From contig CAVUAK010000001.1 of assembly GCA_963739455.1 (NCBI GenBank), forward strand, positions 1,056,001 to 1,120,000: a DNA stretch of 64,000 nucleotides, given 5' to 3'. How positions within the stretch are numbered: position 1 is the stretch's first letter; every line of letters starts with the position of its first letter. Origin of the DNA: an uncultured Gemmatimonadales bacterium. Lineage in GTDB: Bacteria > Gemmatimonadota > Gemmatimonadetes > Gemmatimonadales > GWC2-71-9. The notes below the pieces were generated by a model. The model was not told the origin of the DNA. It made no database searches and saw nothing but the letters and a program-made list of their open reading frames with translations. Positions 1-64,000 of this stretch are shown here, piece by piece. The translations under genes and the position numbers were made by a program.

Positions 1-292
1 CGAGCGTGCGCCACATGTGCTCCACGGGGAGCTCGTTGGAGAAGCGCAAGTCGCGCATCATCTGGTCGAGCACGACCGTGGGTGAGGGACTCACCCCGCC
101 ATTGTTCAGGTTGATCATGGTGCGGTCGCAATCGAACGCCCGCTGGATGACCGACCAGTAGTCCTCGTCGTCCGGGGCACCGGCCCCCGTACCGGATCGA
201 TGGGCCTGGGTGAGGTAGCGGATCGCCTTGGGCGAGAACGCCGGTGCGGTCACGGCAAGCGAACGAACAAAAGTTCGGCGGTCGACCATCAT
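1..292 (-). CDS. Aminotransferase class V (PLP-dependent, isopenicillin-N epimerase/cysteine desulfurase-like) with Tat-type leader; runs off the window start
   Basis: Manual minus-strand translation: MMVDRRTFVRSLAV...APDDEDYWSVIQRAFDCDRTMINLNNGGVSPSPTVVLDQMMRDLRFSNELPVEHMWRTL. INLNNGGVSPSP is typical of class V N-termini; DRRTFV is a twin-arginine motif. Confidence 0.75.
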   Translation of the reverse strand, partial: MMVDRRTFVRSLAVTAPAFSPKAIRYLTQAHRSGTGAGAPDDEDYWSVIQRAFDCDRTMINLNNGGVSPSPTVVLDQMMRDLRFSNELPVEHMWRTL

Positions 293-399
293 GGGCTCGT
301 CTGGGAAGTAGATTGGATAATGCGGGATTGGCGCCCGAACGGCCAGCGCCAGCCCGGGATTCCGTCCTTTCGTGCCGACCAACCGGTCCAGACCACCAT

Positions 400-2415
400 A
401 TGTTGTTCGCCCTGATTTTGGCCCTTCAGCAGCCGGCCCAGAAGCCGGGTGCACCCCCGGTAGCGCCCCCCCCGCCGGCCCCCGTGACGAGGCCGGCGTC
501 TCCCATCGCGCGGGTCGAGGTGGAGCCCGGTGACGTTGCGGTCCAGGCCGGTGACACCGTGCGATTGCGGGCGGTGGCATTCGACTCTGGCGGCAGGGCC
601 GTTCCCGGCGCCACCACCAAGTGGTTCCAGGCGAGTCATGGTTTCGAGGGCCGGGTGAGCGAGGACGGGCTCGTTACGGCGGGATCGACCGGCGCGATGC
701 GCGTCGCCGCGGTCACCAGCGTCTCCGGCAGCAAGCCCACCACCACCTTCACGCGAATCACGATCCTCCCGCCGCCCGCCGCGCGGATCGCAGTCGAACC
801 GGCGGTGAAGCACCTCTACGTCGGACAGGCGCTTTCCCTCTCTGCCGTGCCCTTCGCCGCGAACAATGACCGCCGCTACGATCCAGTCTCCTGGGAATCG
901 GATGCACCGGGCGTTGTCTCCGTCACGCCGGCTGGACGGATTACGGCAGTGCGCGCGGGGCGCGCCACCGTGACGGCACGCGCCGGCCGCGCGAGCCAGG
1001 CAATACCGCTTGTGGTCGAGGCCAACCCGGCGGCGTCCCTCGTGCTGACACCGGGTGACACGTCGGTGCGCACCGGGGACGTGGTGCGCCTCCGTGTCAG
1101 CGCGCGCACCGCGGGCGGCAAGCCGGTGCCCGACGTCATGCCCGAGTTCCTGGTGAGCCCCGGTGGCGGGACGGTGGATGCGGACGGAGCCTTCGTGGCC
1201 AGTGAGCCCGGCAGCTATCGCATCGTGGCATCCTTCGCCGGCCGCATGGCGGAAGCGACGGTGACGGCCCGCCCGCGCGATGCCGCGCGTCCCACCACGG
1301 TGGTGGGACGCCTGCCGGTGCCGGGGTTCATCTCCACCGAGTTCTGGCTCCACCCCGACGGTCGCCACGGATATCTCGGTACGCTGGGTGACCGGCTGTA
1401 CGCGGTCGACCTGAGTGACCCGGCGAAGCCGGTGATCACCGATTCAGTGATGGTGGATGCGAGGGTGATCAACGATGTCATGACAACGGCCGACGGCAAG
1501 TTCGGCGTCATGACACGCGAGGGCGCGAGCTCGCGGAAGAACGGGATCGTTGTCCTGTCGTTCGAGGATCCGGCGCACCCGGTGCAGATAGCGGAATACA
1601 CCGAGACGGTCTCCGGCGGCGTGCACAGCACCTTCATCTACGGCGGCTACGTCTTTCTCACCGATGACGCGACGGGATCAATGCGGGTCATCGACCTCCG
1701 TGATCCCTATCATCCGTCCCAGGTAGCGCGATGGGAAACACCCCGCACCGAGGCGGGGCGGATGCTGCATGACATCGACGTGCAGGACGGCCTGGCATAC
1801 CTCAGTTACTGGAACGACGGCCTCGTCATCCTCGATGTCGGGAACGGCATCAAGGGTGGCACGCCCGAGAACCCGCAGCTCGTGTCGCAGCTCAAGTACG
1901 ACCTCAACGCGCTGTACCGCGACGTGGAGGCGGTCGGCGGGCCGGGCTTCATCCGGGGCACCCACACCGCATGGCGCAGTGGACGCTACGTCTTCGTGGG
2001 CGACGAGGTCTTCTCGGCGAAGCCGGTCGGTACGCTGGGACCCGTCGGCCTGGGTCGCGCCTACGGACGCCTCCACGTGGTGGACGTGTCGGACGTGACG
2101 GCGCCGAAGCTGGTGGCATGGTATGAGCCGAAGGATGGTGGCGCACACAATGTGTGGGTCGCCGGGGACACGCTCTACCTTGGCGACTACCAGGGTGGGC
2201 TGCGGGTGGTGGACATTTCCGGTGAGCTCCGCGGCGATCTGCAGCAACAGGGCCGCGAGATCGCGCATGTGGCCACCGGTGATGCCCAGGGCAAGATCGC
2301 CAACGCGCCATTGACGTGGGGTGCCATCTACCGCAACGGGAACATCTACGTTCCCGACATGAATTCGGGACTCTGGGTGGTCAAGGTGGAAGGCTCGGCT
2401 GTCGGGGTGCCATAG
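400..2415 (+). CDS. Secreted protein with tandem Ig-like (Big_2-type) domains and C-terminal LVIVD-repeat beta-propeller
   Basis: Start MLFALILALQQ, Pro-rich linker, three Ig-like repeats, then LVIVD-type repeats (GLVILDVG, GLRVVDIS, LHVVDVSD). Confidence 0.8.
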   Translation: MLFALILALQQPAQKPGAPPVAPPPPAPVTRPASPIARVEVEPGDVAVQAGDTVRLRAVAFDSGGRAVPGATTKWFQASHGFEGRVSEDGLVTAGSTGAMRVAAVTSVSGSKPTTTFTRITILPPPAARIAVEPAVKHLYVGQALSLSAVPFAANNDRRYDPVSWESDAPGVVSVTPAGRITAVRAGRATVTARAGRASQAIPLVVEANPAASLVLTPGDTSVRTGDVVRLRVSARTAGGKPVPDVMPEFLVSPGGGTVDADGAFVASEPGSYRIVASFAGRMAEATVTARPRDAARPTTVVGRLPVPGFISTEFWLHPDGRHGYLGTLGDRLYAVDLSDPAKPVITDSVMVDARVINDVMTTADGKFGVMTREGASSRKNGIVVLSFEDPAHPVQIAEYTETVSGGVHSTFIYGGYVFLTDDATGSMRVIDLRDPYHPSQVARWETPRTEAGRMLHDIDVQDGLAYLSYWNDGLVILDVGNGIKGGTPENPQLVSQLKYDLNALYRDVEAVGGPGFIRGTHTAWRSGRYVFVGDEVFSAKPVGTLGPVGLGRAYGRLHVVDVSDVTAPKLVAWYEPKDGGAHNVWVAGDTLYLGDYQGGLRVVDISGELRGDLQQQGREIAHVATGDAQGKIANAPLTWGAIYRNGNIYVPDMNSGLWVVKVEGSAVGVP

Positions 2416-2490
2416 GGCAAGGACGGCTATATTTGCCCGGCTTGATGGCGCCCCTGCAGGTTGGCAATTCCCCTGGAGCTGGACTCAGAC

Positions 2491-3099
2491 ATGACGCGTG
2501 TGTTGATCACTGCGGGTGCACTGGCAATGCTGTGGACTCCGTCGCTGCGGGCGCAGGCCGCCGCGCAGCCGCCGAAGGACGCCGCCGCGGGCCTCCCGCA
2601 GGTATACAAGCCCGAGCAACTGAGTGCCGTGCAGAAGCAGGCGCGCGATGCGGTCTCGTCGCTGCGCGACTCCGTGGCTGCCGCCAGCGGCGCCCTCGCC
2701 GCGTTGAGCGTCGATGCGCCGACCACGTCGCTCCAGGTCATGGAGAGCAGGGCGGCCACCGCGGTCGACCGCTGCAATTCCACCGAGCGTCAGCGCGCAC
2801 AGTCCATGAAGGCGCTCTCCACGGCGCCGCTCACCGAGCCGGGTGAACTCAAGGCCCAGAAGCAGATGCTCAAGGAGATGGACAAGCTCAAGAAGCCGCT
2901 GGACCAGTGCCTGGCGACGTACCAGCCGCTGGCGCAGCGTGGAAAGGGCCAGGAGGTGCGCGACTATGGCCCCTCACGCGCGAAGCCCATCCTGGCCGGC
3001 TTCCAGCAGTTCGACCAGTCGATCAAGCCGTTCGCGACTGCCATGAAGATCCAGTTCCGCCCGATAATCAATAATGCGGGAAAGTCACCTCTCGATTGA
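2491..3099 (+). CDS. Hypothetical secreted helical protein
   Basis: Signal peptide MTRVLITAGALAMLWTPSLRAQA; typical codon usage; two Cys. Confidence 0.7.
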   Translation: MTRVLITAGALAMLWTPSLRAQAAAQPPKDAAAGLPQVYKPEQLSAVQKQARDAVSSLRDSVAAASGALAALSVDAPTTSLQVMESRAATAVDRCNSTERQRAQSMKALSTAPLTEPGELKAQKQMLKEMDKLKKPLDQCLATYQPLAQRGKGQEVRDYGPSRAKPILAGFQQFDQSIKPFATAMKIQFRPIINNAGKSPLD

Positions 3100-3210
3100 G
3101 TGGACAACGTGGACACTCTTGGCGGGCTGGTGTAAACATCGTCCACACGCTGTGGACGGACTGGGCAGGTGCCGTGCTGGTTGAGGCTTAGCTCTCCACA
3201 AAGTGAACAT
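3099..3210. promoter_or_regulatory. Cluster of DnaA-box-like 9-mers
   Basis: AGTGGACAA 3099-3107, CGTGGACAC 3108-3116, TCGTCCACA 3139-3147, TGTGGACGG 3151-3159, CTCTCCACA 3192-3200; each has 1-2 mismatches to TTGTCCACA. Confidence 0.45.
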
Positions 3211-3244
3211 GCAAATGTGGTGTAAGCCGAACAAAATCAGGCAC

Positions 3245-3272
3245 TTGCGGCGTTTCGGGGATACCATAGCTT
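3245..3272 (+). promoter_or_regulatory. Sigma70-like promoter overlapped by an IHF-consensus site
   Basis: TTGCGG (3245-3250)-16 nt-TAGCTT (3267-3272); AATCAGGCACTTG (3235-3247) matches WATCARNNNNTTR. Confidence 0.55.
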
Positions 3273-3277
3273 AGGGT

Positions 3278-3700
3278 CACGCGCCGATGACTCGAGCGCC
3301 GGAACCTGGTTTCGGAAGCGAGTTGTCGGTGGGTTCGAGCGGCGCGTCGGAGGAGGTTGCCAGAGCTCACAAGGCTTGGCGGCCGATGATTCCGGTGATC
3401 ACTCCGGCTCGAACAGGTGGAGCCAGTCGCGCGCTCCATCCGCCCCGATGTGGCGCCTCGGGATGCAGTGCGAAGGGTTGGTCCGCGACCCGATCCGACT
3501 CGCAGCGCTCGTGTTGGTGAACCAGGCAGGATGCGCATCCAGTCTGGGGATGGAAGCCGAAGCCCCGCGCGAGCCCTACAGTGACGCATCAGTCACCGAT
3601 GGCCGACGGGAGAAGAACGGCGGCGGCAACGCTCCGACTTCGGGTAATCAGCATGGGGAACGGCCGACAGGGCTCCGGGCTCTGCGGCCGTTTCCGTTTT
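3278..3700 (+). ncRNA. Candidate large structured non-coding RNA (~420 nt), family unknown
   Basis: Bounded by a promoter and a terminator; no credible ORF; many nested helices with G-U pairs (3283-3294/3319-3330, 3333-3340/3407-3414, 3416-3423/3433-3440, 3507-3513/3568-3574). Confidence 0.6.
3656..3700 (+). terminator. Intrinsic terminator
   Basis: GGAACGGCCG...CGGCCGTTTCC long stem followed by GTTTT. Confidence 0.65.
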
Positions 3701-3716
3701 CGTTAGCTTGAACGGC

Positions 3717-4097
3717 ATGGCCCTGCATGTGCTCGTCGTATCACCGGATGAGGCGCGCCGCAGTACGCTGGCGGCGGCGTTGCTCGCCGCCGGTCATCGT
3801 GCGGTGGGGGTGGAGAGCGGCGCCGTCGGCGCCGCCGCACTGACGGAGCCGGGCATCGATGCGGTGCTCGTGGACTTGATCACCCCCGAGCTGGATGGCG
3901 CCGCATTGCGGACGCTCCTCGATCCGGCCACACCGGCCCGGCCCGATTCCCTCGAGGACGCCGAACGGCGGCACATCGCGCTGGTCCTGGATCACACCGG
4001 CGGCAACAAGAAGCAGGCCGCCCTTCTTCTCGGCATTTCGCGGTCGACCCTGCTGCACAAGGTGCGCAAGTACCGCATCATCACGCCGCGCTCCTGA
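3717..4097 (+). CDS. Truncated receiver-like domain fused to a Fis-type HTH
   Basis: N-terminal HVLVV...IDAVLVDLITPELDG (REC-like); C-terminal SLEDAERRHIALVLDHTGGNKKQAALLLGISRSTLLHKVRKY (HTH_8). Confidence 0.8.
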   Translation: MALHVLVVSPDEARRSTLAAALLAAGHRAVGVESGAVGAAALTEPGIDAVLVDLITPELDGAALRTLLDPATPARPDSLEDAERRHIALVLDHTGGNKKQAALLLGISRSTLLHKVRKYRIITPRS

Positions 4098-4512
4098 CGA
4101 CCCGCACCCGCCCCAGGCGCGATACGAAGATCTCGACCCGCGCCGCTCCCAGCGTCACCACATAGCGCGCATTGGCCGCACCCATGGCAAGCCCGTTGGG
4201 AGCGTAGCTCGTCTCCGAGGGTTCGCTCATGAGCGCCGCGCCGTCCATGGCCGGTCCCGGCGCGCTCCATCGCACTGAGTCTCCCACAAGTACGACCAGC
4301 GAATCCGTGGTAAGCACGACCCGGGCGACGCGCTGCTCATTGAGCGCCACGGCTCGGGCCCGGCCGTGCGCAAGCGCGATGCGCGAGGCGGCCTGTCCCG
4401 CGTGAATGCCGTCGAGTGCCCCCGACATGCGCGGCAACGCGAGCCCGAGCAGGATGCCCAGCAGAGCCAGAACGATCGCGAGTTCGATGAGTGTGTGTCC
4501 CTGGCGGCGCAT
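4081..4512 (-). CDS. Prepilin-type protein (GspH/FimT-like pseudopilin)
   Basis: MRRQG|HTLIELAIVLALLG class III signal; C-terminal VSRLGRVR. Confidence 0.8.
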   Translation of the reverse strand: MRRQGHTLIELAIVLALLGILLGLALPRMSGALDGIHAGQAASRIALAHGRARAVALNEQRVARVVLTTDSLVVLVGDSVRWSAPGPAMDGAALMSEPSETSYAPNGLAMGAANARYVVTLGAARVEIFVSRLGRVRVVRSAA

Positions 4513-4756
4513 GGCCCATAGTAGGGCGGACGGGTTTCCGCCACGGTACCCGCCGCACGCAATCTGGCGCATTGTGACGCGGTGGTCTTGCCGCGCGCCG
4601 CGCGGGCGCGCATACTGTTTTTTCGTTGTCCCTGCTGTCCACTGTTTTCCCTGCGGACTTGCGGAGTCTTTCCCTGATCCATTCGCTGACTGCGCCGACG
4701 CCGTGCCTCGCACCTCTGGCGCTCCGCCCGTGCGCTCCGACCGCCATGGTGCTCGC

Positions 4757-5407
4757 ATGACCGCGGGCCTCGTCACGCCTGCCGTGCCGCCGGCTGCCGA
4801 TCCACTGGCCGTGTTGCGTGAGTACCGCACGCTCGCACCGTGGAGCCTTCGCGACCTGGCCGCCGTGGCGGCCGCGGTCCTCGAGGCGTCCGATGTTGTC
4901 CCGTTGAATGCCGCGGCGCGCGCTCGGCCTACGGAGCGCACCATCCGCTTTTACGTCACGCGAGGGCTTGTCAGCGCGCCCGAAGGCCGCGGTACCGCCG
5001 CGGTGTACGGGTACCGCCACCTGCTGCAGGTGCTGGCCATCAAGCTCCGGCAAATGGAGGGTGCCACCCTCGACACGCTCTCAGCCGAGTTTGCGGGCAT
5101 GACGGGCGATATCATCGAGCGTCGCGTTGCCGCGGCACTGGGCACCACACTGCCATCCCCCGAACGCCTGCCGCTGCTCCGTCCCGCCAGCCACGCACGG
5201 GGCAAGGTCGGGCGGGCCATCCAGCAGTGGCTGTCGAGCCCCGTGCCGGGCCAGGAGCGCGGCAGCAACTGCCGGCGGGTGCCCGTGGCGCCCGGCCTCG
5301 AGCTCATCGTGGATGAGCACCACCCGGTGCTTCGCGCGGCCGGTGGGGATGCGGCCATTGCTGAGGTGGTGCGCCAGGTGCTCTCGCGCCTGGTGACCGG
5401 CGAGTAG
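4757..5407 (+). CDS. MerR-family HTH transcriptional regulator
   Basis: WSLRDLA...PTERTIRFYVTRGLVSAPEGRGTAAVYGYRHLLQVLAIKLRQMEGATL. Confidence 0.8.
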   Translation: MTAGLVTPAVPPAADPLAVLREYRTLAPWSLRDLAAVAAAVLEASDVVPLNAAARARPTERTIRFYVTRGLVSAPEGRGTAAVYGYRHLLQVLAIKLRQMEGATLDTLSAEFAGMTGDIIERRVAAALGTTLPSPERLPLLRPASHARGKVGRAIQQWLSSPVPGQERGSNCRRVPVAPGLELIVDEHHPVLRAAGGDAAIAEVVRQVLSRLVTGE

Positions 5408-5438
5408 TGCCGGTTCCCTCGATTCGGGCAGGCTGCCC

Positions 5439-6008
5439 ATGACAATTGCGTTCCTGGTACTCGTCGCCGTCGTGGCGCTCTGGGTCGTCGGGGCGTACAA
5501 CGGCCTCATCGCGCTCAAGAACCAGACGGTCAACGCCTGGAAGCAGATCGATGTGCAGCTGAAGCGCCGCCACGACCTCATTCCCAACCTGGTGAATGCG
5601 GTCAAGGGACAGATGGACTTTGAGAAGTCCACCCTCGAGGCGGTGATCTCGGCCAGGGCGAAGGCGGTGGGCGCCAGCGGCGTGGCGGCAACGGCGAAGG
5701 CGGAGGGCGAACTGACGCAGGCCCTGGGCAGGTTGTTCGCCCTTGCCGAGAACTATCCTGACCTCAAGAGCTCCGCCAACGTGCTGCAGCTGCAGGAAGA
5801 GTTGAGCAGCACCGAGAACAAGATCGGGTTCGCCCGGCAGCTCTACAACGACGTTGCCACGCAGTACAACACCAGGCAGGCGCAATTTCCCACCAACCTC
5901 GTCGCCGGCCTGGCCAAGGCGACGCCGTCGGAACTCTGGGAAATCACCGATGCGGGCGAGCGACAGGTTCCCACCGTCGATCTTTCACTGAACCGGCCGG
6001 CCACCTGA
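5439..6008 (+). CDS. lemA: LemA family protein
   Basis: AWKQIDVQLKRRHDLIPNLV, ENYPDLKS and ENKIGFARQLYND motifs. Confidence 0.95.
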   Translation: MTIAFLVLVAVVALWVVGAYNGLIALKNQTVNAWKQIDVQLKRRHDLIPNLVNAVKGQMDFEKSTLEAVISARAKAVGASGVAATAKAEGELTQALGRLFALAENYPDLKSSANVLQLQEELSSTENKIGFARQLYNDVATQYNTRQAQFPTNLVAGLAKATPSELWEITDAGERQVPTVDLSLNRPAT

Positions 6009-6012
6009 CGCA

Positions 6013-7022
6013 GTGACCGCCGGGCGCGGCAACCTGTTCCAGGAACAGGAGCGCAACCGGCGCCGTTCGTTCTGGCTGGTCACCCTCTTCATCATGTTCT
6101 TCGGCTGGGTCGGCTTCGGTGGCGACCTGGCCTTCTTTTTCCTGACTCGCGATGCCGGGCCGGGCGCCTACCGCCACCTCATCCCGTTCATCGGGATCAT
6201 CACCACCCTCGTCGCCGCCGGAATTGCGTGGTTCGCCTGGGAGAAGGGCGCCGACCGCGTGCTGTGGTCCACCGGGGCATGGGAAGTCATCGAGGCGGCC
6301 ACGGCCGAGCAGAAGCAGTACGTCAACGTGGTGGAGGAGATGGCGATTGCCGCAGGGCAGCCACGCCCGCGCATCTGGATAGTGCCCGATCCCGATCCCA
6401 ACGCATTCGCGACCGGGCGTGATCCGCAGCACGCGAGCATTGCGGTAACGGAGGGCCTGCTCGCCCGGCTCAACCGTGAGGAACTGCAGGGGTTGGTGGC
6501 GCATGAAATGGCGCACATCGCGAACTGGGACACCCGGCTGATGACCCTGCTCGCGGCCATGCTGGGTGCAATCGCGCTGATGTCGGATGGCCTGGGGCGG
6601 ACGATGCGGGGTGGCGTGCGCATCGGCGGATCACGCGGCGGCGGCAAGGAGAAGGGCAACCCGCTCGGCCTGATCCTGCTGGTGCTCTGGGTCTTCACGC
6701 TCCTCATCGCGCCGGTCGTGTCGCGTTTGCTCGCGATGGCAGTGAGCCGGAAGCGGGAATTCCTGGCGGACGCCAGCGGCGCGCAGTTCACGAGGAACCC
6801 CCTGGCGCTCGCGTCGGCGCTGGAGAAGCTCGAGAAGGAGTCGGCGCCGACCCGAACGATCACGCAGGGCGCAGCACACCTCTGCATCGTGGACCCGGCG
6901 GAACGGATGGTGTCGGAGCGGGGGGGATTGTCGGGGATGTCTTTGCGTCACATCCCCCGATGCGGGAGCGAGTGGCCAGGCTGCGAGGGATGGGCTATCA
7001 GATTCCAGACTCTAGACTCTAG
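6013..7022 (+). CDS. htpX: HtpX-like M48 zinc metalloprotease (frameshift in G-run ~6921)
   Basis: PNAFATG, HEMAH, SRKREFLADA; alternate frame gives C-terminal FASHPPMRERVARL with stop at 7022. Confidence 0.9.
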
Positions 7023-7033
7023 ACTCAAGACTC
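7006..7033. repeat. Heptamer tandem repeat (NAGACTC x4)
   Basis: CAGACTC TAGACTC TAGACTC AAGACTC at the convergent gene junction. Confidence 0.7.
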
Positions 7034-8104
7034 GCCGTCATCTGAATCATCCAGGAACGTCAGCGCCTGCCGTCGCTTCACGACGGCCTCGAGCGCGCCG
7101 TGGACTCGCTCGTCCACCACGGCATTGATCAGGTCGCGCATCCGCTCCACCGCCGTCTCGGGCGGCATCTTTTCCTGGTACGGCCGCGCCGTGGTGAGGG
7201 CGTCGAAGATCTCCACCGCCCCCACGATGCGCGCGCCGAGCGGAATGGCCTCTGCCTTGAGCTTGTCCGGGTAGCCGAAGCCGTCCCAGCGCTCATGGTG
7301 GTTCCGCACGAAGCTGATGATGTCCCTCAGGTGCACCAGCGGGGCCAGGATCTGGCTGCCCACCAGCACATGCTGCTTCACGTGGGAGTACTCGTCGTCG
7401 GTGAGCGGCCCCTGCTTGTTCAGCACATCCTCGCGGATCCCGATCTTGCCGATGTCGTGCAGCCGGCCCGCCGTGCGGATCATTTCCACTTCTTCATCCG
7501 ACAGGCCAAGCTCTGCCGCGATCCCCGCCGACAGGTCTGCCACGCGCGCCGAGTGCCCGCGGAGATACGCATCCTTGGCCTCGAGGGCGTTCACCAGGGC
7601 CTCGAGGGTCGCAATGGAGAGGCGCTCGAGGGTTTCCTGTTCGCGCCGGAGTTCCACTGACCGGAGGTGCACGTCGTCGCTCAGCCAGCGCTCGATGCGC
7701 GTGTCTTCCAGCGCCTTGTGGCGTCGCTGCAGGGCCCGGCTCACGGCGCGCGTGAGATGATCGAGGTCGAGGGGCTCGGTGACGTAGTCCATCGCCCCGC
7801 GCTGCACGCAGAGGGCCGCCGTGGTGGCGTCGTGCACCGCGGTGAGCATCAGGATGGCGAGGGTGGGCTCGAGTTCGAGCAGGGCCGGCACCAGCTCGAT
7901 GGCGCTGGTGCCCGGCAGGTGCGTGTCGAGGAGCATGGCCGCGACTTTTTCGCGGCGCACGATGTCGAGCGCCTCGGCGCCGGTGCTGGCGGTGAGGATG
8001 GTATGGCCCTGCAGCCTGAGCTGGCGGGCGATCGCCGCGCGGACCGATTCCTCGTCATCGACGATGAGGATGCTCGACTGTCCGTCGCTCAGCGGCAGGG
8101 TCAC
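7025..8104 (-). CDS. Response regulator with HD-GYP cyclic-dinucleotide phosphodiesterase domain
   Basis: REC (ILIVDDEE) plus GHSARV, LHDIGKIG, HHERWDGFGYP. Confidence 0.92.
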   Translation of the reverse strand: MTLPLSDGQSSILIVDDEESVRAAIARQLRLQGHTILTASTGAEALDIVRREKVAAMLLDTHLPGTSAIELVPALLELEPTLAILMLTAVHDATTAALCVQRGAMDYVTEPLDLDHLTRAVSRALQRRHKALEDTRIERWLSDDVHLRSVELRREQETLERLSIATLEALVNALEAKDAYLRGHSARVADLSAGIAAELGLSDEEVEMIRTAGRLHDIGKIGIREDVLNKQGPLTDDEYSHVKQHVLVGSQILAPLVHLRDIISFVRNHHERWDGFGYPDKLKAEAIPLGARIVGAVEIFDALTTARPYQEKMPPETAVERMRDLINAVVDERVHGALEAVVKRRQALTFLDDSDDGES

Positions 8105-8146
8105 GTAGAGGGGCTCCAGTGACGTAAGTGCTTGACCGGACGGAAG

Positions 8147-8998
8147 CTAAGTGTTCCCATCCACGAACTCCACCTCCAGCCGCTGCGGAATGATCCCCGC
8201 TTCGGCAGCACGGTCGAGCAGCAGCTGCACTGCCGCGCGCCCACGAGCACCGTAGTCCACCGTCCAGTCGTTCACGTACATGCCGACGAAGGTGTCGGTG
8301 CGCTCGTCGCCGATGCCGCGATTGAAGCGCTTCGCGTGCTCGAGCGCAGGGCGGCGGTGCGCCAGGGCGTACTCGATGCTCGCGCGCAGGTCGCGCGCCA
8401 CCTGGTTCATCGTACTCGTGCCAAGGTCGCGACGCACGACGTTGCCACCGAGGGGAAGCGGCAGGCCGGTCTCGCGCAGCCACCAGGCGCCCATGTCTTC
8501 CCACAGGTGCAGGCCCTGGTCCTGGAAGGTGAGCTGGCCCTCGTGAATGAGCAGGCCAACGTCCACGTCGCCGCGTGCCACGGCGTCCTCGATGGTGTCG
8601 AAGGGCATGACTACCTGCACCGTGTCGGGCTGGTAGAGCCGGAGGGCGAGGCACGCCGTGGTGAGCGTGCCGGGAATGCCGACGCGCTTGCCGCGGAGCG
8701 CGCTCCGCACGTCGCCCGGCGCCGGAGTCTTCGCGACGAGCCGCGGGCCGTAACCGTCACCCATCGAGGAGCCACTCGACAGCAGCGCGTACTTGTCGGC
8801 CAGGTAGGCGTACGCGTGGATCGACACGGCGGTGACCTCGAGCTCGGCATTCAGGGCGCGCCGGTTGAGCGACTCGATGTCCTGCAGCTCGTGCACGTAC
8901 GTCAGGTCGCCGGTATCGATCTTTCCCTCGGCGAGCGCATAGAACATGAATGCATCGTCGGAGTCGGGACTGTGGGCAACGCGGATGGTCGTAGTCAT
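8147..8998 (-). CDS. mqnD: 1,4-dihydroxy-6-naphthoate synthase (futalosine menaquinone pathway)
   Basis: IRVAHSPDSDDAFMFYAL, GLLIHEGQLT, LPLPLGGN, GMYVN. Confidence 0.88.
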   Translation of the reverse strand: MTTTIRVAHSPDSDDAFMFYALAEGKIDTGDLTYVHELQDIESLNRRALNAELEVTAVSIHAYAYLADKYALLSSGSSMGDGYGPRLVAKTPAPGDVRSALRGKRVGIPGTLTTACLALRLYQPDTVQVVMPFDTIEDAVARGDVDVGLLIHEGQLTFQDQGLHLWEDMGAWWLRETGLPLPLGGNVVRRDLGTSTMNQVARDLRASIEYALAHRRPALEHAKRFNRGIGDERTDTFVGMYVNDWTVDYGARGRAAVQLLLDRAAEAGIIPQRLEVEFVDGNT

Positions 8999-9015
8999 CA
9001 GGTCCTGTCCACCGT

Positions 9016-9846
9016 TCACTGTTTTCCGTTCGCGCTGTTCATGTATTCGTCGATGACCGGCTTGTGCTCGCCGTACTCGGGACGGTCGGCCCGGCCGATC
9101 TCGGCCTGATAGTGGGCCATGAAGTCCTTGCGGGCGGCTGCGCCGGCGCGGGCATCGCGGCGGCGATCGGCCACCTCGCCGCGGACGAGGTACCCGAAGA
9201 GGTGATTCGGGTTCTGGGCCAGGATCGTGTCGGCCAGCGCGAGCGCCGCGGCATCCTGTCCCGACTCGGCGTAGAGCACCGCCGCGTGGTAACGCAGGTC
9301 GGCGGTGACGGTGTCGAGCATGCCATACGCCAGGATCGCCATCGGCGTGAACTGCCGCGCCTGTGCCGAGTCGCCGCTGGCGGCGGCACGCATGACGCGA
9401 TCGAAGAGCCGGTTGAATCGCTCGCTGGCCGACATGCTCGAGATGTCGGGCGGGGCACCGGCGGGCAAGCCGGGTTCTGCCTCTCCGGCGTCCACCGGCC
9501 GCCGCACCCGGTGCGGCATTGCCCGCGTTGGCCATGCGCGCCACTTCCGGCGGGTTGTTGCGATTGATGCCCAGGTACGCGATGTACGTGAGCCCGGCGA
9601 TCACCAGGAATCCAGCGACCAGCCACGGCACCCGGCTCTCGGCTGCCGGCGGCGCTGCCGTACGGGCCGCGCCGACGCTGACGGCCTTGCCGCAGCGATG
9701 ACAGAACCTGGCAATCGGCGAAAGGCTGGCGCTGCAGGACGCGACAGCTGCGCGGGCCCGACCGCGGCGCCACAGCGATCACAGAATCGACCGGGAGCGT
9801 CGGCGCCACAGACGGGGCAGGCGGGTACGGTGGAGGGGCCGGGCAC
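9016..9846 (-). CDS. Double zinc-ribbon, single-TM, C-terminal helical/TPR-like protein (frameshifts ~9740 and ~9495)
   Basis: CPVCG...FCDRCG...FCHRCG, TM segment PWLVAGFLVIAGLTYIAYLG, then PPDISSMSASERFNRLFDRVMRAA; pieced from three frames. Confidence 0.7.
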
Positions 9847-9937
9847 GGGCGGGCAATGTAACCGCTGGCGGCTCCAATGGCACCGTATTACCGTGCAGAG
9901 CGATCGCCATTCGCGACCGAGCACGACTGGAGGGATA

Positions 9938-10237
9938 TTGCAGCCATCGCGGAACGCGCCTGAGCCCCTTCCGGCCGATGCCCCGCTGGGCCGCTCTCTC
10001 GGAGAGCTTGCGCGGGGAGATTCGCGCTGGACCGTCTTCCTCGAGACCCGCCCGCATCCACGCGGCACCGGGCTTCGCCACAACACGCTCCAGGGCCGGC
10101 TCCACTTCGTCGACCAGGCGGAGGTCCACCGCAGTACCGGGTGGATTTTTTCCGAGTGGACCGACGCCGATGTCGTCAACCGATTCAACGAATTCAGCGC
10201 TGCGGAGCTCTGGCTGCTGCTCGACAGCCTCGCCTGA
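9938..10237 (+). CDS. Small hypothetical protein
   Basis: GGAGGG RBS, TTG start; GRLHFV...RSTGWIFSEWTDADVVNRFNEFSAAELWLLLDSL. Confidence 0.6.
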   Translation: MQPSRNAPEPLPADAPLGRSLGELARGDSRWTVFLETRPHPRGTGLRHNTLQGRLHFVDQAEVHRSTGWIFSEWTDADVVNRFNEFSAAELWLLLDSLA

Positions 10238-10257
10238 CCCGCTGACAGCGAGGGGCC

Positions 10258-11648
10258 ATGGGACTGGGACGAGCACGCCGCGGTGACCGGCCGAGCCTGG
10301 AAGAGTTTCCGACCGACCTGACCGGGGCCCGCAAGGGCGACATCCGCGAGCTGGCCGAGCGCTTCGGTGTCGACTTCCTCCGCCTGCAGTTCACCGACAT
10401 TCTCGGCATCAACAAGAATGTCGAGGTTCCGCCCAGCCAGTTCGAGAAGGCGCTCGACGGCGAGATCATGTTCGACGGCTCCTCGATCGAGGGGTTCGTG
10501 CGGATCGAGGAGTCGGACATGCTCCTCAAGCCCGATCCCACGACCTTCCGCATGCTGCCCTTCGACGAGGAGGGCGGGCGGGTTGCCCGGCTCATCTGCG
10601 ACATCCATTCGCCGGACGGCGCGCCCTTCGACGGCTGTCCTCGCCACACCCTCAAGCGACAGATCGCCCGCGCCCGGAAGCTGGGCTTCGAGATGATGGC
10701 CGGCTGCGAAGCCGAGTTCTTCCTCTTCGAGAAGGCGCCCGACGGCGCACCCACCACCAGCACCCACGACCTCGCCGGCTACTTCGACCTTGGCCCCATG
10801 GACAAGGGCGAGGAGATCCGCCGCGTCATCGTGGATTGCCTCGAGCTCATGGGGTTCGAGGTCGAGGCCGCGCATCACGAGGTGGCCCCGGGACAGCACG
10901 AGATCGACTTCCGCTATGCCGGCGCGCTGGTGACGGCGGACAACCTCGCCACGTTCAAGCTGGTCGTGCGCCAGGTGGCCAACCGCTACGGCTACGTCGC
11001 CTCGTTCATGCCCAAGCCGATCGAGGGCGTGGCCGGCAGCGGCATGCATACGCACCAGTCGCTGTTCCGCGGCACTGAAAACGCCTTCTTCGACGCCAAG
11101 GCCGAGAACCAGCTCTCCGCGGTGGCGTTGCAGTACATCGAGGGGATGCTCCAGCACGCGCGCGGGTCGTGCGCCATCACCAATCCGCTCGTCAACAGCT
11201 ACAAGCGCCTGGTGCCGGGGTTCGAGGCGCCGGTGAACGTCGCCTGGTCGATGCGCAACCGGTCGCCGCTGGTGCGCATCCCGACCGCCGCGGCGTCGGC
11301 ACCCGCTGCGAGAACCGCATGCCCGATCCGTCGGCGAACCCGTACCTCGCGCTGGCGGTGCAGCTCGCGTCGGGGCTCGACGGCATCGAGCAGGAGATGG
11401 TGTGCCGCGAACCGGTGCACCGGAACATCTTCCGCATGACCTACCGCGACCGGCGGAAGTACCGCATCGACGAACTGCCGCGCGACCTGCACGAGGCGCT
11501 CGAGTACCTCGAGAAGGACGACGTGGTGAAGGCAGCGCTGGGCGAGCACATCACCGAGCGTTTCATCGAGGCGAAGGAGAAGGAAATCGAGTCCTTCAAC
11601 GCCTACGTGAGCCGATGGGAGATCGAGCGGTACCTCGGCCGGTACTGA
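10258..11648 (+). CDS. glnA: Glutamine synthetase type I (frameshift ~11285)
   Basis: FDGSSIEGF, HHEVAPGQHEI, FMPKP, GSGMHTHQSL, NSYKRLVPGFEAP; second frame ENRMPDPSANPYL. Confidence 0.95.
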
Positions 11649-11657
11649 GCGCCCGCC

Positions 11658-12455
11658 GTGCGACCCGCCGGCGTTCTCTGCGACCTCGAGGGCACGCTCT
11701 ACTCGGGTGACGCGCCCCTTCCCGGGGCGACACTGCTGGTTCCCGCGCTTCGCACGCTGCACATTCCCTTCCGCTTCATCACCAACACCACCAGCCGGTC
11801 GCGCCGTGCCCTCGTTGCCCGGCTTGCCGCCATGGGCATCGTCGTTTCCACCGACGAGATCGTGAGTGCACCGGTGGCCGCGGCGACACTCGTGCGCGAT
11901 CGGGGACACGAGGTGGTGGCGCCATTCCTGGTGGAGGCGGTGCTCGAGGATCTCGAGGGGCTCACCCTGCAGGGAGGAACAGCGGCACACGGCGGTCGAC
12001 GCCCCACCGCCATCCTCCTCGGTGACCTCGGCGATCGATGGGACTACGCGCTGCTGCAGGAAGCGTTCGAGTACCTGCGCGGCGGCGCCGAGCTCATCAC
12101 CTGTTCCCGCGACCGGGTGTACCGGAAGGGTGAGCGCCTCGTGCTCGACGTCGGGCCCTTCGTGGCCGCGCTGGAGTACGCCAGCGGCGGCACGGCGCTC
12201 CTCGCGGGCAAGCCAAGTCCGGTCATCTACGACACCGCCCTCGGCCAGCTCGGGCTCCCCGATGGCGATCGGTCGCGCGTGGTGATGATCGGGGACGACA
12301 TCCATGCCGACATCGCCGGCGCGCAGCAGGCCGGTCTCGTCGCGTGGGCAGTCGAGACAGGAAAGTTCTCGATGGCCGACGCGGTGCGCGCCGGCATTGC
12401 TCCCGATCGGGTCATTCACGGACTGGACGCGCTGCTGGCGGAACTCGACGCGTGA
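11658..12455 (+). CDS. HAD-superfamily subfamily IIA hydrolase (LHPP-like)
   Basis: CDLEGTL, TNTT, GKPS, MIGDDIHADIAGA, TGKF. Confidence 0.88.
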   Translation: MRPAGVLCDLEGTLYSGDAPLPGATLLVPALRTLHIPFRFITNTTSRSRRALVARLAAMGIVVSTDEIVSAPVAAATLVRDRGHEVVAPFLVEAVLEDLEGLTLQGGTAAHGGRRPTAILLGDLGDRWDYALLQEAFEYLRGGAELITCSRDRVYRKGERLVLDVGPFVAALEYASGGTALLAGKPSPVIYDTALGQLGLPDGDRSRVVMIGDDIHADIAGAQQAGLVAWAVETGKFSMADAVRAGIAPDRVIHGLDALLAELDA

Positions 12456-14028
12456 TCCCGCGCTGGGCGGCGGCCGGCATCGCGGCGCTTCCGCTGCTCG
12501 CCTCGCGCGTGGCGGCCCAGGCCAGCGAGCCCCAGCCTGGCATCCCGGTGGTGCAGTACGTCGACATCATCCGGGAGGACATCGCCGACACGAACGAAAC
12601 CGGCTTTGCCGCCCGGGCCGCGAATGCGCTGCATATCCGCACCCGCCAGCGCGTAGTCGAGCGTGAGGTGCTGCTCAAGCCGGGCATGCCATACGATTCC
12701 GTCCTCGCCGCGGAAACCGCGCGCAACCTGCGGGCGCTCGGGATCTTCCGGGACGTCCTCGTGGACACGGTGCGGAGCGACAGCGGTCTCACCCTCCGCG
12801 TGGTGACGAAGGACGGCTGGACCACCTTTCCGATCTTCGATATCACCACCGCCGCGGGGCAGTCGGCCTTCGCCTTCGGCATCGCGGAAGCAAATCTTCT
12901 CGGCCTGGCAGCACTCGGACTGGTCCGCTACAGCAGCAATCCTGATCGTACCGCCTGGCTCTTTGCCTACAAGCAACCCCGCATCTTCGCGGGGCGGGTC
13001 AATCTCGGGCTCTCGGTCGAGGAGCGCTCCGATGGCCGCGCCATCTCCGGGCAGCTCGGCATGCCGTTCTATTCCGTGAACGGCCGCTTTGCACTGGGTG
13101 GGGACTTCATCTACTTCGACGGCGACGTGCTCGTGTTCGCCAACGGTATCCTCACCCCGTACCAGACGCTTTCACGCCAGCTCACCGTCGTGCGCGTGGA
13201 CGGGGCCAAGGCGCTCAAGGCTTCACCCAGGGGATATGTGCGGGCCGGCATCACTGCCCAGCTGGAATCGAACTCGTTCCTGCCGACCCCGGTTACGGTG
13301 GCGCGCATCGACACCACCCAGGTTGCCGTGGGTGCGTATATCAGTGCCCTTCGCGCCAAGTTTGCGGTCGTGCAGAACGTGCGCAGCTTCGGCCGGGCGG
13401 AAGACATCGCGATCGGCCCGAGCATTCGTGCCGGCGTGCTCGCCGCGCCCTCGGCGTTCGGCTACGCCGAGAACGGCGTCGGGCCTCCAGCTCGCCGCCT
13501 CGACCGGATTCCGGTTTCCCGGTCGGTCTCGGCAACGTGAGCGCCGCGGTCAACGGCCTCGTCACCGGTTCCGGCGTCGACTCCGGGTCGGTCGTGCTCA
13601 AGGGGAACATCATCGTCCAGCCCAACGTGAAGAACGCCATCATTGTCGGCGGCTTCGTGGGCCGGCAGGAGAACCCTGTTCCCGGAAACCAGTTTGACCT
13701 TGGCCTGGTGTATGGACCGCGCGCGTATCCGCTGCATGCGTTCGTGGGAGACCGGGCGTTCCTGGTGGCCGCCGAGTATCGCTGGACATTCGCCCAGAAT
13801 TTTGCTGGGCTGCTCGGTCTGGCCCTCGGCACCTTCGTGGACTACGGCGGGGCATGGTACTCGGGAGAGGTGCCGCGTACTGGTACCGACTTTGGCGCCG
13901 GGATCCGCTTCGGTCCCAGTCGTTCGGCCGCCCCGGTTCTTTTCCGGCTCGACCTGGCCTATCGCCTCGAGGCGGCGCCGTTCTCGTCCGGCTGGTCGAT
14001 CGTGTTCGGTGAAGGATTCACGTTCTAG
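12452..14028 (+). CDS. Omp85/TamA-like outer membrane protein (POTRA plus beta-barrel; frameshift ~13485)
   Basis: TRQRVVEREVLLKPG...ETARNLRALGIF, GPRAYP, AEYRW, C-terminal GFTF. Confidence 0.75.
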
Positions 14029-14030
14029 GA

Positions 14031-14054
14031 GGCGTGAGGACGTGAGGACGTGAC
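14031..14054. repeat. Octamer tandem repeat (GACGTGAG-like x3)
   Basis: GGCGTGAG GACGTGAG GACGTGAC, intergenic. Confidence 0.55.
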
Positions 14055-14106
14055 GCTATCCCTTGCCTTCCAGAACGTTAGATTATGGAACCCTAACCTC
14101 AGGCCT

Positions 14107-14520
14107 ATGACCGCACCCGAAGCACAGCCTTCCGCACCCGCGCCCAAGGCCAAGCGGCGCCGCTGGCCGGTAGTCATCGCCACGTTCCTGATCGTTCCCC
14201 TGCTCCTCTTCGCGATCTACACCTTCTTCGTCGTGAGCTGGAGCTACTCTGACGGTGATCGCGCCGGCACGCTGCAGAAGTTTTCGCGCAAGGGATGGAT
14301 GTGCAAGACGTATGAGGGAGAACTGGCGCTGTACGTCGTCGGTGGGGTTGCACCGCAGATCTGGTACTTCACGGTCCGCGACGAATCGATCATCCGACAG
14401 ATGAGCGACGCGGTGGGCCAGAAGGTCCAGGTTCATTATTCCGAGCATCGCGGGGTGCCAACCGACTGTTTCGGGGACACGCCCTACTGGGTCGACCAGG
14501 TGAAGGTCGTTCCCGAGTGA
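14107..14520 (+). CDS. Membrane-anchored hypothetical protein
   Basis: N-terminal TM, then YSDGDRAGTLQKFSRKGWMCKTYEGEL...CFGDTPYWV. Confidence 0.75.
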   Translation: MTAPEAQPSAPAPKAKRRRWPVVIATFLIVPLLLFAIYTFFVVSWSYSDGDRAGTLQKFSRKGWMCKTYEGELALYVVGGVAPQIWYFTVRDESIIRQMSDAVGQKVQVHYSEHRGVPTDCFGDTPYWVDQVKVVPE

Positions 14521-14553
14521 GCTCGGGCATGGCCAGCGCGAAGGGAGAGTCTC

Positions 14554-15096
14554 ATGAGCATCCAGCCCGAAGACCTGGCCAAGCGACTCCTGCGTTCCGA
14601 GTGGGAGCGCCTGTCCCATCACGAGCGTGCCGTCATCAGCAAGGTGCTGGAGCGCATCCGCCCGCAGCGCGACATCCACGAGGAGTACCAGGACCAGCGC
14701 ACGTTCGGGGAGCGACTGGCTGACCAGGTTGCCGAACTCGGCGGGTCCTGGGCCTTCATCACCATCTTCCTCCTGTTCCTGTTCGGCTGGGCCATCCTCA
14801 ATACCGTGCTCATGCGACGCTGGGGCAGTGCGTTCGACCCCTATCCGTTCATCTTCCTGAACCTCATTCTCTCGATGGTGGCGGCGATCCAGGCGCCCAT
14901 CATCATGATGTCGCAGAACCGGCAGTCGGTGGTGGATCGCATGGCGGCGGCGAACGACTACGAGGTGAACCTGCGCGCCGAGCTCGGGGTGCGGGCCCTG
15001 ATCGACCGCCTGGATGAACTGCAGCGTGCCCATCAGGAGCAGCTCGAGTTGCTGCGCCGGATCGTGGTGAGCCAGGACGAACCGCCGCCGACCTGA
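14554..15096 (+). CDS. DUF1003 family membrane protein
   Basis: GGSWAFI, FDPYPFIFLNLILS, QAPIIMMSQNRQ. Confidence 0.9.
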   Translation: MSIQPEDLAKRLLRSEWERLSHHERAVISKVLERIRPQRDIHEEYQDQRTFGERLADQVAELGGSWAFITIFLLFLFGWAILNTVLMRRWGSAFDPYPFIFLNLILSMVAAIQAPIIMMSQNRQSVVDRMAAANDYEVNLRAELGVRALIDRLDELQRAHQEQLELLRRIVVSQDEPPPT

Positions 15097-15148
15097 AGCT
15101 GCTTCCGACCTCCCACTAGCGTCCCTCCCCGTTCGGCCGTATCGTACA

Positions 15149-15171
15149 TAAAATCTTCGGGTTTTATTCGG
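15149..15171 (+). promoter_or_regulatory. -10 box and candidate SOS (LexA) operator of the imu operon
   Basis: TAAAAT (15149-15154) followed by direct repeat TTCGG-N6-TTCGG (15156-15171). Confidence 0.45.
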
Positions 15172-15241
15172 TTTCCATTAAGCTACATGAGCGCGAGTGG
15201 AGCCTTTGTTGTCTTCGTAAGCAGTTAAACCACAAATACTT

Positions 15242-15982
15242 ATGCAGATAGCCCAGCTTCGCTCCCAGCTTGAACAGGTCATCACCCCGCCACCAGTCGC
15301 GGCCGATGCCCTCCCCACCGGATTCCCGGAACTCGACGCAGCGCTGGGCGGCGGAATTCCGCGCGGGCGGCTCACCGAGCTCATCGGTCCCCTCGGCGCA
15401 GGCACCGCGACGCTGGTTCGCGCGCTGGTGGGCGCGGCGTTGGGCCGGGGGCAGGGTGTCGCCTGCGTCGATGCCTCGCGCACCCTCGATCCAGCCGACT
15501 GGGCGTCGCTCGATTGCGCCTTCCTTCGTGTAGTGCGTCCACGTGATCCGGCGCGCGGCGCCTGGTGTGCCGATGTGCTGCTGCGCAGCGGGGCGTTCAC
15601 GCTCGTGGTGCTCGACAGTGCGCCGCCGCTCACGCGGCAGGTGGCGCTCCGCCTCGTCGGCCTCGCGCGCGACAAGGACGCGGCGTTCGTCGTGGTGGGT
15701 GAGGGATCGGTGTCGCAGGTGGGTGGAGCCGTGCGAATGGAGATGAAACGCCGATGGGGCGGTGGTCAGCGGCGACCATCCGAGCTCACGGTTCTTCGCG
15801 GCGGACTTCGTACCACCATTGAGGTTTCCAGTGTCATCCATCATCCGCGTCGCCTGTGTGCGCATCCCGAAGTTCCCGATCGGCGCGGTGTGGCTGGACG
15901 GCCAGCCGCCGCCCCGGCGGTCGGCCGGGGCGACAAGCGATGGAAGGGGGCGCGCAACGGGGGACGCGTCCCCGGGAAATAA
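15242..15982 (+). CDS. imuA: ImuA / RecA-like protein
   Basis: LPTGFPELDAALGGGIPRGRLTELIG, degenerate Walker A, LLRSGAFTLVVLD; first gene of the imu operon. Confidence 0.85.
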   Translation: MQIAQLRSQLEQVITPPPVAADALPTGFPELDAALGGGIPRGRLTELIGPLGAGTATLVRALVGAALGRGQGVACVDASRTLDPADWASLDCAFLRVVRPRDPARGAWCADVLLRSGAFTLVVLDSAPPLTRQVALRLVGLARDKDAAFVVVGEGSVSQVGGAVRMEMKRRWGGGQRRPSELTVLRGGLRTTIEVSSVIHHPRRLCAHPEVPDRRGVAGRPAAAPAVGRGDKRWKGARNGGRVPGK

Positions 15983-17415
15983 GCCGTCGCACTGGGACGA
16001 GCACGCCATCGCGCTCACCCTCAACGACCGCGTGCTCGTCGCCACCACGCAGGCCGCGACGCTCGGCGTACGGAACGGCATGACCATCCCCGCGGCTCGC
16101 GCCATCTGCGCCGGGCTCGAGGTGCGTCCATGGGATGACCGCGCTGTCGGTCGCGCCATGCACCAGGTCACCGCCGCCTGCCTCGCACTCAGCCCGCAGG
16201 TCACCCCGGCACGTCCCGGCCTCTGGTGGATCGGTGCGCATGGACTCGACGGTCATGGCGGCGAGCGCGGCCTCATCCGTTCACTCCTCGCGCTGGTCGC
16301 GGCGATGGCATCCCGATGCGCGCGTCGCCGTGGCCTCGAGTTGCATCGCGGCATACGTCGCCACCTGGCTTCGTGGAGCCGGGCGCATCGTGCCGAGCGG
16401 TGGAGACCAGGCGCTGCTCGCCCACGCACCTCTCTCGCTTCTTCCCATGGACGCCGAGCTGCGCGAAACGCTCACGGCACTCGGCCTTGGTACGGCGGGG
16501 CAGTTCGCCGCCCTCGATGCCGGTGACGTGGAGCAGCGCTTCGGTCCCGCCGGCCTCGCGGCCTGGCGCCTGTCGCGGGGCGAGGACCAACGTCGTCCCA
16601 CCCTCGCGCTCCCCGTGCCCGATGACACCGTGGCCATCGAGCTTCCGACCTCCGCCGAGACACTCGAACCGGTGCTCTTCCTGGTGCGTGCGGCGCTGGG
16701 CCGGTTGATCACGCAGGTTGCAAGTGACGGGATGGCGGTGGCGGCACTGGAAGTGGAACTGAAGCTCGATGAGTCGCCTGCCCGGTCGGCTTCGCGCCGC
16801 ATCGCCCTGGCGTTTCCCCTTGCCCGCCTGGAACCCCTCTTCGAGCAGTGCCGAGCGGTGCTCGAGGACTGGACGCTCGAGGCACCGGTGCTCGGCGTTG
16901 TCGTGCGCATCACCGAGCGCGCACGGCCTTCCGGTGAGCAGGGCGACCTGCTGCGCACCGGCTGGCGTGATCCTGCGGCGGCGGAAGCGGCGTTCGCGCG
17001 ACTGCGCGCGGCGCTGGGTGTCGACACCGTGGTGCGCCCCGCATCCCGCGATGGATTCGCACCCGAGCGGCGCGGTGCCTGGGAGGAAGGGCGCTATCAG
17101 GAGATGAAGTCACCTGCCGCCTTGCCGCCCCTGTCGCGAGGAGCCCGCGAAGCGAGCGACGTGGCGATCCCCGTCATCCTGCCGCCCTCCTGCGCCTCCT
17201 CGAGCCGCCCGAGCGCATCGACGTCGATGCCGACCGCCTTCACCTGGCGTGGGCGACGCTGGCCCATCTCCGAGCGGGGCAGCGTGGAGCGCCTCTCCGG
17301 CGACTGGTGGGCATCGCCCTATTCCCGCGAATACTCCTCGTGGACCAGTGAGGCCACGGCGTTCGTGGTGTTCCTGAGCGGGGGGACGTGGAGCGTTCAC
17401 GGGTGGTATGACTGA
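15831..17415 (+). CDS. imuB: ImuB, Y-family polymerase-like protein (frameshift ~16305, local shifts ~17190-17235)
   Basis: GAGG RBS, GTG start; GVRNGMTIPAARA, LGLGTAGQFAAL...EQRFG, ERLSGDWW, C-terminal HGWYD. Confidence 0.85.
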
Positions 17416-20400
17416 CACCGTCGATCCATCCGGGTACGTCGAGCTGCACTGCCACTCCTGCTTTTCCCTCCTCGATGGGGCGGCATCACCCGAGGGACTG
17501 GTCGATCGCGCCCACGGGCTTGGCCAGCGCGCGCTCGCGCTCACCGATCACGCCGACCTGGGCGGCGCCGTGCGGTTCTCCGAGGCGGGGCGCGCGCGCG
17601 GTGTAGAGACGATCATCGGGGCGGAACTCGACATGAGCGGGAACAGGGAACAGGGAACAGGGAACAGGATTTCTCTGGTGCTGCTGGCCGAGTCGGCCGT
17701 CGGTTACGCCAACATCTCCACCCTGATCACCCGCGCGCGCATGGATTGCCCGCGCGGCGAGCCTGCCGTGCCCCTCGACCTGCTCGCGCGCCATGCCGAT
17801 GGCGTCACCGCCCTCACCGGGGGCCCGCACGGATGGGTGCCGTCACTCCTCGCCGCTGGTGACGTAGACGGCGCCCGCCGTGCCGCGCGCGCGCTCCGCG
17901 ATATCTACGGCGACCACCTCGTCATCGAGTGCTGGGATCACGGACTTCCCGAGGAGCGAGCGATCGTGACGCAGCTCATTCCCCTCGCTGGGTGGCTCGG
18001 CGTGCCCTGGGTCGTGGCGAATGACGTGCACTACGCCCGGCCGCAGGATCGCCGGGTGCACGATGTGCTCACGGCGCTGCGGCACAAGTCCACCCTCGAC
18101 CAGATGGGCACGCGCCTCCGTCCCAATGGCGAGTGGTACCTCAAGTCGGCGGCGCAGATGTCACGTCGCTGGCGACATGCCCCCGAGGGTGTCCACGCCA
18201 CGCGCGCCATCGCCGAGCGGTGCGCCTTCCGGCTGAGGCAGCTCCGCCCCACGCTTCCGGCGTTCCCCCTCCCACCCGGTGTAGGAGAGGACGAGTACCT
18301 CGAACGCCTGGCGACCCAGGGGCTCGACGAGCGCCTGAAGCCCTCTCACGACTCACGACTCACGACGCACGACTCGTCGGCGCACCGCACCCAACTCGCC
18401 CACGAGCTCACCATCATCGCGCGCCTCAAGCTGGCCGGTTTCTTCCTCATCGTGTGGGATATCGTGCGCTTCGCGCGGCGCAGCGGGATCCTCTGCCAGG
18501 GCCGCGGGTCCGCCGCCAACTCAGTGGTCTGTTACTGCCTCGGCATCACGGCGGTCGATCCGGTGAAGATGAACCTCCTCTTCGAGCGCTTCCTGAGCGA
18601 GGAACGCGCGGAGCCGCCCGATATCGACCTCGACATCGCGCATCGCGAGCGGGAGCGGGTGCTCCAGTACGTCTACGAGCGCTATGGCCGCGAGCACGCA
18701 GCAATGGTGTGCGAGCAGATCAGCTGGCGGGGTCGCAGCGCCGTGCGCGACAGCGCGCGCGTGCTCGGCTTCAGCGTGCAGCAAGCCGAGGCAATCGCGG
18801 CATTCAGCGATCGCTTCTCGGCGAAGGCCACGGCGGCAGCGCTGCGTGGGCGCGCGGTGGCCGATGCGTACACCCAGGACAATCCGGAGTGCGCGGAAGA
18901 CAGCGGCAAGAAGGAAGGTGATGACGACCTGGCCTTCTTCAGCCCCAGTTCCATTCGCCGCCGTGACGCCGATAAACGGGCGCTGGCTAGCACGCTGGGT
19001 CAGCAGATGATTCCCGGCACCGAGGCGAAGACAAAGGCAGACGCCGTCAAGCGGGAGGTGTATCTCGATCCCCACGCCGACCAGGACCACGTCGAGCGCC
19101 GCAACCCGGTTACCTCACTCCTCGGCTCCACCGAGGCGACCTCCGTCCTCACCAAGGCAGGCCTCGATCCGGCTGACCCGCGCGTCGCCCTGCTCGCCGA
19201 CCTGGTGGAGGGGCTGCACCAGCTTCCTCGCCATCGATCGATTCACGTGGGCGGCTTCGTGCTGAGTCGCGAGCCGTTGTCGCGCATCGTGCCCATCGAG
19301 CCGGCGTCGATGCCGGGCCGTACCGTGATCCAGTGGGAAAAAGACGATCTCGATCCCGTCGGCCTGGTGAAGATCGACCTCCTCGGGCTCGGCATGCTCA
19401 CGCTGCTGCAGGACTGCCTGCTCTACATCAGGCGCACGCGCGGTGTCTCGCTCGACCTCGGCACCATCCCCGTCGACGACCAGGCAGTGTACGACGACCT
19501 CTGCCGCGCCGACACCATCGGGCTCTTCCAGGTGGAGAGCCGCGCGCAGATGAACACCCTGCCACGCATGAAGCCGCGGGCCTTCTACGATCTTGTCGTC
19601 GAGGTGGCACTCATCCGCCCCGGGCCCATCCAGGGCGACATGGTGCATCCCTTCCTGCGGCGCCGCGCCGGGCTCGAGGAGGTTACCTACCCGCATCCCT
19701 CGCTCGAGCCGGCGCTCAAGCGCACCCTCGGTGTGCCGCTCTTCCAGGAGCAGGGTATGCAGGTGGCCATCGCCGCCGCGGGGTTCACGCCCGGCCAGGC
19801 CGACGAACTGCGCCGCGCCATGGGACACAAGCGGTCCCATGAGCGCATGGCCGGGATCGCGGAGCAACTGGTGGAGGGGATGGCCAAGAACGGCATCGAT
19901 GCCGACACGGCGCGGAGGATCTACCAGCAGATCAATGCCTTTGCCGACTACGGATTTCCCGAGAGCCATGCCGCGAGCTTCGCGCTGCTGGTGTATGCGT
20001 CAGCATATCTCCGGCACTACTACCCGCCCGAATACACCGCAGCGATCCTCAACGCGCAGCCGATGGGTTTCTACTCGCCGGGAACACTCGTGGAAGATGC
20101 GCGCCGGCACGGCGTGGAGGTGCGACCGGTGGACGCGCTGCAAAGCGGTTGGGATGCGACGCTGCAACAGGACGGCAAGGCGGCAAGGCGGCAAGGCGGC
20201 AGGAGTGAACCGGCCGTTCGGCTGGGATTCCGTTCCATTCGCGGACTCGGCACAGCAGCCCGGGAGAAGATCGAGCGGGCCCTCAACGAGCGGCCATTCA
20301 GTTCCGTCGCCGATGTGGTGATACGCACCGGGCTCGATCGTGGTGCCCTGCGCTCCCTGGCGGAATCGGGTGCGCTCGATTGCCTGGTGGCGCATGAATC

Positions 20401-20980
20401 ACCGGAACGGCGCCGGCGCATGGCACTATGGGAAGTATTGCGCGCCGAGCGTGGCGTTGCGGGCCCTCTTGCCGTCCTGCCGCCTTGCCGCCCTGCCGCC
20501 TTCCTTCCTCCCATGACGCCTTACGAGGTGACCGAAGCGGATTACCGCATGACGGCGCTCTCACTCAACGGTCACCCCATGGCGCATCTTCGAGCAGAAA
20601 TGAAGCGGCTGGGTGTGGCGTGCGCACGGGATCTTGGCGGTGACCTGAGCACATCTGCCGCCTCGCCGCCTTGTCATCCTGCCGCTCCCCGCGATGGCGA
20701 CACCGTCCTTGTTGCCGGCCTCGTCATCTGCCGCCAGCGGCCCGGCACCGCCAAGGGGTTTGTCTTCCTCACACTCGAGGACGAGACCGGCCTGGTGAAT
20801 GTCGTCGTGACGCCGAAGCGCTTCGAGCAACAGGCGCTGCTCATCGCCCGGAGCCCGCTGCTGCTGATACGCGGGACCTTGCAGATCGAGGGACGTGTGG
20901 TGAACGTGCGCGGGGAGGAATTCCGCCTCCTCAATGCTCCCGTTGGTGCCGAGCATGCCCGTCGGCACGATTTTCACTGA
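17408..20980 (+). CDS. dnaE2: Error-prone DNA polymerase DnaE2 (ImuC)
   Basis: PHP YVELHCHSCFSLLDGA, GRGSAANS, PPDIDLD, KIDLLGLGML, YGFPESHAASFA, OB-fold RQRPGTAKG, terminal RHDFH. Confidence 0.96.
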   Translation: MTDTVDPSGYVELHCHSCFSLLDGAASPEGLVDRAHGLGQRALALTDHADLGGAVRFSEAGRARGVETIIGAELDMSGNREQGTGNRISLVLLAESAVGYANISTLITRARMDCPRGEPAVPLDLLARHADGVTALTGGPHGWVPSLLAAGDVDGARRAARALRDIYGDHLVIECWDHGLPEERAIVTQLIPLAGWLGVPWVVANDVHYARPQDRRVHDVLTALRHKSTLDQMGTRLRPNGEWYLKSAAQMSRRWRHAPEGVHATRAIAERCAFRLRQLRPTLPAFPLPPGVGEDEYLERLATQGLDERLKPSHDSRLTTHDSSAHRTQLAHELTIIARLKLAGFFLIVWDIVRFARRSGILCQGRGSAANSVVCYCLGITAVDPVKMNLLFERFLSEERAEPPDIDLDIAHRERERVLQYVYERYGREHAAMVCEQISWRGRSAVRDSARVLGFSVQQAEAIAAFSDRFSAKATAAALRGRAVADAYTQDNPECAEDSGKKEGDDDLAFFSPSSIRRRDADKRALASTLGQQMIPGTEAKTKADAVKREVYLDPHADQDHVERRNPVTSLLGSTEATSVLTKAGLDPADPRVALLADLVEGLHQLPRHRSIHVGGFVLSREPLSRIVPIEPASMPGRTVIQWEKDDLDPVGLVKIDLLGLGMLTLLQDCLLYIRRTRGVSLDLGTIPVDDQAVYDDLCRADTIGLFQVESRAQMNTLPRMKPRAFYDLVVEVALIRPGPIQGDMVHPFLRRRAGLEEVTYPHPSLEPALKRTLGVPLFQEQGMQVAIAAAGFTPGQADELRRAMGHKRSHERMAGIAEQLVEGMAKNGIDADTARRIYQQINAFADYGFPESHAASFALLVYASAYLRHYYPPEYTAAILNAQPMGFYSPGTLVEDARRHGVEVRPVDALQSGWDATLQQDGKAARRQGGRSEPAVRLGFRSIRGLGTAAREKIERALNERPFSSVADVVIRTGLDRGALRSLAESGALDCLVAHESPERRRRMALWEVLRAERGVAGPLAVLPPCRPAAFLPPMTPYEVTEADYRMTALSLNGHPMAHLRAEMKRLGVACARDLGGDLSTSAASPPCHPAAPRDGDTVLVAGLVICRQRPGTAKGFVFLTLEDETGLVNVVVTPKRFEQQALLIARSPLLLIRGTLQIEGRVVNVRGEEFRLLNAPVGAEHARRHDFH
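17639..17666 (+). repeat. GGGAACA x4 in-frame in dnaE2
   Basis: Four exact heptamers encoding GNREQGTGNR. Confidence 0.9.
18345..18372 (+). repeat. CTCACGA x4 in-frame in dnaE2
   Basis: CTCACGA x3 plus CGCACGA, encoding SHDSRLTTHD. Confidence 0.85.
20171..20202 (+). repeat. GGCGGCAA-type octamer x4 in-frame in dnaE2
   Basis: GACGGCAA GGCGGCAA GGCGGCAA GGCGGCAG. Confidence 0.8.
20468..20499 (+). repeat. CYTGCCGC octamer x4 in-frame in dnaE2 (reverse complement of the 20171 array)
   Basis: CTTGCCGT CCTGCCGC CTTGCCGC CCTGCCGC. Confidence 0.8.
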
Positions 20981-21800
20981 AGAAGTCTTCACGCAGGATC
21001 CAGCCCTGACCCGAACCCTCCTGCGAAATCTGTGGTGCCTTCTCCTTGCCGCGACCGGAACGATCACGCCCGCCATCGCGGCAGCCCAGGATTCCGCCGC
21101 AGTTGCGTCACCGCAATCGGCGGTGGCGCCAGACAGCCTCAAGCGCACGCCTTCCATCAAGCTCTGGCAGGTCGGCGCCGTCGTGGCCGGCGGTGTCCTC
21201 ACGATGGCCCTGGTGGATGCGCCGGTCCAGGAATGGACCGCCAACCCGGATCACGGCAGCACCACGGGCGATGACATCGCCAACGTCGCGCAGTACTTCG
21301 GGCAGGCGGAGGTGGTACTCCCGGTCACCGGCGGACTCATCCTGGTCGGATTGATCGCGAAGAAGCCCGGCGTGCTGCACGCCGGCTACCGCGTCGGTGC
21401 ATCAGTCGTCGTGGCCAGCGTGCTGACACAGGTCTTCAAGTACTCGCTCGGCCGCGTGCGACCCTACGATACCAGCAACGAGTGGGACTTCCAGCCCTTC
21501 AGCGGGGCCAACTCGATGTGGTCAGGCCATACCGCGACGGCATTCGCTTTCGCGACGGCGCTCTCGCAGGAGATCCACCGGCCGTGGGCCACGGTCGGAC
21601 TGTATACCCTCGCAACCGGCACCGCCTGGTCTCGGGTGTACAACAACGAGCACTGGGTAAGCGATGTGGTGATTGGTGCGGTGGTGGGAATTGCCTCAGC
21701 CAAGCTCGCGACCGGCCGGTGGACCATCTTCGGGCTGCGCGCCCCCATGCCGCTGGCGACGAGCAACGGGCTCGGCCTCATGTGGCATGGGACCTTCTAG
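20955..21800 (+). CDS. PAP2 family phosphatase (start uncertain)
   Basis: KYSLGRVRP, SMWSGHT, SRVYNNEHWVSDV. Confidence 0.88.
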   Translation: MPVGTIFTEEVFTQDPALTRTLLRNLWCLLLAATGTITPAIAAAQDSAAVASPQSAVAPDSLKRTPSIKLWQVGAVVAGGVLTMALVDAPVQEWTANPDHGSTTGDDIANVAQYFGQAEVVLPVTGGLILVGLIAKKPGVLHAGYRVGASVVVASVLTQVFKYSLGRVRPYDTSNEWDFQPFSGANSMWSGHTATAFAFATALSQEIHRPWATVGLYTLATGTAWSRVYNNEHWVSDVVIGAVVGIASAKLATGRWTIFGLRAPMPLATSNGLGLMWHGTF

Positions 21801-21811
21801 TGCACGCGGGC

Positions 21812-22663
21812 CTAGCCCACGATCCTCCATGGGTGGGTATACACCGAGTGTGACTCCTTCCGAGTAAACCCGCAGAGCGTAAGCTTCGCCTGGTGCGCCA
21901 TCCGCACCGCGAGGGCCGTGGCGCCCGACACGGTCACAAGCACACTGGCGCCGAGCATCGCCGTCTTGTGCACCATCTCGAAACTCGCGCGACTCGTCAC
22001 TACCACGAACCCGTCCTGCGGGTCGATGCCTCGCGTCAGCACGGCGCCGATGAGCTTGTCCAGTGCGTTGTGCCGGCCCACGTCCTCACGCACCAGCGAC
22101 ACGTCGCCGTCATAGTTGGCCCACCCGGCTGCGTGCACTGCCCCGGCGGAACGATTCAGTTCCTGCTGGGCCACCAGCCCGTCGAGCGCCCGGTGAATGA
22201 CGGTGCCCGATACCGTCCTCCCCTCAGGCACCTCGGATACCGGGCGCAACACCGCATCCACGCTGTCGCTGCCGCACACGCCGCAGCCGGTTCGACCGGA
22301 GAGCCGGCGGGTGCGGCCGTTGATGACCTCCATGCACTCCGGGGCCACCGTGGCCTGCATCTCCATGCCGCGCTCGTGCGGTACGCATGCGATGGCCAGC
22401 ATGTCGGCCGGCGACCTGATGAGTCCCTCAGTGAGGCTGAAGCCGAGGGTGAAGTCGATCAGGTTGGATGGCGTGGCCATCATGACGACATGCGGAATGT
22501 CGTTGTACACGATGGTGACCGGCGCTTCCTCGGCCACCAGGTCTTCGCGCTCGGTGCGGACGCCACGATCCCATCGCACAACGTGATGCGGTATCAACGG
22601 TTCGGCGGTGCCAAGGCGAAGCAGGGCGTCGGGCTGGGTAAGCCAGTCGGTGTTTGTCGTCAT
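21812..22663 (-). CDS. fdhD: Formate dehydrogenase accessory sulfurtransferase
   Basis: VMMATP, TGCGVCG, GAVHAAG, REDVGRHNALDKLIG, TSRASFEMV. Confidence 0.95.
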   Translation of the reverse strand: MTTNTDWLTQPDALLRLGTAEPLIPHHVVRWDRGVRTEREDLVAEEAPVTIVYNDIPHVVMMATPSNLIDFTLGFSLTEGLIRSPADMLAIACVPHERGMEMQATVAPECMEVINGRTRRLSGRTGCGVCGSDSVDAVLRPVSEVPEGRTVSGTVIHRALDGLVAQQELNRSAGAVHAAGWANYDGDVSLVREDVGRHNALDKLIGAVLTRGIDPQDGFVVVTSRASFEMVHKTAMLGASVLVTVSGATALAVRMAHQAKLTLCGFTRKESHSVYTHPWRIVG

Positions 22664-22713
22664 GTCGGCCTCCTCATTCAATACTAATCCGGACCGGCAT
22701 CGGGTCCTGAAAC

Positions 22714-22749
22714 TGAAGCGGGCGGCCCCGATTGGGGCCGCCCGCTTCA
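22714..22749 (-). terminator. Intrinsic terminator hairpin
   Basis: TGAAGCGGGCGGCCCC-GATT-GGGGCCGCCCGCTTCA, perfect 16-bp stem downstream of the Ig-domain gene. Confidence 0.8.
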
Positions 22750-22767
22750 TTGGAAGACTACGCCCCA

Positions 22768-24619
22768 TCAGGGAGGGGTCGGGAGAGAATCAACCACCGT
22801 CAGGGTGAACACCTTCTGCGCAATCGAACCCGCAAAGACTGACGCGGTGATGGTATAGGTCCCGATCGCCGCAGTCTCAGGCGAGCCGCTGATCGTACCG
22901 GCAGCAGCCATTGCAAACTTCGCCGGGAGAGCGCCAGCCGCTACGCTCCAGTTCTGGGTGCCTGCGCCGCCAAGTGCCGCGAGGCCGGCGCTGTAAGCCG
23001 TGCCCACCGTCGCGTTCGGAAGCGACGTGGACGTGATGCTGATCGGCGGGGCCAGGAACAACTGGTAGAACTCGCCGGCCGCGGGCGCGCCTACGATGAC
23101 CTCATACAACCCGGTCGATGGGGCAACGAACCCGTTCACGCCCGCGATATTGCCGATGAAGCTGATGCTGGCATTGGACGCGGTTCCGAAGTCCGGGTTG
23201 CCGTAGTTGCTGGTACCGCCCCCGGACACGACACCCGTCGCCAAGACCGGGCCCGCTGCCGTGCTGGCGTTGCGGATGCTCAAGTTCAGCGCGCTCCCGT
23301 CAGCCGATACGGCGGCCTGGTTTACGATCGTCGGATTCAGGGTGTCGCCGGCTTCCAGTTGGACCAGGTACCGATCCTGATAGGCGCCGAACCCACCCAC
23401 GCTGCAATTGTTCGGGGCATCGAGGTAGCCGTAGGAGATGACGCCCGGCGAGGTAAACCATGTGACATCGCCCGCCTGACCGCAGCCAACAGGGAACATG
23501 GTGGGGTAGGTCAACGCTGAGCCGAAGAAGTCGCCGTTGACGTCAAGGTCGCCAGAGCGAGTCAACGTGAAGAAGCCGTCCGCCAGGCTGGGCGAAAGCG
23601 CGCGCGCATCGTAGTTCCCGGGGGGCAGGATGTAGTTGACCTGGTACGGGTTCGACGAGGTGCTGTAAAGATACGTCGGCACGGTCAGCTGGACCGGATT
23701 GCCGTTCGAGAGCAGCTGCACCGCCTGTCCCGCGGCACCCTGAAGCGAAAGGCTGAACCCGCTGATCACTGGAATGTTTCCGACCGGCGGCGCAGTCAAC
23801 GTGTACTGCTGGATGCGCTGCGTCGTGGTGCGGCAATCGCTGGAGCGCCACTGGCCCTGCGCATTGGAGCTCGGCCCAAGCTGGGTGCTGGAGCAACCTG
23901 CCTGCACCGTGAGAATGGTGGACGTCGGCACGCCATCTACTTCGTAGTCAGCCCGGATGCGCTGTGGACCGATCAGGTTGCTGAGCGTCCAGGGGCCGGG
24001 GGAAGCATTGCCCAGCTCGTCCGTCTGCACCGTGACCGGGCTCGCTGCGAGCGTGCCCTCGAGGGCAGTGAACGTGACATCGGTGCCGGCAGCAATGCGG
24101 TTGTTGAAGCTGTCAACCGCCACGAAGATCGGCTCCTGTGGCGTCGCAACGCCCGCGACGAATGTGCGGCCTTCCATGCCGGCCGGGGGGTTCACTGTCC
24201 CGAGGGCAACCGCCTCAGCCGTGACATTGACGCTCGTGTTGATCGCCGCCGCGCTGATCACCAGGCGCTGGGGCCCCGCAACATGTCCGAGCCTCCACTT
24301 GCCCGAGGTCGCGATACCATTGGCGTCCGACGTGTCAACCGCGTTGGCGACGATGCCGCCGTTCGCCGTCGAGAAATTCACTCGCTCGTTGGGCGCGACG
24401 CTGCCGTCGGGGTTCTTCAGCTGCACGACCACTGAATCGGTCAGGAGCTCGCCCACCGGTCCAGACACCGGCTGCTCGATGACCTCGATGGTGACCGCCG
24501 GAACACTGGCCGGAGGCCCGACAGGAGTAGGGTTGGTGTTATCATCGCACGCACCCAGAAAACTGCCGAGCGCGGCGGCGGAAAGCCAACACAACTTGTC
24601 TGACGATTCGATGAAGCAT
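22768..24619 (-). CDS. Ig-like domain surface lipoprotein (Big_1-like N-terminus, He_PIG-like C-terminus; probable 1-nt indel in the signal peptide)
   Basis: RBS GAGGGAG then MLHRIVRQVVLA...AAALGSFLGAC lipobox; TSDANGIATSGKWRLG; ITSTSLPNATVGTAYS. Confidence 0.75.
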
Positions 24620-24849
24620 GCTCGGTTCTCCCTCATTGGGTAAAGACGATCCCGCGAGTCAGGCAGCCCGCCGATCCGTGGGTCGATTTGGAGGCCGGGC
24701 GGGGACGCAGCGTGCGACAATCCCGTCGGCATCACGCGAAAGTTGCTCTGTGACGAACAGAATCTGATGTTGGAACGGGTTGGATATCGACAAGTTACCG
24801 CGCGGGTACAGGCACCGCAAGACGGGGGTCAACGGAGCGAAAGCTTCAA

Positions 24850-26156
24850 TTAGCAACGGCTTGGCTCGGTGATCGCCGCCGACGCGCCTGGCTTTCGTCG
24901 ACCAGCGACGCCGATATCGTTCCAAGAGAGCAACCCCGTCAGGGCTCTGACCGGGGTCGGCGTGGCACGCGCAGGTGCTTCGGGCAGCAGGACCGCTCCC
25001 CCGAAGAGACCGCCGTGGTCGGACGGCCAGAGGCCCGATGAAGTCCGCTCGCGCGCCTCGTCGCCAAAGACCGTCATGACAACCGGTCCCACCCGCCGCT
25101 GCTCGTCCGCCTTGATCCACACATAGTCGAGGCGGCGATCCAGCATCGACGGTGCTGCGCAGGTCGGGCGAGTGGCAGCAGGTGGCGCCCGGTTCCGGAC
25201 GGCCGATCCGCGCGACCCACATGTCGGTGAATCCCGCCCTGGTCATCTGGTCGAAGGGAGAGTTGGCCGGGTCGGTCGGCTCCGAGTTGAGGTCTCCGGC
25301 CACGACCACCGGGAGCGTGGTCGCCGAGAGGTCGGCCAGCAACTCAGCCACCTGGGCCTCCTGGATCTCCTTGACCGGTGTGCGCGGCTCCGGATGCGTG
25401 CTTACCACGCGGAAGGTCTGGCCGAAGACCGTCAGGTCGGCGCCCACGTAGCCCCGCTTGATCGCCACCGGAATCGGACCCAGGTTGACGGGCAGGTAGG
25501 CCTGGTAGTTCTTCGCCGTGACATTGCGCGCCGCGACACCCCGGCGCGCCAGCATCACGTCGTAGTCCACCAGTGATACGAAGGCCGCGGGCAGGCCATC
25601 GGGCCCGGCGATGATCTCTCCGGTGGCGGGATTGATCGACAGCGGAATGATGACGTCCGTGTTCTTCACCTGGCCCACCAGGCGATAGTCGAGCCGGCGC
25701 GCGGCCAGGGCGCTCAGGAAAATCGGCAGGAAGTCGGTGGTGTTGTCGGTCACGCCATAGTCGCCGAGGCCGCGCCGGGCCACAGTGGAAATCTCGTTCA
25801 GGCTGATGACGTCCGGGCCCTGGCGCTTGATCTCGTCGGCCATCCGGTTGGCCCGCGCCGTCCAGTCAGTCGCGTCGAAGGTGTGCAGGGCACCGATCAG
25901 CGCGCCGAAGAGCACCGTCGGGTCGGAGGACGATGCGCCGGCCGCGATGACGGCGTCGACATCGGTCCCGACATACACGTTCTGCTGGTAGATCCGGATC
26001 GGCGCCGCGACGATGCGCCACGACGAGTACCAGTCCCCGGACGAGATGAGGGTCTCGCCGCCGGTTCGGTCGCGCTTCGATCGGGGTGGGGGCTGCAGGG
26101 CTGTCGCAAGCCGACAGCAGCGCGGCCGCGATGAGCACAGCGGATGAAGTCTTCAT
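24850..26156 (-). CDS. Endonuclease/exonuclease/phosphatase (EEP) family lipoprotein (frameshifts ~26065 and ~25150)
   Basis: MKTSSAVLIAAALLSAC lipobox; QQNVYVG, PDVISLNE, VAGDLNS, RLDYVW, WPSDHGG. Confidence 0.8.
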
Positions 26157-26320
26157 GGGAACCTCCGGCTTGAGTGGGACAGGGTGAACGCCCCCAGCTT
26201 CGCCGGTGGTCATCAAGGCAGGGTCAAGTGCTCACGGTGGCGGAGGTTGCCAGCCCTCGTGTCTCGGCATAGATATTCATGCGGAGTTGATCATTCTCTG
26301 GGGGAGCATCGATGCGCGCG

Positions 26321-27016
26321 ATGACAAGGAGCCTGCTGGCACTGCTCGTCGTGATGGTCTCGAGCGCTACGGGGCGGGTGCTGCAGGCACAGGCGTTCGA
26401 GGGCACGCTCACCTTCCGCGCGCGCGGCGATGATGGCGACAAGACCATCACGGAGTGGGTGAAGGGCACGAGCATCCGGTACGACTATGCCGGTGCTCCG
26501 GGCAGGGATGGAACCATGATCGTCGACGGCACTGCCAGGACCCGCACCGTCATCATGCCGGCCCGGAAGATGTACATGACGGTGCCGTACGATCCGGCCG
26601 CGAGGAAGCCGCTGCCGACCGGGGACAAGCCGCAGGTCACCTGGACACGCACCGGCAAGACCGAGACGGTCGCCGGCGTGCGGTGCGAGGTGATTCATGG
26701 CAGTGGCGTTGAGGATGGCAAGCCGAAGGAGGCCAACCTCTGCGTGGCGAAGGGCATCGGGTTCGGGGGTTCCACTGGCGCCGGGCCCTTCGGCGAGGCA
26801 CTGGCCGAGTTTGCCAACCTCGATCTCAAGCCGGGCGAGGGGATCGTGAAGGTGACGAGTATCGAGGCGGGGAAGCCCGAGGTCGAGCTGGAGTTGACCA
26901 AGGTGGACCGGCGGAGCCTGGCCGCAGTCGATTTCGAGCCGCCCGCCGGGTACACCAGGTTCGAGCGGCCCGCGCCGGCGGGTGGACCGCCTCCCGTGGT
27001 GCAGAAGAAGCAGTAG
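26321..27016 (+). CDS. DUF4412-like secreted protein
   Basis: Signal peptide, AFEGTLTF, TGKTETVAGVRCE, FEPPAGY. Confidence 0.75.
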   Translation: MTRSLLALLVVMVSSATGRVLQAQAFEGTLTFRARGDDGDKTITEWVKGTSIRYDYAGAPGRDGTMIVDGTARTRTVIMPARKMYMTVPYDPAARKPLPTGDKPQVTWTRTGKTETVAGVRCEVIHGSGVEDGKPKEANLCVAKGIGFGGSTGAGPFGEALAEFANLDLKPGEGIVKVTSIEAGKPEVELELTKVDRRSLAAVDFEPPAGYTRFERPAPAGGPPPVVQKKQ

Positions 27017-27085
27017 CGCGCTTGTTGCCGGGGAGGAGAATGCACTACCTTCTCCGGCGCTCCAGCAGGGCCAGCAACAAGTCCA

Positions 27086-27156
<71 letters not shown>

Positions 27157-27379
27157 CTCTCTCCTACCGTCCGCTAAATAGCCACCACGTCACAACTTGC
27201 ACCGCGTCACTGCCCAAACGGGCGGGACGGGGTTACTATTATGGTCGGGAGCCGTTGCGCAGAACTACACTTCTGACGCAGCGGCTCCCGGTCGTTTATG
27301 GGGTCGCCACCCAACCTCGAGTACACGCGAGTTCAACTCGGTGTCTTGCATGGGTGAGTTCACTTCACGCAAGGCAGCC

Positions 27380-28975
27380 ATGCGTCCGCTCCGCGTCGGC
27401 ATTCTCGATCTCGTTGCTCGTGCCCCGACTACCGCCGTCTATTCCCGTGTCATGAACCCGAACCTTGCCGGCATCATGCCGCAGATCATCGCGGTCTGGT
27501 GTGAACAGGCGGGGCATGACGTGCACCTGGTGTGCTACACCGGGTTCGAGGACCTTCAGGCGGAACTGCCGCTCGACGTCGATGTGCTCTTCGTCAGCGC
27601 GTTCTCCCAGTCGGCACAGCTTGCCTACGCGATCAGCAACATGTTCCAGCAGCGCGGTGCGGTTACGGTGCTCGGCGGGCCGCATGCCCGCTGCTATCCC
27701 GAGGATGCCGGGCGCTTCTTCGACTACGTCCTGGGCTTCACCGACCGGAACACCGTCCTCGAGATCCTGGCCGACCGGGAGCAGCATCGTCCCGTGGGTC
27801 GCCAGCTCGCGTCGGCCCAGCAGCCGAAGGACCTGCCGACCCTGGCCGAGCGCTGGAAGTACGTCGAGCGCACGCTGGCCAAGGCGCCGGTCATCCAGAT
27901 GGTGCCGATGCTCGCCAGCCTCGGCTGCCCCTACACCTGCAGCTTCTGCATCGATTCGACGGTCGAGTACCAGCCGCTCGGCTTTGATCGCCTGTCGGAA
28001 GACATCCAGTTCCTGCTGACCAAGCACAAGAGTCCCATCGTCGGGTGGCACGACCCGAACTTCGGGATCCGCTTCGACGAGTGCATGGAGACGCTCGAGC
28101 GCGCCGACCCGACCACGCGCATTCGGCACATCGCCGAGAGCAGCCTCTCGGTGCTGAACGAGGCGCACCTCAAGCGGCTCAAGAAGAACGGCTTCAAGGC
28201 GATCCTGCCGGGCGTCGAGTCGTGGTACGACCTCGGCAACAAGTCGAAGACGCGAAATACCGGCATGGAGAAGGTGACGCAGGTGTCGGATCACGTGAAC
28301 ATGATCCTGCGCTACATCCCCTACATCCAGACGAACTTCGTGCTCGGCCTCGATGGCGACATGGGCCCCGAGCCGTTCGAGCTGACCAAGAAGTTCCTCG
28401 ACCTGGCCCCGGGCTCGTTCCCCGGCTATTCGCTGCTCTCGGCGTTCGGCAAGGCGGCGCCGCTCAACCTCGAGTACCAGCGCGACGGCCGGGTGCTGGG
28501 CTTCCCGCATCACTTCCTGAACAACAACCACGCGATGAACGTGAAGCCGAAGAACTACGCGTGGCCGGAGTTCTACGATCGCCTCATCGACCTGACGAAG
28601 TACTCGTTCTCGGGCCGGATGATCGCGAAGCGCTTCATGGGCACCAGCGAGATGCTGCCGAAGGGCATGAACGTGATCCGCGCGATTTCGTCGGAGGGCT
28701 GGGGCCGCATCAAGTACCACACGACGATCCGCGGCCTGCTCGACACCGACAAGTCGGTGCGCGACTACTTCGAGGGCGAGACCACGGTGCTGCCGCAGTT
28801 CTATCGCGACCGCATCCGTCGCGAACTCGGGCCGTTCTGGGACTGGCTGCCGGAAGGCGCGCTGGAGCACGATCCCAACGCGTACCTGAAGGCGTCGGCA
28901 GGGCTGGTGCCGATCGCGCCGCGTCCAGGTCGTGGCACGGTGGCCAATCGCGCTGGTGTCGCTACGGTCGCCTAG
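27380..28975 (+). CDS. Cobalamin-binding radical SAM protein
   Basis: VTVLGGPHA B12-binding segment; SLGCPYTCSFC CxxxCxxC motif. Confidence 0.85.
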   Translation: MRPLRVGILDLVARAPTTAVYSRVMNPNLAGIMPQIIAVWCEQAGHDVHLVCYTGFEDLQAELPLDVDVLFVSAFSQSAQLAYAISNMFQQRGAVTVLGGPHARCYPEDAGRFFDYVLGFTDRNTVLEILADREQHRPVGRQLASAQQPKDLPTLAERWKYVERTLAKAPVIQMVPMLASLGCPYTCSFCIDSTVEYQPLGFDRLSEDIQFLLTKHKSPIVGWHDPNFGIRFDECMETLERADPTTRIRHIAESSLSVLNEAHLKRLKKNGFKAILPGVESWYDLGNKSKTRNTGMEKVTQVSDHVNMILRYIPYIQTNFVLGLDGDMGPEPFELTKKFLDLAPGSFPGYSLLSAFGKAAPLNLEYQRDGRVLGFPHHFLNNNHAMNVKPKNYAWPEFYDRLIDLTKYSFSGRMIAKRFMGTSEMLPKGMNVIRAISSEGWGRIKYHTTIRGLLDTDKSVRDYFEGETTVLPQFYRDRIRRELGPFWDWLPEGALEHDPNAYLKASAGLVPIAPRPGRGTVANRAGVATVA

Positions 28976-29047
28976 TCGGCTGCCGAGGTCCGGGGCCGGT
29001 TCTGCGCATGCGCGGAGCCGGCCTCTTGTTTTGGGGGAGACCCAACC

Positions 29048-29487
29048 GTGAGGCTCCAATCCGTATTTCACTCCCTGTGTCCGTCGGCGCGGTCCTCCTG
29101 GTCGCGGCGTGTGGATCAAAGCAGGCGCCCCCTGTGACAGTGAGCCCCGCAACCCTGGGTGGCGCCGCGTGGCTGCTCGAGGACCTCACCGGTCGCGGCG
29201 TGATCGACAACTCACACGTCACGCTGCAGTTCCTTGCCGATGGAAAGGTGACCGGGAGCGGCGGCTGCAACCGCTACAGTGGCGCGGCGACGCTCAAGGG
29301 ATCGGTCATCACCTTTACGCCGATGGCATCCACGATGATGGCCTGCGCCCCGGCATTGATGGACCAGGAGATGCGTTACTTCGCGGCCCTCACGAAGGCC
29401 GACACGGTTTCGATCGACAAGACCGGTGCACTCCTCATCGGGGTCAAGGGAGAGGCCAAGCCGCTGCTCTTCCGCAAGGAGACATGA
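29048..29487 (+). CDS. META domain (HslJ-like) lipoprotein; start uncertain
   Basis: LLVAAC lipobox; GSGGCNRYSG, STMMAC...MDQE. Confidence 0.85.
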
Positions 29488-30411
29488 CCCGGCCGCTCCA
29501 CCCGCTCGCCACCCTCCCCGCGGGGTGGCGCACCCGTTTCGCGCCTGCACCTACCGGCTTCCTCCACCTCGGTCACGTCGTCAACGCGGTCTACGTCTGG
29601 GGACTGGCGCGGGCGTTTGGCGGCCGGGTGGTATTGCGCATCGAGGACCACGATCGGACCCGCTCGCGGCCGGAGTACGAGCGCGGCATTCTCGATGATC
29701 TCGACTGGCTCGGGCTCGCCCCGGATTTCGGCGAGACCGCCGCCTTTCGCGCGGGTCCGCTCCCCCAGCGCCAGAGCGACAACACCGCACGCTATCAGGC
29801 GGCACTCGAGCGGCTCGATCGATGCCGGGCTGGTCTACGCGTGCGACTGCTCGCGGCGCGACATCGCCCAGGAGGTTCCCGACGTGTTCGGCGAGGAGAT
29901 GCGCTACACTGGTCGTTGTCGCGTCCGCGGCGTCGAGGGACCTGCCGTGAAGGCGCGCCGCGTCATCATGTCACCCGGAGCGGAGCGATTCGACGATCTC
30001 CGCCTCGGACCCCAGGCGCAGGAGCCGTCGGACCAGTGTGGCGACTTGCTCGTGCGCGACCGGCTCGGCCAGTGGACCTATCAGTTCGCCGTGGTGGTGG
30101 ATGACATGGAGCAGGGCGTCGAGGTGGTCATCCGGGGTGAGGACCTGCTGCCGTCCACCGGCCGCCAGATCCGTCTTGGCGGCCTGCTGGGCCGCGGCCG
30201 GCCGCCGCTATTCCTGCACCACCCGCTCATCACCAGGCCGGACGGCGCAAAGCTCAGCAAGTCGGCGGCCGATACCGGCATCCGGGAATTTCGCGCGGGC
30301 GGCGCCACCGCCGCATCGGTGCTGGGCCAGGCTGCGGCACGCGCGGGACTGCTCGAGTCCGGCCGCGCCCTCACGGTGGCTGCGCTAGCCTCACTCTTCC
30401 TGGATACCTGA
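29484..30411 (+). CDS. gluQ: Glutamyl-Q tRNA(Asp) synthetase-like protein (frameshift ~29820)
   Basis: TRFAPAPTGFLHLGH, LRIEDHD, YACDCSR, VIRGEDLL, KLSKS; no anticodon-binding domain. Confidence 0.85.
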
Positions 30412-30412
30412 A

Positions 30413-31006
30413 ATGCACCCTCGCTTCCTTTCCCCTGCGGCGCTGGTCGCCTTCGCCGTCCTGACGCTGGCGCCTGACCACGCCGCAGGACAGCTGCCGA
30501 AAGTCCGTGTGAGCACCAGCCTGGGTGACATCGTGATTGCCGTTGACACGGTCCACGCGCCGGTGACCTCGGCGAATTTCCTCGGCTACGTGGACGCCGG
30601 GATGTACACGAATGGGCGGTTCCACCGGACGGTGACACCGACCAACCAGCCAAACAACCTGGTGAAGATCGAGGTGATTCAGGGGGGACGCGACAGCGCG
30701 CACGCCGGCGAGCGCGCGCCGATTCCGCTCGAGCGCACCAGCGTCACCAAGCTCAAGCACCTCAACGGAACCGTTTCCATGGCTCGCGGTGGCCCCGATA
30801 CCGCCACCTCGGACTTCTTCATCTGCATCGGCGACCAGCCGGCGCTCGACTTCGGCGGCAAGCGGAACCCCGACGGCCAGGGATTCGCCGCCTTCGGCAC
30901 GGTGACGTCGGGGATGGATGTCGTTCGCCGGATACAGCAATCGCCGGCGCAGGGACAGACCCTGGCGCCGGCGATCGTGATCCTCAGCATGAAGCGCGTG
31001 CGCTAG
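30413..31006 (+). CDS. Cyclophilin-type peptidyl-prolyl isomerase (exported)
   Basis: FHRTV, VIQGG, GTVSMAR, ATSDFFIC, FAAFGTV. Confidence 0.92.
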   Translation: MHPRFLSPAALVAFAVLTLAPDHAAGQLPKVRVSTSLGDIVIAVDTVHAPVTSANFLGYVDAGMYTNGRFHRTVTPTNQPNNLVKIEVIQGGRDSAHAGERAPIPLERTSVTKLKHLNGTVSMARGGPDTATSDFFICIGDQPALDFGGKRNPDGQGFAAFGTVTSGMDVVRRIQQSPAQGQTLAPAIVILSMKRVR

Positions 31007-31007
31007 C

Positions 31008-32814
31008 CTACGATCCCGTCTTTCCCGTCAGTATTCCATCGCGAATGCGCGTTGCCTTCTCGCTCGCACTCGGGTCGGCGTCCACCTTGAGGTTGCCAAG
31101 CTGCACCTTCGCATCGAGCTGGAGCGTCTCGCTACCGCGCCGAACGGTGATGACGAACGGTGCGTCGGCCTTGCCGGCGTACAGCTGCCGGAACGCCGGG
31201 CCGAAGTCCGTGGTCGGCGTGACGGCCACGTCACCCACTGATACGAGGTAGTCGCCCGGCTTCACGCCGGCGAGCGCGGCAGCCGTACCCTGGCTCACGG
31301 CAACCACCCTGACGCCAGTGCTGTCACCCTCGGACTGGATGCCGACGCGGGGCTCGCGATTGAGTCGCATCCCCGCGAGCGGCAGGATCGAGTCCCACGG
31401 ATAGGGAGCCCTGCCATCGACATACAGGCGATTGAAGTCGGTGAAGGACTTGCCGCCCGCCGCCTTGCTGACCGCCGCCCACCACTCCTCGCTCGTGAAG
31501 CCCCGGTCGTGCTTGTAGGCACTCTGGTAGACGCTGCGCATCACGTCATCGAGTGACTGCCGGTTGTTGCTCGCGTCACGAATCATGATGTCGAGCATCA
31601 GCCCCGCCAGCGAGCCCTTGTCGTAGTAGAGGTACCCGGTGCCGTCGGTAGGATGGATCCAGGTCGAGAGCGATGCATCCTCGAGCGCCACCGGGGCGGC
31701 CGAGTTCACGTTGTTGATCTTGCCCGTCGTGGTCGCGAAGAAGCCGGTGGGCTCGACCAGCTGGGCCCGTACCAGCACGAGATCGGCGTAATAGTCGGTG
31801 ATGCCCTCGCTCACCCAGAGCCAGGGCGTGGGCTGCGACCGGTCGTAGCGGTAGGGATAGAGGTCGGCGGGACGGAGCCGCTTCACGTTCCACGCGTGGA
31901 TGATCTCGTGCGCATAGAGCCCGTCGAGGAACGGGTTCCCCAGTGCGAGCGGCGTGATCACGTCGACGTGCGAGTTCTGGTGCTCCAGGCCGCTGGCGCC
32001 CTGGTAGCTCGAGTCGGCGATCTGCATGATCGTGTAGTTCTTGAACGGCTTGTCACCGAACGCCTGGATCATCGGCGGCCACATCTTCTGGATGCGGGTC
32101 CAGGTCTCGGCGCGTGGCGTGCCCGACAGGCTCCCCGCAGGGTACGTGGCGAGGCGAACCGTGATGCCCTCGACCTGCACGCTGTCGTAGTCGAACCGGC
32201 CCACGAAGAACGGCATGTCTACCAGGTCGTGGTAGTTCCCCTCGCGATAGTTGTCCTTCGCACCGCCGGAGGTCATGCCGGTCGCCACGATCCAGTCGCT
32301 CTCGGTGTTGATGTGCACCGTGGCGGGAAAGGCAAGCGGCTGCCCCTCGGGGTACATGAAGACGTTGGTGCCATTGAACAGCAGGAACTCGTCGCGGGCC
32401 CATGACATCGCGTTGTCCAGCGTGTCGGCCTTGAAGTCGAATGACACCTTCACCGGGCCTGGCCCTGTCGTGCGAATGCGCCAGGTGTCATAGTCGAGCT
32501 TGTCCCACTCGAGTGGCTGCCCGCTCGCGCGTCGGGGTGAAGTTCGACACCCACTTGGCGAAGTCGGTGATCTCGTACGCGCCCGGCGTCCAGGCGGGCA
32601 GCGAGAGCAGCACCGGGCTGGTGCCGCTTGCATCGAAGGACATCGTCACCGACATCGTCCGCTGCTTCGCGAGATCGCGGTTGAACGTGACGTCATAGGC
32701 CACGTTGGCGATCGGGGCGGACCGGAGCGGAGCCGGCGCTGCCGGCGCCTTCTGGGCTGCGAGGAGACCCGTGCTGGCAATGGAGATCAGGAACAGCGAG
32801 GACAGGGTACGCAT
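31008..32814 (-). CDS. M61 family glycyl aminopeptidase with PDZ domain (frameshift ~32530)
   Basis: LPAWTPGAY, GLEHQNS, HEIIHAWNVKRLRP, WVSEGITDYY, YYDKG, C-terminal PDZ. Confidence 0.9.
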
Positions 32815-32837
32815 GACTCCCTCTGGATGAAACGAAA

Positions 32838-32892
32838 GCGGGGGGATCGGCGCGATCCCCCCGCAGTTACCGGACGCCCCCCGACGGGGGCG
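32838..32892 (-). terminator. Tandem hairpins/terminator after the tkt-tal-symporter operon
   Basis: GCGGGGGGATCG-GCG-CGATCCCCCCGC (32838-32864, followed by TTTCGTTT on the minus strand) and CGCCCCC-CGAC-GGGGGCG (32875-32892). Confidence 0.7.
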
Positions 32893-32906
32893 CCGGGAGC
32901 GAAGTT

Positions 32907-34187
32907 TCAGGCCGCGATGGCCGCGGCCTGACCAATGGGTGCTCCCTCCGGGATCTGGAGGTCTCCCTCGACGCGGGCCATCACCGCCGAGGCCAGGCAG
33001 TTGCCCAGCAGGTTGACGGAGGTGCGCGCCATGTCCATCAGGGCGTCGACACCGAGGATCACTGCAACGCCCTCGAGCGGCAGCCCGAACGTGGTCAGGG
33101 TGCCCGAGAGGATGACGAGCGACGCGCGCGGCACCGCCGCAACGCCCTTACTGGTGAGCATGAGCGTCAGCATCATGATGAGCTGCTGGCCGATCGTCAG
33201 CTCCACGCCGGCGGCCTGGGCCACGAACACCGACGCCACCGCGAGGTAGAGCGTCGAGCCGTCGAGGTTGAACGAGTAGCCAGTGGGCAGCACGAAGGCG
33301 ATGATGCGACGCGGCACCCCGAACTTCTCCATGTTCTCGAAGGCGAGCGGCAGCGCGGCCTCGGACGACGCGGTGGAGAATGCGATGAGCCACGGTTCCT
33401 TCACCCAGTACCAGAAGCGCCGGAGCGGTATGCGCGCGAGCAGGGCGATTGGAACCAGCACCAGCAGGATGAAGGCGACGAGTGCCACGTAGAGCGTGCC
33501 CACCAGGCTGAACAGGTTCCGGAGTACCCCGATACCGCTGTGTCCCACCGTCACCGCCACGGCGGCACCTATGCCGATCGGCGCGAACAGCATCACCAGG
33601 CCGGTGAACTTGAACATCACGTCGGCGAGTCCCTCGAAGAACCCCAGCACGATCTCCTTGGAGCGGCCAGGCTTCACCTGCGCCAGGGCGATGGCGAAGA
33701 GCACCGCGAACACGACCACCTGGAGCACTTCGTTCCGCGCCGCCGCGTCGAAGAAGCTCGCCGGGAACGTGTGCTCCAGCACGCCGGACAGCGTCGCCTG
33801 GTTGCTGGCGAACTGCTTGCCCTGCTCCGCCGTTGCGGCGGAGAGGTCCACGCCGTCGCCGGGACGGAAGAAATTGACTGCCAGCAGGCCGAAGGCGAGC
33901 GCGAGCGTGGTGACGAGCTCGAAGTAGATGAGCGAGCGGAGCGCAAGGCGCCCCACGCGCTTCAGGTCGTCTCCATGGCCGGCGATACCGATGACCAGGC
34001 TCGAGAACACGAGTGGTACCACGATCGACTTGATGAGGCGCAGGAAGATCGTCGAGAGCGGCTGCAGCTTCGCCGCCACGTCGGTACCGGTCCAGAGCGC
34101 GTTGTCCGCCCACCCGATGAAGATGCCGACCACCATGGCAATGATGATCCACCAGGTGAGCGAGATGCCGCGCAGGAAGCGCCACAT
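32907..34187 (-). CDS. Dicarboxylate/amino acid:cation symporter (DAACS, GltP/DctA-like)
   Basis: AFSTASSEAALP, PTGYSFNLDGS, LTSKGVAAVPRAS, DMARTSVN. Confidence 0.93.
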   Translation of the reverse strand: MWRFLRGISLTWWIIIAMVVGIFIGWADNALWTGTDVAAKLQPLSTIFLRLIKSIVVPLVFSSLVIGIAGHGDDLKRVGRLALRSLIYFELVTTLALAFGLLAVNFFRPGDGVDLSAATAEQGKQFASNQATLSGVLEHTFPASFFDAAARNEVLQVVVFAVLFAIALAQVKPGRSKEIVLGFFEGLADVMFKFTGLVMLFAPIGIGAAVAVTVGHSGIGVLRNLFSLVGTLYVALVAFILLVLVPIALLARIPLRRFWYWVKEPWLIAFSTASSEAALPLAFENMEKFGVPRRIIAFVLPTGYSFNLDGSTLYLAVASVFVAQAAGVELTIGQQLIMMLTLMLTSKGVAAVPRASLVILSGTLTTFGLPLEGVAVILGVDALMDMARTSVNLLGNCLASAVMARVEGDLQIPEGAPIGQAAAIAA

Positions 34188-34189
34188 TT

Positions 34190-35335
34190 TCAGTGCGCCG
34201 CCAGCGCGCCGGCCTTGGCCTCGATGCCGGCGAGCAGCGAGCGGTACGACGCGGCGAACTTCGCGACGCCGTCGGCCTCGAGGTCACTCGTGATTGTACC
34301 CAGGTCGATGCCGAGCTCGGCGAGCGCCTGCAGCCGCCGCGGGGCCTGTGCCACGTGGTCGTCGAGGTGGAGGCAGAGCTGGCCATGCTCACGGAATGCC
34401 GCAAAGGTCTCGGGTGGCAGCGTGTTCACGGTGCGCGGCCCGATGAGCGCCTCGACGTAGTACACGTCGGCGAGGCGGGGGTCCTTGGTGCTGGTCGAGG
34501 CCCAGAGCGGCCGCTGCGGATAGGCTCCCCGGGCCGAAAGCTGGTGCCAGCGCGGCAGGTGCAGCGACTGGCGGAAGCGCTCATATGCTGCGGCAGCGTT
34601 GGCAATGGCGATGCTGCCGCGCAGCTGGCCCGCAAAGTGGTGGCCGCTGTTGCAGGCGCGCTCGAGCAGTGGGTCGACCTTGCCATCGAGCCGGCTGACG
34701 AAGAAGCTCGCGACGCTGCACGGCGCGCGCTGCGTGCTCGCCTTGGGCGATTGAAAAAACGCCTCCATTCCGGTCATGAAGGCGTCGATCACTTCGATGT
34801 ATCGGCTGACCGAGAAGAGCAGCGTCACATTGACGTTGATCCCGGCCGCCAGGCACCGGGCGATGGCGGGGAGGCCTTCGCGTGTGCCCGGGATCTTGAT
34901 CATGACGTTGGGCCGGTTCACCGCGGCCCAGAGCCGCTCTGCCTCGCGCACGGTGCCATCGGTGTCATGGGCCAGCGTCGGCGATACCTCGAGCGAGACG
35001 GTGCCATCGCCGTTCGGTTCCTGCTCGAACACCTTGGCAAAGACGTCGCAGGCAGCCTGCACGTCGGCCACGGCCAGCGCCTCGAAGATCTCCGCCGGAC
35101 CCTTGCCCTGGTCGGCGAGCTGCTGGATGTCGCCGTCGTACAGCGTGCTCGTTGCCACCGCCTTCTCGAAGATTGTCGGGTTCGACGTCATCCCCTTGAG
35201 GCCGTCCTCGTGGATCAGTCGCGCCAGCTCACCCGAGCGCACGAGGTCGCGGGTGATGAAGTCGTACCAGGGACTCTGCCCCAGGCGGCTCAGGGCCACG
35301 AGCGGATTCGCGGTCGCGGATGGATTGTCGCTCAT
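34190..35335 (-). CDS. tal: Transaldolase
   Basis: [49 protein letters not shown]. Confidence 0.95.
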
Positions 35336-37374
35336 GCATCGCTCCGGGTGAGGAGGACCTTGACGGCGGCGGCAGCGGCGGCGGGCGTAAGCCCGAATTC
35401 GGTGAAGAGGCGTTCGGCTGGCGCCGACGCGCCGAAGGTGCGCATGGCCAGGATGGTGCCCCGGTCACCCACCCATCGCTCCCAGCCGAACGGGCTGGCG
35501 GCCTCGATCGCGACGCGCGCGCCGATGCCCGGTGGAAGGACCTCATTGCGATACTGCAGTGGCTGCGCGGCGAACAGTTCCCACGATGGCATCGACACGA
35601 CGCGCGTCGGCAGGCCGTCCTGCTCGAGCTGCCCGGCCGCACTCATCGCAACGCCCACCTCGGAGCCGGTGGCCAGCAGGATGGCGCGCGGTGCCGTGGC
35701 CGGCTCGTGCGCCACGTACGCACCCCGTCCCACCTCGGCCGCGGTGGCGAGTCGTGGCAGCACCGGAACCTTCTGGCGTGTCAGCACGATCGCGGTGGGG
35801 CCGTCCTTCCGCTCGAGCGCAATTTTCCAGGACGCCACGGTCTCGTTGGCATCGGCGGGCCGGAGCGTCACCAGGCCAGGTATGGAGCGCAGCATCGGCA
35901 GCTGGTCGATCGGCTGGTGTGTCGGCCCGTCCTCGCCCACGCCGATCGAGTCGTGCGTGCCGATGTAGATGACGGGAAGCCCCATCAACGCCGAAAGGCG
36001 GATGGAAGGCTTCATGTAGTCGAAGAAGACGAGGAAGGTGCTGCCAAAGGGCCGGATGCCGCCATGCGCCGCCAGGCCGTTCATGCAGGCACCCATCGCG
36101 TGCTCGCGCACGCCCCAGTGCACCGCGCGACCTGCGACGCCGGGCCCGAAGGCGCCGCCCACCTTCTGTCCCACCCCAGTACTGCCTGCCAGGTCGGCCG
36201 ACCCGCCGACCAGGTTGCCAACATGGGGCAGGATTGCCTGCAGCGCGGCCGCACTCGCCTTCCGGGTTTCGACTCCACCCTTGTCCGCGGGGAAGGTTGG
36301 CAGGTCCCGGTCCCAGCCTGCGGGCAGGTCCCCCTGCTGTTCCCTGGAATAGTCGGCGGCCAGGTCGGCGTGCGCGCTGCTGAAGCGATCGAACACCGCC
36401 TGCCAGCTGGCCTGCGCGCCCGCGCCATGTACCCGACAGCGTCCCATGTCGGCATATGCGGCGTCGGGGACTTCAAACTTCTTGTCCCCATCCCAGCCAA
36501 GGATCGTCTTGGTGCGCCGCACTTCGTCGGCGCCGAGCGGCGCGCCATGGGCCTCACTGGTATTCCGCTTGGTCGGCGCCGGGTCAGCGATGATCGTGCG
36601 GAGCACGATCAGCGTGGGCCGGTCCTCCTCGCTACGTGCCGCGGCGAGCGCGGTGTCGATGGCCTCGAGGTCGTTGCCATCGGCCACGTGCAGTACGCGC
36701 CAGCCGTAGCCCTCGAAGCGCCGGCTCGCGTCTTCCGAGAAGCTCAGGCCGGTGGTGCCGTCGATGGTGATGCGGTTGTCATCGTAGATCATCGCGAGCT
36801 TGCCCAGCTTGAGGTGCCCGGCAAGGCTCGCCGCTTCGCTGGCGACGCCCTCCATCAGGTCCCCGTCACTGACGAGCGCCCAGGTGCGATGATCCACGAT
36901 CGTCGCATCAGGCTGGTTGAACCGTGCCGCCAGGAACCGCTCTGCCATCGCCATGCCGACCGCGTTGCCGACGCCCTGGCCCAGGGGCCCGGTGGTGACC
37001 TCGACCCCGGGGGTGTGCCCGCGCTCGGGATGCCCCGGCGTCCGGGAGTGCCACTGCCTGAAATTGCGGATTTCGTCCAGGGGGAGGTCGTACCCGCTGA
37101 GATGGAGCAGGCTGTACAACAGCATTGAGGCATGGCCGCAGGACAGGACGAACCGGTCGCGGTCCGCCCATGACGGGTCGGCGGGATTGTGCCGGAGGTG
37201 CCGGGTCCAGAGCAGGTAGGCTGCGGGCGCCAGGGCCATCGGGGTGCCCGGGTGGCCGGAATTGGCCTGCTCGACCGCATCCATGGCCAGTACCCGGATG
37301 CTGTTGATGCTGACCCACGGGTCGGCGGTCAGGCTGGCCGACGCGCGCGGCGCGGCGGGGCGGGTGGCTTCCAC
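35332..37374 (-). CDS. tkt: Transketolase
   Basis: [47 protein letters not shown]. Confidence 0.97.
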
Positions 37375-37503
37375 CGGCAGGGCGTGCTCCTTTCAAGGGG
37401 GCGGTGACGTGGGGCGACGGCGGGTCGCGGCCGAAAAGATAACCGCCGGGGAATCATTTCGGAGGCGCGGCGCCCCTCGCTGCGGTGGTATCCTTAGGGC
37501 CTC

Positions 37504-39062
37504 ATGACTGACGTCGCAATCCCTCCTGCGCCCGCGGGAACCGCTGGTGCCGCCCCCGGCGCTTCGTCCGGATCCGGACGCCCTCGTACCGCCGTGGTGG
37601 TCGGGGCTGGCATCGGGGGTCTCGCCTCCGCGGTGCGCCTGGCGCATGCCGGCTGGGACGTCACCGTACTGGAGCAGCATGACCAGCCGGGCGGCCGGGC
37701 CGGTCGCTGGGAATCGGAAGGCTTCACCTTCGATACCGGTCCGTCCCTGGTCATGATGATCGAGTACTGGCAGAAGCTCTTCAGCGACGTCGGCCGGCGC
37801 CTCGAGGACTACCTCACGCTGGTCCAGATTGACCCCTGCTACCGCATTCACTTTCCCGACGGGACGAGTCACGACCGCAGCAGCGTCCTGAATCGCCTGA
37901 TCGAGGGGTGCGAGGCCATCGAACCGGGCTGTGGGCCCAACCTGCTCGCGTATCTCACGCGTACCAGCAAGATGTACCGCGACGGGCTCGGGTTCATCGG
38001 GCGGAACATGCACCGGCCCACGGCAATGGCCGACCTTTCCAATCTCGGGATCGTCACCAGCGGTGCCCTGGGCGACCTGCAGAAAATGGTCGGCAAGTAC
38101 TTCAAGGATGAGCGGATGCAGCAGTCGCTCAGCTTCCAGACGCTCTATCTCGGCCTCTCGCCCTACGAGTCGCTCGCCATCTACTCGCTGCTGCCCTACG
38201 TGGAGATCGCTGGCGGCATCTTCTATCCGATGGGCGGCATGTTCCAGCTGGCGCTCGCGCTGGAGCGACTGGCGCGGCGAGCTGGGCGTGAAGTTCCGCT
38301 TCGGCGCCCGGGTCCAGCGCTTCGAGACGGCGGGCACCCAGGTGCGCGCGGCGCTCCTGGCCGACGGCTCGCGCGTCACCGCCGACATCGTGGTGGCCAA
38401 TGCCGACCTGCCGTACACGTACGATGAATTGCTGCAGGCGCCGTATCCCGGGATCGAGAAGAAACGCTTCAGCTGCTCAGTGGTACTCCTGTACCTCGGC
38501 ACCGATCGGACGTGGCCCCACCTGCAGCACCACAACTTCGTGGTCGGCCGGGACATGCGGACGGGTTGCGATGACCTCTTCAAGCGCCATCGCATGCCCG
38601 AGGATCCACCGTTCTACGTCGTGGCGACGTCGCGGACCGACCCGAGCCAGGCACCGCCGGGCGGGGAGAGCCTCTTCGTGCTGGTGCTGGCGCCGAGCCA
38701 GCCGGAGGACCGGTCGCAGTGGGTGGACTGGAGTGTGGAGGGGCCGCGGGTCGAGCAGCAGACACTCGACCGGATGGAAACGACGCTGGGCATGACCGGC
38801 CTGCGTGACCACATCGTCACCCGGCGGCTGGTGACTCCGGAGGATTTCCGCGTGAACTACGGGAACAAGCGTGGGGAAGCGTTCGGGCTTTCGCACAATT
38901 TCATGCAGATCGGCTACTTCCGTCCCGCACAACCGGCACGCCACCCTGAAGAACCTCTATTTCGTGGGCCAGAGCACGCACCCCGGGTGTGGCCTGCCAA
39001 TGGTGCTGATCTCCGCCGAGTGCGTGGTTGAGCGAATCCGCGAAGAGGTGACGGGCGCATGA
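37504..39062 (+). CDS. crtI: Phytoene desaturase family protein (frameshifts ~38280 and ~38928)
   Basis: VVVGAGIGGL, FDTGPS, YPMGGM, VVANADLP, LYFVGQSTHPGCGLPMVLISA. Confidence 0.9.
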
Positions 39063-39958
39063 CCGCGTCGCTGCAGCTGAGCTATCGGCGCGCAGAGCAT
39101 GTCACGGCCGACTGGGCCAAGAGCTTCTATTTCGCGAGCCGGTTCCTGCCGGTGGAAAAGAAGCGCGCCATTTACGCGCTGTACGACTACTGCCGGCACG
39201 CGGACAACCTCGTCGATGCGCGCGGCGACCGGCCGGTCGATGTGGTGCGGCGCGACCTGGCAGCGCTCGCCCGGGAGGTCACGGCAATTCACGGCGGGGC
39301 TGCGCCCAGTTGCGAGCGCTGGATGGCGCTCGCCGATACGCTGGGGCGATATGCAGTGCCGCTCGAACCGTTGCTCGAGTTGCTCGATGGCGTGGCGATG
39401 GATCTCGAGCCGGTCGCCATCCAGGACTTCGCCCAGCTCAACCGGTACTGCTGCTATGTGGCGGGCGGCGTCGGGCTCATGCTGGGTCCCGTGCTCGGCG
39501 CGGCCCCTGACAGCTTCCGCGAGTCGGGCGTGCGACTCGGCATCGCCATGCAACTCACCAACGTGCTGCGCGATGTCGGCGAAGATCTCGACAATGACCG
39601 GGTGTACCTGCCGGCCGATGAGCTGGCCCGCTTCGGGTTGTCGCGCGCCGCGCTCGAGGAGCGCCGGGTCACGCCCGACTTCCGCCGGTTCATGCAGTGG
39701 CAGGTGGCGCGGGTGCGTCGCACCTTCGAGGATGGCGGGCGTGTGGTGCCGCTCTTCCCCAACGACGGAAGCCGGCTCACCGTGCGGCTGCTGCAGCGCA
39801 CGTACGCGGGCATCCTGGATGCCATCGAGCGGATCGACTACGACGTGTTCCGCGCGCGGGCGTACGTGTCGACCCCGCGCAAGCTCATGGTGCTGGGGCG
39901 GGCGATGTGGTCCGAGCGGCCGTGGACGATCTCGCCGGCTTCCGGGCATCCGGTGTGA
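39059..39958 (+). CDS. crtB: Phytoene synthase
   Basis: AKSFYFAS, YCRHADNLVD, LGIAMQLTNVLRDVGED, RVYLP. Confidence 0.93.
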   Translation: MTASLQLSYRRAEHVTADWAKSFYFASRFLPVEKKRAIYALYDYCRHADNLVDARGDRPVDVVRRDLAALAREVTAIHGGAAPSCERWMALADTLGRYAVPLEPLLELLDGVAMDLEPVAIQDFAQLNRYCCYVAGGVGLMLGPVLGAAPDSFRESGVRLGIAMQLTNVLRDVGEDLDNDRVYLPADELARFGLSRAALEERRVTPDFRRFMQWQVARVRRTFEDGGRVVPLFPNDGSRLTVRLLQRTYAGILDAIERIDYDVFRARAYVSTPRKLMVLGRAMWSERPWTISPASGHPV

Positions 39959-40734
39959 GTCGCGCGGCGCGGGTGCCGGCGACATACCAGGCGCCCAGGC
40001 CCGTTGCGGTCTGGGCGTTTGCGCGATACTTCCGCGGGTTGTTCCGCCGGCACTTCGCGTCGGTGCGATGGGCCGCGATCGACGCTCCGGCGGGGTGGGA
40101 CCGGTCGGTGCCGGTGCTCTTCGTCTCGAATCACACCAACTGGTGGGACGGGTTCTTCTCCTTCGTCCTGACCCAGGAGTTCGGGCTCACCTTCCACATC
40201 CTCATGGAAGCGGTGAACCTCGATCGCTATCCCGCCTTCAGGCGCATCGGCACGCTGCCATTGCGTCGTGACAGCCGGATGGGCGCCTGGGACGACCTGC
40301 ACGCGGCGGGACGCGTGTTGCGTCCTGGCGCCGCGCTCTGGATCTATCCCCAGGGACAGCGTCGCCCGGCGGGCGAGCAACTGACCCGGCTCGAACGGGG
40401 CGCCGCGCATCTCGCAGTGCGCCACGCGGGAGCCCTCCGCATCTGCCCCGTGGCGTTTCGATATCCCTTCATGAGCGAGCAGCTGCCTGAGGCCGTCGCG
40501 CTGGTGGGGCGCTCCTGGCTGCACGAAGGCAGCGATGATCGCAAGGCACTGACGGAACGAATTGGCTCGGCGATAGGAGACACGGTGGCGTCACTCGATA
40601 CCCGGCTGTCGACGGAAGCCCTGGAGGGCTTTCGCGTGCTCGTTCCCGGCAAGCTCTCGGTGAACAAGCGCATGGATCGCGTTCGCCACCGGCTGGGCCT
40701 GCTGCGAGGACCCTTCGAGGCGCGCAATGGATAG
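39955..40734 (+). CDS. PlsC-like acyltransferase (possibly carotenoid-glycoside acylating)
   Basis: SNHTNWWDG and IYPQG motifs; start overlaps the crtB stop. Confidence 0.8.
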   Translation: MSRAARVPATYQAPRPVAVWAFARYFRGLFRRHFASVRWAAIDAPAGWDRSVPVLFVSNHTNWWDGFFSFVLTQEFGLTFHILMEAVNLDRYPAFRRIGTLPLRRDSRMGAWDDLHAAGRVLRPGAALWIYPQGQRRPAGEQLTRLERGAAHLAVRHAGALRICPVAFRYPFMSEQLPEAVALVGRSWLHEGSDDRKALTERIGSAIGDTVASLDTRLSTEALEGFRVLVPGKLSVNKRMDRVRHRLGLLRGPFEARNG

Positions 40735-41176
40735 CTACCAGCTCTGGAAGGCACTTCACGTCACGTCGGCGGTGCTGATTGTCGGCAACGTCACGGTCAC
40801 GGGCTTCTGGGCGTACTACCTGTACCGCCAGCGCCGCGAGGTGGGATTCCGCGCAATTGCGCGCGGCATCATGTGGAGCGACATCATCTTCACGCTGGTG
40901 GGTGGGGCGGGCCTGACATTCACCGGCATCATGATGGTGCGCGCCCAGCAGATGTCCATCCTGGATACACCATGGCTGCGTCGCGGCGTCGTCATGCTGG
41001 CGATCAGCACTTTCGTGTGGCTCGTATCACTGCTGCCGGACCAGCTGCGGATGGAGCGGCTAGATCAGTCGGATGATCGCGGCATGCGACGGCTCTTCAC
41101 GCGCTGGAGCATCTTCGGGTGGGCCTCGACCGTCCTCCTGTTCATCGGCTTGTGGTCGATGGTGATGAAGCGGTAA
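40727..41176 (+). CDS. DUF2269-like membrane protein
   Basis: KALHVTSAVLIVG, four TM segments, terminal MVMKR. Confidence 0.75.
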   Translation: MDSYQLWKALHVTSAVLIVGNVTVTGFWAYYLYRQRREVGFRAIARGIMWSDIIFTLVGGAGLTFTGIMMVRAQQMSILDTPWLRRGVVMLAISTFVWLVSLLPDQLRMERLDQSDDRGMRRLFTRWSIFGWASTVLLFIGLWSMVMKR

Positions 41177-41691
41177 CCCGCGGACGGGCCGCTTGCGCGG
41201 ATGATCCGCGTGCGGGGATCGTCGTCGTTACTGTCATCCGGGCTGTCCGCCGACGTCGCATTCCAGATATCCACCATCAGGTGCCAGCCGTCATCGCCCA
41301 GCGCAAAGCACATGACGTACTTGCCCGAATCGGCGGCGGTATCGTCCGTCGGTGCCACATGGTACGTCCCCACGACGTAGCCGTCCCGCTCCCGCGCCAC
41401 CACCCGGACGGTGTCCAGCGTCAGGCCGCGCTCGAGGCCATCCTGCCAGAACTCCATGATGGAATCGCGTCCGGCGACGATCCCCCCGTCCGGCGGAAGG
41501 AGGAGCGCTTCCTTGCCGTAGAGGGCGGCGAGCTCGTGCGCGTCGCCCTGGTTCGACGCCTCCTCATAGACCTTCACCAGTTCAGCCAATTCCCGGCGTG
41601 CACTCGCGACGTCGCGACCGCCCCCCGGCTGGGTACAGGCGTTCACGGCAACTATCGCAAGAAGCACCGTGGGGAAGCGTAAGACTGTCAT
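41065..41691 (-). CDS. SnoaL/DUF4440 (NTF2-like) lipoprotein; 3' end uncertain
   Basis: VAVNAC lipobox; LAALYGKEALLLPP, DSGKYV, GWHLMVDIWN. Confidence 0.75.
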   Translation of the reverse strand: MTVLRFPTVLLAIVAVNACTQPGGGRDVASARRELAELVKVYEEASNQGDAHELAALYGKEALLLPPDGGIVAGRDSIMEFWQDGLERGLTLDTVRVVARERDGYVVGTYHVAPTDDTAADSGKYVMCFALGDDGWHLMVDIWNATSADSPDDSNDDDPRTRIIRASGPSAGYRFITIDHKPMNRRTVEAHPKMLQRVKSRRMPRSSD

Positions 41692-41760
41692 TCTGGCTGC
41701 TCTCTGGGTAGCTTCATTGACGTAGGAGTGGCAGGGCCATTGGGGCGCTGCCCGAAAGAA

Positions 41761-42186
41761 ATGCAAGAACAACCAGTAGCATCAAAGGAATCTGTGGCTC
41801 GTCGTCCTCGCCGGCGCTCATCTGCCGGAACTGCCCCCGTGTTTCACCGCTCGGCCGGGCGCAGCATGCAATCGCATCGTGAGTGGCTTCTCTCGCAGCA
41901 CGGTTCGGTGTGCGCTTATTGCGGCATCGAAACCCCGCCCGAACTCATCACCCTGGATCACGTGCGCCCACGGCGCGGTCAGACGGCATACGACCGTCCG
42001 GACAATCTGGTCCTCGCCTGCCGCGAGTGCAACGCGGCGAAGGCCGATACGCCATTCATGGCGTTCCTCCTGGCCAAGCGAAGCCGCGGCGTGTTCCTGC
42101 TGCACTATGGTGATCACCTCTCCGAGCCGCTCAAGGATATCGCCCGCCAGGCGTCCGAGCGGCCAATCCTGGAGAAGGAACGGTAG
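41761..42186 (+). CDS. Stand-alone HNH endonuclease-like protein
   Basis: CAYCG...TLDHVRPRRG...DNLVLACRECNAAK. Confidence 0.85.
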   Translation: MQEQPVASKESVARRPRRRSSAGTAPVFHRSAGRSMQSHREWLLSQHGSVCAYCGIETPPELITLDHVRPRRGQTAYDRPDNLVLACRECNAAKADTPFMAFLLAKRSRGVFLLHYGDHLSEPLKDIARQASERPILEKER

Positions 42187-42214
42187 GCCAGGCAGGACGC
42201 CAGCCTCCGGAATG

Positions 42215-42245
42215 CAAAGGGCGATCCCGACGGGATCGCCCTTTG
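42215..42245. terminator. Hairpin terminator between convergent HNH and kgd genes
   Basis: CAAAGGGCGATCCC-GAC-GGGATCGCCCTTTG, 14-bp stem. Confidence 0.8.
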
Positions 42246-42265
42246 TCGTGCCGGGCCGGGGTCCG

Positions 42266-45200
42266 CTAAGCCTTCGGCGCGGCGAGAGCCTCGGATGACG
42301 ATCCGGTTCTGCTCCAGCGCATGCGCCGCCGGATACCCCTCGGCCGGGCTCGCCCGGTCGGGGCGCCCGACATAGCTCAGGGTAGCGCCGCCAGGGAGCA
42401 CCTCGCGCAGCTTCGGCTCGAGGTAGGTCCAGGCGCCCATGTTCCTCGGCTCCTCCTGGGCCCACACCAGTTCCTTGATGCCAGGGTACCGCGCCAGCGT
42501 CTCCCGCAGCTCCGACCACGGGAAGGAGTAGAGCTGCTCGAGGCGAACCAGCGCGAGGGGTGTTGCCTGCTGCTTCGCCGCTTCCGCCAGGATGTCGTAG
42601 TAGACCTTGCCGCTGCACAGCACGACGCGCGTCACCTGGCCTCGGCGACCCTCCACCGACGCATCATCGATGACCGGCTGCCAGCGCCCCTCCGCCAGTT
42701 CCGCCAGTGTCGACGTCGCCTGCGGGTGCCGCAGCAGGCTCTTCGGCGTCATGATGACGAGCGGCCGCTGCCGGCTGCGCTTGGCCTGGCGTCGCAACAG
42801 GTGGAAGTACTGTGCCGGGGTCGTCGCGTTGGCGACCCGGATGTTGCCCTCGGCGCACGCCTGCAGGAAGCGCTCGAGCCGCGCGCTCGAGTGCTCGGGG
42901 CCCTGGCCCTCGTACCCGTGCGGAAGCAGGAGCGTGAGCCGGGTGGTGAGCCCCCACTTGGAGAGACCCGACGACAGGAACTGGTCGATCACCACCTGGG
43001 CCCCGTTGATGAAGTCGCCGAATTGCGCCTCCCACAGCACGAGTGCATCGGGGGCGGCGGCGCTATAGCCATACTCGAATCCGAGCGTCGCAAGTTCGGA
43101 GAGCGGGCTGTTGTGCAACTCGAACGGGGCCATCGAGCCCGGCAGCCTCTGCAGCGGACACCAGGTCACGCCGGTATTCACGTCGTGCAGCACGAGCTGT
43201 CGCTGGCTGAAGGTGCCGCGCTCGACGTCCTGCCCGGTGAAGCGCAGCGGTACCCCCTCCGTCAGCAGGCTCGCGAGTGCGAGCGACTCGGCGTGGGCCC
43301 AGTCGATGCCGCCGTCGGGTCCCAACGCAGGGCGCCTCCGCTCGAGCTGCTTGGCGAGCTTCGGGTGCACGCTGAAATCGGCGGGATACGTGAGCAGCTG
43401 GTCGTTGAGCGCCTTGAGCAGTTCCGGGGCGACACGCGTGTCCACTTCCTGTCCAGCCACGACCTGCTTGCGGGTCTCCGGCGTGGTGCTCTTGCCGGTG
43501 CTCGCCTTGAAGGCCTGCTGGATCTCGACGAGGCGCTGATACGCCGTCGCCGCCATCGCGTCCGCCTCGTCGCTCGTCAGGACGCCCTCAGCCACGAGCT
43601 GGCCGGCGTACTTCTCACGCACCGTCGGCAGCGCCTTGATGCGGTTGTACATGAGCGGCTGCGTGTAGGAGGGCTCGTCGCTCTCGTTGTGCCCGTGGCG
43701 CCGATAGCCCAGCAGGTCGATGAGCACGTCGCGCTGGAACCGCTGCCGGTACGCCATCGCCAGCCGGATCGCACTGAGGCAGTTCTCCGGGTCATCGGCG
43801 TTGACGTGGATGATCGGGACGTCGAAGCCCTTTGCCAGGTCGGAGGCATACCGCGTGGAGCGCGCATCGACGCTGTCGGTGGTGAAGCCGATCTGGTTGT
43901 TCGTGATGAGGTGAATGGTGCCGCCGGTGGCGTAGCCCGCAAGCGCACCAAGATTGAGCGTTTCGGCGACCACACCCTGGCCCGCGAAGGCGGCGTCACC
44001 GTGGATGACCACCGGCAATGCCGCCGAAGCGTCATGATGCGCGTCGCGCCCGCGACGCTGGGTCTGCTCGGCGCGCGCCCGTCCATCTACCACCGGTCCC
44101 ACGAACTCGAGGTGGCTCGGGTTCGGCACCAGGTTCACCGTGATGGCCCGTCCACTCGGCGTGAGGTACGCGCCCTCCGCGCCGTGATGGTACTTCACGT
44201 CACCGGTCCCGCCTTCCGGCGTGAGCAGCCCCGCCTCGACATGACGCCCGCCCTCGAACTCGGCGAAGATCGTGTCGTACGGGCGCCCCACGGTGTGCGC
44301 CAGCACGTTCAGCCGGCCCCGGTGCGCCATGCCGATGACTACCTGGCGCGACCCCTGCTCGTCGGCGGCCATCTCGATGATGGCGTCGAGCATCGGCACC
44401 AGCATGTCGACGCCCTCGATCGAGAATCGCTTCTGGCCCAGGTAGGCCTTGTGCAGGAAACGCTCGAGCGCCTCGACCTGGATCAGCCGCTCGAGCAGCC
44501 GCTTGCGGCGTTCCGTCGGGAGCGCGGTATGCACCGCGCCCGACTCGATCTGTTCGCGGAGCCACACGCGCTCCTCGTGACTCGCGATGTGCTCCACCTG
44601 GTATGCCAGCGTGCCGCAGTAGGTCTCCTGCAGGTGCGGATAGGCATCGAGCAGCGTCTCGCCTGGCACCGCGACTCGCAGGACGGCCGCAGGAATCTGC
44701 GCCATCACGTCCGGCGTAAGCCCGAGCGGTACCGGGTCCAGCGCGGGGTCGCCACTCGGCTCGCTGCCAAGTGGATCGAGGTGAGCGGCGAGGTGTCCAT
44801 GAGTGCGGAACGCCTTCACCAGCGCCATCCCGGCGGCCACGTTGAAGAGCGCGGACGTCGCGATCGGTGCCGCACCGGCCACCGGCGCCGCAACTGCCGC
44901 GACGCTGACGTCCCGTTCGGCGCGTAGCGCCGCGGTCGCAACGCCGAGCGCGGCGGAGATCTCCGAGTAGAAGCCGTCCTCACCCTGCAGCAGCGCGTCA
45001 ACGGTGCCGAGAAAGGCGCCCGACTCGGCGCCCTGGATGATGCGGTGGTCATAGGTGCTGCTGACGGTCATCACCTTCGAGATGCCCAGCTCGGCGATGC
45101 GTGACGCGGCCATCGTGGCAAACTCAGGCGGGAAGGCAATTGATCCGACGGCGATGATGCTGCCCTGGCCCACCATCAACCGCGGCACGGACGCTCGCGT

Positions 45201-45932
45201 GCCGAGACCGCCCGGGTTGGTGAGCGACATGGTGGCACCGGCAAAATCGTCGGGCATCAGCTTGTTGACCCGGGCCTTGTCCACCACGCCCTCGTAGGCG
45301 CGGAGGAAGGCAGCGAAGTCCATCGCCTCGGCGCCCTTGATGACGGGTACGACCAGGCCGCGGCTGCCGTCCTTGCGGGTCACGTCCACCGCGAGGCCGA
45401 GATTGATTCCCGCTGGAGTCACCCGTACCGGCTTTCCGTCCTGCTCGGCAAAGGTGTGGCTCATGACGGGATGCTGCTTCGTCGCGCGGACAATCGCCCA
45501 TGCGATCAGGTGCGTAAACGAGATCTTCTCGCTGCGGCCCGCCTGCTTGAGTGCGGCATTGAGCGCCTTCCGGGCATTCTCCAGCTGCGCCACGGGGAGC
45601 TCACGGAAGGTCGTGGCCGTCGGGACGGTGAGGCTCTCGTTCATGTTCTGCACGAGACGCGCGGCCGGACCCTTGATGGGGGTGGCGCTCGTCAGGGCCG
45701 GTGAGGCGGGTAGGGTGGGTGGAGCGGGTGCGGCCTCGCGGGCAACACCGACGTCGACGGCATCAGTCCGCGCCGTGGTGCCGCTGCCGTTCAGCGCCGG
45801 CGCCTCCCCAACGACGCCACTCTCGAACAACTGGCGCCATTCCGTGTCGACCGAAGCCGGATCACGGAGAAATTCCTCGTACATGACTTGCGCGAAGCCG
45901 GCATTGGCCGTCTCGAACACGTTCGGATCCAC
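42266..45932 (-). CDS. kgd: Multifunctional 2-oxoglutarate dehydrogenase (E2 acyltransferase plus E1 fusion, Kgd/OdhA type); frameshift near the 3' end
   Basis: E2-like TYDHRIIQGAESG; E1 KRFSIEG, GMAHRGRLN, HGDAAFAGQG, WEAQFGDF, GPEHSSAR; probable true stop at 42266-42268. Confidence 0.93.
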
Positions 45933-45964
45933 GGACTACTCTCCTGGTGTCATCGGCACCCCGG

Positions 45965-47648
45965 CTAGGACTGCCGGGACGGCAAACTCCTGAAAGTTAG
46001 TGGAAGTTCGGGCACGGCGGTGAGGGGGAGCGTCCGGCCGGTCAGGGCCCGGTAGGCTGCCACCTCGCGCTCCTGCTCCCCAGGGGTCCAGCGCAGCTCC
46101 CGTCCCAGGAGCTCGGCCGTCCTGGCGGCAGCCGAGGCCCCCTGGTCCCTGGCCTCGTAAAACAGGTGTATCCGCCGTACCAGGACGTCGGCGACCGATC
46201 GGGCGAACTCCTTTCGGGCGGCATGAAGCACCTCGGCGGCCACGGCCGGGTGATCGGGCTGCAGACGGTCGGCAAGGCCGGGCTCGCTCCGCATCAGGTT
46301 GAAGATGCCGGCCGCCTCGGTGCCGTAGTGCCGGAGCATGTGCTCGACGGTAGCCACATCCACCCCCGAATCGACCCCGACCGAGCGAATGGCGGCGAGG
46401 CTGGCAGACTCGCCGCCTGGCAGTGGCTCCTGGTCGGTCCCGGCCTCGGACGGCCATGCTCCCCGTGCCTCCGCATTGAGGCGTCTCACCACGTGGTCGA
46501 CCACCTGCGCCGACATCAGCCGGTATGTCGTCAGCTTGCCACCTGCCACCGTTACCATGCCGCCCGGCCCGTCGGTGACGATATGCTCCCGGGACACCGC
46601 CGCAGCGCCGACGGCGCCGTCCTCGATGAGCGGTCGCAGGCCAGCCCAGGTCGCCACCACGTCCTCTTCGCCCAGGTGGGCATTGGGAAAGCGGCTGTTC
46701 GCCGAGCGCAGGAGGTAGCGTACGTCCTCGGACGAGGCCCGCACCTCGTCGGGGGACTCGGCGGTGTCGGTGTCGGTGGTGCCGATGTAGGACCACGCGC
46801 CCCAGGGGAGGATGAACATCAACCTGCCGTCCAGGGGACTCGTGAAGGTGATGGCCTCGTGATTGCCAAGACGCTCGCGCGGTACCACGGCGTGAGTGCC
46901 CTTGGTGAGGCGCAGCAGGCGCGGCGCTCGGGGATCCTCGAGCCGGCGGACCTGGTCCGCCCATGGGCCGGTGGCGTTGACCACCATGGATGCGCGCAGG
47001 GTGGCCTCGCGACCGGTACGGACGTCGACGCAGCTGGGCGCCGGCCACCCGGCCGTGATCCAGAACCAGTCCCGTCACCGTAGTGTATGTGAGGATGGTG
47101 GCGCCATGCTCATGCGCCGAGCGCGCCGTGGCCACCACGAGGCGGGCGTCGTCGCACTGGGCATCGAAGTAGCGCGCCCCTCCGCGCAGCCCCGCGGCGC
47201 GAAGCCCGGGCTCCCGCGAGAGCAGGGCGCGCTTGCCCAGCATCTTGTGTGGGCTCACATTGCGGAACAGTGCGAGCAGGTCGTACACCCACATGCCGGC
47301 AGCAAGCTGCCAGCGGCGGAGCCGGTCGCCGTCGTGCACCGGGAACACGAACGGCAGCGGCCAGACCAGGTGCGGAGCGATGCGCCGCAGGACGGCGCGC
47401 TCGCGCAGCGATTCGAAGACGAGGCGCAGCTCGCCATGCTCGAGGTAGCGGAGCCCGCCGTGTACCAGGCGGCTGGAGCGGCTGCTGGTGCCGAAGGCCA
47501 AGTCGTTCTGCTCGACCAGCACCGTGCGCATGCCCCGCATCGCGGCGTCACGCGCGACACCGGCACCGACAATGCCGCCACCGATGACGAGGAGATCCAC
47601 GGCGCGACTCGCTGTTTCCTTCAGTGATGCCGGCCGGTCCGATTCCAC
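45965..47648 (-). CDS. glpD: FAD-dependent glycerol-3-phosphate dehydrogenase (frameshift ~47020)
   Basis: LLVIGGGIVG, GTSSRSSRLVHGGLRYLE, VVNATGPW, WAGLRPL, GGKLTTYR. Confidence 0.92.
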
Positions 47649-48197
47649 GTGCCTCCTCACCCTCCTCTCCCGCTTACGCGGCCCAGCACCTGGTTTGCCT
47701 GGCAGGCCGACCGGCTCATGCCGGGAAGCCGCGTACTCGACCTTGCCTGCGGCACCGGTCGGCATGCCATCGCCGCGGCGCAGCGTGGTGCCACGGTGGT
47801 GGCCGTCGATCGCGATGCCGAGAGCCTGGCCACCGCGCGCGAGTTCGCGGCGGCGGCCGGCGTGCGGGTGGACTGGCAGCAGGCCGACCTCGAGGACGCC
47901 TGGCCCGACTGGGGCCTCTTTGATGCCGTCCTGATCTTCAACTACCTCGACCGGCCGCGCTTTCCCCGGGCCCTGGACGCGGTGCGCCCGGGCGGGCTGC
48001 TCATCGCGGAGAGTTTCCTGACCACCCAGCGCGAACAGGGATGGGGTCCCACCGCCGATGCACACCTGCTGCTGCCCGGCGAGCTCGCCCGCCTGGTTGC
48101 GCCGTTCGAGATAATGCATGGGCGCGAGGTCGCCGAGCCCGTCGATACAGAGCGCTGGCGCCACGTGGCCAGCGTGTGTGCGCGCAACTCCGGTTGA
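47649..48197 (+). CDS. Class I SAM-dependent methyltransferase (TehB-like); start may be 47718
   Basis: VLDLACGTGRH, FNYLDR, VRPGGLL. Confidence 0.85.
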   Translation: MPPHPPLPLTRPSTWFAWQADRLMPGSRVLDLACGTGRHAIAAAQRGATVVAVDRDAESLATAREFAAAAGVRVDWQQADLEDAWPDWGLFDAVLIFNYLDRPRFPRALDAVRPGGLLIAESFLTTQREQGWGPTADAHLLLPGELARLVAPFEIMHGREVAEPVDTERWRHVASVCARNSG

Positions 48198-48222
48198 CGA
48201 AGTCTAACGGGGCTCCATCCGC

Positions 48223-49519
48223 ATGTCCTTCCCAGTGACCGACCGTCGCGTCGCGATCGTCGCGGGCCTTCGCACGCCCTTCGCCCGCAGCGGCACCGTC
48301 CTCCGCGACGCGGCGGGCGTGGCCATGGCCCGGCACGCCGCGCGCGAGCTGCTCTATCGGACGGAGCTCGACGGTGCACTCGTCGACGAGGTCATCCTGG
48401 GCCAGGTCGTGCCGTCGGTGCTGACGCCGAACGTGGCGCGCGAGGTCAGCCTGCTGCCGCAGTTCCCGCGCACGATCCCCGCATACACGCTCAACCGGGC
48501 CTGCGCGTCCGCGGCACAGGCCATCACCAACGCCGCAGACCAGATCCGGCTCGGCCACGCCGACGTGATCCTCGCCGGCGGGGTGGAATCACTCTCGGAT
48601 ATTCCGGTCCTGCACTCGCGCCGCTTCAGCCGGCTGCTGGTGGACGCGAGCAAGGCGAAGACACTGGGGCAGCGGCTGGGCATCTTCGCGCAGGTGCGGC
48701 CCCGCGACCTCATTCCGGTGACCCCGGCGATTGCCGAGCCGTCTACCGGCGAATCGATGGGCCAGTCGGCCGAGAAGATGGCGAAGGAGAATGGCATCAG
48801 CCGCGAGGAGCAGGATCGGCTGGCACTGCAGAGCCACGTGCGCGCCGCCGCCGGCACCGCCGATGGCCGGCTCACTGCGGAGATCGCGCCGTGGTTCGGC
48901 GGCAAGGGTGGCGACGAGGTGGTGACCAGCGACAACGGCATCCGCAGCGACTCCTCGCTCGAGCAACTGGCGAAGCTGCGCCCGGTCTTCGATCGCACCT
49001 ACGGCACCGTCACCGCCGGGCAACAGTTCGCCGCTCACCGACGGAGCGGCGATGGTGCTGCTCATGTCCGAGGAGCGCGCCCGCAGCCTGGGATACGAGC
49101 CGCTCGCGTTCCTCCGCAGCTATGCCGTTGCCGCCGTCGATCCGGGATGGCAGCTGCTCATGGGACCCGCGTACGCCGTGCCGAAGGCGCTCGAGCGCGC
49201 CGGCATTCCCTGGGGCGAGCTCGGCCTGGTCGAGATTCACGAGGCGTTTGCGGCGCAGGTGCTCTCGAACGTCCAGGCGTGGGGGTCCGCGCGCTGGGCC
49301 GAGCGCCTGGGGCTGCCCGGCCCCGTCGGGGAGGTGGACTGGGAGCGCACCAATGTCACCGGCGGCTCCATCGCGATCGGTCACCCGTTCGGCGCCACGG
49401 GCGCGCGCATCGTCACCACGCTGGCGAACGAGATGCAGCGGCGCGACGTGCAGTTCGGGCTGATCTCCATCTGCGCGCAGGGCGGCATGGGCAGCGCGCT
49501 GGTCCTCGAGAGGACGTGA
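48223..49519 (+). CDS. fadI: Acetyl-CoA acyltransferase (thiolase, FadI type; frameshift ~49020)
   Basis: NRACAS, EIHEAFAAQ, GGSIAIGHPFGATG, ICAQGG. Confidence 0.93.
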
Positions 49520-49521
49520 TC

Positions 49522-51660
49522 GTGCCTGCCCTCACTGTCGAAATCGAGGCGGGCGTCGCGGTGGTGACGCTCGACGTGCCCGGCGCACCGGTCAACACCC
49601 TGTCCACCGCCGTGGCGCAGGAGTTCGACGGACTCCTGACGCGCCTCGAGAACGATCCGGAGGTGAGCGCCATCGTGCTCATCTCCGGCAAGCCCGACAA
49701 CTTCATCGCCGGCGCTGACATCGAGGAGTTCACGCGCCTGCGCACCGCGGAGGAGGCCACGAGCCTCAGTCGGCGCGCGCAGGAGCTGATGAATCGCGTC
49801 GCGGCGAGCCGCAAGCCGGTCGTGGCCGCCATTCACGGCAGCTGCCTCGGCGGCGGGCTCGAACTCGCGCTGGCCTGTCACTGGCGCGTCGCCACCGATC
49901 ACCCGAAGACCCAGCTCGGGCTGCCCGAGGTCCAGCTCGGCATCATTCCCGGTGCCGGTGGCTGCAATCGCCTGCCGCGCCTCATCGGTGTCCGCGCGGC
50001 GCTCGACATCATCCTGGCCGGCAAGTCCGAGCGCGCGGCGAAGGCGCACAAGCTTGGGCTCGCCGATGAGCTGGTCCATCCGGCGATCCTGCGCGACGTG
50101 GCGCAGCGCGCCGCGACACGACTGGCGAAGGACGGTGTGCCGGTGCGGTCACCGAAGCGCGGCCGTGGCGGGCTTGCTGCTCGACGGCACCGCGCCGGGG
50201 CGCGCCCTGGTGTACCGCATGGCGCAGAAACAGGTGCTGTCGAAGACCGGGGGGCACTACCCCGCGCCGCTCGCAGCACTCGACACTGTTCGCGTAAGCC
50301 TGTCGCGCGGCATGGAAGCAGGGCTGGCGTATGAGGCGCTGCGCTTCGGCGAGCTTGCCGTCACCGATGTCTCGCGCAACCTGGTGGCCATCTTCTTCGC
50401 CACCACGGCGCTCAAGAAGGACGACGGCGTTCCGCCCGGCGCGGCGGGCGGCTCGGCCCGGTGGGCCGTATCGGCGTGGTCGGCGCCGGGTTCATGGGCG
50501 CCGGCATTGCGGGCACCGCGGCGCTCAACGCCGAGGTCGAGGTGCGCATGCGCGACGCCGACCTGCCGCGCGTGGGCAAGGGCCTCAAGGCCGCGACCGC
50601 AATCCTGGACCAGCGCCTGAAGCGGAAGCGCCTCAGCCGCCCGGAGTACCAGCGACTCGCGGCACTCATCTCCGGCTCGGCGGACGACAGCGGCTTTCGG
50701 GCGCGCGGACCTCGTCATCGAGGCGGTCTTCGAGGACCTCGAGGTCAAGCGCGAGGTGGTGGGCGCGCTGGAGCAAGTGCTGTCGGCCCCGAGGCGGTCA
50801 TTGCGACGAACACCTCGACCATCCCGATCGCCGACATCGCTGCCGGGGCGGAGCGCCCCGATCGGGTGCTCGGCATGCACTTCTTCTCGCCGGTCGAGAA
50901 AATGCCGCTGCTCGAGGTCATCCCGCACGAGGGCACCTCCGCGCGGTCCATCGCCACCGCGGTGCGCTTCGGCCGGCGCATGGGCAAGACCGTCATCGTC
51001 GTCGGCGACCTGCCGGGGTTCTGGGTCAACCGCATCCTGACGCCCTACCTCAACGAAGCGGGCATCCTGCTGATGGAAGGTGCCCCGATGGATGTCCTCG
51101 ACCGGGTGATGACGCGCTTCGGCTTCCCGGTCGGTCCGGTGACGCTGCTCGACGAGGTGGGGCTCGATGTGGCACAGAAGGCCGCCGGCGTCATGCACGG
51201 CGCCTTCGGCGCGCGGATGGCGCCGTCTGACTTCGTTCGCACGATGACGGCAGACGGGCGCCTGGGACGCAAGAACGGCCGGGGCTTCTATCGCTATGAG
51301 GGCGGGAAGAGGCTCGGCCCGGACGATTCCGTCTATGCGTTGGCCGGGGTGACCAAGCTGCCGAACATCGACGAACCGTGGGTGGAGCGACGGCTGGTGT
51401 ACGCGATGCTCAACGAGGCGGCCCTGGCCGAGGCCGATGGCGTCATCCGCTCGCCGCGCGACGGTGACATCGGGGCGATCTTCGGCATCGGTTTCCCGCC
51501 CTTCAGGGGCGGTCCGCTACGCATGATCGATTCGGTGGGGGCCGCGCAGGTGGTTCGCACGCTGCGCGAATTGGGCGACGCCCATGGCGGGCGGTTTGAT
51601 CCAGCGCCCAGCCTGGTGGAGATGGCTGGGCGCGGAGGGCGGTACTACCCGGACGCCTGA
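49522..51660 (+). CDS. fadJ: Fatty acid oxidation complex alpha subunit (enoyl-CoA hydratase/3-hydroxyacyl-CoA dehydrogenase; several frameshifts)
   Basis: FIAGADI, CLGGGLE, GLPEVQLG; VVGAGFMGAGIA, ATNTST, GMHFFSPVEKMPLLE, GFPPFRGGP. Confidence 0.92.
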
Positions 51661-51667
51661 CCTGGGA

Positions 51668-52198
51668 TCAGGAAAGCTCGTCGCCGTCGGGCGGTGGCGG
51701 TGGCTCGGTCGTCGGACGCGACGCGGCCCACGTTTCCCAGGTGAGGTGGCAGCGGTCCTGGAAATACTCTGGCGGATGTCCCGCCCTGTTCAGCAGGGCA
51801 TGCAGCATTTCATGGCGCACGACCATCTCGTGCTCCACATAGTTGCCGGCGATCACGATGCGGATGTCGTTGCCCGTCTTGATCCGGATGCCGACCTTTT
51901 CCCCCTCAGCGGTGGGGAAGGTGGACACGCCCGGGACGACGTACCACTTGATGCGACCGATGTTGCCCTGGATGGCAGAGCAGCCTTCGGTGCTGACCCA
52001 CCAAGCCTGATACTCGGCCGGCGGCACGAAAGCCTGTGCACCGTCGGGCAATGTGCTCGTTGGTTCCGTGGTGCATCCCAGCAATGGGATGAGCAACGCG
52101 GGAAGGAAGGCTCGGCTGAACGGCCGACGCCGGACGGGCAGTTCCGGTTCCTGAGAGAACCGGTTTCGAACTGGCGTGGAACGCATTGCGTCTCCCAC
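51668..52198 (-). CDS. Hypothetical lipoprotein with HExxH motif
   Basis: LLIPLLGC lipobox; VVRHEMLHALLNRAGH. Confidence 0.65.
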   Translation of the reverse strand: MGDAMRSTPVRNRFSQEPELPVRRRPFSRAFLPALLIPLLGCTTEPTSTLPDGAQAFVPPAEYQAWWVSTEGCSAIQGNIGRIKWYVVPGVSTFPTAEGEKVGIRIKTGNDIRIVIAGNYVEHEMVVRHEMLHALLNRAGHPPEYFQDRCHLTWETWAASRPTTEPPPPPDGDELS

Positions 52199-52555
52199 GC
52201 CCGATAATTTCCACCTTCGGCACCGAGCTATCTCTTGCGCAGGGGGCGCTCGAGACCTCTAGTTTTGCGGCCCCGGATCACTCCGGGTGTGCTCTTATCG
52301 GGCGGTCAGTGGGTTGACCCTATCACCGTCAAGTTTGACGGCACCTCGAACCTACGGGCTGCGGGATATGGGGTCAACGACGGCAAAATTGACGATCATA
52401 AATATCTTGTTGGGAAACTACTTAGACATGTTTACTGCCCAGAATATTGACACCGCTTTTGGCGCCTAGCAGTATTACATGTCGAAGCAGCGCAACAGAA
52501 TTCCCAAATTTCTGCTCTCATTGGTGGACACCACAGCCGCTTTTGGAGTTATCCT

Positions 52556-54126
52556 GTGACTCGTTTCTTCACTCTGGCTGCTCGCAATCACCTCGCTTTC
52601 TGCCGTCCAGCTTCACGCCCAGACGCTTCCCGGTCGAGGATCCGGTGCTTCGGCGACTCTGGTCGCTCGGCATCGACAGCAGCAAGACCTACGAACTGGC
52701 GCAGCCGCTCCTCGACTCGATCGGGCCGCGTCTGACCGGGTCACCGGCCATCCGGTCCGGGAACGACTGGCTCGTCGCGCGCTACCAGGAGTGGGGCATC
52801 ACCGCGAGGAACGAGCAGTACGGCACCTGGCGCGAGCTGGCGGCGCGGGATCACGCACTTCGACCTGCTCTCGCCGCGCGTGCGCTACACTCGAGGCGAT
52901 GACGCTGGCCTGGAGCACGCCGACGAAGGGCAAGGTCGAGGGCAAGGTCATCATCCTTCCCGATCTCGCGGACAGCGCGGCCTTCAAGGCGTGGCTGCCC
53001 GACGGCGAAGGGCAACTTCATCCTCGCGTCATTTCCGCAGCCGACCTGCCGGCCCGATTCCAGCTTCAAGCAGAACGCGCTGCCCGCGACCTGGGATAGC
53101 CTCCTGGCGACTCGGAAGCGCGGGCGGGACGACTGGACAGCGCGCGTGCAGCGCACCGGCCTGCAGGGTGATGCGCTCGTCGTGGCCCTCGCCGATGCCG
53201 GTGCCGCCGGCGTCGTCACGTCGCTCTGGTCGCAGGGATGGGGCGTCGACAAGATCTTCGGTACGCGGGCCACGAAGGCGCCGGTGGTCGACGTGAGCTG
53301 CGAGGACTACGGCCTCCTCTTCCGGCTCGCCGAGCGGAACCAGTCGCCGGTCGTGCGCCTCGAAGCCCAGTCGGAGGCGCTTGGCGAGCAGCCGGTCTTC
53401 AACACGATCGCGGAGATTCGTGGCGTCGAGAAGCCCGACGAGTACGTCATGCTCTCGGCCCACTTCGACAGCTGGGACGGCGCGTCCGGTGCGACGGACA
53501 ACGGCACCGGCACCATCACGATGCTCGAGGCGGCGCGGCTGCTGAGCATCGCCTACCCGAGGCCGAAGCGCACGATCATCATCGGGCACTGGAGCGGTGA
53601 GGAGCAGGGGCTGAACGGGTCGCGCGCCTGGGCCGCCGATCACCCGGAAGTCGTGCAGCACCTGCAGGCGCTGTTCAACCAGGACAACGGCACCGGACGG
53701 ATCCAGACCATCTCGACGCAGGGGCTCACCGGGGCCGGTGCGTTCTTCGCCAACTGGTTTGCCCGGCTTCCCACCGAGCTCACGGCCGACATCAAGCTGC
53801 AGATTCCCGGTACCCCGGGCAGCGGCGGCACCGACAACGCCAGCTTCGTCTGCTACGGCGCGCCGGCCTTCGGGCTCGGCTCGCTGCCCTGGGAGTACTT
53901 CACCTACACCTGGCACACGAACCGCGACACCTTCGACAAGATCGTGTTCGACGAGTTGAAGCAGAACGCGACGCTGGCCGCGATGCTGGTGTACCTGGCC
54001 TCGGAGGATCCGCAGTCAATGCCGCGGGATCGACGCGTCATGCCGGTGGATCCCGCCACCGGGAAGGCGCGACCATGGCCGGAGTGCACGAAGCCGGCGC
54101 GCACCAGCGCGGAGAGCCAACGGTAG
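52556..54126 (+). CDS. M28 family (carboxypeptidase Q-like) secreted peptidase; multiple 5' frameshifts
   Basis: GGAG RBS, GTG start; LLDSIGPRLTGSP, LSAHFDSWDGASGATDNGTG, WSGEEQGL, TWHTNRDTFDK. Confidence 0.88.
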
Positions 54127-54216
54127 CCGCGCGCAAGACGCCGAGGATAGGCAACCTGACGACCGCCCCTTAGCTTGGGGGCGGTCGCCGGAACCCCCAG
54201 CAAGGATGCTGATCGC

Positions 54217-55149
54217 ATGATGCGCAACGCGCTGCTCTGGCTGTCGGAACAGCAGCAGATCTTCAACTTCGTGCGCCGCAATGGTCTCGCGAAGCAGTTC
54301 GCGTCACGCTTCGTGGCCGGCGAGACGATCCCCGAGGCGGTGGCGGCGGCCAGCGCGCTCGAGGCGAAGGGCATCACCGCGTCACTCGACCTGCTGGGTG
54401 AAAGCGTCACCCAGGCCTCGGAGGCCGAGACGGCCTGCGCGCAGTACGTGCAGATGGTTGACGAGATGGCGGCTGCCCACGACCAGGTGAACGTGTCGGT
54501 GAAGCTGACGCAGATGGGCCTCGACATCGACGAGGACCTCTGCGTTCGCAACATGACAAGGATCCTCGAGCGCGCCGAACAACACGACGGTTTCGTCCGG
54601 CTCGACATGGAGAGTTCCGCGTACACCCAGCGGACGCTCGACTTCTTCAGCAACCGCCTCTTCCCGCGATTCGGCAAGCACTGCGGGGTGGTCATCCAGT
54701 CATGCCTGAGGCGCTCGGATGCAGACATCCAGCGCCTCATCGACATGAAGGCGCGCGTGCGGCTCTGCAAGGGCGCGTACCTCGAGCCGGCCGACGTGGC
54801 CTACCCCGCCAAGTCGGACGTGGACAAGGCCTACGTGCGGCTGGTGGAGAAGCTCCTGGAGTACGGCAACTATCCCGGTGTTGCCACGCACGACGAGGCG
54901 ATACTCGGCCACGTACGGAAGTTCGCCCAGCGGAACGGCATCGCAGCGGAGCGCTTCGAGTTCCAGATGCTCTACGGCGTGCGGCGTGACCTGCAGGAAC
55001 AGCTGGTGCAGAGCGGGTGCCGCATGCGGGTGTACATCCCGTTTGGCACGCAGTGGTATCCCTACCTGATGCGTCGGCTGGCCGAGCGGCCTGCCAACAT
55101 CGCATTCATCCTTGGCAACATCGTGAAGGAATCCGTTCCCGGACTGTGA
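54217..55149 (+). CDS. Monofunctional proline dehydrogenase
   Basis: RFVAGE, SVKLTQMG, RLDME, RLCKGAY, ATHD, EFQMLYG, YLMRRLAERPAN. Confidence 0.95.
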   Translation: MMRNALLWLSEQQQIFNFVRRNGLAKQFASRFVAGETIPEAVAAASALEAKGITASLDLLGESVTQASEAETACAQYVQMVDEMAAAHDQVNVSVKLTQMGLDIDEDLCVRNMTRILERAEQHDGFVRLDMESSAYTQRTLDFFSNRLFPRFGKHCGVVIQSCLRRSDADIQRLIDMKARVRLCKGAYLEPADVAYPAKSDVDKAYVRLVEKLLEYGNYPGVATHDEAILGHVRKFAQRNGIAAERFEFQMLYGVRRDLQEQLVQSGCRMRVYIPFGTQWYPYLMRRLAERPANIAFILGNIVKESVPGL

Positions 55150-55460
55150 GCGAGTTCACGCTGGGTGGCTACATGGCGAAGCACGAGCGGGCCGCGGCAT
55201 TCGAGGGCGCCGACGGACAGCCGTACTCGGTGGCCATCTACGTGGATGATGAGCCGGACGACAAGGGCCGGTACGGCGCGGCGCTGCTGTTCGTGCGCTG
55301 GGCGCCCTCCGGCGACCGGCCGGTGGGTCACGTCGAGACGCCCGTCCTCACCACCGGTGCGACGCCCGGCGAGGCCAACGACCGGCTCGAGGCCTGGTCG
55401 CTCTTCGACGTGAAGGTCGCGCTCGACGAGGCGATCGCTGCGGCGCCCAAGGCCTGGTGA
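55146..55460 (+). CDS. Small hypothetical protein
   Basis: Overlaps the flanking stop/start codons; TLGGYMAKHERAAAFEGADGQPYSV, YGAALLFVRW. Confidence 0.65.
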   Translation: MSEFTLGGYMAKHERAAAFEGADGQPYSVAIYVDDEPDDKGRYGAALLFVRWAPSGDRPVGHVETPVLTTGATPGEANDRLEAWSLFDVKVALDEAIAAAPKAW

Positions 55461-56362
55461 GCAGCCGCAGCGGCACGGTACTCGGGCGTGACGGCGCGGC
55501 GATCCGGGTGCTGGCAGGGAGCGACGAGCTGCGCGCCGTCCTACGTGGGCGCATGAAGCAGCAGGGACTCAAGGTGGTGGCCGGCGACGTCGTGACGCTC
55601 GAGCCCGAGGCGGGTGGCGAGCTGTGGGGCATCATCGAGGTCGCGCCGCGCCGGTCGGTGCTGGAGCGACGCATTCCGGGTGGACGCGGCACCCGCGCCA
55701 TCGCGGCGAACATCGACCGGATCTTCGTGGTCACCGCGACGCGTGAGCCGGCGCCGGTCCCCTCGGTGATCGATCGCCTGCTTGTGCTCGCGGAAGCCAA
55801 CGACGTGACGCCAGCGGTGGTGGTGAACAAGATCGACCTCGACCCCGGCACCGATCTCGTCACGCGGTATCGCGCGGCGGGCTACGACGTGTTTCCCATC
55901 AGCACGAGACTGGGCCTCGGACTCGAGGCGATCCGGGGCTGGCTGCCGGATCATGCGTCCGTTTTCACGGGGCCGAGCGGCGCGGGAAAATCGAGCCTCC
56001 TGAATGCGCTCGAGCCGGGTGTCGCCCTGCGCACGGCGGCCGTGAGCGAGAAGATCGGGCGCGGCATGCACACCACGGTGAGCGCGCTCATGGTACCGCT
56101 GTCCGGTGGAGGATGGCTCGTGGATACCCCGGGCTTCAGCGAGGTGGGCCTCTGGGGACTCGAGGCGCGCGGGCTTGCCGAGTGCTTCCCCGAAATGCGC
56201 CCGCTCATCGGCAACTGCAAGTTCCAGGATTGCCGGCACGTCAGCGAACCGGGATGCGCCGTGCGCTCAGCAGTAACGGTGGGCGCGATTCATCCTGACC
56301 GATACGCCAGCTACCTGCTGCTGCTGCAGGAAACAGAGGAAGAGCCCCGCGAGTGGGAGTAG
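55457..56362 (+). CDS. rsgA: Ribosome small subunit-dependent GTPase A
   Basis: NKID, GPSGAGKSSL, GRGMHTT, DTPG, CKFQDCRHVSEPGC. Confidence 0.96.
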   Translation: MSSRSGTVLGRDGAAIRVLAGSDELRAVLRGRMKQQGLKVVAGDVVTLEPEAGGELWGIIEVAPRRSVLERRIPGGRGTRAIAANIDRIFVVTATREPAPVPSVIDRLLVLAEANDVTPAVVVNKIDLDPGTDLVTRYRAAGYDVFPISTRLGLGLEAIRGWLPDHASVFTGPSGAGKSSLLNALEPGVALRTAAVSEKIGRGMHTTVSALMVPLSGGGWLVDTPGFSEVGLWGLEARGLAECFPEMRPLIGNCKFQDCRHVSEPGCAVRSAVTVGAIHPDRYASYLLLLQETEEEPREWE

Positions 56363-57486
56363 TGCCGCGCGCGCTGCTCCTGGTGGAGCAGCGCCACTGG
56401 CACGCCGCCGCGAGCTTGCTGCCACTCCTCCGCGACGCCGGGCTCCGGGTGGACGTCATCTGCCGGGCAGGATGCCTCGTTTCGAAGTCCCGGTATGTCG
56501 ATGAGCTCCTGATCGTCGACGGCCCTGAAGCAGAATTCTTCTCCGCAGTGCAACAGTTCCTCGCGAGTCGACGCGACCGCTACACCTGGGTCCTCCCGGT
56601 CACCGACACGGACGTTCGCGGGCTCGCCCGCCGGGTCGACGAGCCCTGGGTGCAGGAGATTTTTCCTGCCCGCCGCACGACTGACGTCGTCGAGGCAATC
56701 CTCGACAAGCCGGCGATGGATCGACTCCTCCGTCGGGTGGGGGTGAGGCTGCCGGAGTCGATGCCGGTTGGCAATGACCTCGAGCTCGTCGCATTCGGCG
56801 TGAGGCATGGATGGCCGGTCATGCTCAAGCCGATCGATGGCGTTGGAGGTGGCGGGGTGGTGCGAGTATCGGCGGCGGAACAGGCGATCGCTGCCATGGC
56901 ACAGCTGGGCTCGTCATACCCCCGGCTCATGGCGCAGGCATTCGTGCCGGGACCAGTCGCTTCGTGCCAGGTGGTGTTCGACCATGGCCGCCCACTGGCC
57001 TGGGCGACCTCGTACAAGGTGCGCACCTGGCCGGGCCCGTACGGGCCATCGTCGGCGATCACCTTCGCACCGATTCCCGGGGTGGAGGAAATGCTGCCGC
57101 CGATCGGAGAGGCGCTGGGATTCCACGGAGCGCTCACGGTCGACTTGATCGTGGATGAACGCTCAGGCGTCCCAGTGGTCATCGAGGTGAACGCGCGTCC
57201 GGCGGGCATCATGAGCCGGGGGCGGCGAGCCGGTGTCGATTTCGCGGCGGGGTTGCGGCAGATGCTCTTCGGAATCGAGGGGCGAAGTCACATGAAGGGC
57301 ACCCGCCGATCGGTCACTGCGGGACTGTATCCGCAGGACCTGGTACGCTGCTTCGAGGAGGGGAAATTCGCGCCGCTACGCGACTGGCTTGGCATCGCCA
57401 CCCTGGCCGACGTGCCGTGGACCGACCCGGGCGTCTTTTTGTCCAGCACCCGCTTCCTGCTTTCGCGCCTGGTGCGTCGGGGCTAG
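56362..57486 (+). CDS. ATP-grasp domain protein
   Basis: DKPAM, GWPVMLKPIDGVGGGGV, QAFVPG, VIEVNAR. Confidence 0.8.
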   Translation: MPRALLLVEQRHWHAAASLLPLLRDAGLRVDVICRAGCLVSKSRYVDELLIVDGPEAEFFSAVQQFLASRRDRYTWVLPVTDTDVRGLARRVDEPWVQEIFPARRTTDVVEAILDKPAMDRLLRRVGVRLPESMPVGNDLELVAFGVRHGWPVMLKPIDGVGGGGVVRVSAAEQAIAAMAQLGSSYPRLMAQAFVPGPVASCQVVFDHGRPLAWATSYKVRTWPGPYGPSSAITFAPIPGVEEMLPPIGEALGFHGALTVDLIVDERSGVPVVIEVNARPAGIMSRGRRAGVDFAAGLRQMLFGIEGRSHMKGTRRSVTAGLYPQDLVRCFEEGKFAPLRDWLGIATLADVPWTDPGVFLSSTRFLLSRLVRRG

Positions 57487-57800
57487 CCCTTCCTGGTCCA
57501 GCGGGTCGCGTCCCGGGTCTCCACCTTGGTCATCATGCGATCAAAGGCAACCTGAAGGTCGATGCCTTCCCGGTTGGCCATGCAGATCAGCACGAACATG
57601 ATGTCGGCCATCTCCATCGCCATGTCGCCCTCTCCCTCGTCCCGCTTCTTTGTCTTCTGGCCGAACCGGTGGTTGACCTCGCGTGCCAGCTCGCCAACCT
57701 CCTCGGAGAGGCGTGTCATGTTCGTGAGGGGATCGAAGTAGCCTTCCTCGAACTGCGCGATCCACGCATCAACCCGCGCCTGCGCCTCGCTGAATGACAC
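57483..57800 (-). CDS. MazG-like nucleotide pyrophosphohydrolase (YpjD-like)
   Basis: RLSEEVGELAREVN, EMADIMFVLICMAN, RDATRW. Confidence 0.9.
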   Translation of the reverse strand: MSFSEAQARVDAWIAQFEEGYFDPLTNMTRLSEEVGELAREVNHRFGQKTKKRDEGEGDMAMEMADIMFVLICMANREGIDLQVAFDRMMTKVETRDATRWTRKG

Positions 57801-57803
57801 GCC

Positions 57804-58910
57804 CTAGTTCTCCGGCCAGCTGTCGGTCCATGCATTCGCGATGAGCCTCAGGTGGCCAAAGCGGGCCAGCGCGGAGGTCACCTTGCAGGAATCGTATCGC
57901 AAGTCGATCTGCCCGGGGGGGGGATTCCCGGCATCGCCGCCGCCGCGGCTGTCGTTGACCGTCGCGCCCAGCTTCACGTTGAGTCCCGACACAATGGCAC
58001 CGCGCACCACCGGCCCGTTGCCGCTCACGGTAAGCACGTCACCCACCAGGATGACCCCATCCCAGGTGAAGCCGGCCATGATCGTAAGGTTGCCAGTCAC
58101 GACGATGAGTCCCTGGCCCGATTCTCCGCCGTCCAGCGTGGCATCGCCATCGACCCGGATCACCGGCCATTCCGACGGACTGAACATGGGCCAGCCGATC
58201 TCGCTCGTCAGGCTGTCATCGGGCTGGAGAACGGTTCCGGTAACGATCGAGTTCCAGTCGATGCGTACTGAATCCTTCGCGTTCACCGGCAGCGCGCCGA
58301 GCCACCTGATGCCGGGAGACGGGGCTGGCGGGGGGCTGAAGCCACTCTGCCCGCTTTGCGCGGTGACTGGAACAGCGACGCCGGCAACGGTGGGCGCCGA
58401 CGCTATGCAGGCATCGTTTCCGTTCAGGAGACCGCCGCCACCCTCGCTGCGAAGGCCCGCGATCGCTGTCCAGGCGCTCTTCACGTCCATCGATACCGCG
58501 CCCCACGTCGCGTACTGTGCCACGGTGCGCTGGGCTGGCGGCGTGTTCACACTGAACCGGGGGGCACCGTGACTGACGCCGCGCGAGCGAATGACGTAGA
58601 GGCCGGACGTGGTGCCATTGTCCGGCCGGATCTCGATCAGGACGACGTGGGCCGTATCGCGGGCCCCGATCGGGATTGCCACGCTGTCGTTTGGCACCGG
58701 CTGGGTGTCCATCAGCGCCACGTATCGCTCGAGACCGGACTGTGCCACGGCGAGCGCATCGAGCTGCGCTTGCTGGTCGCCCACGATCCGTCGCTCCTCC
58801 GACACCCGCCCGAAGCCGGCGGTGACGGCCAGCGCCAGCAGGGCCATCATGAGGATCACGAGCGGGAGCGACACGCCGCGCCGGTCGCGCACCAGGGCGT
58901 GACTAATCAC
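57804..58910 (-). CDS. PilX-like minor pilin
   Basis: DRRG|VSLPLVILMMALL (no Glu5), ALAVAQSGLE. Confidence 0.75.
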   Translation of the reverse strand: MISHALVRDRRGVSLPLVILMMALLALAVTAGFGRVSEERRIVGDQQAQLDALAVAQSGLERYVALMDTQPVPNDSVAIPIGARDTAHVVLIEIRPDNGTTSGLYVIRSRGVSHGAPRFSVNTPPAQRTVAQYATWGAVSMDVKSAWTAIAGLRSEGGGGLLNGNDACIASAPTVAGVAVPVTAQSGQSGFSPPPAPSPGIRWLGALPVNAKDSVRIDWNSIVTGTVLQPDDSLTSEIGWPMFSPSEWPVIRVDGDATLDGGESGQGLIVVTGNLTIMAGFTWDGVILVGDVLTVSGNGPVVRGAIVSGLNVKLGATVNDSRGGGDAGNPPPGQIDLRYDSCKVTSALARFGHLRLIANAWTDSWPEN

Positions 58911-59808
58911 GGCGGTTCTTGAAGAAGATCGATGTCGTGAGGCGCATGCGCTTCTCTGTGGTGCTGCCCTGCGGCACCGTTTCGCTCATTCCGTCGAGGT
59001 GCAGCTCGATGCCGCGCGTCATGGTGATCGGTGACGGCACGGCGTCCTGGGGAATGTCGGATCCGGTGACATAGAACCGGAAACGGGCGGTGCTGTCGAA
59101 GGGAGCAGCCAGTTCCTCGCTGCTGCCGCCAATAACGTCCCTCCACAGCGCCATGGCTCCCGGATTGGTTGCCGCGAGCGCCGAGGAAGGCCAGAAGCGA
59201 TACCGTACGCGCTGCATCAGGATGACGTTCATGCCGACGCTCGGCACCAATCCCGAGTAGCCGCCCGATGTTCCCATGGTGCCCGGCGACGTCAGCTGGA
59301 TCACGCGGCCCGCCGTGCCGCCGCCCTCTGCGGCGGTCAGCGTCCGGATGGAGGCAGCCGTGCACACACCGGGGGCGCCTGCACCCAGGCCAGTGGCGGT
59401 CATGCGATAGCGGTATTTCCCTGTCGCTTCGTCGCGCCACGCCCACCCGGCAAACCGCGCAGCAGCCCATGCGCTGTTGTCGACGGGAAGGATCGACACC
59501 ACCAGAGGCATACTGGCGTTGCACGCAACGCCGAAGGCATAGGGCACCCGAAACGTGATGCTCGTCGACGTGGCTCCGGCCTCCAGGGCACTGTCTGAGT
59601 TGATCACCTCGAGGTCGGCGAGCAGCCGGTTGAGCGACCCACGGGACACCGATCGCGCCGTGCGCCATGCCTCGTTGTTACCTGACGAGCGATTCTGCGC
59701 CAGGATGACCTGGATCAGCGCCGCGCCCACAATGGCCGTCACCGTCATGGCCACCAGCAGCTCGACCAGCGTGAGGCCTGCGCGGCTGGACCGGCATGCC
59801 CGCATCAT
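58903..59808 (-). CDS. PilW-like minor pilin
   Basis: RAG|LTLVELLVAM class III signal; terminal IFFKN. Confidence 0.8.
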   Translation of the reverse strand: MMRACRSSRAGLTLVELLVAMTVTAIVGAALIQVILAQNRSSGNNEAWRTARSVSRGSLNRLLADLEVINSDSALEAGATSTSITFRVPYAFGVACNASMPLVVSILPVDNSAWAAARFAGWAWRDEATGKYRYRMTATGLGAGAPGVCTAASIRTLTAAEGGGTAGRVIQLTSPGTMGTSGGYSGLVPSVGMNVILMQRVRYRFWPSSALAATNPGAMALWRDVIGGSSEELAAPFDSTARFRFYVTGSDIPQDAVPSPITMTRGIELHLDGMSETVPQGSTTEKRMRLTTSIFFKNRRD

Positions 59809-60215
59809 GGGGTATTGAACGGATTGGTAAACTGTTCGTTGACCCGGTATAGCGTCACGGTGTCGGGTCCCGACAGGAGGCTGTCTGTCGGCATCACGAT
59901 GATGCGCACGCGGCGCAGTCCCGGCAGGGTATCCACCACGGCAGTACAGAGTGAGTGCTGGTATGAAGGCGTGGCGTCGGAGGTGCAGCCGGCCAGCACC
60001 TCATCGGGCGGAACCGCCATGGCGCGAGATGCCGCGCCCACAAGGGTCGCGGTGCGGTACTGGGTCGCCGTGACGCCAGTGGACTGGCGGGAGACGCGGA
60101 CCAGCATCGGCCCAAGTACCACCACGATGAAGCAGAGCAGGGCCAATGTGGCGAGTGTCTCGACCAGCGTGAAGCCGTCACGCGCGACAGGAGGAAGTGG
60201 CTTCGTCACCTTCAT
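59805..60215 (-). CDS. PilV-like minor pilin
   Basis: RDG|FTLVETLATLALL. Confidence 0.78.
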   Translation of the reverse strand: MKVTKPLPPVARDGFTLVETLATLALLCFIVVVLGPMLVRVSRQSTGVTATQYRTATLVGAASRAMAVPPDEVLAGCTSDATPSYQHSLCTAVVDTLPGLRRVRIIVMPTDSLLSGPDTVTLYRVNEQFTNPFNTP

Positions 60216-60658
60216 CGCACCACCCGCACCTGGCCGGCGCTCGACATGGTAACCTGGCGATTGGCAGCACCTGCGGCGATCGTGACCGTCAGCGGAAGCG
60301 TCGCCACACCAGTTGGAGACACGGTAACGCTGGCCTCCGAAAGCATGAGGGAGTCGATCTGGTACTCGGTGTCCGGTCCGAACGCCCGGCGCTGGTACAG
60401 CACATCCGTGGCAAGATCGCGGATCTCGATGGCCTGGTTCGCACAGTCGCACGAGACAGTTACCGGACGGCGCTGACGGCTCGCCAGCGTGAAGCTGCGC
60501 TCGAGGGTCAGGGCGACCAGGCCGGCAGCGCGATCCACCCGCGAACTGCGAAATGCCTGGCCGATCCGCGGGATGGAGGCGAGCATGAGGATGCTCAGGA
60601 TGACCAGTACGACGAACACTTCCACCATGGTCATGCCGCGGGTGTTCCGCACCGTCAT
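60212..60658 (-). CDS. FimT/GspH-like minor pilin
   Basis: GAGGAGG RBS; TRG|MTMVEVFVVLVIL; terminal SSAGQVRV. Confidence 0.8.
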   Translation of the reverse strand: MTVRNTRGMTMVEVFVVLVILSILMLASIPRIGQAFRSSRVDRAAGLVALTLERSFTLASRQRRPVTVSCDCANQAIEIRDLATDVLYQRRAFGPDTEYQIDSLMLSEASVTVSPTGVATLPLTVTIAAGAANRQVTMSSAGQVRVVR

Positions 60659-60725
60659 CAAGCCCTCCTCGCAGGCCCGTCCAACCCCGAACCAAACTAA
60701 CCCCAAACCGGTGTCGCCGCCCGTA

Positions 60726-60759
60726 GGTCAAATGGCCTATTTGACCGAGTGGCGTCAAA
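60726..60759. promoter_or_regulatory. Palindromic operator-like site upstream of the pilin operon
   Basis: GGTCAAAT-N5-ATTTGACC (60726-60746) plus an extra GTCAAA half-site. Confidence 0.4.
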
Positions 60760-60801
60760 GGCCTTAACCTCATCTCCACTAACACTCTCCACTGGAAACC
60801 C

Positions 60802-61044
60802 ATGCGCACCCGCGACCGGATTCTCGAGAATCTGGAATCGATCTACCGCGAATCGTACGAGCGGTCCAAGGCCGAGGGCCTGGCTTCACGAATGGTTGAG
60901 CTGGACAACGCCTATATGCGTGACCAGCTGATGCTCGAGATACTGCTCGACATTCGCGACCTGTTCTCGGTCGCTCCGGCCGCGAAGGGCGGCAGTAGCG
61001 CACTCGAAACGCTGGAACGCCTGCGCCGACTTGGCGGACGCTAG
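60802..61044 (+). CDS. Small hypothetical protein (80 aa)
   Basis: [17 protein letters not shown]...[15 protein letters not shown]; helical; GGA upstream. Confidence 0.7.
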
Positions 61045-61193
61045 AGGTCGGGCCAGGCCCGGCGGCGGATCTGGTAGCTAAGGCAATACATAGCAACATG
61101 TTAGAGATTGTGTTTCGCGGACCCCTGACTCGGGCTATCTTCACGGGTCCCCGGCCTGTACGTGGGCCTGCGTCCGCTCTTCCAAAGATCACG

Positions 61194-63327
61194 ATGGCCA
61201 CTCGCACTCCCAGTCGCTCCAAGGGCCTCGCGTCCGCCAAGCTCGACAAGGCGGACCTCGTCGAGTTCTACCGGATCATGTTGCTGTCCCGGCGAATTGA
61301 CGACCGCGAGATCCAGCTGAAGCGGCAGAACAAGATCTTCTTCCAGATTTCGGGTGCGGGTCACGAAGCGGTGCTGGTGGCTGCGGCCAAGGTGCTTCGT
61401 CCGACTTACGACTGGTTCTATACCTACTATCGCGACCGCGCCCTCTGCCTCGGGCTCGGCATGACCCCCACCGAACAGTTCCTTTCCGCTGTCGGCGCGG
61501 CTGACGATCCCAACTCTGGCGGACGCCAGATGCCGTCGCATTGGGGGCACAAGGACCTCAACATCGTCAGTGCCTCCAGCCCCACCGGCACCCAGTTTCT
61601 CCAGGCCGTCGGGTGTGCCGAGGCCTGGCTGCGCCTCAGCCAGATGCCGGAGGCGACTCGTCCCGACGTGACCTTCCACGGCGATGAGGTCGTGCTCGTC
61701 ACCACGGGCGATGGCACCACCAGCGAGGGCGAGTTCTGGGAGGCGCTGAGCAGCGCGTGCAACCTCAAGCTCCCGGTGATCTTCCTCGTGGAGGACAACG
61801 GCTACGCCATCTCCGTCCCGGTCGAGGTCAACACGCCCGGTGGCTCGATTTCGAAGCTGGTGACCGGGTTCCCCGGCTTGTACATCCAGGAAGTGGATGG
61901 CTGCGACCCAATTGCCTCGTACGACACAATGGCGCGGGCCGCCGAGTACTGCCGTTCGCGGAAGGGTCCGGCGATGGTGCATGCGAAGGTCATCCGGCCC
62001 TACTCGCACTCGCTGTCAGACGATGAAGTCCAGTACCGCAGCGCAACCGAGCGCGATGCCGATGCAGCGCGCGACCCGCTCGTCACCTATCCGCGCTGGT
62101 TGCTGGACCAGGGTATCGCGACCGAATCGGAACTCGAGTTGATCCGGCAGCAGGTGGAGGAGGAGGTGCAGGTCTCCGCCGAGGTGGCGCTGGCCTCGCC
62201 GCAGCCGGCTACCGACACCATCTACGACTACGTCTACTCGCCCGACGTGGACCCCACGTCGGAGCAGTTCGACACGGAAGACGACCCCCGCTTCTCCGGC
62301 GAGCCGACCACCATGGTGGACCTGCTCAACGGCTGCATGCGAGATGAAATGACGCGCGACTCGCGCATCCTGCTGTTCGGCGAGGATGTGGCCGACGCGA
62401 CACGCGACGACTGCCTGACGCAGGTGAAGGGCAAGGGCGGCGTCTTCAAGGTGACGTGGGGACTGCAGCGGCAGTTCGGTGGCAACCGCGTCTACAACTC
62501 GCCGCTGGCCGAGGCCAACATCGTTGGTCGGGCCATCGGCCTGGCCACGCGCGGGCTCAAGCCGGTGGTCGAGATCCAGTTCTTCGACTACATCTGGCCG
62601 GCGTTCATGCAGCTGCGCAATGAGCTCGCGCTGATGCGCTGGCGCTCGAACAACTTCTTCAGTTCGCCCGTGGTCGTGCGCGTCACCTATGGCGGCTACC
62701 TCAAGGGCGGGGCCGTCTATCACTCACAGACCGGCGCGTCCCTCTTCACGTCGATTCCCGGGTTGCGGGTGGTATGCCCCTCCACCGCGCTCGACGCCAA
62801 CGGCCTCCTGCGCACGGCGATCCGCTGCGAGGACCCGGTCATCTTCCTCGAGCACAAGCACCTGTACCGCCAGACCTACAACAAGGCGCCGAATCCGGGC
62901 CCGAACTTCATGATTCCGTTCGGCAAGGCGCGGGTTGCGCGCGAGGGCACCGACCTCACCGTCATTACCTACGGCGCAGTGGTCCAGCGGGCACTGCGTG
63001 GCGGCGAAGGAAGTGGAGGAGCGTCACGGCGTCAGCGTCGAGGTGATCGACCTGCGCACGCTGGCCCCGGTGGACTGGGATACCGTGTTCGCGTCGGTGC
63101 GGAAGACGAGCCGTGTGCTCGTGGCGTACGAAGATTCGCTGTCGTGGGGCTATGGAGCGGAGATCTCGGCGCGCATTGCCAGCGACTGCTTCCACTGGCT
63201 CGACGCGCCGGTTGCGCGGATCGCGGCGACCGACACATTCGTGGCGTATGCGCCGGAACTCGAGGACGTCATCCTGCCGCAGGTCGATTCCATCGGGCGG
63301 GCGATGGAGGAAGTGCTGGGCGCCTAG
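61194..63327 (+). CDS. 2-oxoacid (probably branched-chain) dehydrogenase E1, fused alpha/beta subunits (frameshift ~62995)
   Basis: [17 protein letters not shown]...DNGYAIS (ThDP motif), [27 protein letters not shown]. Confidence 0.92.
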
Positions 63328-64000
63328 CGCTCCATCGCTTCCTTGACCTCGCCCGCCGCGGCGATGGCGTTGTCCACGTTCCTCGACAGCGCACGGGCCG
63401 CCTGGGTGGCCATGGTGATGTCCCCCATCACCTCGGACACGTTGGATGACTTGAGCTTGAGCAGGTCCAGCCGCAGGTTCTGCATTGCCAGCACGCATCG
63501 AATCGAGGTGCCGCGCCACCTGTCCCTTGCGCGACTCCAGCTGGGCGACCGTGCTCTTCTGCCGCTCGAGCAGGGAGATATGCCGGTCGCGTTCCTCATC
63601 CGCCGGCTGCGCCTTGAGGGTGGCGATCCGCTCATCGATGCGCGTCGTCCCACCGGCCGCCATCTCGCCATCCATCATGTGCAACGTGCGGCCGAGGTCG
63701 ATCGCGCGGTTGTAGAGGCCATCGACAGTCTCGTTGATGTCCTTGAGCACCTCACGCTCCGAGGGCGGCAGGCGCTCGACCAGCTTGAGGATTGCCGCTC
63801 GATCGCCATGTACCTGGCGGATCTGCGGGTACTGGTCGCCGAACTCGCGCTCGGGCGGTGCCGGGACCACCTTGGCCAGCAGGCCCTTGTTGGAGTCGCG
63901 GCTCGACTCGATTGAATCGGGTGCCGCCGGCCGCCGCAGCACATCGCGCCAGCTGTATCCCGCCTGCCAGAGCTTGGAGTAGTTGCTGAGCAGGCCGATG
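63324..64000 (-). CDS. C-terminal helical part of a protein running off the window (frameshift ~63500)
   Basis: [24 protein letters not shown]...[12 protein letters not shown]...[16 protein letters not shown]; coiled-coil-like; N-terminus not in the window. Confidence 0.65.

What the first reader, a model, noticed from the sequence alone, without database searches (positions are those of the whole stretch)
3278..3700. Candidate new ~420-nt ornate non-coding RNA with its own promoter and terminator
Seen in sequence: ~600 bp without a credible gene in an otherwise gene-packed genome. A promoter (TTGCGG-N16-TAGCTT) and an intrinsic terminator (3656-3700) bracket an almost continuous series of helices: 12 bp 3283-3294/3319-3330 (three G-U pairs) closing an inner CCGGAAC/GTTTCGG hairpin; 8 bp 3333-3340/3407-3414 closing a multi-branch domain; 3416-3423/3433-3440; CCCGA/TCGGG; 3469-3473/3500-3504; 3507-3513/3568-3574 enclosing CCAGGC/GTCTGG and GGATG/CATCC; GTGAC/GTCAC; and a GCG-GCAA-CGC GNRA tetraloop. 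Established: I could not find the RNase P, tmRNA or SRP hallmark motifs, and it is much longer than 6S. Inference: a large independently transcribed ncRNA in the manner of the OLE/ROOL/GOLLD classes, possibly undescribed.
Basis: partly seen in the sequence, partly recalled or inferred. Interest (0 to 1): 0.85.

Follow-up and report, generated by a model that had tools for sequence, protein, structure and literature searches.

The report
Knotted large RNA of Gemmatimonadales
This gap holds a real gene for a roughly 400-base folded RNA that makes no protein, is kept in two families of uncultured Gemmatimonadales bacteria, is built around a small doubly knotted core and matches no catalogued RNA family; its job is not yet known.

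Summary
Real. 3278-3700 (+) is a stand-alone non-coding RNA gene with a conserved promoter and terminator. It has no Rfam hit; RNase P, tmRNA, SRP and a 6S-like RNA lie elsewhere in this genome. A covariance model finds it in 71/72 and 15/16 genomes of two Gemmatimonadales families, in 0/67 of a third and in 0/45 of other families. Contigs from four metatranscriptomes cover only 3287-3664. It also supports a kink-turn arm and a 3' domain, both deleted in some homologues. One proposed helix (3507-13/3568-74) is not conserved. The scan has reported this RNA at least six times on other DNA. Added here: the 203-aa neighbour proposed as partner was not found in 8 of 12 genomes of this genus, this one included, yet the RNA stays under strong selection. 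A palindromic loop (3395-3402) switches among palindromes, as the OLE dimer loop does. DnaA-box-like sites precede the promoter. Best guess (inferred, ~45%): an abundant trans-acting scaffold RNA, possibly dimeric, tied to growth state.

The parts
3099..3200 (.). Array of DnaA-box-like 9-mers upstream of the promoter (three with <=2 mismatches and intact core)
   Evidence: One of only 6 windows of 170 nt in G000 with >=3 such sites. Mean 2.5 per locus vs 0.07 shuffled and 0.03 downstream control; 77 of 79 loci have >=1. The consensus used is recalled; DnaA binding is not shown.
3223..3244 (+). Conserved A-rich element abutting the -35 box (UP-element-like or factor site)
   Evidence: Conserved in the homologue alignment and kept even where the RNA is reduced to its core
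3245..3272 (+). Sigma-70-type promoter: -35 TTGCGG, 16-nt spacer, -10 TAGCTT
   Evidence: Pattern found in 79 of 92 loci. The same -10 hexamer lies upstream of this genome's RNase P gene.
3278..3700 (+). Non-coding RNA gene (primary transcript ~420 nt; start inferred)
   Evidence: RNA contigs span 3287-3664 in 4 of 4 runs laid. G-U cells 144 vs A-C cells 17 fix the strand.
3283..3330 (+). 5' hairpin P1, variable in sequence and absent in short variants
   Evidence: 77% of cells paired in 19 homologues; absent in L024, L075 and others
3333..3414 (+). P2 arm with a kink-turn (tandem GA at 3353-54 and 3388-89, 3-nt bulge 3385-87)
   Evidence: P2 94%, flanking helices 96% and 97% paired, most pairs with two-sided changes. 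GA..GA pattern in 123 of 132 long copies by a loose pattern without control. Inner arm deleted in L008.
3395..3402 (+). Palindromic loop GUGAUCAC, candidate symmetric kissing loop for dimerisation
   Evidence: Centre self-complementary in 80 of 83 copies of this type, switching among GAUC, GGUC, AGCU, GGCC and GUAC; 104 of 189 copies are not of this type
3416..3509 (+). Conserved core: hairpins P3 (3416-23/3433-40), P4 (3441-48/3458-65) and P5 (3469-81/3490-3504), locked by PK1 (3426-31/3484-89) and PK2 (3452-56/3505-09)
   Evidence: 47 diverse copies: 96.7% of cells paired, 25 of 39 pairs with two-sided changes, PK1 97.5%, PK2 99.6%. About 6 independent joint changes at the PK1 end pair.
3510..3655 (+). 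3' domain closed by long-range helix 3510-18/3647-55, with helices 3522-47 and 3557-62/3638-43, a branched arm 3564-3610 and a tetraloop hairpin 3619-35
   Evidence: Long-range helix: 9 of 9 pairs change on both sides. Reduced to a simple hairpin in L022/L030 and mostly lost in several genera.
3657..3701 (+). Intrinsic terminator hairpin and U-run
   Evidence: -28.5 kcal/mol. Sequence varies while hairpin plus U-run is kept in 149 of 185 copies.
2461..3099 (+). Upstream hypothetical protein (212 aa); not part of the RNA
   Evidence: No Pfam match; present in only some loci
3708..4097 (+). Downstream Fis-family HTH protein with a degenerate receiver domain; not part of the RNA
   Evidence: Pfam HTH_8 E 4e-14; the downstream gene differs and is often convergent in relatives

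Best explanation
SHOWN: a separately transcribed, non-coding, highly structured RNA, nearly universal in two Gemmatimonadales families, whose most conserved part is a ~95-nt core closed at both ends by two pseudoknots, with optional arms. INFERRED: it acts in trans as an abundant structural or scaffold RNA, as OLE and raiA are thought to. The rigid core is the working module and docks a cellular protein or complex that is not encoded next door. The kink-turn arm and the A-rich 3' junctions add protein-binding and stabilising contacts. In many lineages the GAUC palindrome joins two copies into a homodimer. DnaA-box-like sites upstream suggest that transcription follows replication or growth state. 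The linked 203-aa protein is at most an accessory partner.
For: Own promoter and terminator. Downstream genes vary and are often convergent. Four RNA runs hold 350-372-nt contigs with 0-7 differences confined to the unit. The core is kept in every copy aligned while arms are deleted. The longest conserved unpaired stretch is about 9 nt and purine-rich, and the best complement to rRNA or the other housekeeping RNAs is 9-10 nt, so it has no antisense seed. Palindrome switching matches the criterion used for OLE bridge B3 (PMC12286853, section 8). In genomes where the linked protein was not found, RNA identity to G000 is 96-98% against 50-64% at third codon positions next door.
Against: No target or partner is identified; scaffold function rests on analogy. 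Contigs cannot show ends, strand or level, and the runs were chosen because they hold this sequence. The palindrome is replaced by an ordinary hairpin or absent in many copies (104 of 189 are not of this type). DnaA binding rests on a recalled consensus with 2 mismatches allowed, and related loci are not independent. A compact double pseudoknot fits a ribozyme or aptamer equally well.
Confidence: 0.45

Rival explanations
1. The doubly pseudoknotted core is a ribozyme, or a trans-acting metabolite or ion sensor, and the arms only stabilise it.
For: Compact ~95-nt core with two pseudoknots, sufficient on its own in several genera. Some kissing-loop positions never vary (3 of 6 PK1 pairs), more constraint than pairing alone needs.
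Against: Contigs run uninterrupted through the core in 4 of 4 runs, so there is no sign of efficient self-cleavage. Few invariant unpaired bases are left for a pocket (18 invariant columns, mostly paired). No Rfam ribozyme or riboswitch match.
Confidence: 0.22
2. An obligate two-part RNP (or toxin-antitoxin pair) with the adjacent 203-aa protein of unknown fold.
For: In the 150-genome sample the protein occurs in the same 73 other genomes as the RNA. Both are missing in G032 and G058. The gene is adjacent in 51 of 92 loci.
Against: Not found in 8 of 12 genomes of this genus, nor by profile in 5 of 5 tested, three of them 95-99% complete (no positive control in that call). In G000 the gene's usual place holds under 80 bp. 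The RNA there is intact, expressed and under purifying selection. Linkage alone could give the shared profile.
Confidence: 0.12
3. An RNA-polymerase-binding RNA (6S/Ms1-like role).
For: No Rfam 6S hit in G000 or in 39 of 40 genomes of the order.
Against: G000 has a 6S-like RNA of its own at C1:1844523-1844699, syntenic with the weak 6S hit of G057. This RNA has no long rod with a central bubble.
Confidence: 0.07
4. A far-diverged, enlarged raiA-motif RNA.
For: Both have a compact core with two pseudoknots, a 6-bp pseudoknot on a hairpin loop, and variable peripheral stems (PMC12968392).
Against: No raiA match. No 5'-3' closing stem, which is the most conserved raiA feature. P3 is an unbroken helix, and the PK1 partner sits in a hairpin loop, not a single-stranded linker.
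Confidence: 0.06
5. A cis-acting leader of the downstream gene, a protein-coding region, or a DNA element such as oriC.
For: A same-strand gene starts 7 nt after the terminator here. The locus lies in the flat GC-skew minimum of C1 (0.97-1.10 Mb) and has DnaA-box-like sites.
Against: The downstream gene is often convergent and differs between genomes. The ORFs are broken in most homologues. G-U vs A-C asymmetry and pseudoknots indicate RNA. Second copies at unrelated loci also carry the upstream sites.
Confidence: 0.04

Closest known systems
OLE RNA (Rfam RF01071; Bacillota)
   Same: Large chromosomal orphan RNA with its own gene, a kink-turn (bound by L7Ae-like YbxF/OapC in OLE, PMC9723947 abstract), a palindromic loop that switches among GGCC/GAUC/AGCU (PMC12286853 section 8) and a linked protein gene.
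   Different: ~420 vs ~600 nt, no sequence or model match, other phylum, double-pseudoknot core. The linked protein has no known fold and was not found in this genome.
raiA motif RNA (Rfam RF03072; Bacillota, Actinomycetota)
   Same: Abundant stand-alone RNA, compact core with two pseudoknots including a 6-bp one on a hairpin loop, variable peripheral stems.
   Different: Twice as long, no 5'-3' closing stem, no bent P3, loop-loop PK1, no model match. raiA is monomeric (PMC12286853).
ROOL (RF03087) and GOLLD (RF02032)
   Same: Ornate multi-helix RNAs with kissing loops, function unknown.
   Different: Those are phage or prophage encoded near tRNA islands (PMC12286853). This one is chromosomal and near-universal in its clade, with no credible hit in viral contigs, phage records or plasmid records. 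The accession numbers are recalled.
6S / Ms1 RNA, RNase P RNA, tmRNA, SRP RNA
   Same: Housekeeping-type promoter and single-locus, vertically inherited gene.
   Different: RNase P, tmRNA, SRP and a 6S-like RNA are encoded elsewhere in G000; no model match here.

Membership tests
OLE RNA | Match to the RF01071 covariance model | tested here: not met
   cmscan of the region at E<=10 and of 15 homologue loci at E<=1 lists no OLE. The genome search was also empty, but no control rang.
OLE RNA | Kink-turn bound by an L7Ae-family protein | tested here: inconclusive
   Kink-turn pattern and flanking helices conserved. The only L7Ae-family gene is the nusA-infB operon one, also present in families without the RNA. 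Binding not testable.
OLE RNA | Homodimer through a symmetric palindromic kissing loop | tested here: inconclusive
   Centre self-complementary in 80 of 83 copies of the 8-mer type; 104 of 189 copies are not of that type.
OLE RNA | Membrane localisation with OapA/OapB | not tested
   OapA/OapB homologues were not searched; localisation needs the bench.
raiA motif RNA | Match to RF03072 | tested here: not met
   (in one search no control passed the family cut-off).
raiA motif RNA | Closing stem P1 formed by the 5' and 3' ends, with GU and GGU bulges | tested here: not met
   The 5' end forms a local, dispensable hairpin; the 3' end pairs with 3510-18 (9 of 9 pairs covary).
raiA motif RNA | Compact core with two pseudoknots, PK1 of 6 bp on a hairpin loop | tested here: met
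   though the PK1 partner is a hairpin loop here.
raiA motif RNA | P3 bent by an asymmetric A-rich internal loop | tested here: not met
   P3 is an unbroken 8-bp helix, 97.9% paired.
ROOL / GOLLD | Model match | tested here: not met
ROOL / GOLLD | Phage or prophage location near tRNA islands | tested here: not met
   No tRNA within 23 kb in the window. 0 hits in viral contigs with the full pattern; 5 loose-pattern hits score <=13.4 bits.
6S RNA | ~190-nt rod with central bubble; the genome's 6S locus | tested here: not met
   Branched, pseudoknotted fold; a separate 6S-like gene lies upstream of queD/folE.
RNase P RNA / tmRNA / SRP RNA | Model match and being the genome's copy | tested here: not met
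   Full-length copies elsewhere; no match here.
Riboswitch or cis-regulatory leader | Consistent position 5' of same-strand genes of related function | tested here: not met
   Downstream genes vary and are often convergent.
Self-cleaving ribozyme | Site-specific cleavage | not testable with these tools
   Contigs span the core, which is only a weak hint against.

The most novel reading that the evidence does not exclude
The 95-nt doubly pseudoknotted core is a new ribozyme or ligand-sensing fold. It is carried on a homodimeric RNA whose transcription is set by DnaA, which would give this clade an RNA-based link between chromosome replication and a cellular activity with no described counterpart.
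Probability: 0.15. Interest if true: 0.92.

Novelty: new variant of a known kind. Interest (0 to 1): 0.72.

Why it matters
Large structured bacterial RNAs are rare, and those whose functions are known do fundamental jobs (PMC9723947 introduction). This is a further class, with its own fold, near-universal in two families of a common soil and sediment order. Nature has already made the deletion series: copies without the 5' arm, without the 3' domain, and without the linked protein. That gives a 95-nt minimal core, a ~380-nt full form and a specific dimer prediction, all testable in vitro by cryo-EM, mass photometry and in-line probing, without a cultured host.

Tried and rejected
Rfam at gathering and E-value thresholds, on the region and on 15 homologue loci: only chance-level hits. 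6S-replacement idea: zapA-rny holds no 6S, but a 6S-like gene exists elsewhere. oriC idea for the upstream DNA: not supported, oriC not identified. My note calling C1:1460531 oriC was wrong; those boxes precede a sigma-70-like gene. YhaM-like OB+HD nuclease as partner: convergent neighbour in 32 loci, but present in families without the RNA and not found in G000. L7Ae-family protein as specific partner: same, f2 29/31. Fold of the linked protein: model pLDDT 89.6, no Foldseek hit at E<=0.001, best VIA Z 5.4; no Pfam, PDB-sequence or Atlas lead. This shows no match, not a new fold. Antisense targets: nothing above chance (best genome match E 0.068). Conserved small ORF with a ribosome-binding site: none. 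Core model on family f2: 1 of 40 at E 0.3, chance level. Phage and plasmid records: no match. Lack of RNA contigs over the flanks is not counted as evidence, because the runs were chosen with this stretch. Literature searches naming the clade found no description. The library lacks most subscription papers, and motif catalogues in supplements were not searched. The raiA paper's supplement could not be read, so a base-by-base comparison with raiA constructs remains open. No complex prediction was run.

Full report
OBSERVATION. For this one sequence the fold is modestly better than chance (z -2.38, 3 of 100 shuffles as good; minus strand z -1.06). The consensus scanner reports neither promoter nor terminator. 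Rfam 15 has no match over the window's 3278-3700 at gathering threshold, and only chance-level matches at E<=10 or on 15 homologous loci at E<=1. The genome's RNase P RNA, tmRNA and SRP RNA lie elsewhere. Rfam finds no 6S. However, the weak 6S hit of G057 matches G000 C1:1844523-1844699 in the same gene context, upstream of queD/folE (E 3e-5), so that slot is filled too.

DISTRIBUTION. BLAST found it in 34 of 36 genomes of the window's family f1, 6 of 12 of f3 and 0 of 12 of f2. A covariance model of the core plus 3' domain found it in f1 71/72, f3 2/2, f2 0/31 and 0 of 45 genomes of nine other families of the phylum. In an order-level sample the counts were f1 66/67, f3 15/16 and f2 0/67. A core-only model gave the same picture (f2 1 of 40 at E 0.3). 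These searches score a limited number of candidates per genome, so read them as 'not found in those searched'. All 80 listed with titles are Gemmatimonadota (four rows are titled Gemmatimonadaceae by their depositors); 39 have no title. Other phyla are therefore not excluded. Nothing credible was found in viral contigs, phage records or plasmid records. Several genera carry second or third copies at unrelated loci.

NOT PROTEIN-CODING, NOT A LEADER. The spans of ORFs 3287-3520 and 3376-3711 stay open and in frame in 3 of 19 and 2 of 19 sequences, self included, and have no Pfam match. The gene downstream differs between genomes and is often convergent. A hairpin plus U-run follows 149 of 185 distinct copies, 119 of them in one 20-nt bin, against 34 of 185 shuffles.

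EXPRESSION. 20 of 24 listed runs hold the stretch, 10 of them on record as RNA. I laid 4 of them, from 4 studies, on 2900-4100. Their contigs cover 3287-3658 (372 nt, 0 differences), 3292-3664, 3294-3643 and 3308-3661. The near-identical contigs stop without loose ends just inside the predicted start and at the foot of the terminator. It fits a stable species of about 380 nt.

STRUCTURE. I drew the structure by hand from the alignments. In 22 homologues 95.2% of 1790 cells pair and 42 of 82 pairs change on both sides; 0 of 500 shuffles reach this, and slid controls pair 36-42%. In 47 diverse cores 96.7% of cells pair and 25 of 39 pairs change on both sides. 18 of those 47 rows came from a pattern that fixed the pseudoknot centres but not the covarying end pair. 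G-U cells outnumber A-C cells 144 to 17, fixing the + strand. The core (3416-3509) is three hairpins. The loops of P3 and P5 kiss (PK1, 97.5% paired; the end pair is G-C in 26, A-U in 15, with about 6 joint changes on a tree). The loop of P4 pairs with the strand just after P5 (PK2, 99.6% paired, 3 of 5 pairs with two-sided changes). P3 plus P4 (16 bp) and P5 (12 bp plus an internal loop) are of similar length, so an intramolecular clamp at both ends is plausible (inference). The 3' domain is closed by 3510-18/3647-55 (9 of 9 pairs covary). The 5' arm holds a kink-turn whose flanking helices are 96-97% paired. Natural deletions remove the kink-turn arm (L008), the whole 5' part (L024, L075) or most of the 3' domain (L022, L028, L030), and some genera keep little more than the core.

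DIMER LOOP. 3395-3402 is the palindrome GUGAUCAC. A filter that required the outer three positions to be complementary, but left the central two free, picked 85 of 189 distinct copies; two were mis-picks and were dropped. In 80 of 83 the centre is self-complementary (AU 64, GU 9, GC 6, UA 1), giving the tetranucleotides GAUC, GGUC, AGCU, GGCU, GGCC and GUAC; 3 are not. Adjacent bases cannot pair within one chain. The same kind of switch (GGCC to GAUC or AGCU) was used as evidence for the intermolecular bridge B3 of the OLE dimer (PMC12286853, section 8 read). Against: most of the 64 AU cases are shared by descent, and the other 104 copies have an ordinary hairpin there, a shorter palindrome, or no arm.

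PARTNER. A 203-aa protein of no known family or fold is adjacent in 51 of 92 loci. In the 150-genome sample it occurs in the same 73 genomes as the RNA. It was not found in G000 or in 7 of 11 other genomes of this genus, nor by profile in 5 of 5 tested. In G000 its usual place, after the LVIVD gene, holds under 80 bp. In three such genomes the RNA is 96-98% identical to G000 while third codon positions next door are 50-64% identical. In a fourth (85% vs 57%) there are 4 two-sided and 13 one-sided changes against 2 broken pairs. The RNA is therefore under selection without it. A YhaM-like nuclease neighbour and the L7Ae-family gene do not share the RNA's distribution.

REGULATION. DnaA-box-like 9-mers (recalled consensus, <=2 mismatches, intact core) average 2.5 in the 170 nt before the -35 box, against 0.07 shuffled and 0.03 downstream; 77 of 79 loci have at least one. 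This locus is one of six such clusters in G000, and a perfect box precedes dnaA itself. Binding is inferred, and kin are not independent.

HOW IT MOST LIKELY WORKS. Shown: an independent, expressed, non-coding RNA with a conserved double-pseudoknot core. Inferred: an abundant trans-acting scaffold whose core docks a protein or complex, often as a homodimer, with expression tied to growth or replication (0.45). Rivals: ribozyme or trans aptamer 0.22, obligate RNP with the neighbour 0.12, polymerase-binding RNA 0.07, diverged raiA 0.06, leader, coding region or DNA element 0.04.

COMPARISON AND NOVELTY. It resembles OLE and raiA in kind but fails their defining tests (see membership table). Papers seen: PMC12968392, parts 1 and 3 of 6 (supplement unreadable); PMC12286853, 12 passages and section 8; PMC9723947, abstract and opening paragraphs; others as search listings only. 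Five searches naming the clade found no description, in a library that lacks most subscription papers. This scan has reported the same RNA at least six times on other genomes, one report later marked as partly fallen. I tested the shared claims here. The dispensable partner, the palindrome switching and the DnaA-box-like array do not appear in the short summaries shown to me.

Noticed in passing
G000:C1:1844523-1844699 (outside the window); L225:1500-1665: A 6S-like RNA that Rfam misses, between a GNAT gene and queD/folE, with promoter and terminator, syntenic in families f1 and f2.
   Followed up: partly
window 52216-52303 (-): c-di-GMP-I riboswitch, 47.5 bits.
   Followed up: no
window 27086-27157 (+): tRNA-Cys.
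   Followed up: no
L063:2305-2913 (-) and relatives: 203-aa protein with a visible internal repeat, a confident model (pLDDT 89.6) and no fold match; found only in the two families that carry the RNA.
   Followed up: yes
L064:1149-2138 (+) and relatives: YhaM-like OB+HD exoribonuclease gene convergent on the RNA in 32 loci; it could trim the 3' end, but was not found in G000.
   Followed up: partly
window 3292-3390: One metatranscriptome contig (run X2, depth 150) jumps from 3390 back to 3292; a circular fragment or a reverse-transcription or assembly artefact, seen in 1 of 4 runs.
   Followed up: no
L084-L093, L078-L081: Second and third copies of the RNA at unrelated loci; several lack the 5' hairpin and kink-turn but keep a UGAUC loop, a promoter and upstream DnaA-box-like sites.
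   Followed up: partly
G000:C1:1460531: Three near-perfect DnaA boxes upstream of a sigma-70-like gene.
   Followed up: no
window 3708-4097 (+): 129-aa Fis-type HTH protein with a degenerate receiver domain and no ATPase domain.
   Followed up: no
L064, L066, L071, L076: Copies with an eroded kissing loop but an intact promoter and upstream element; possibly decaying or relaxed variants.
   Followed up: no
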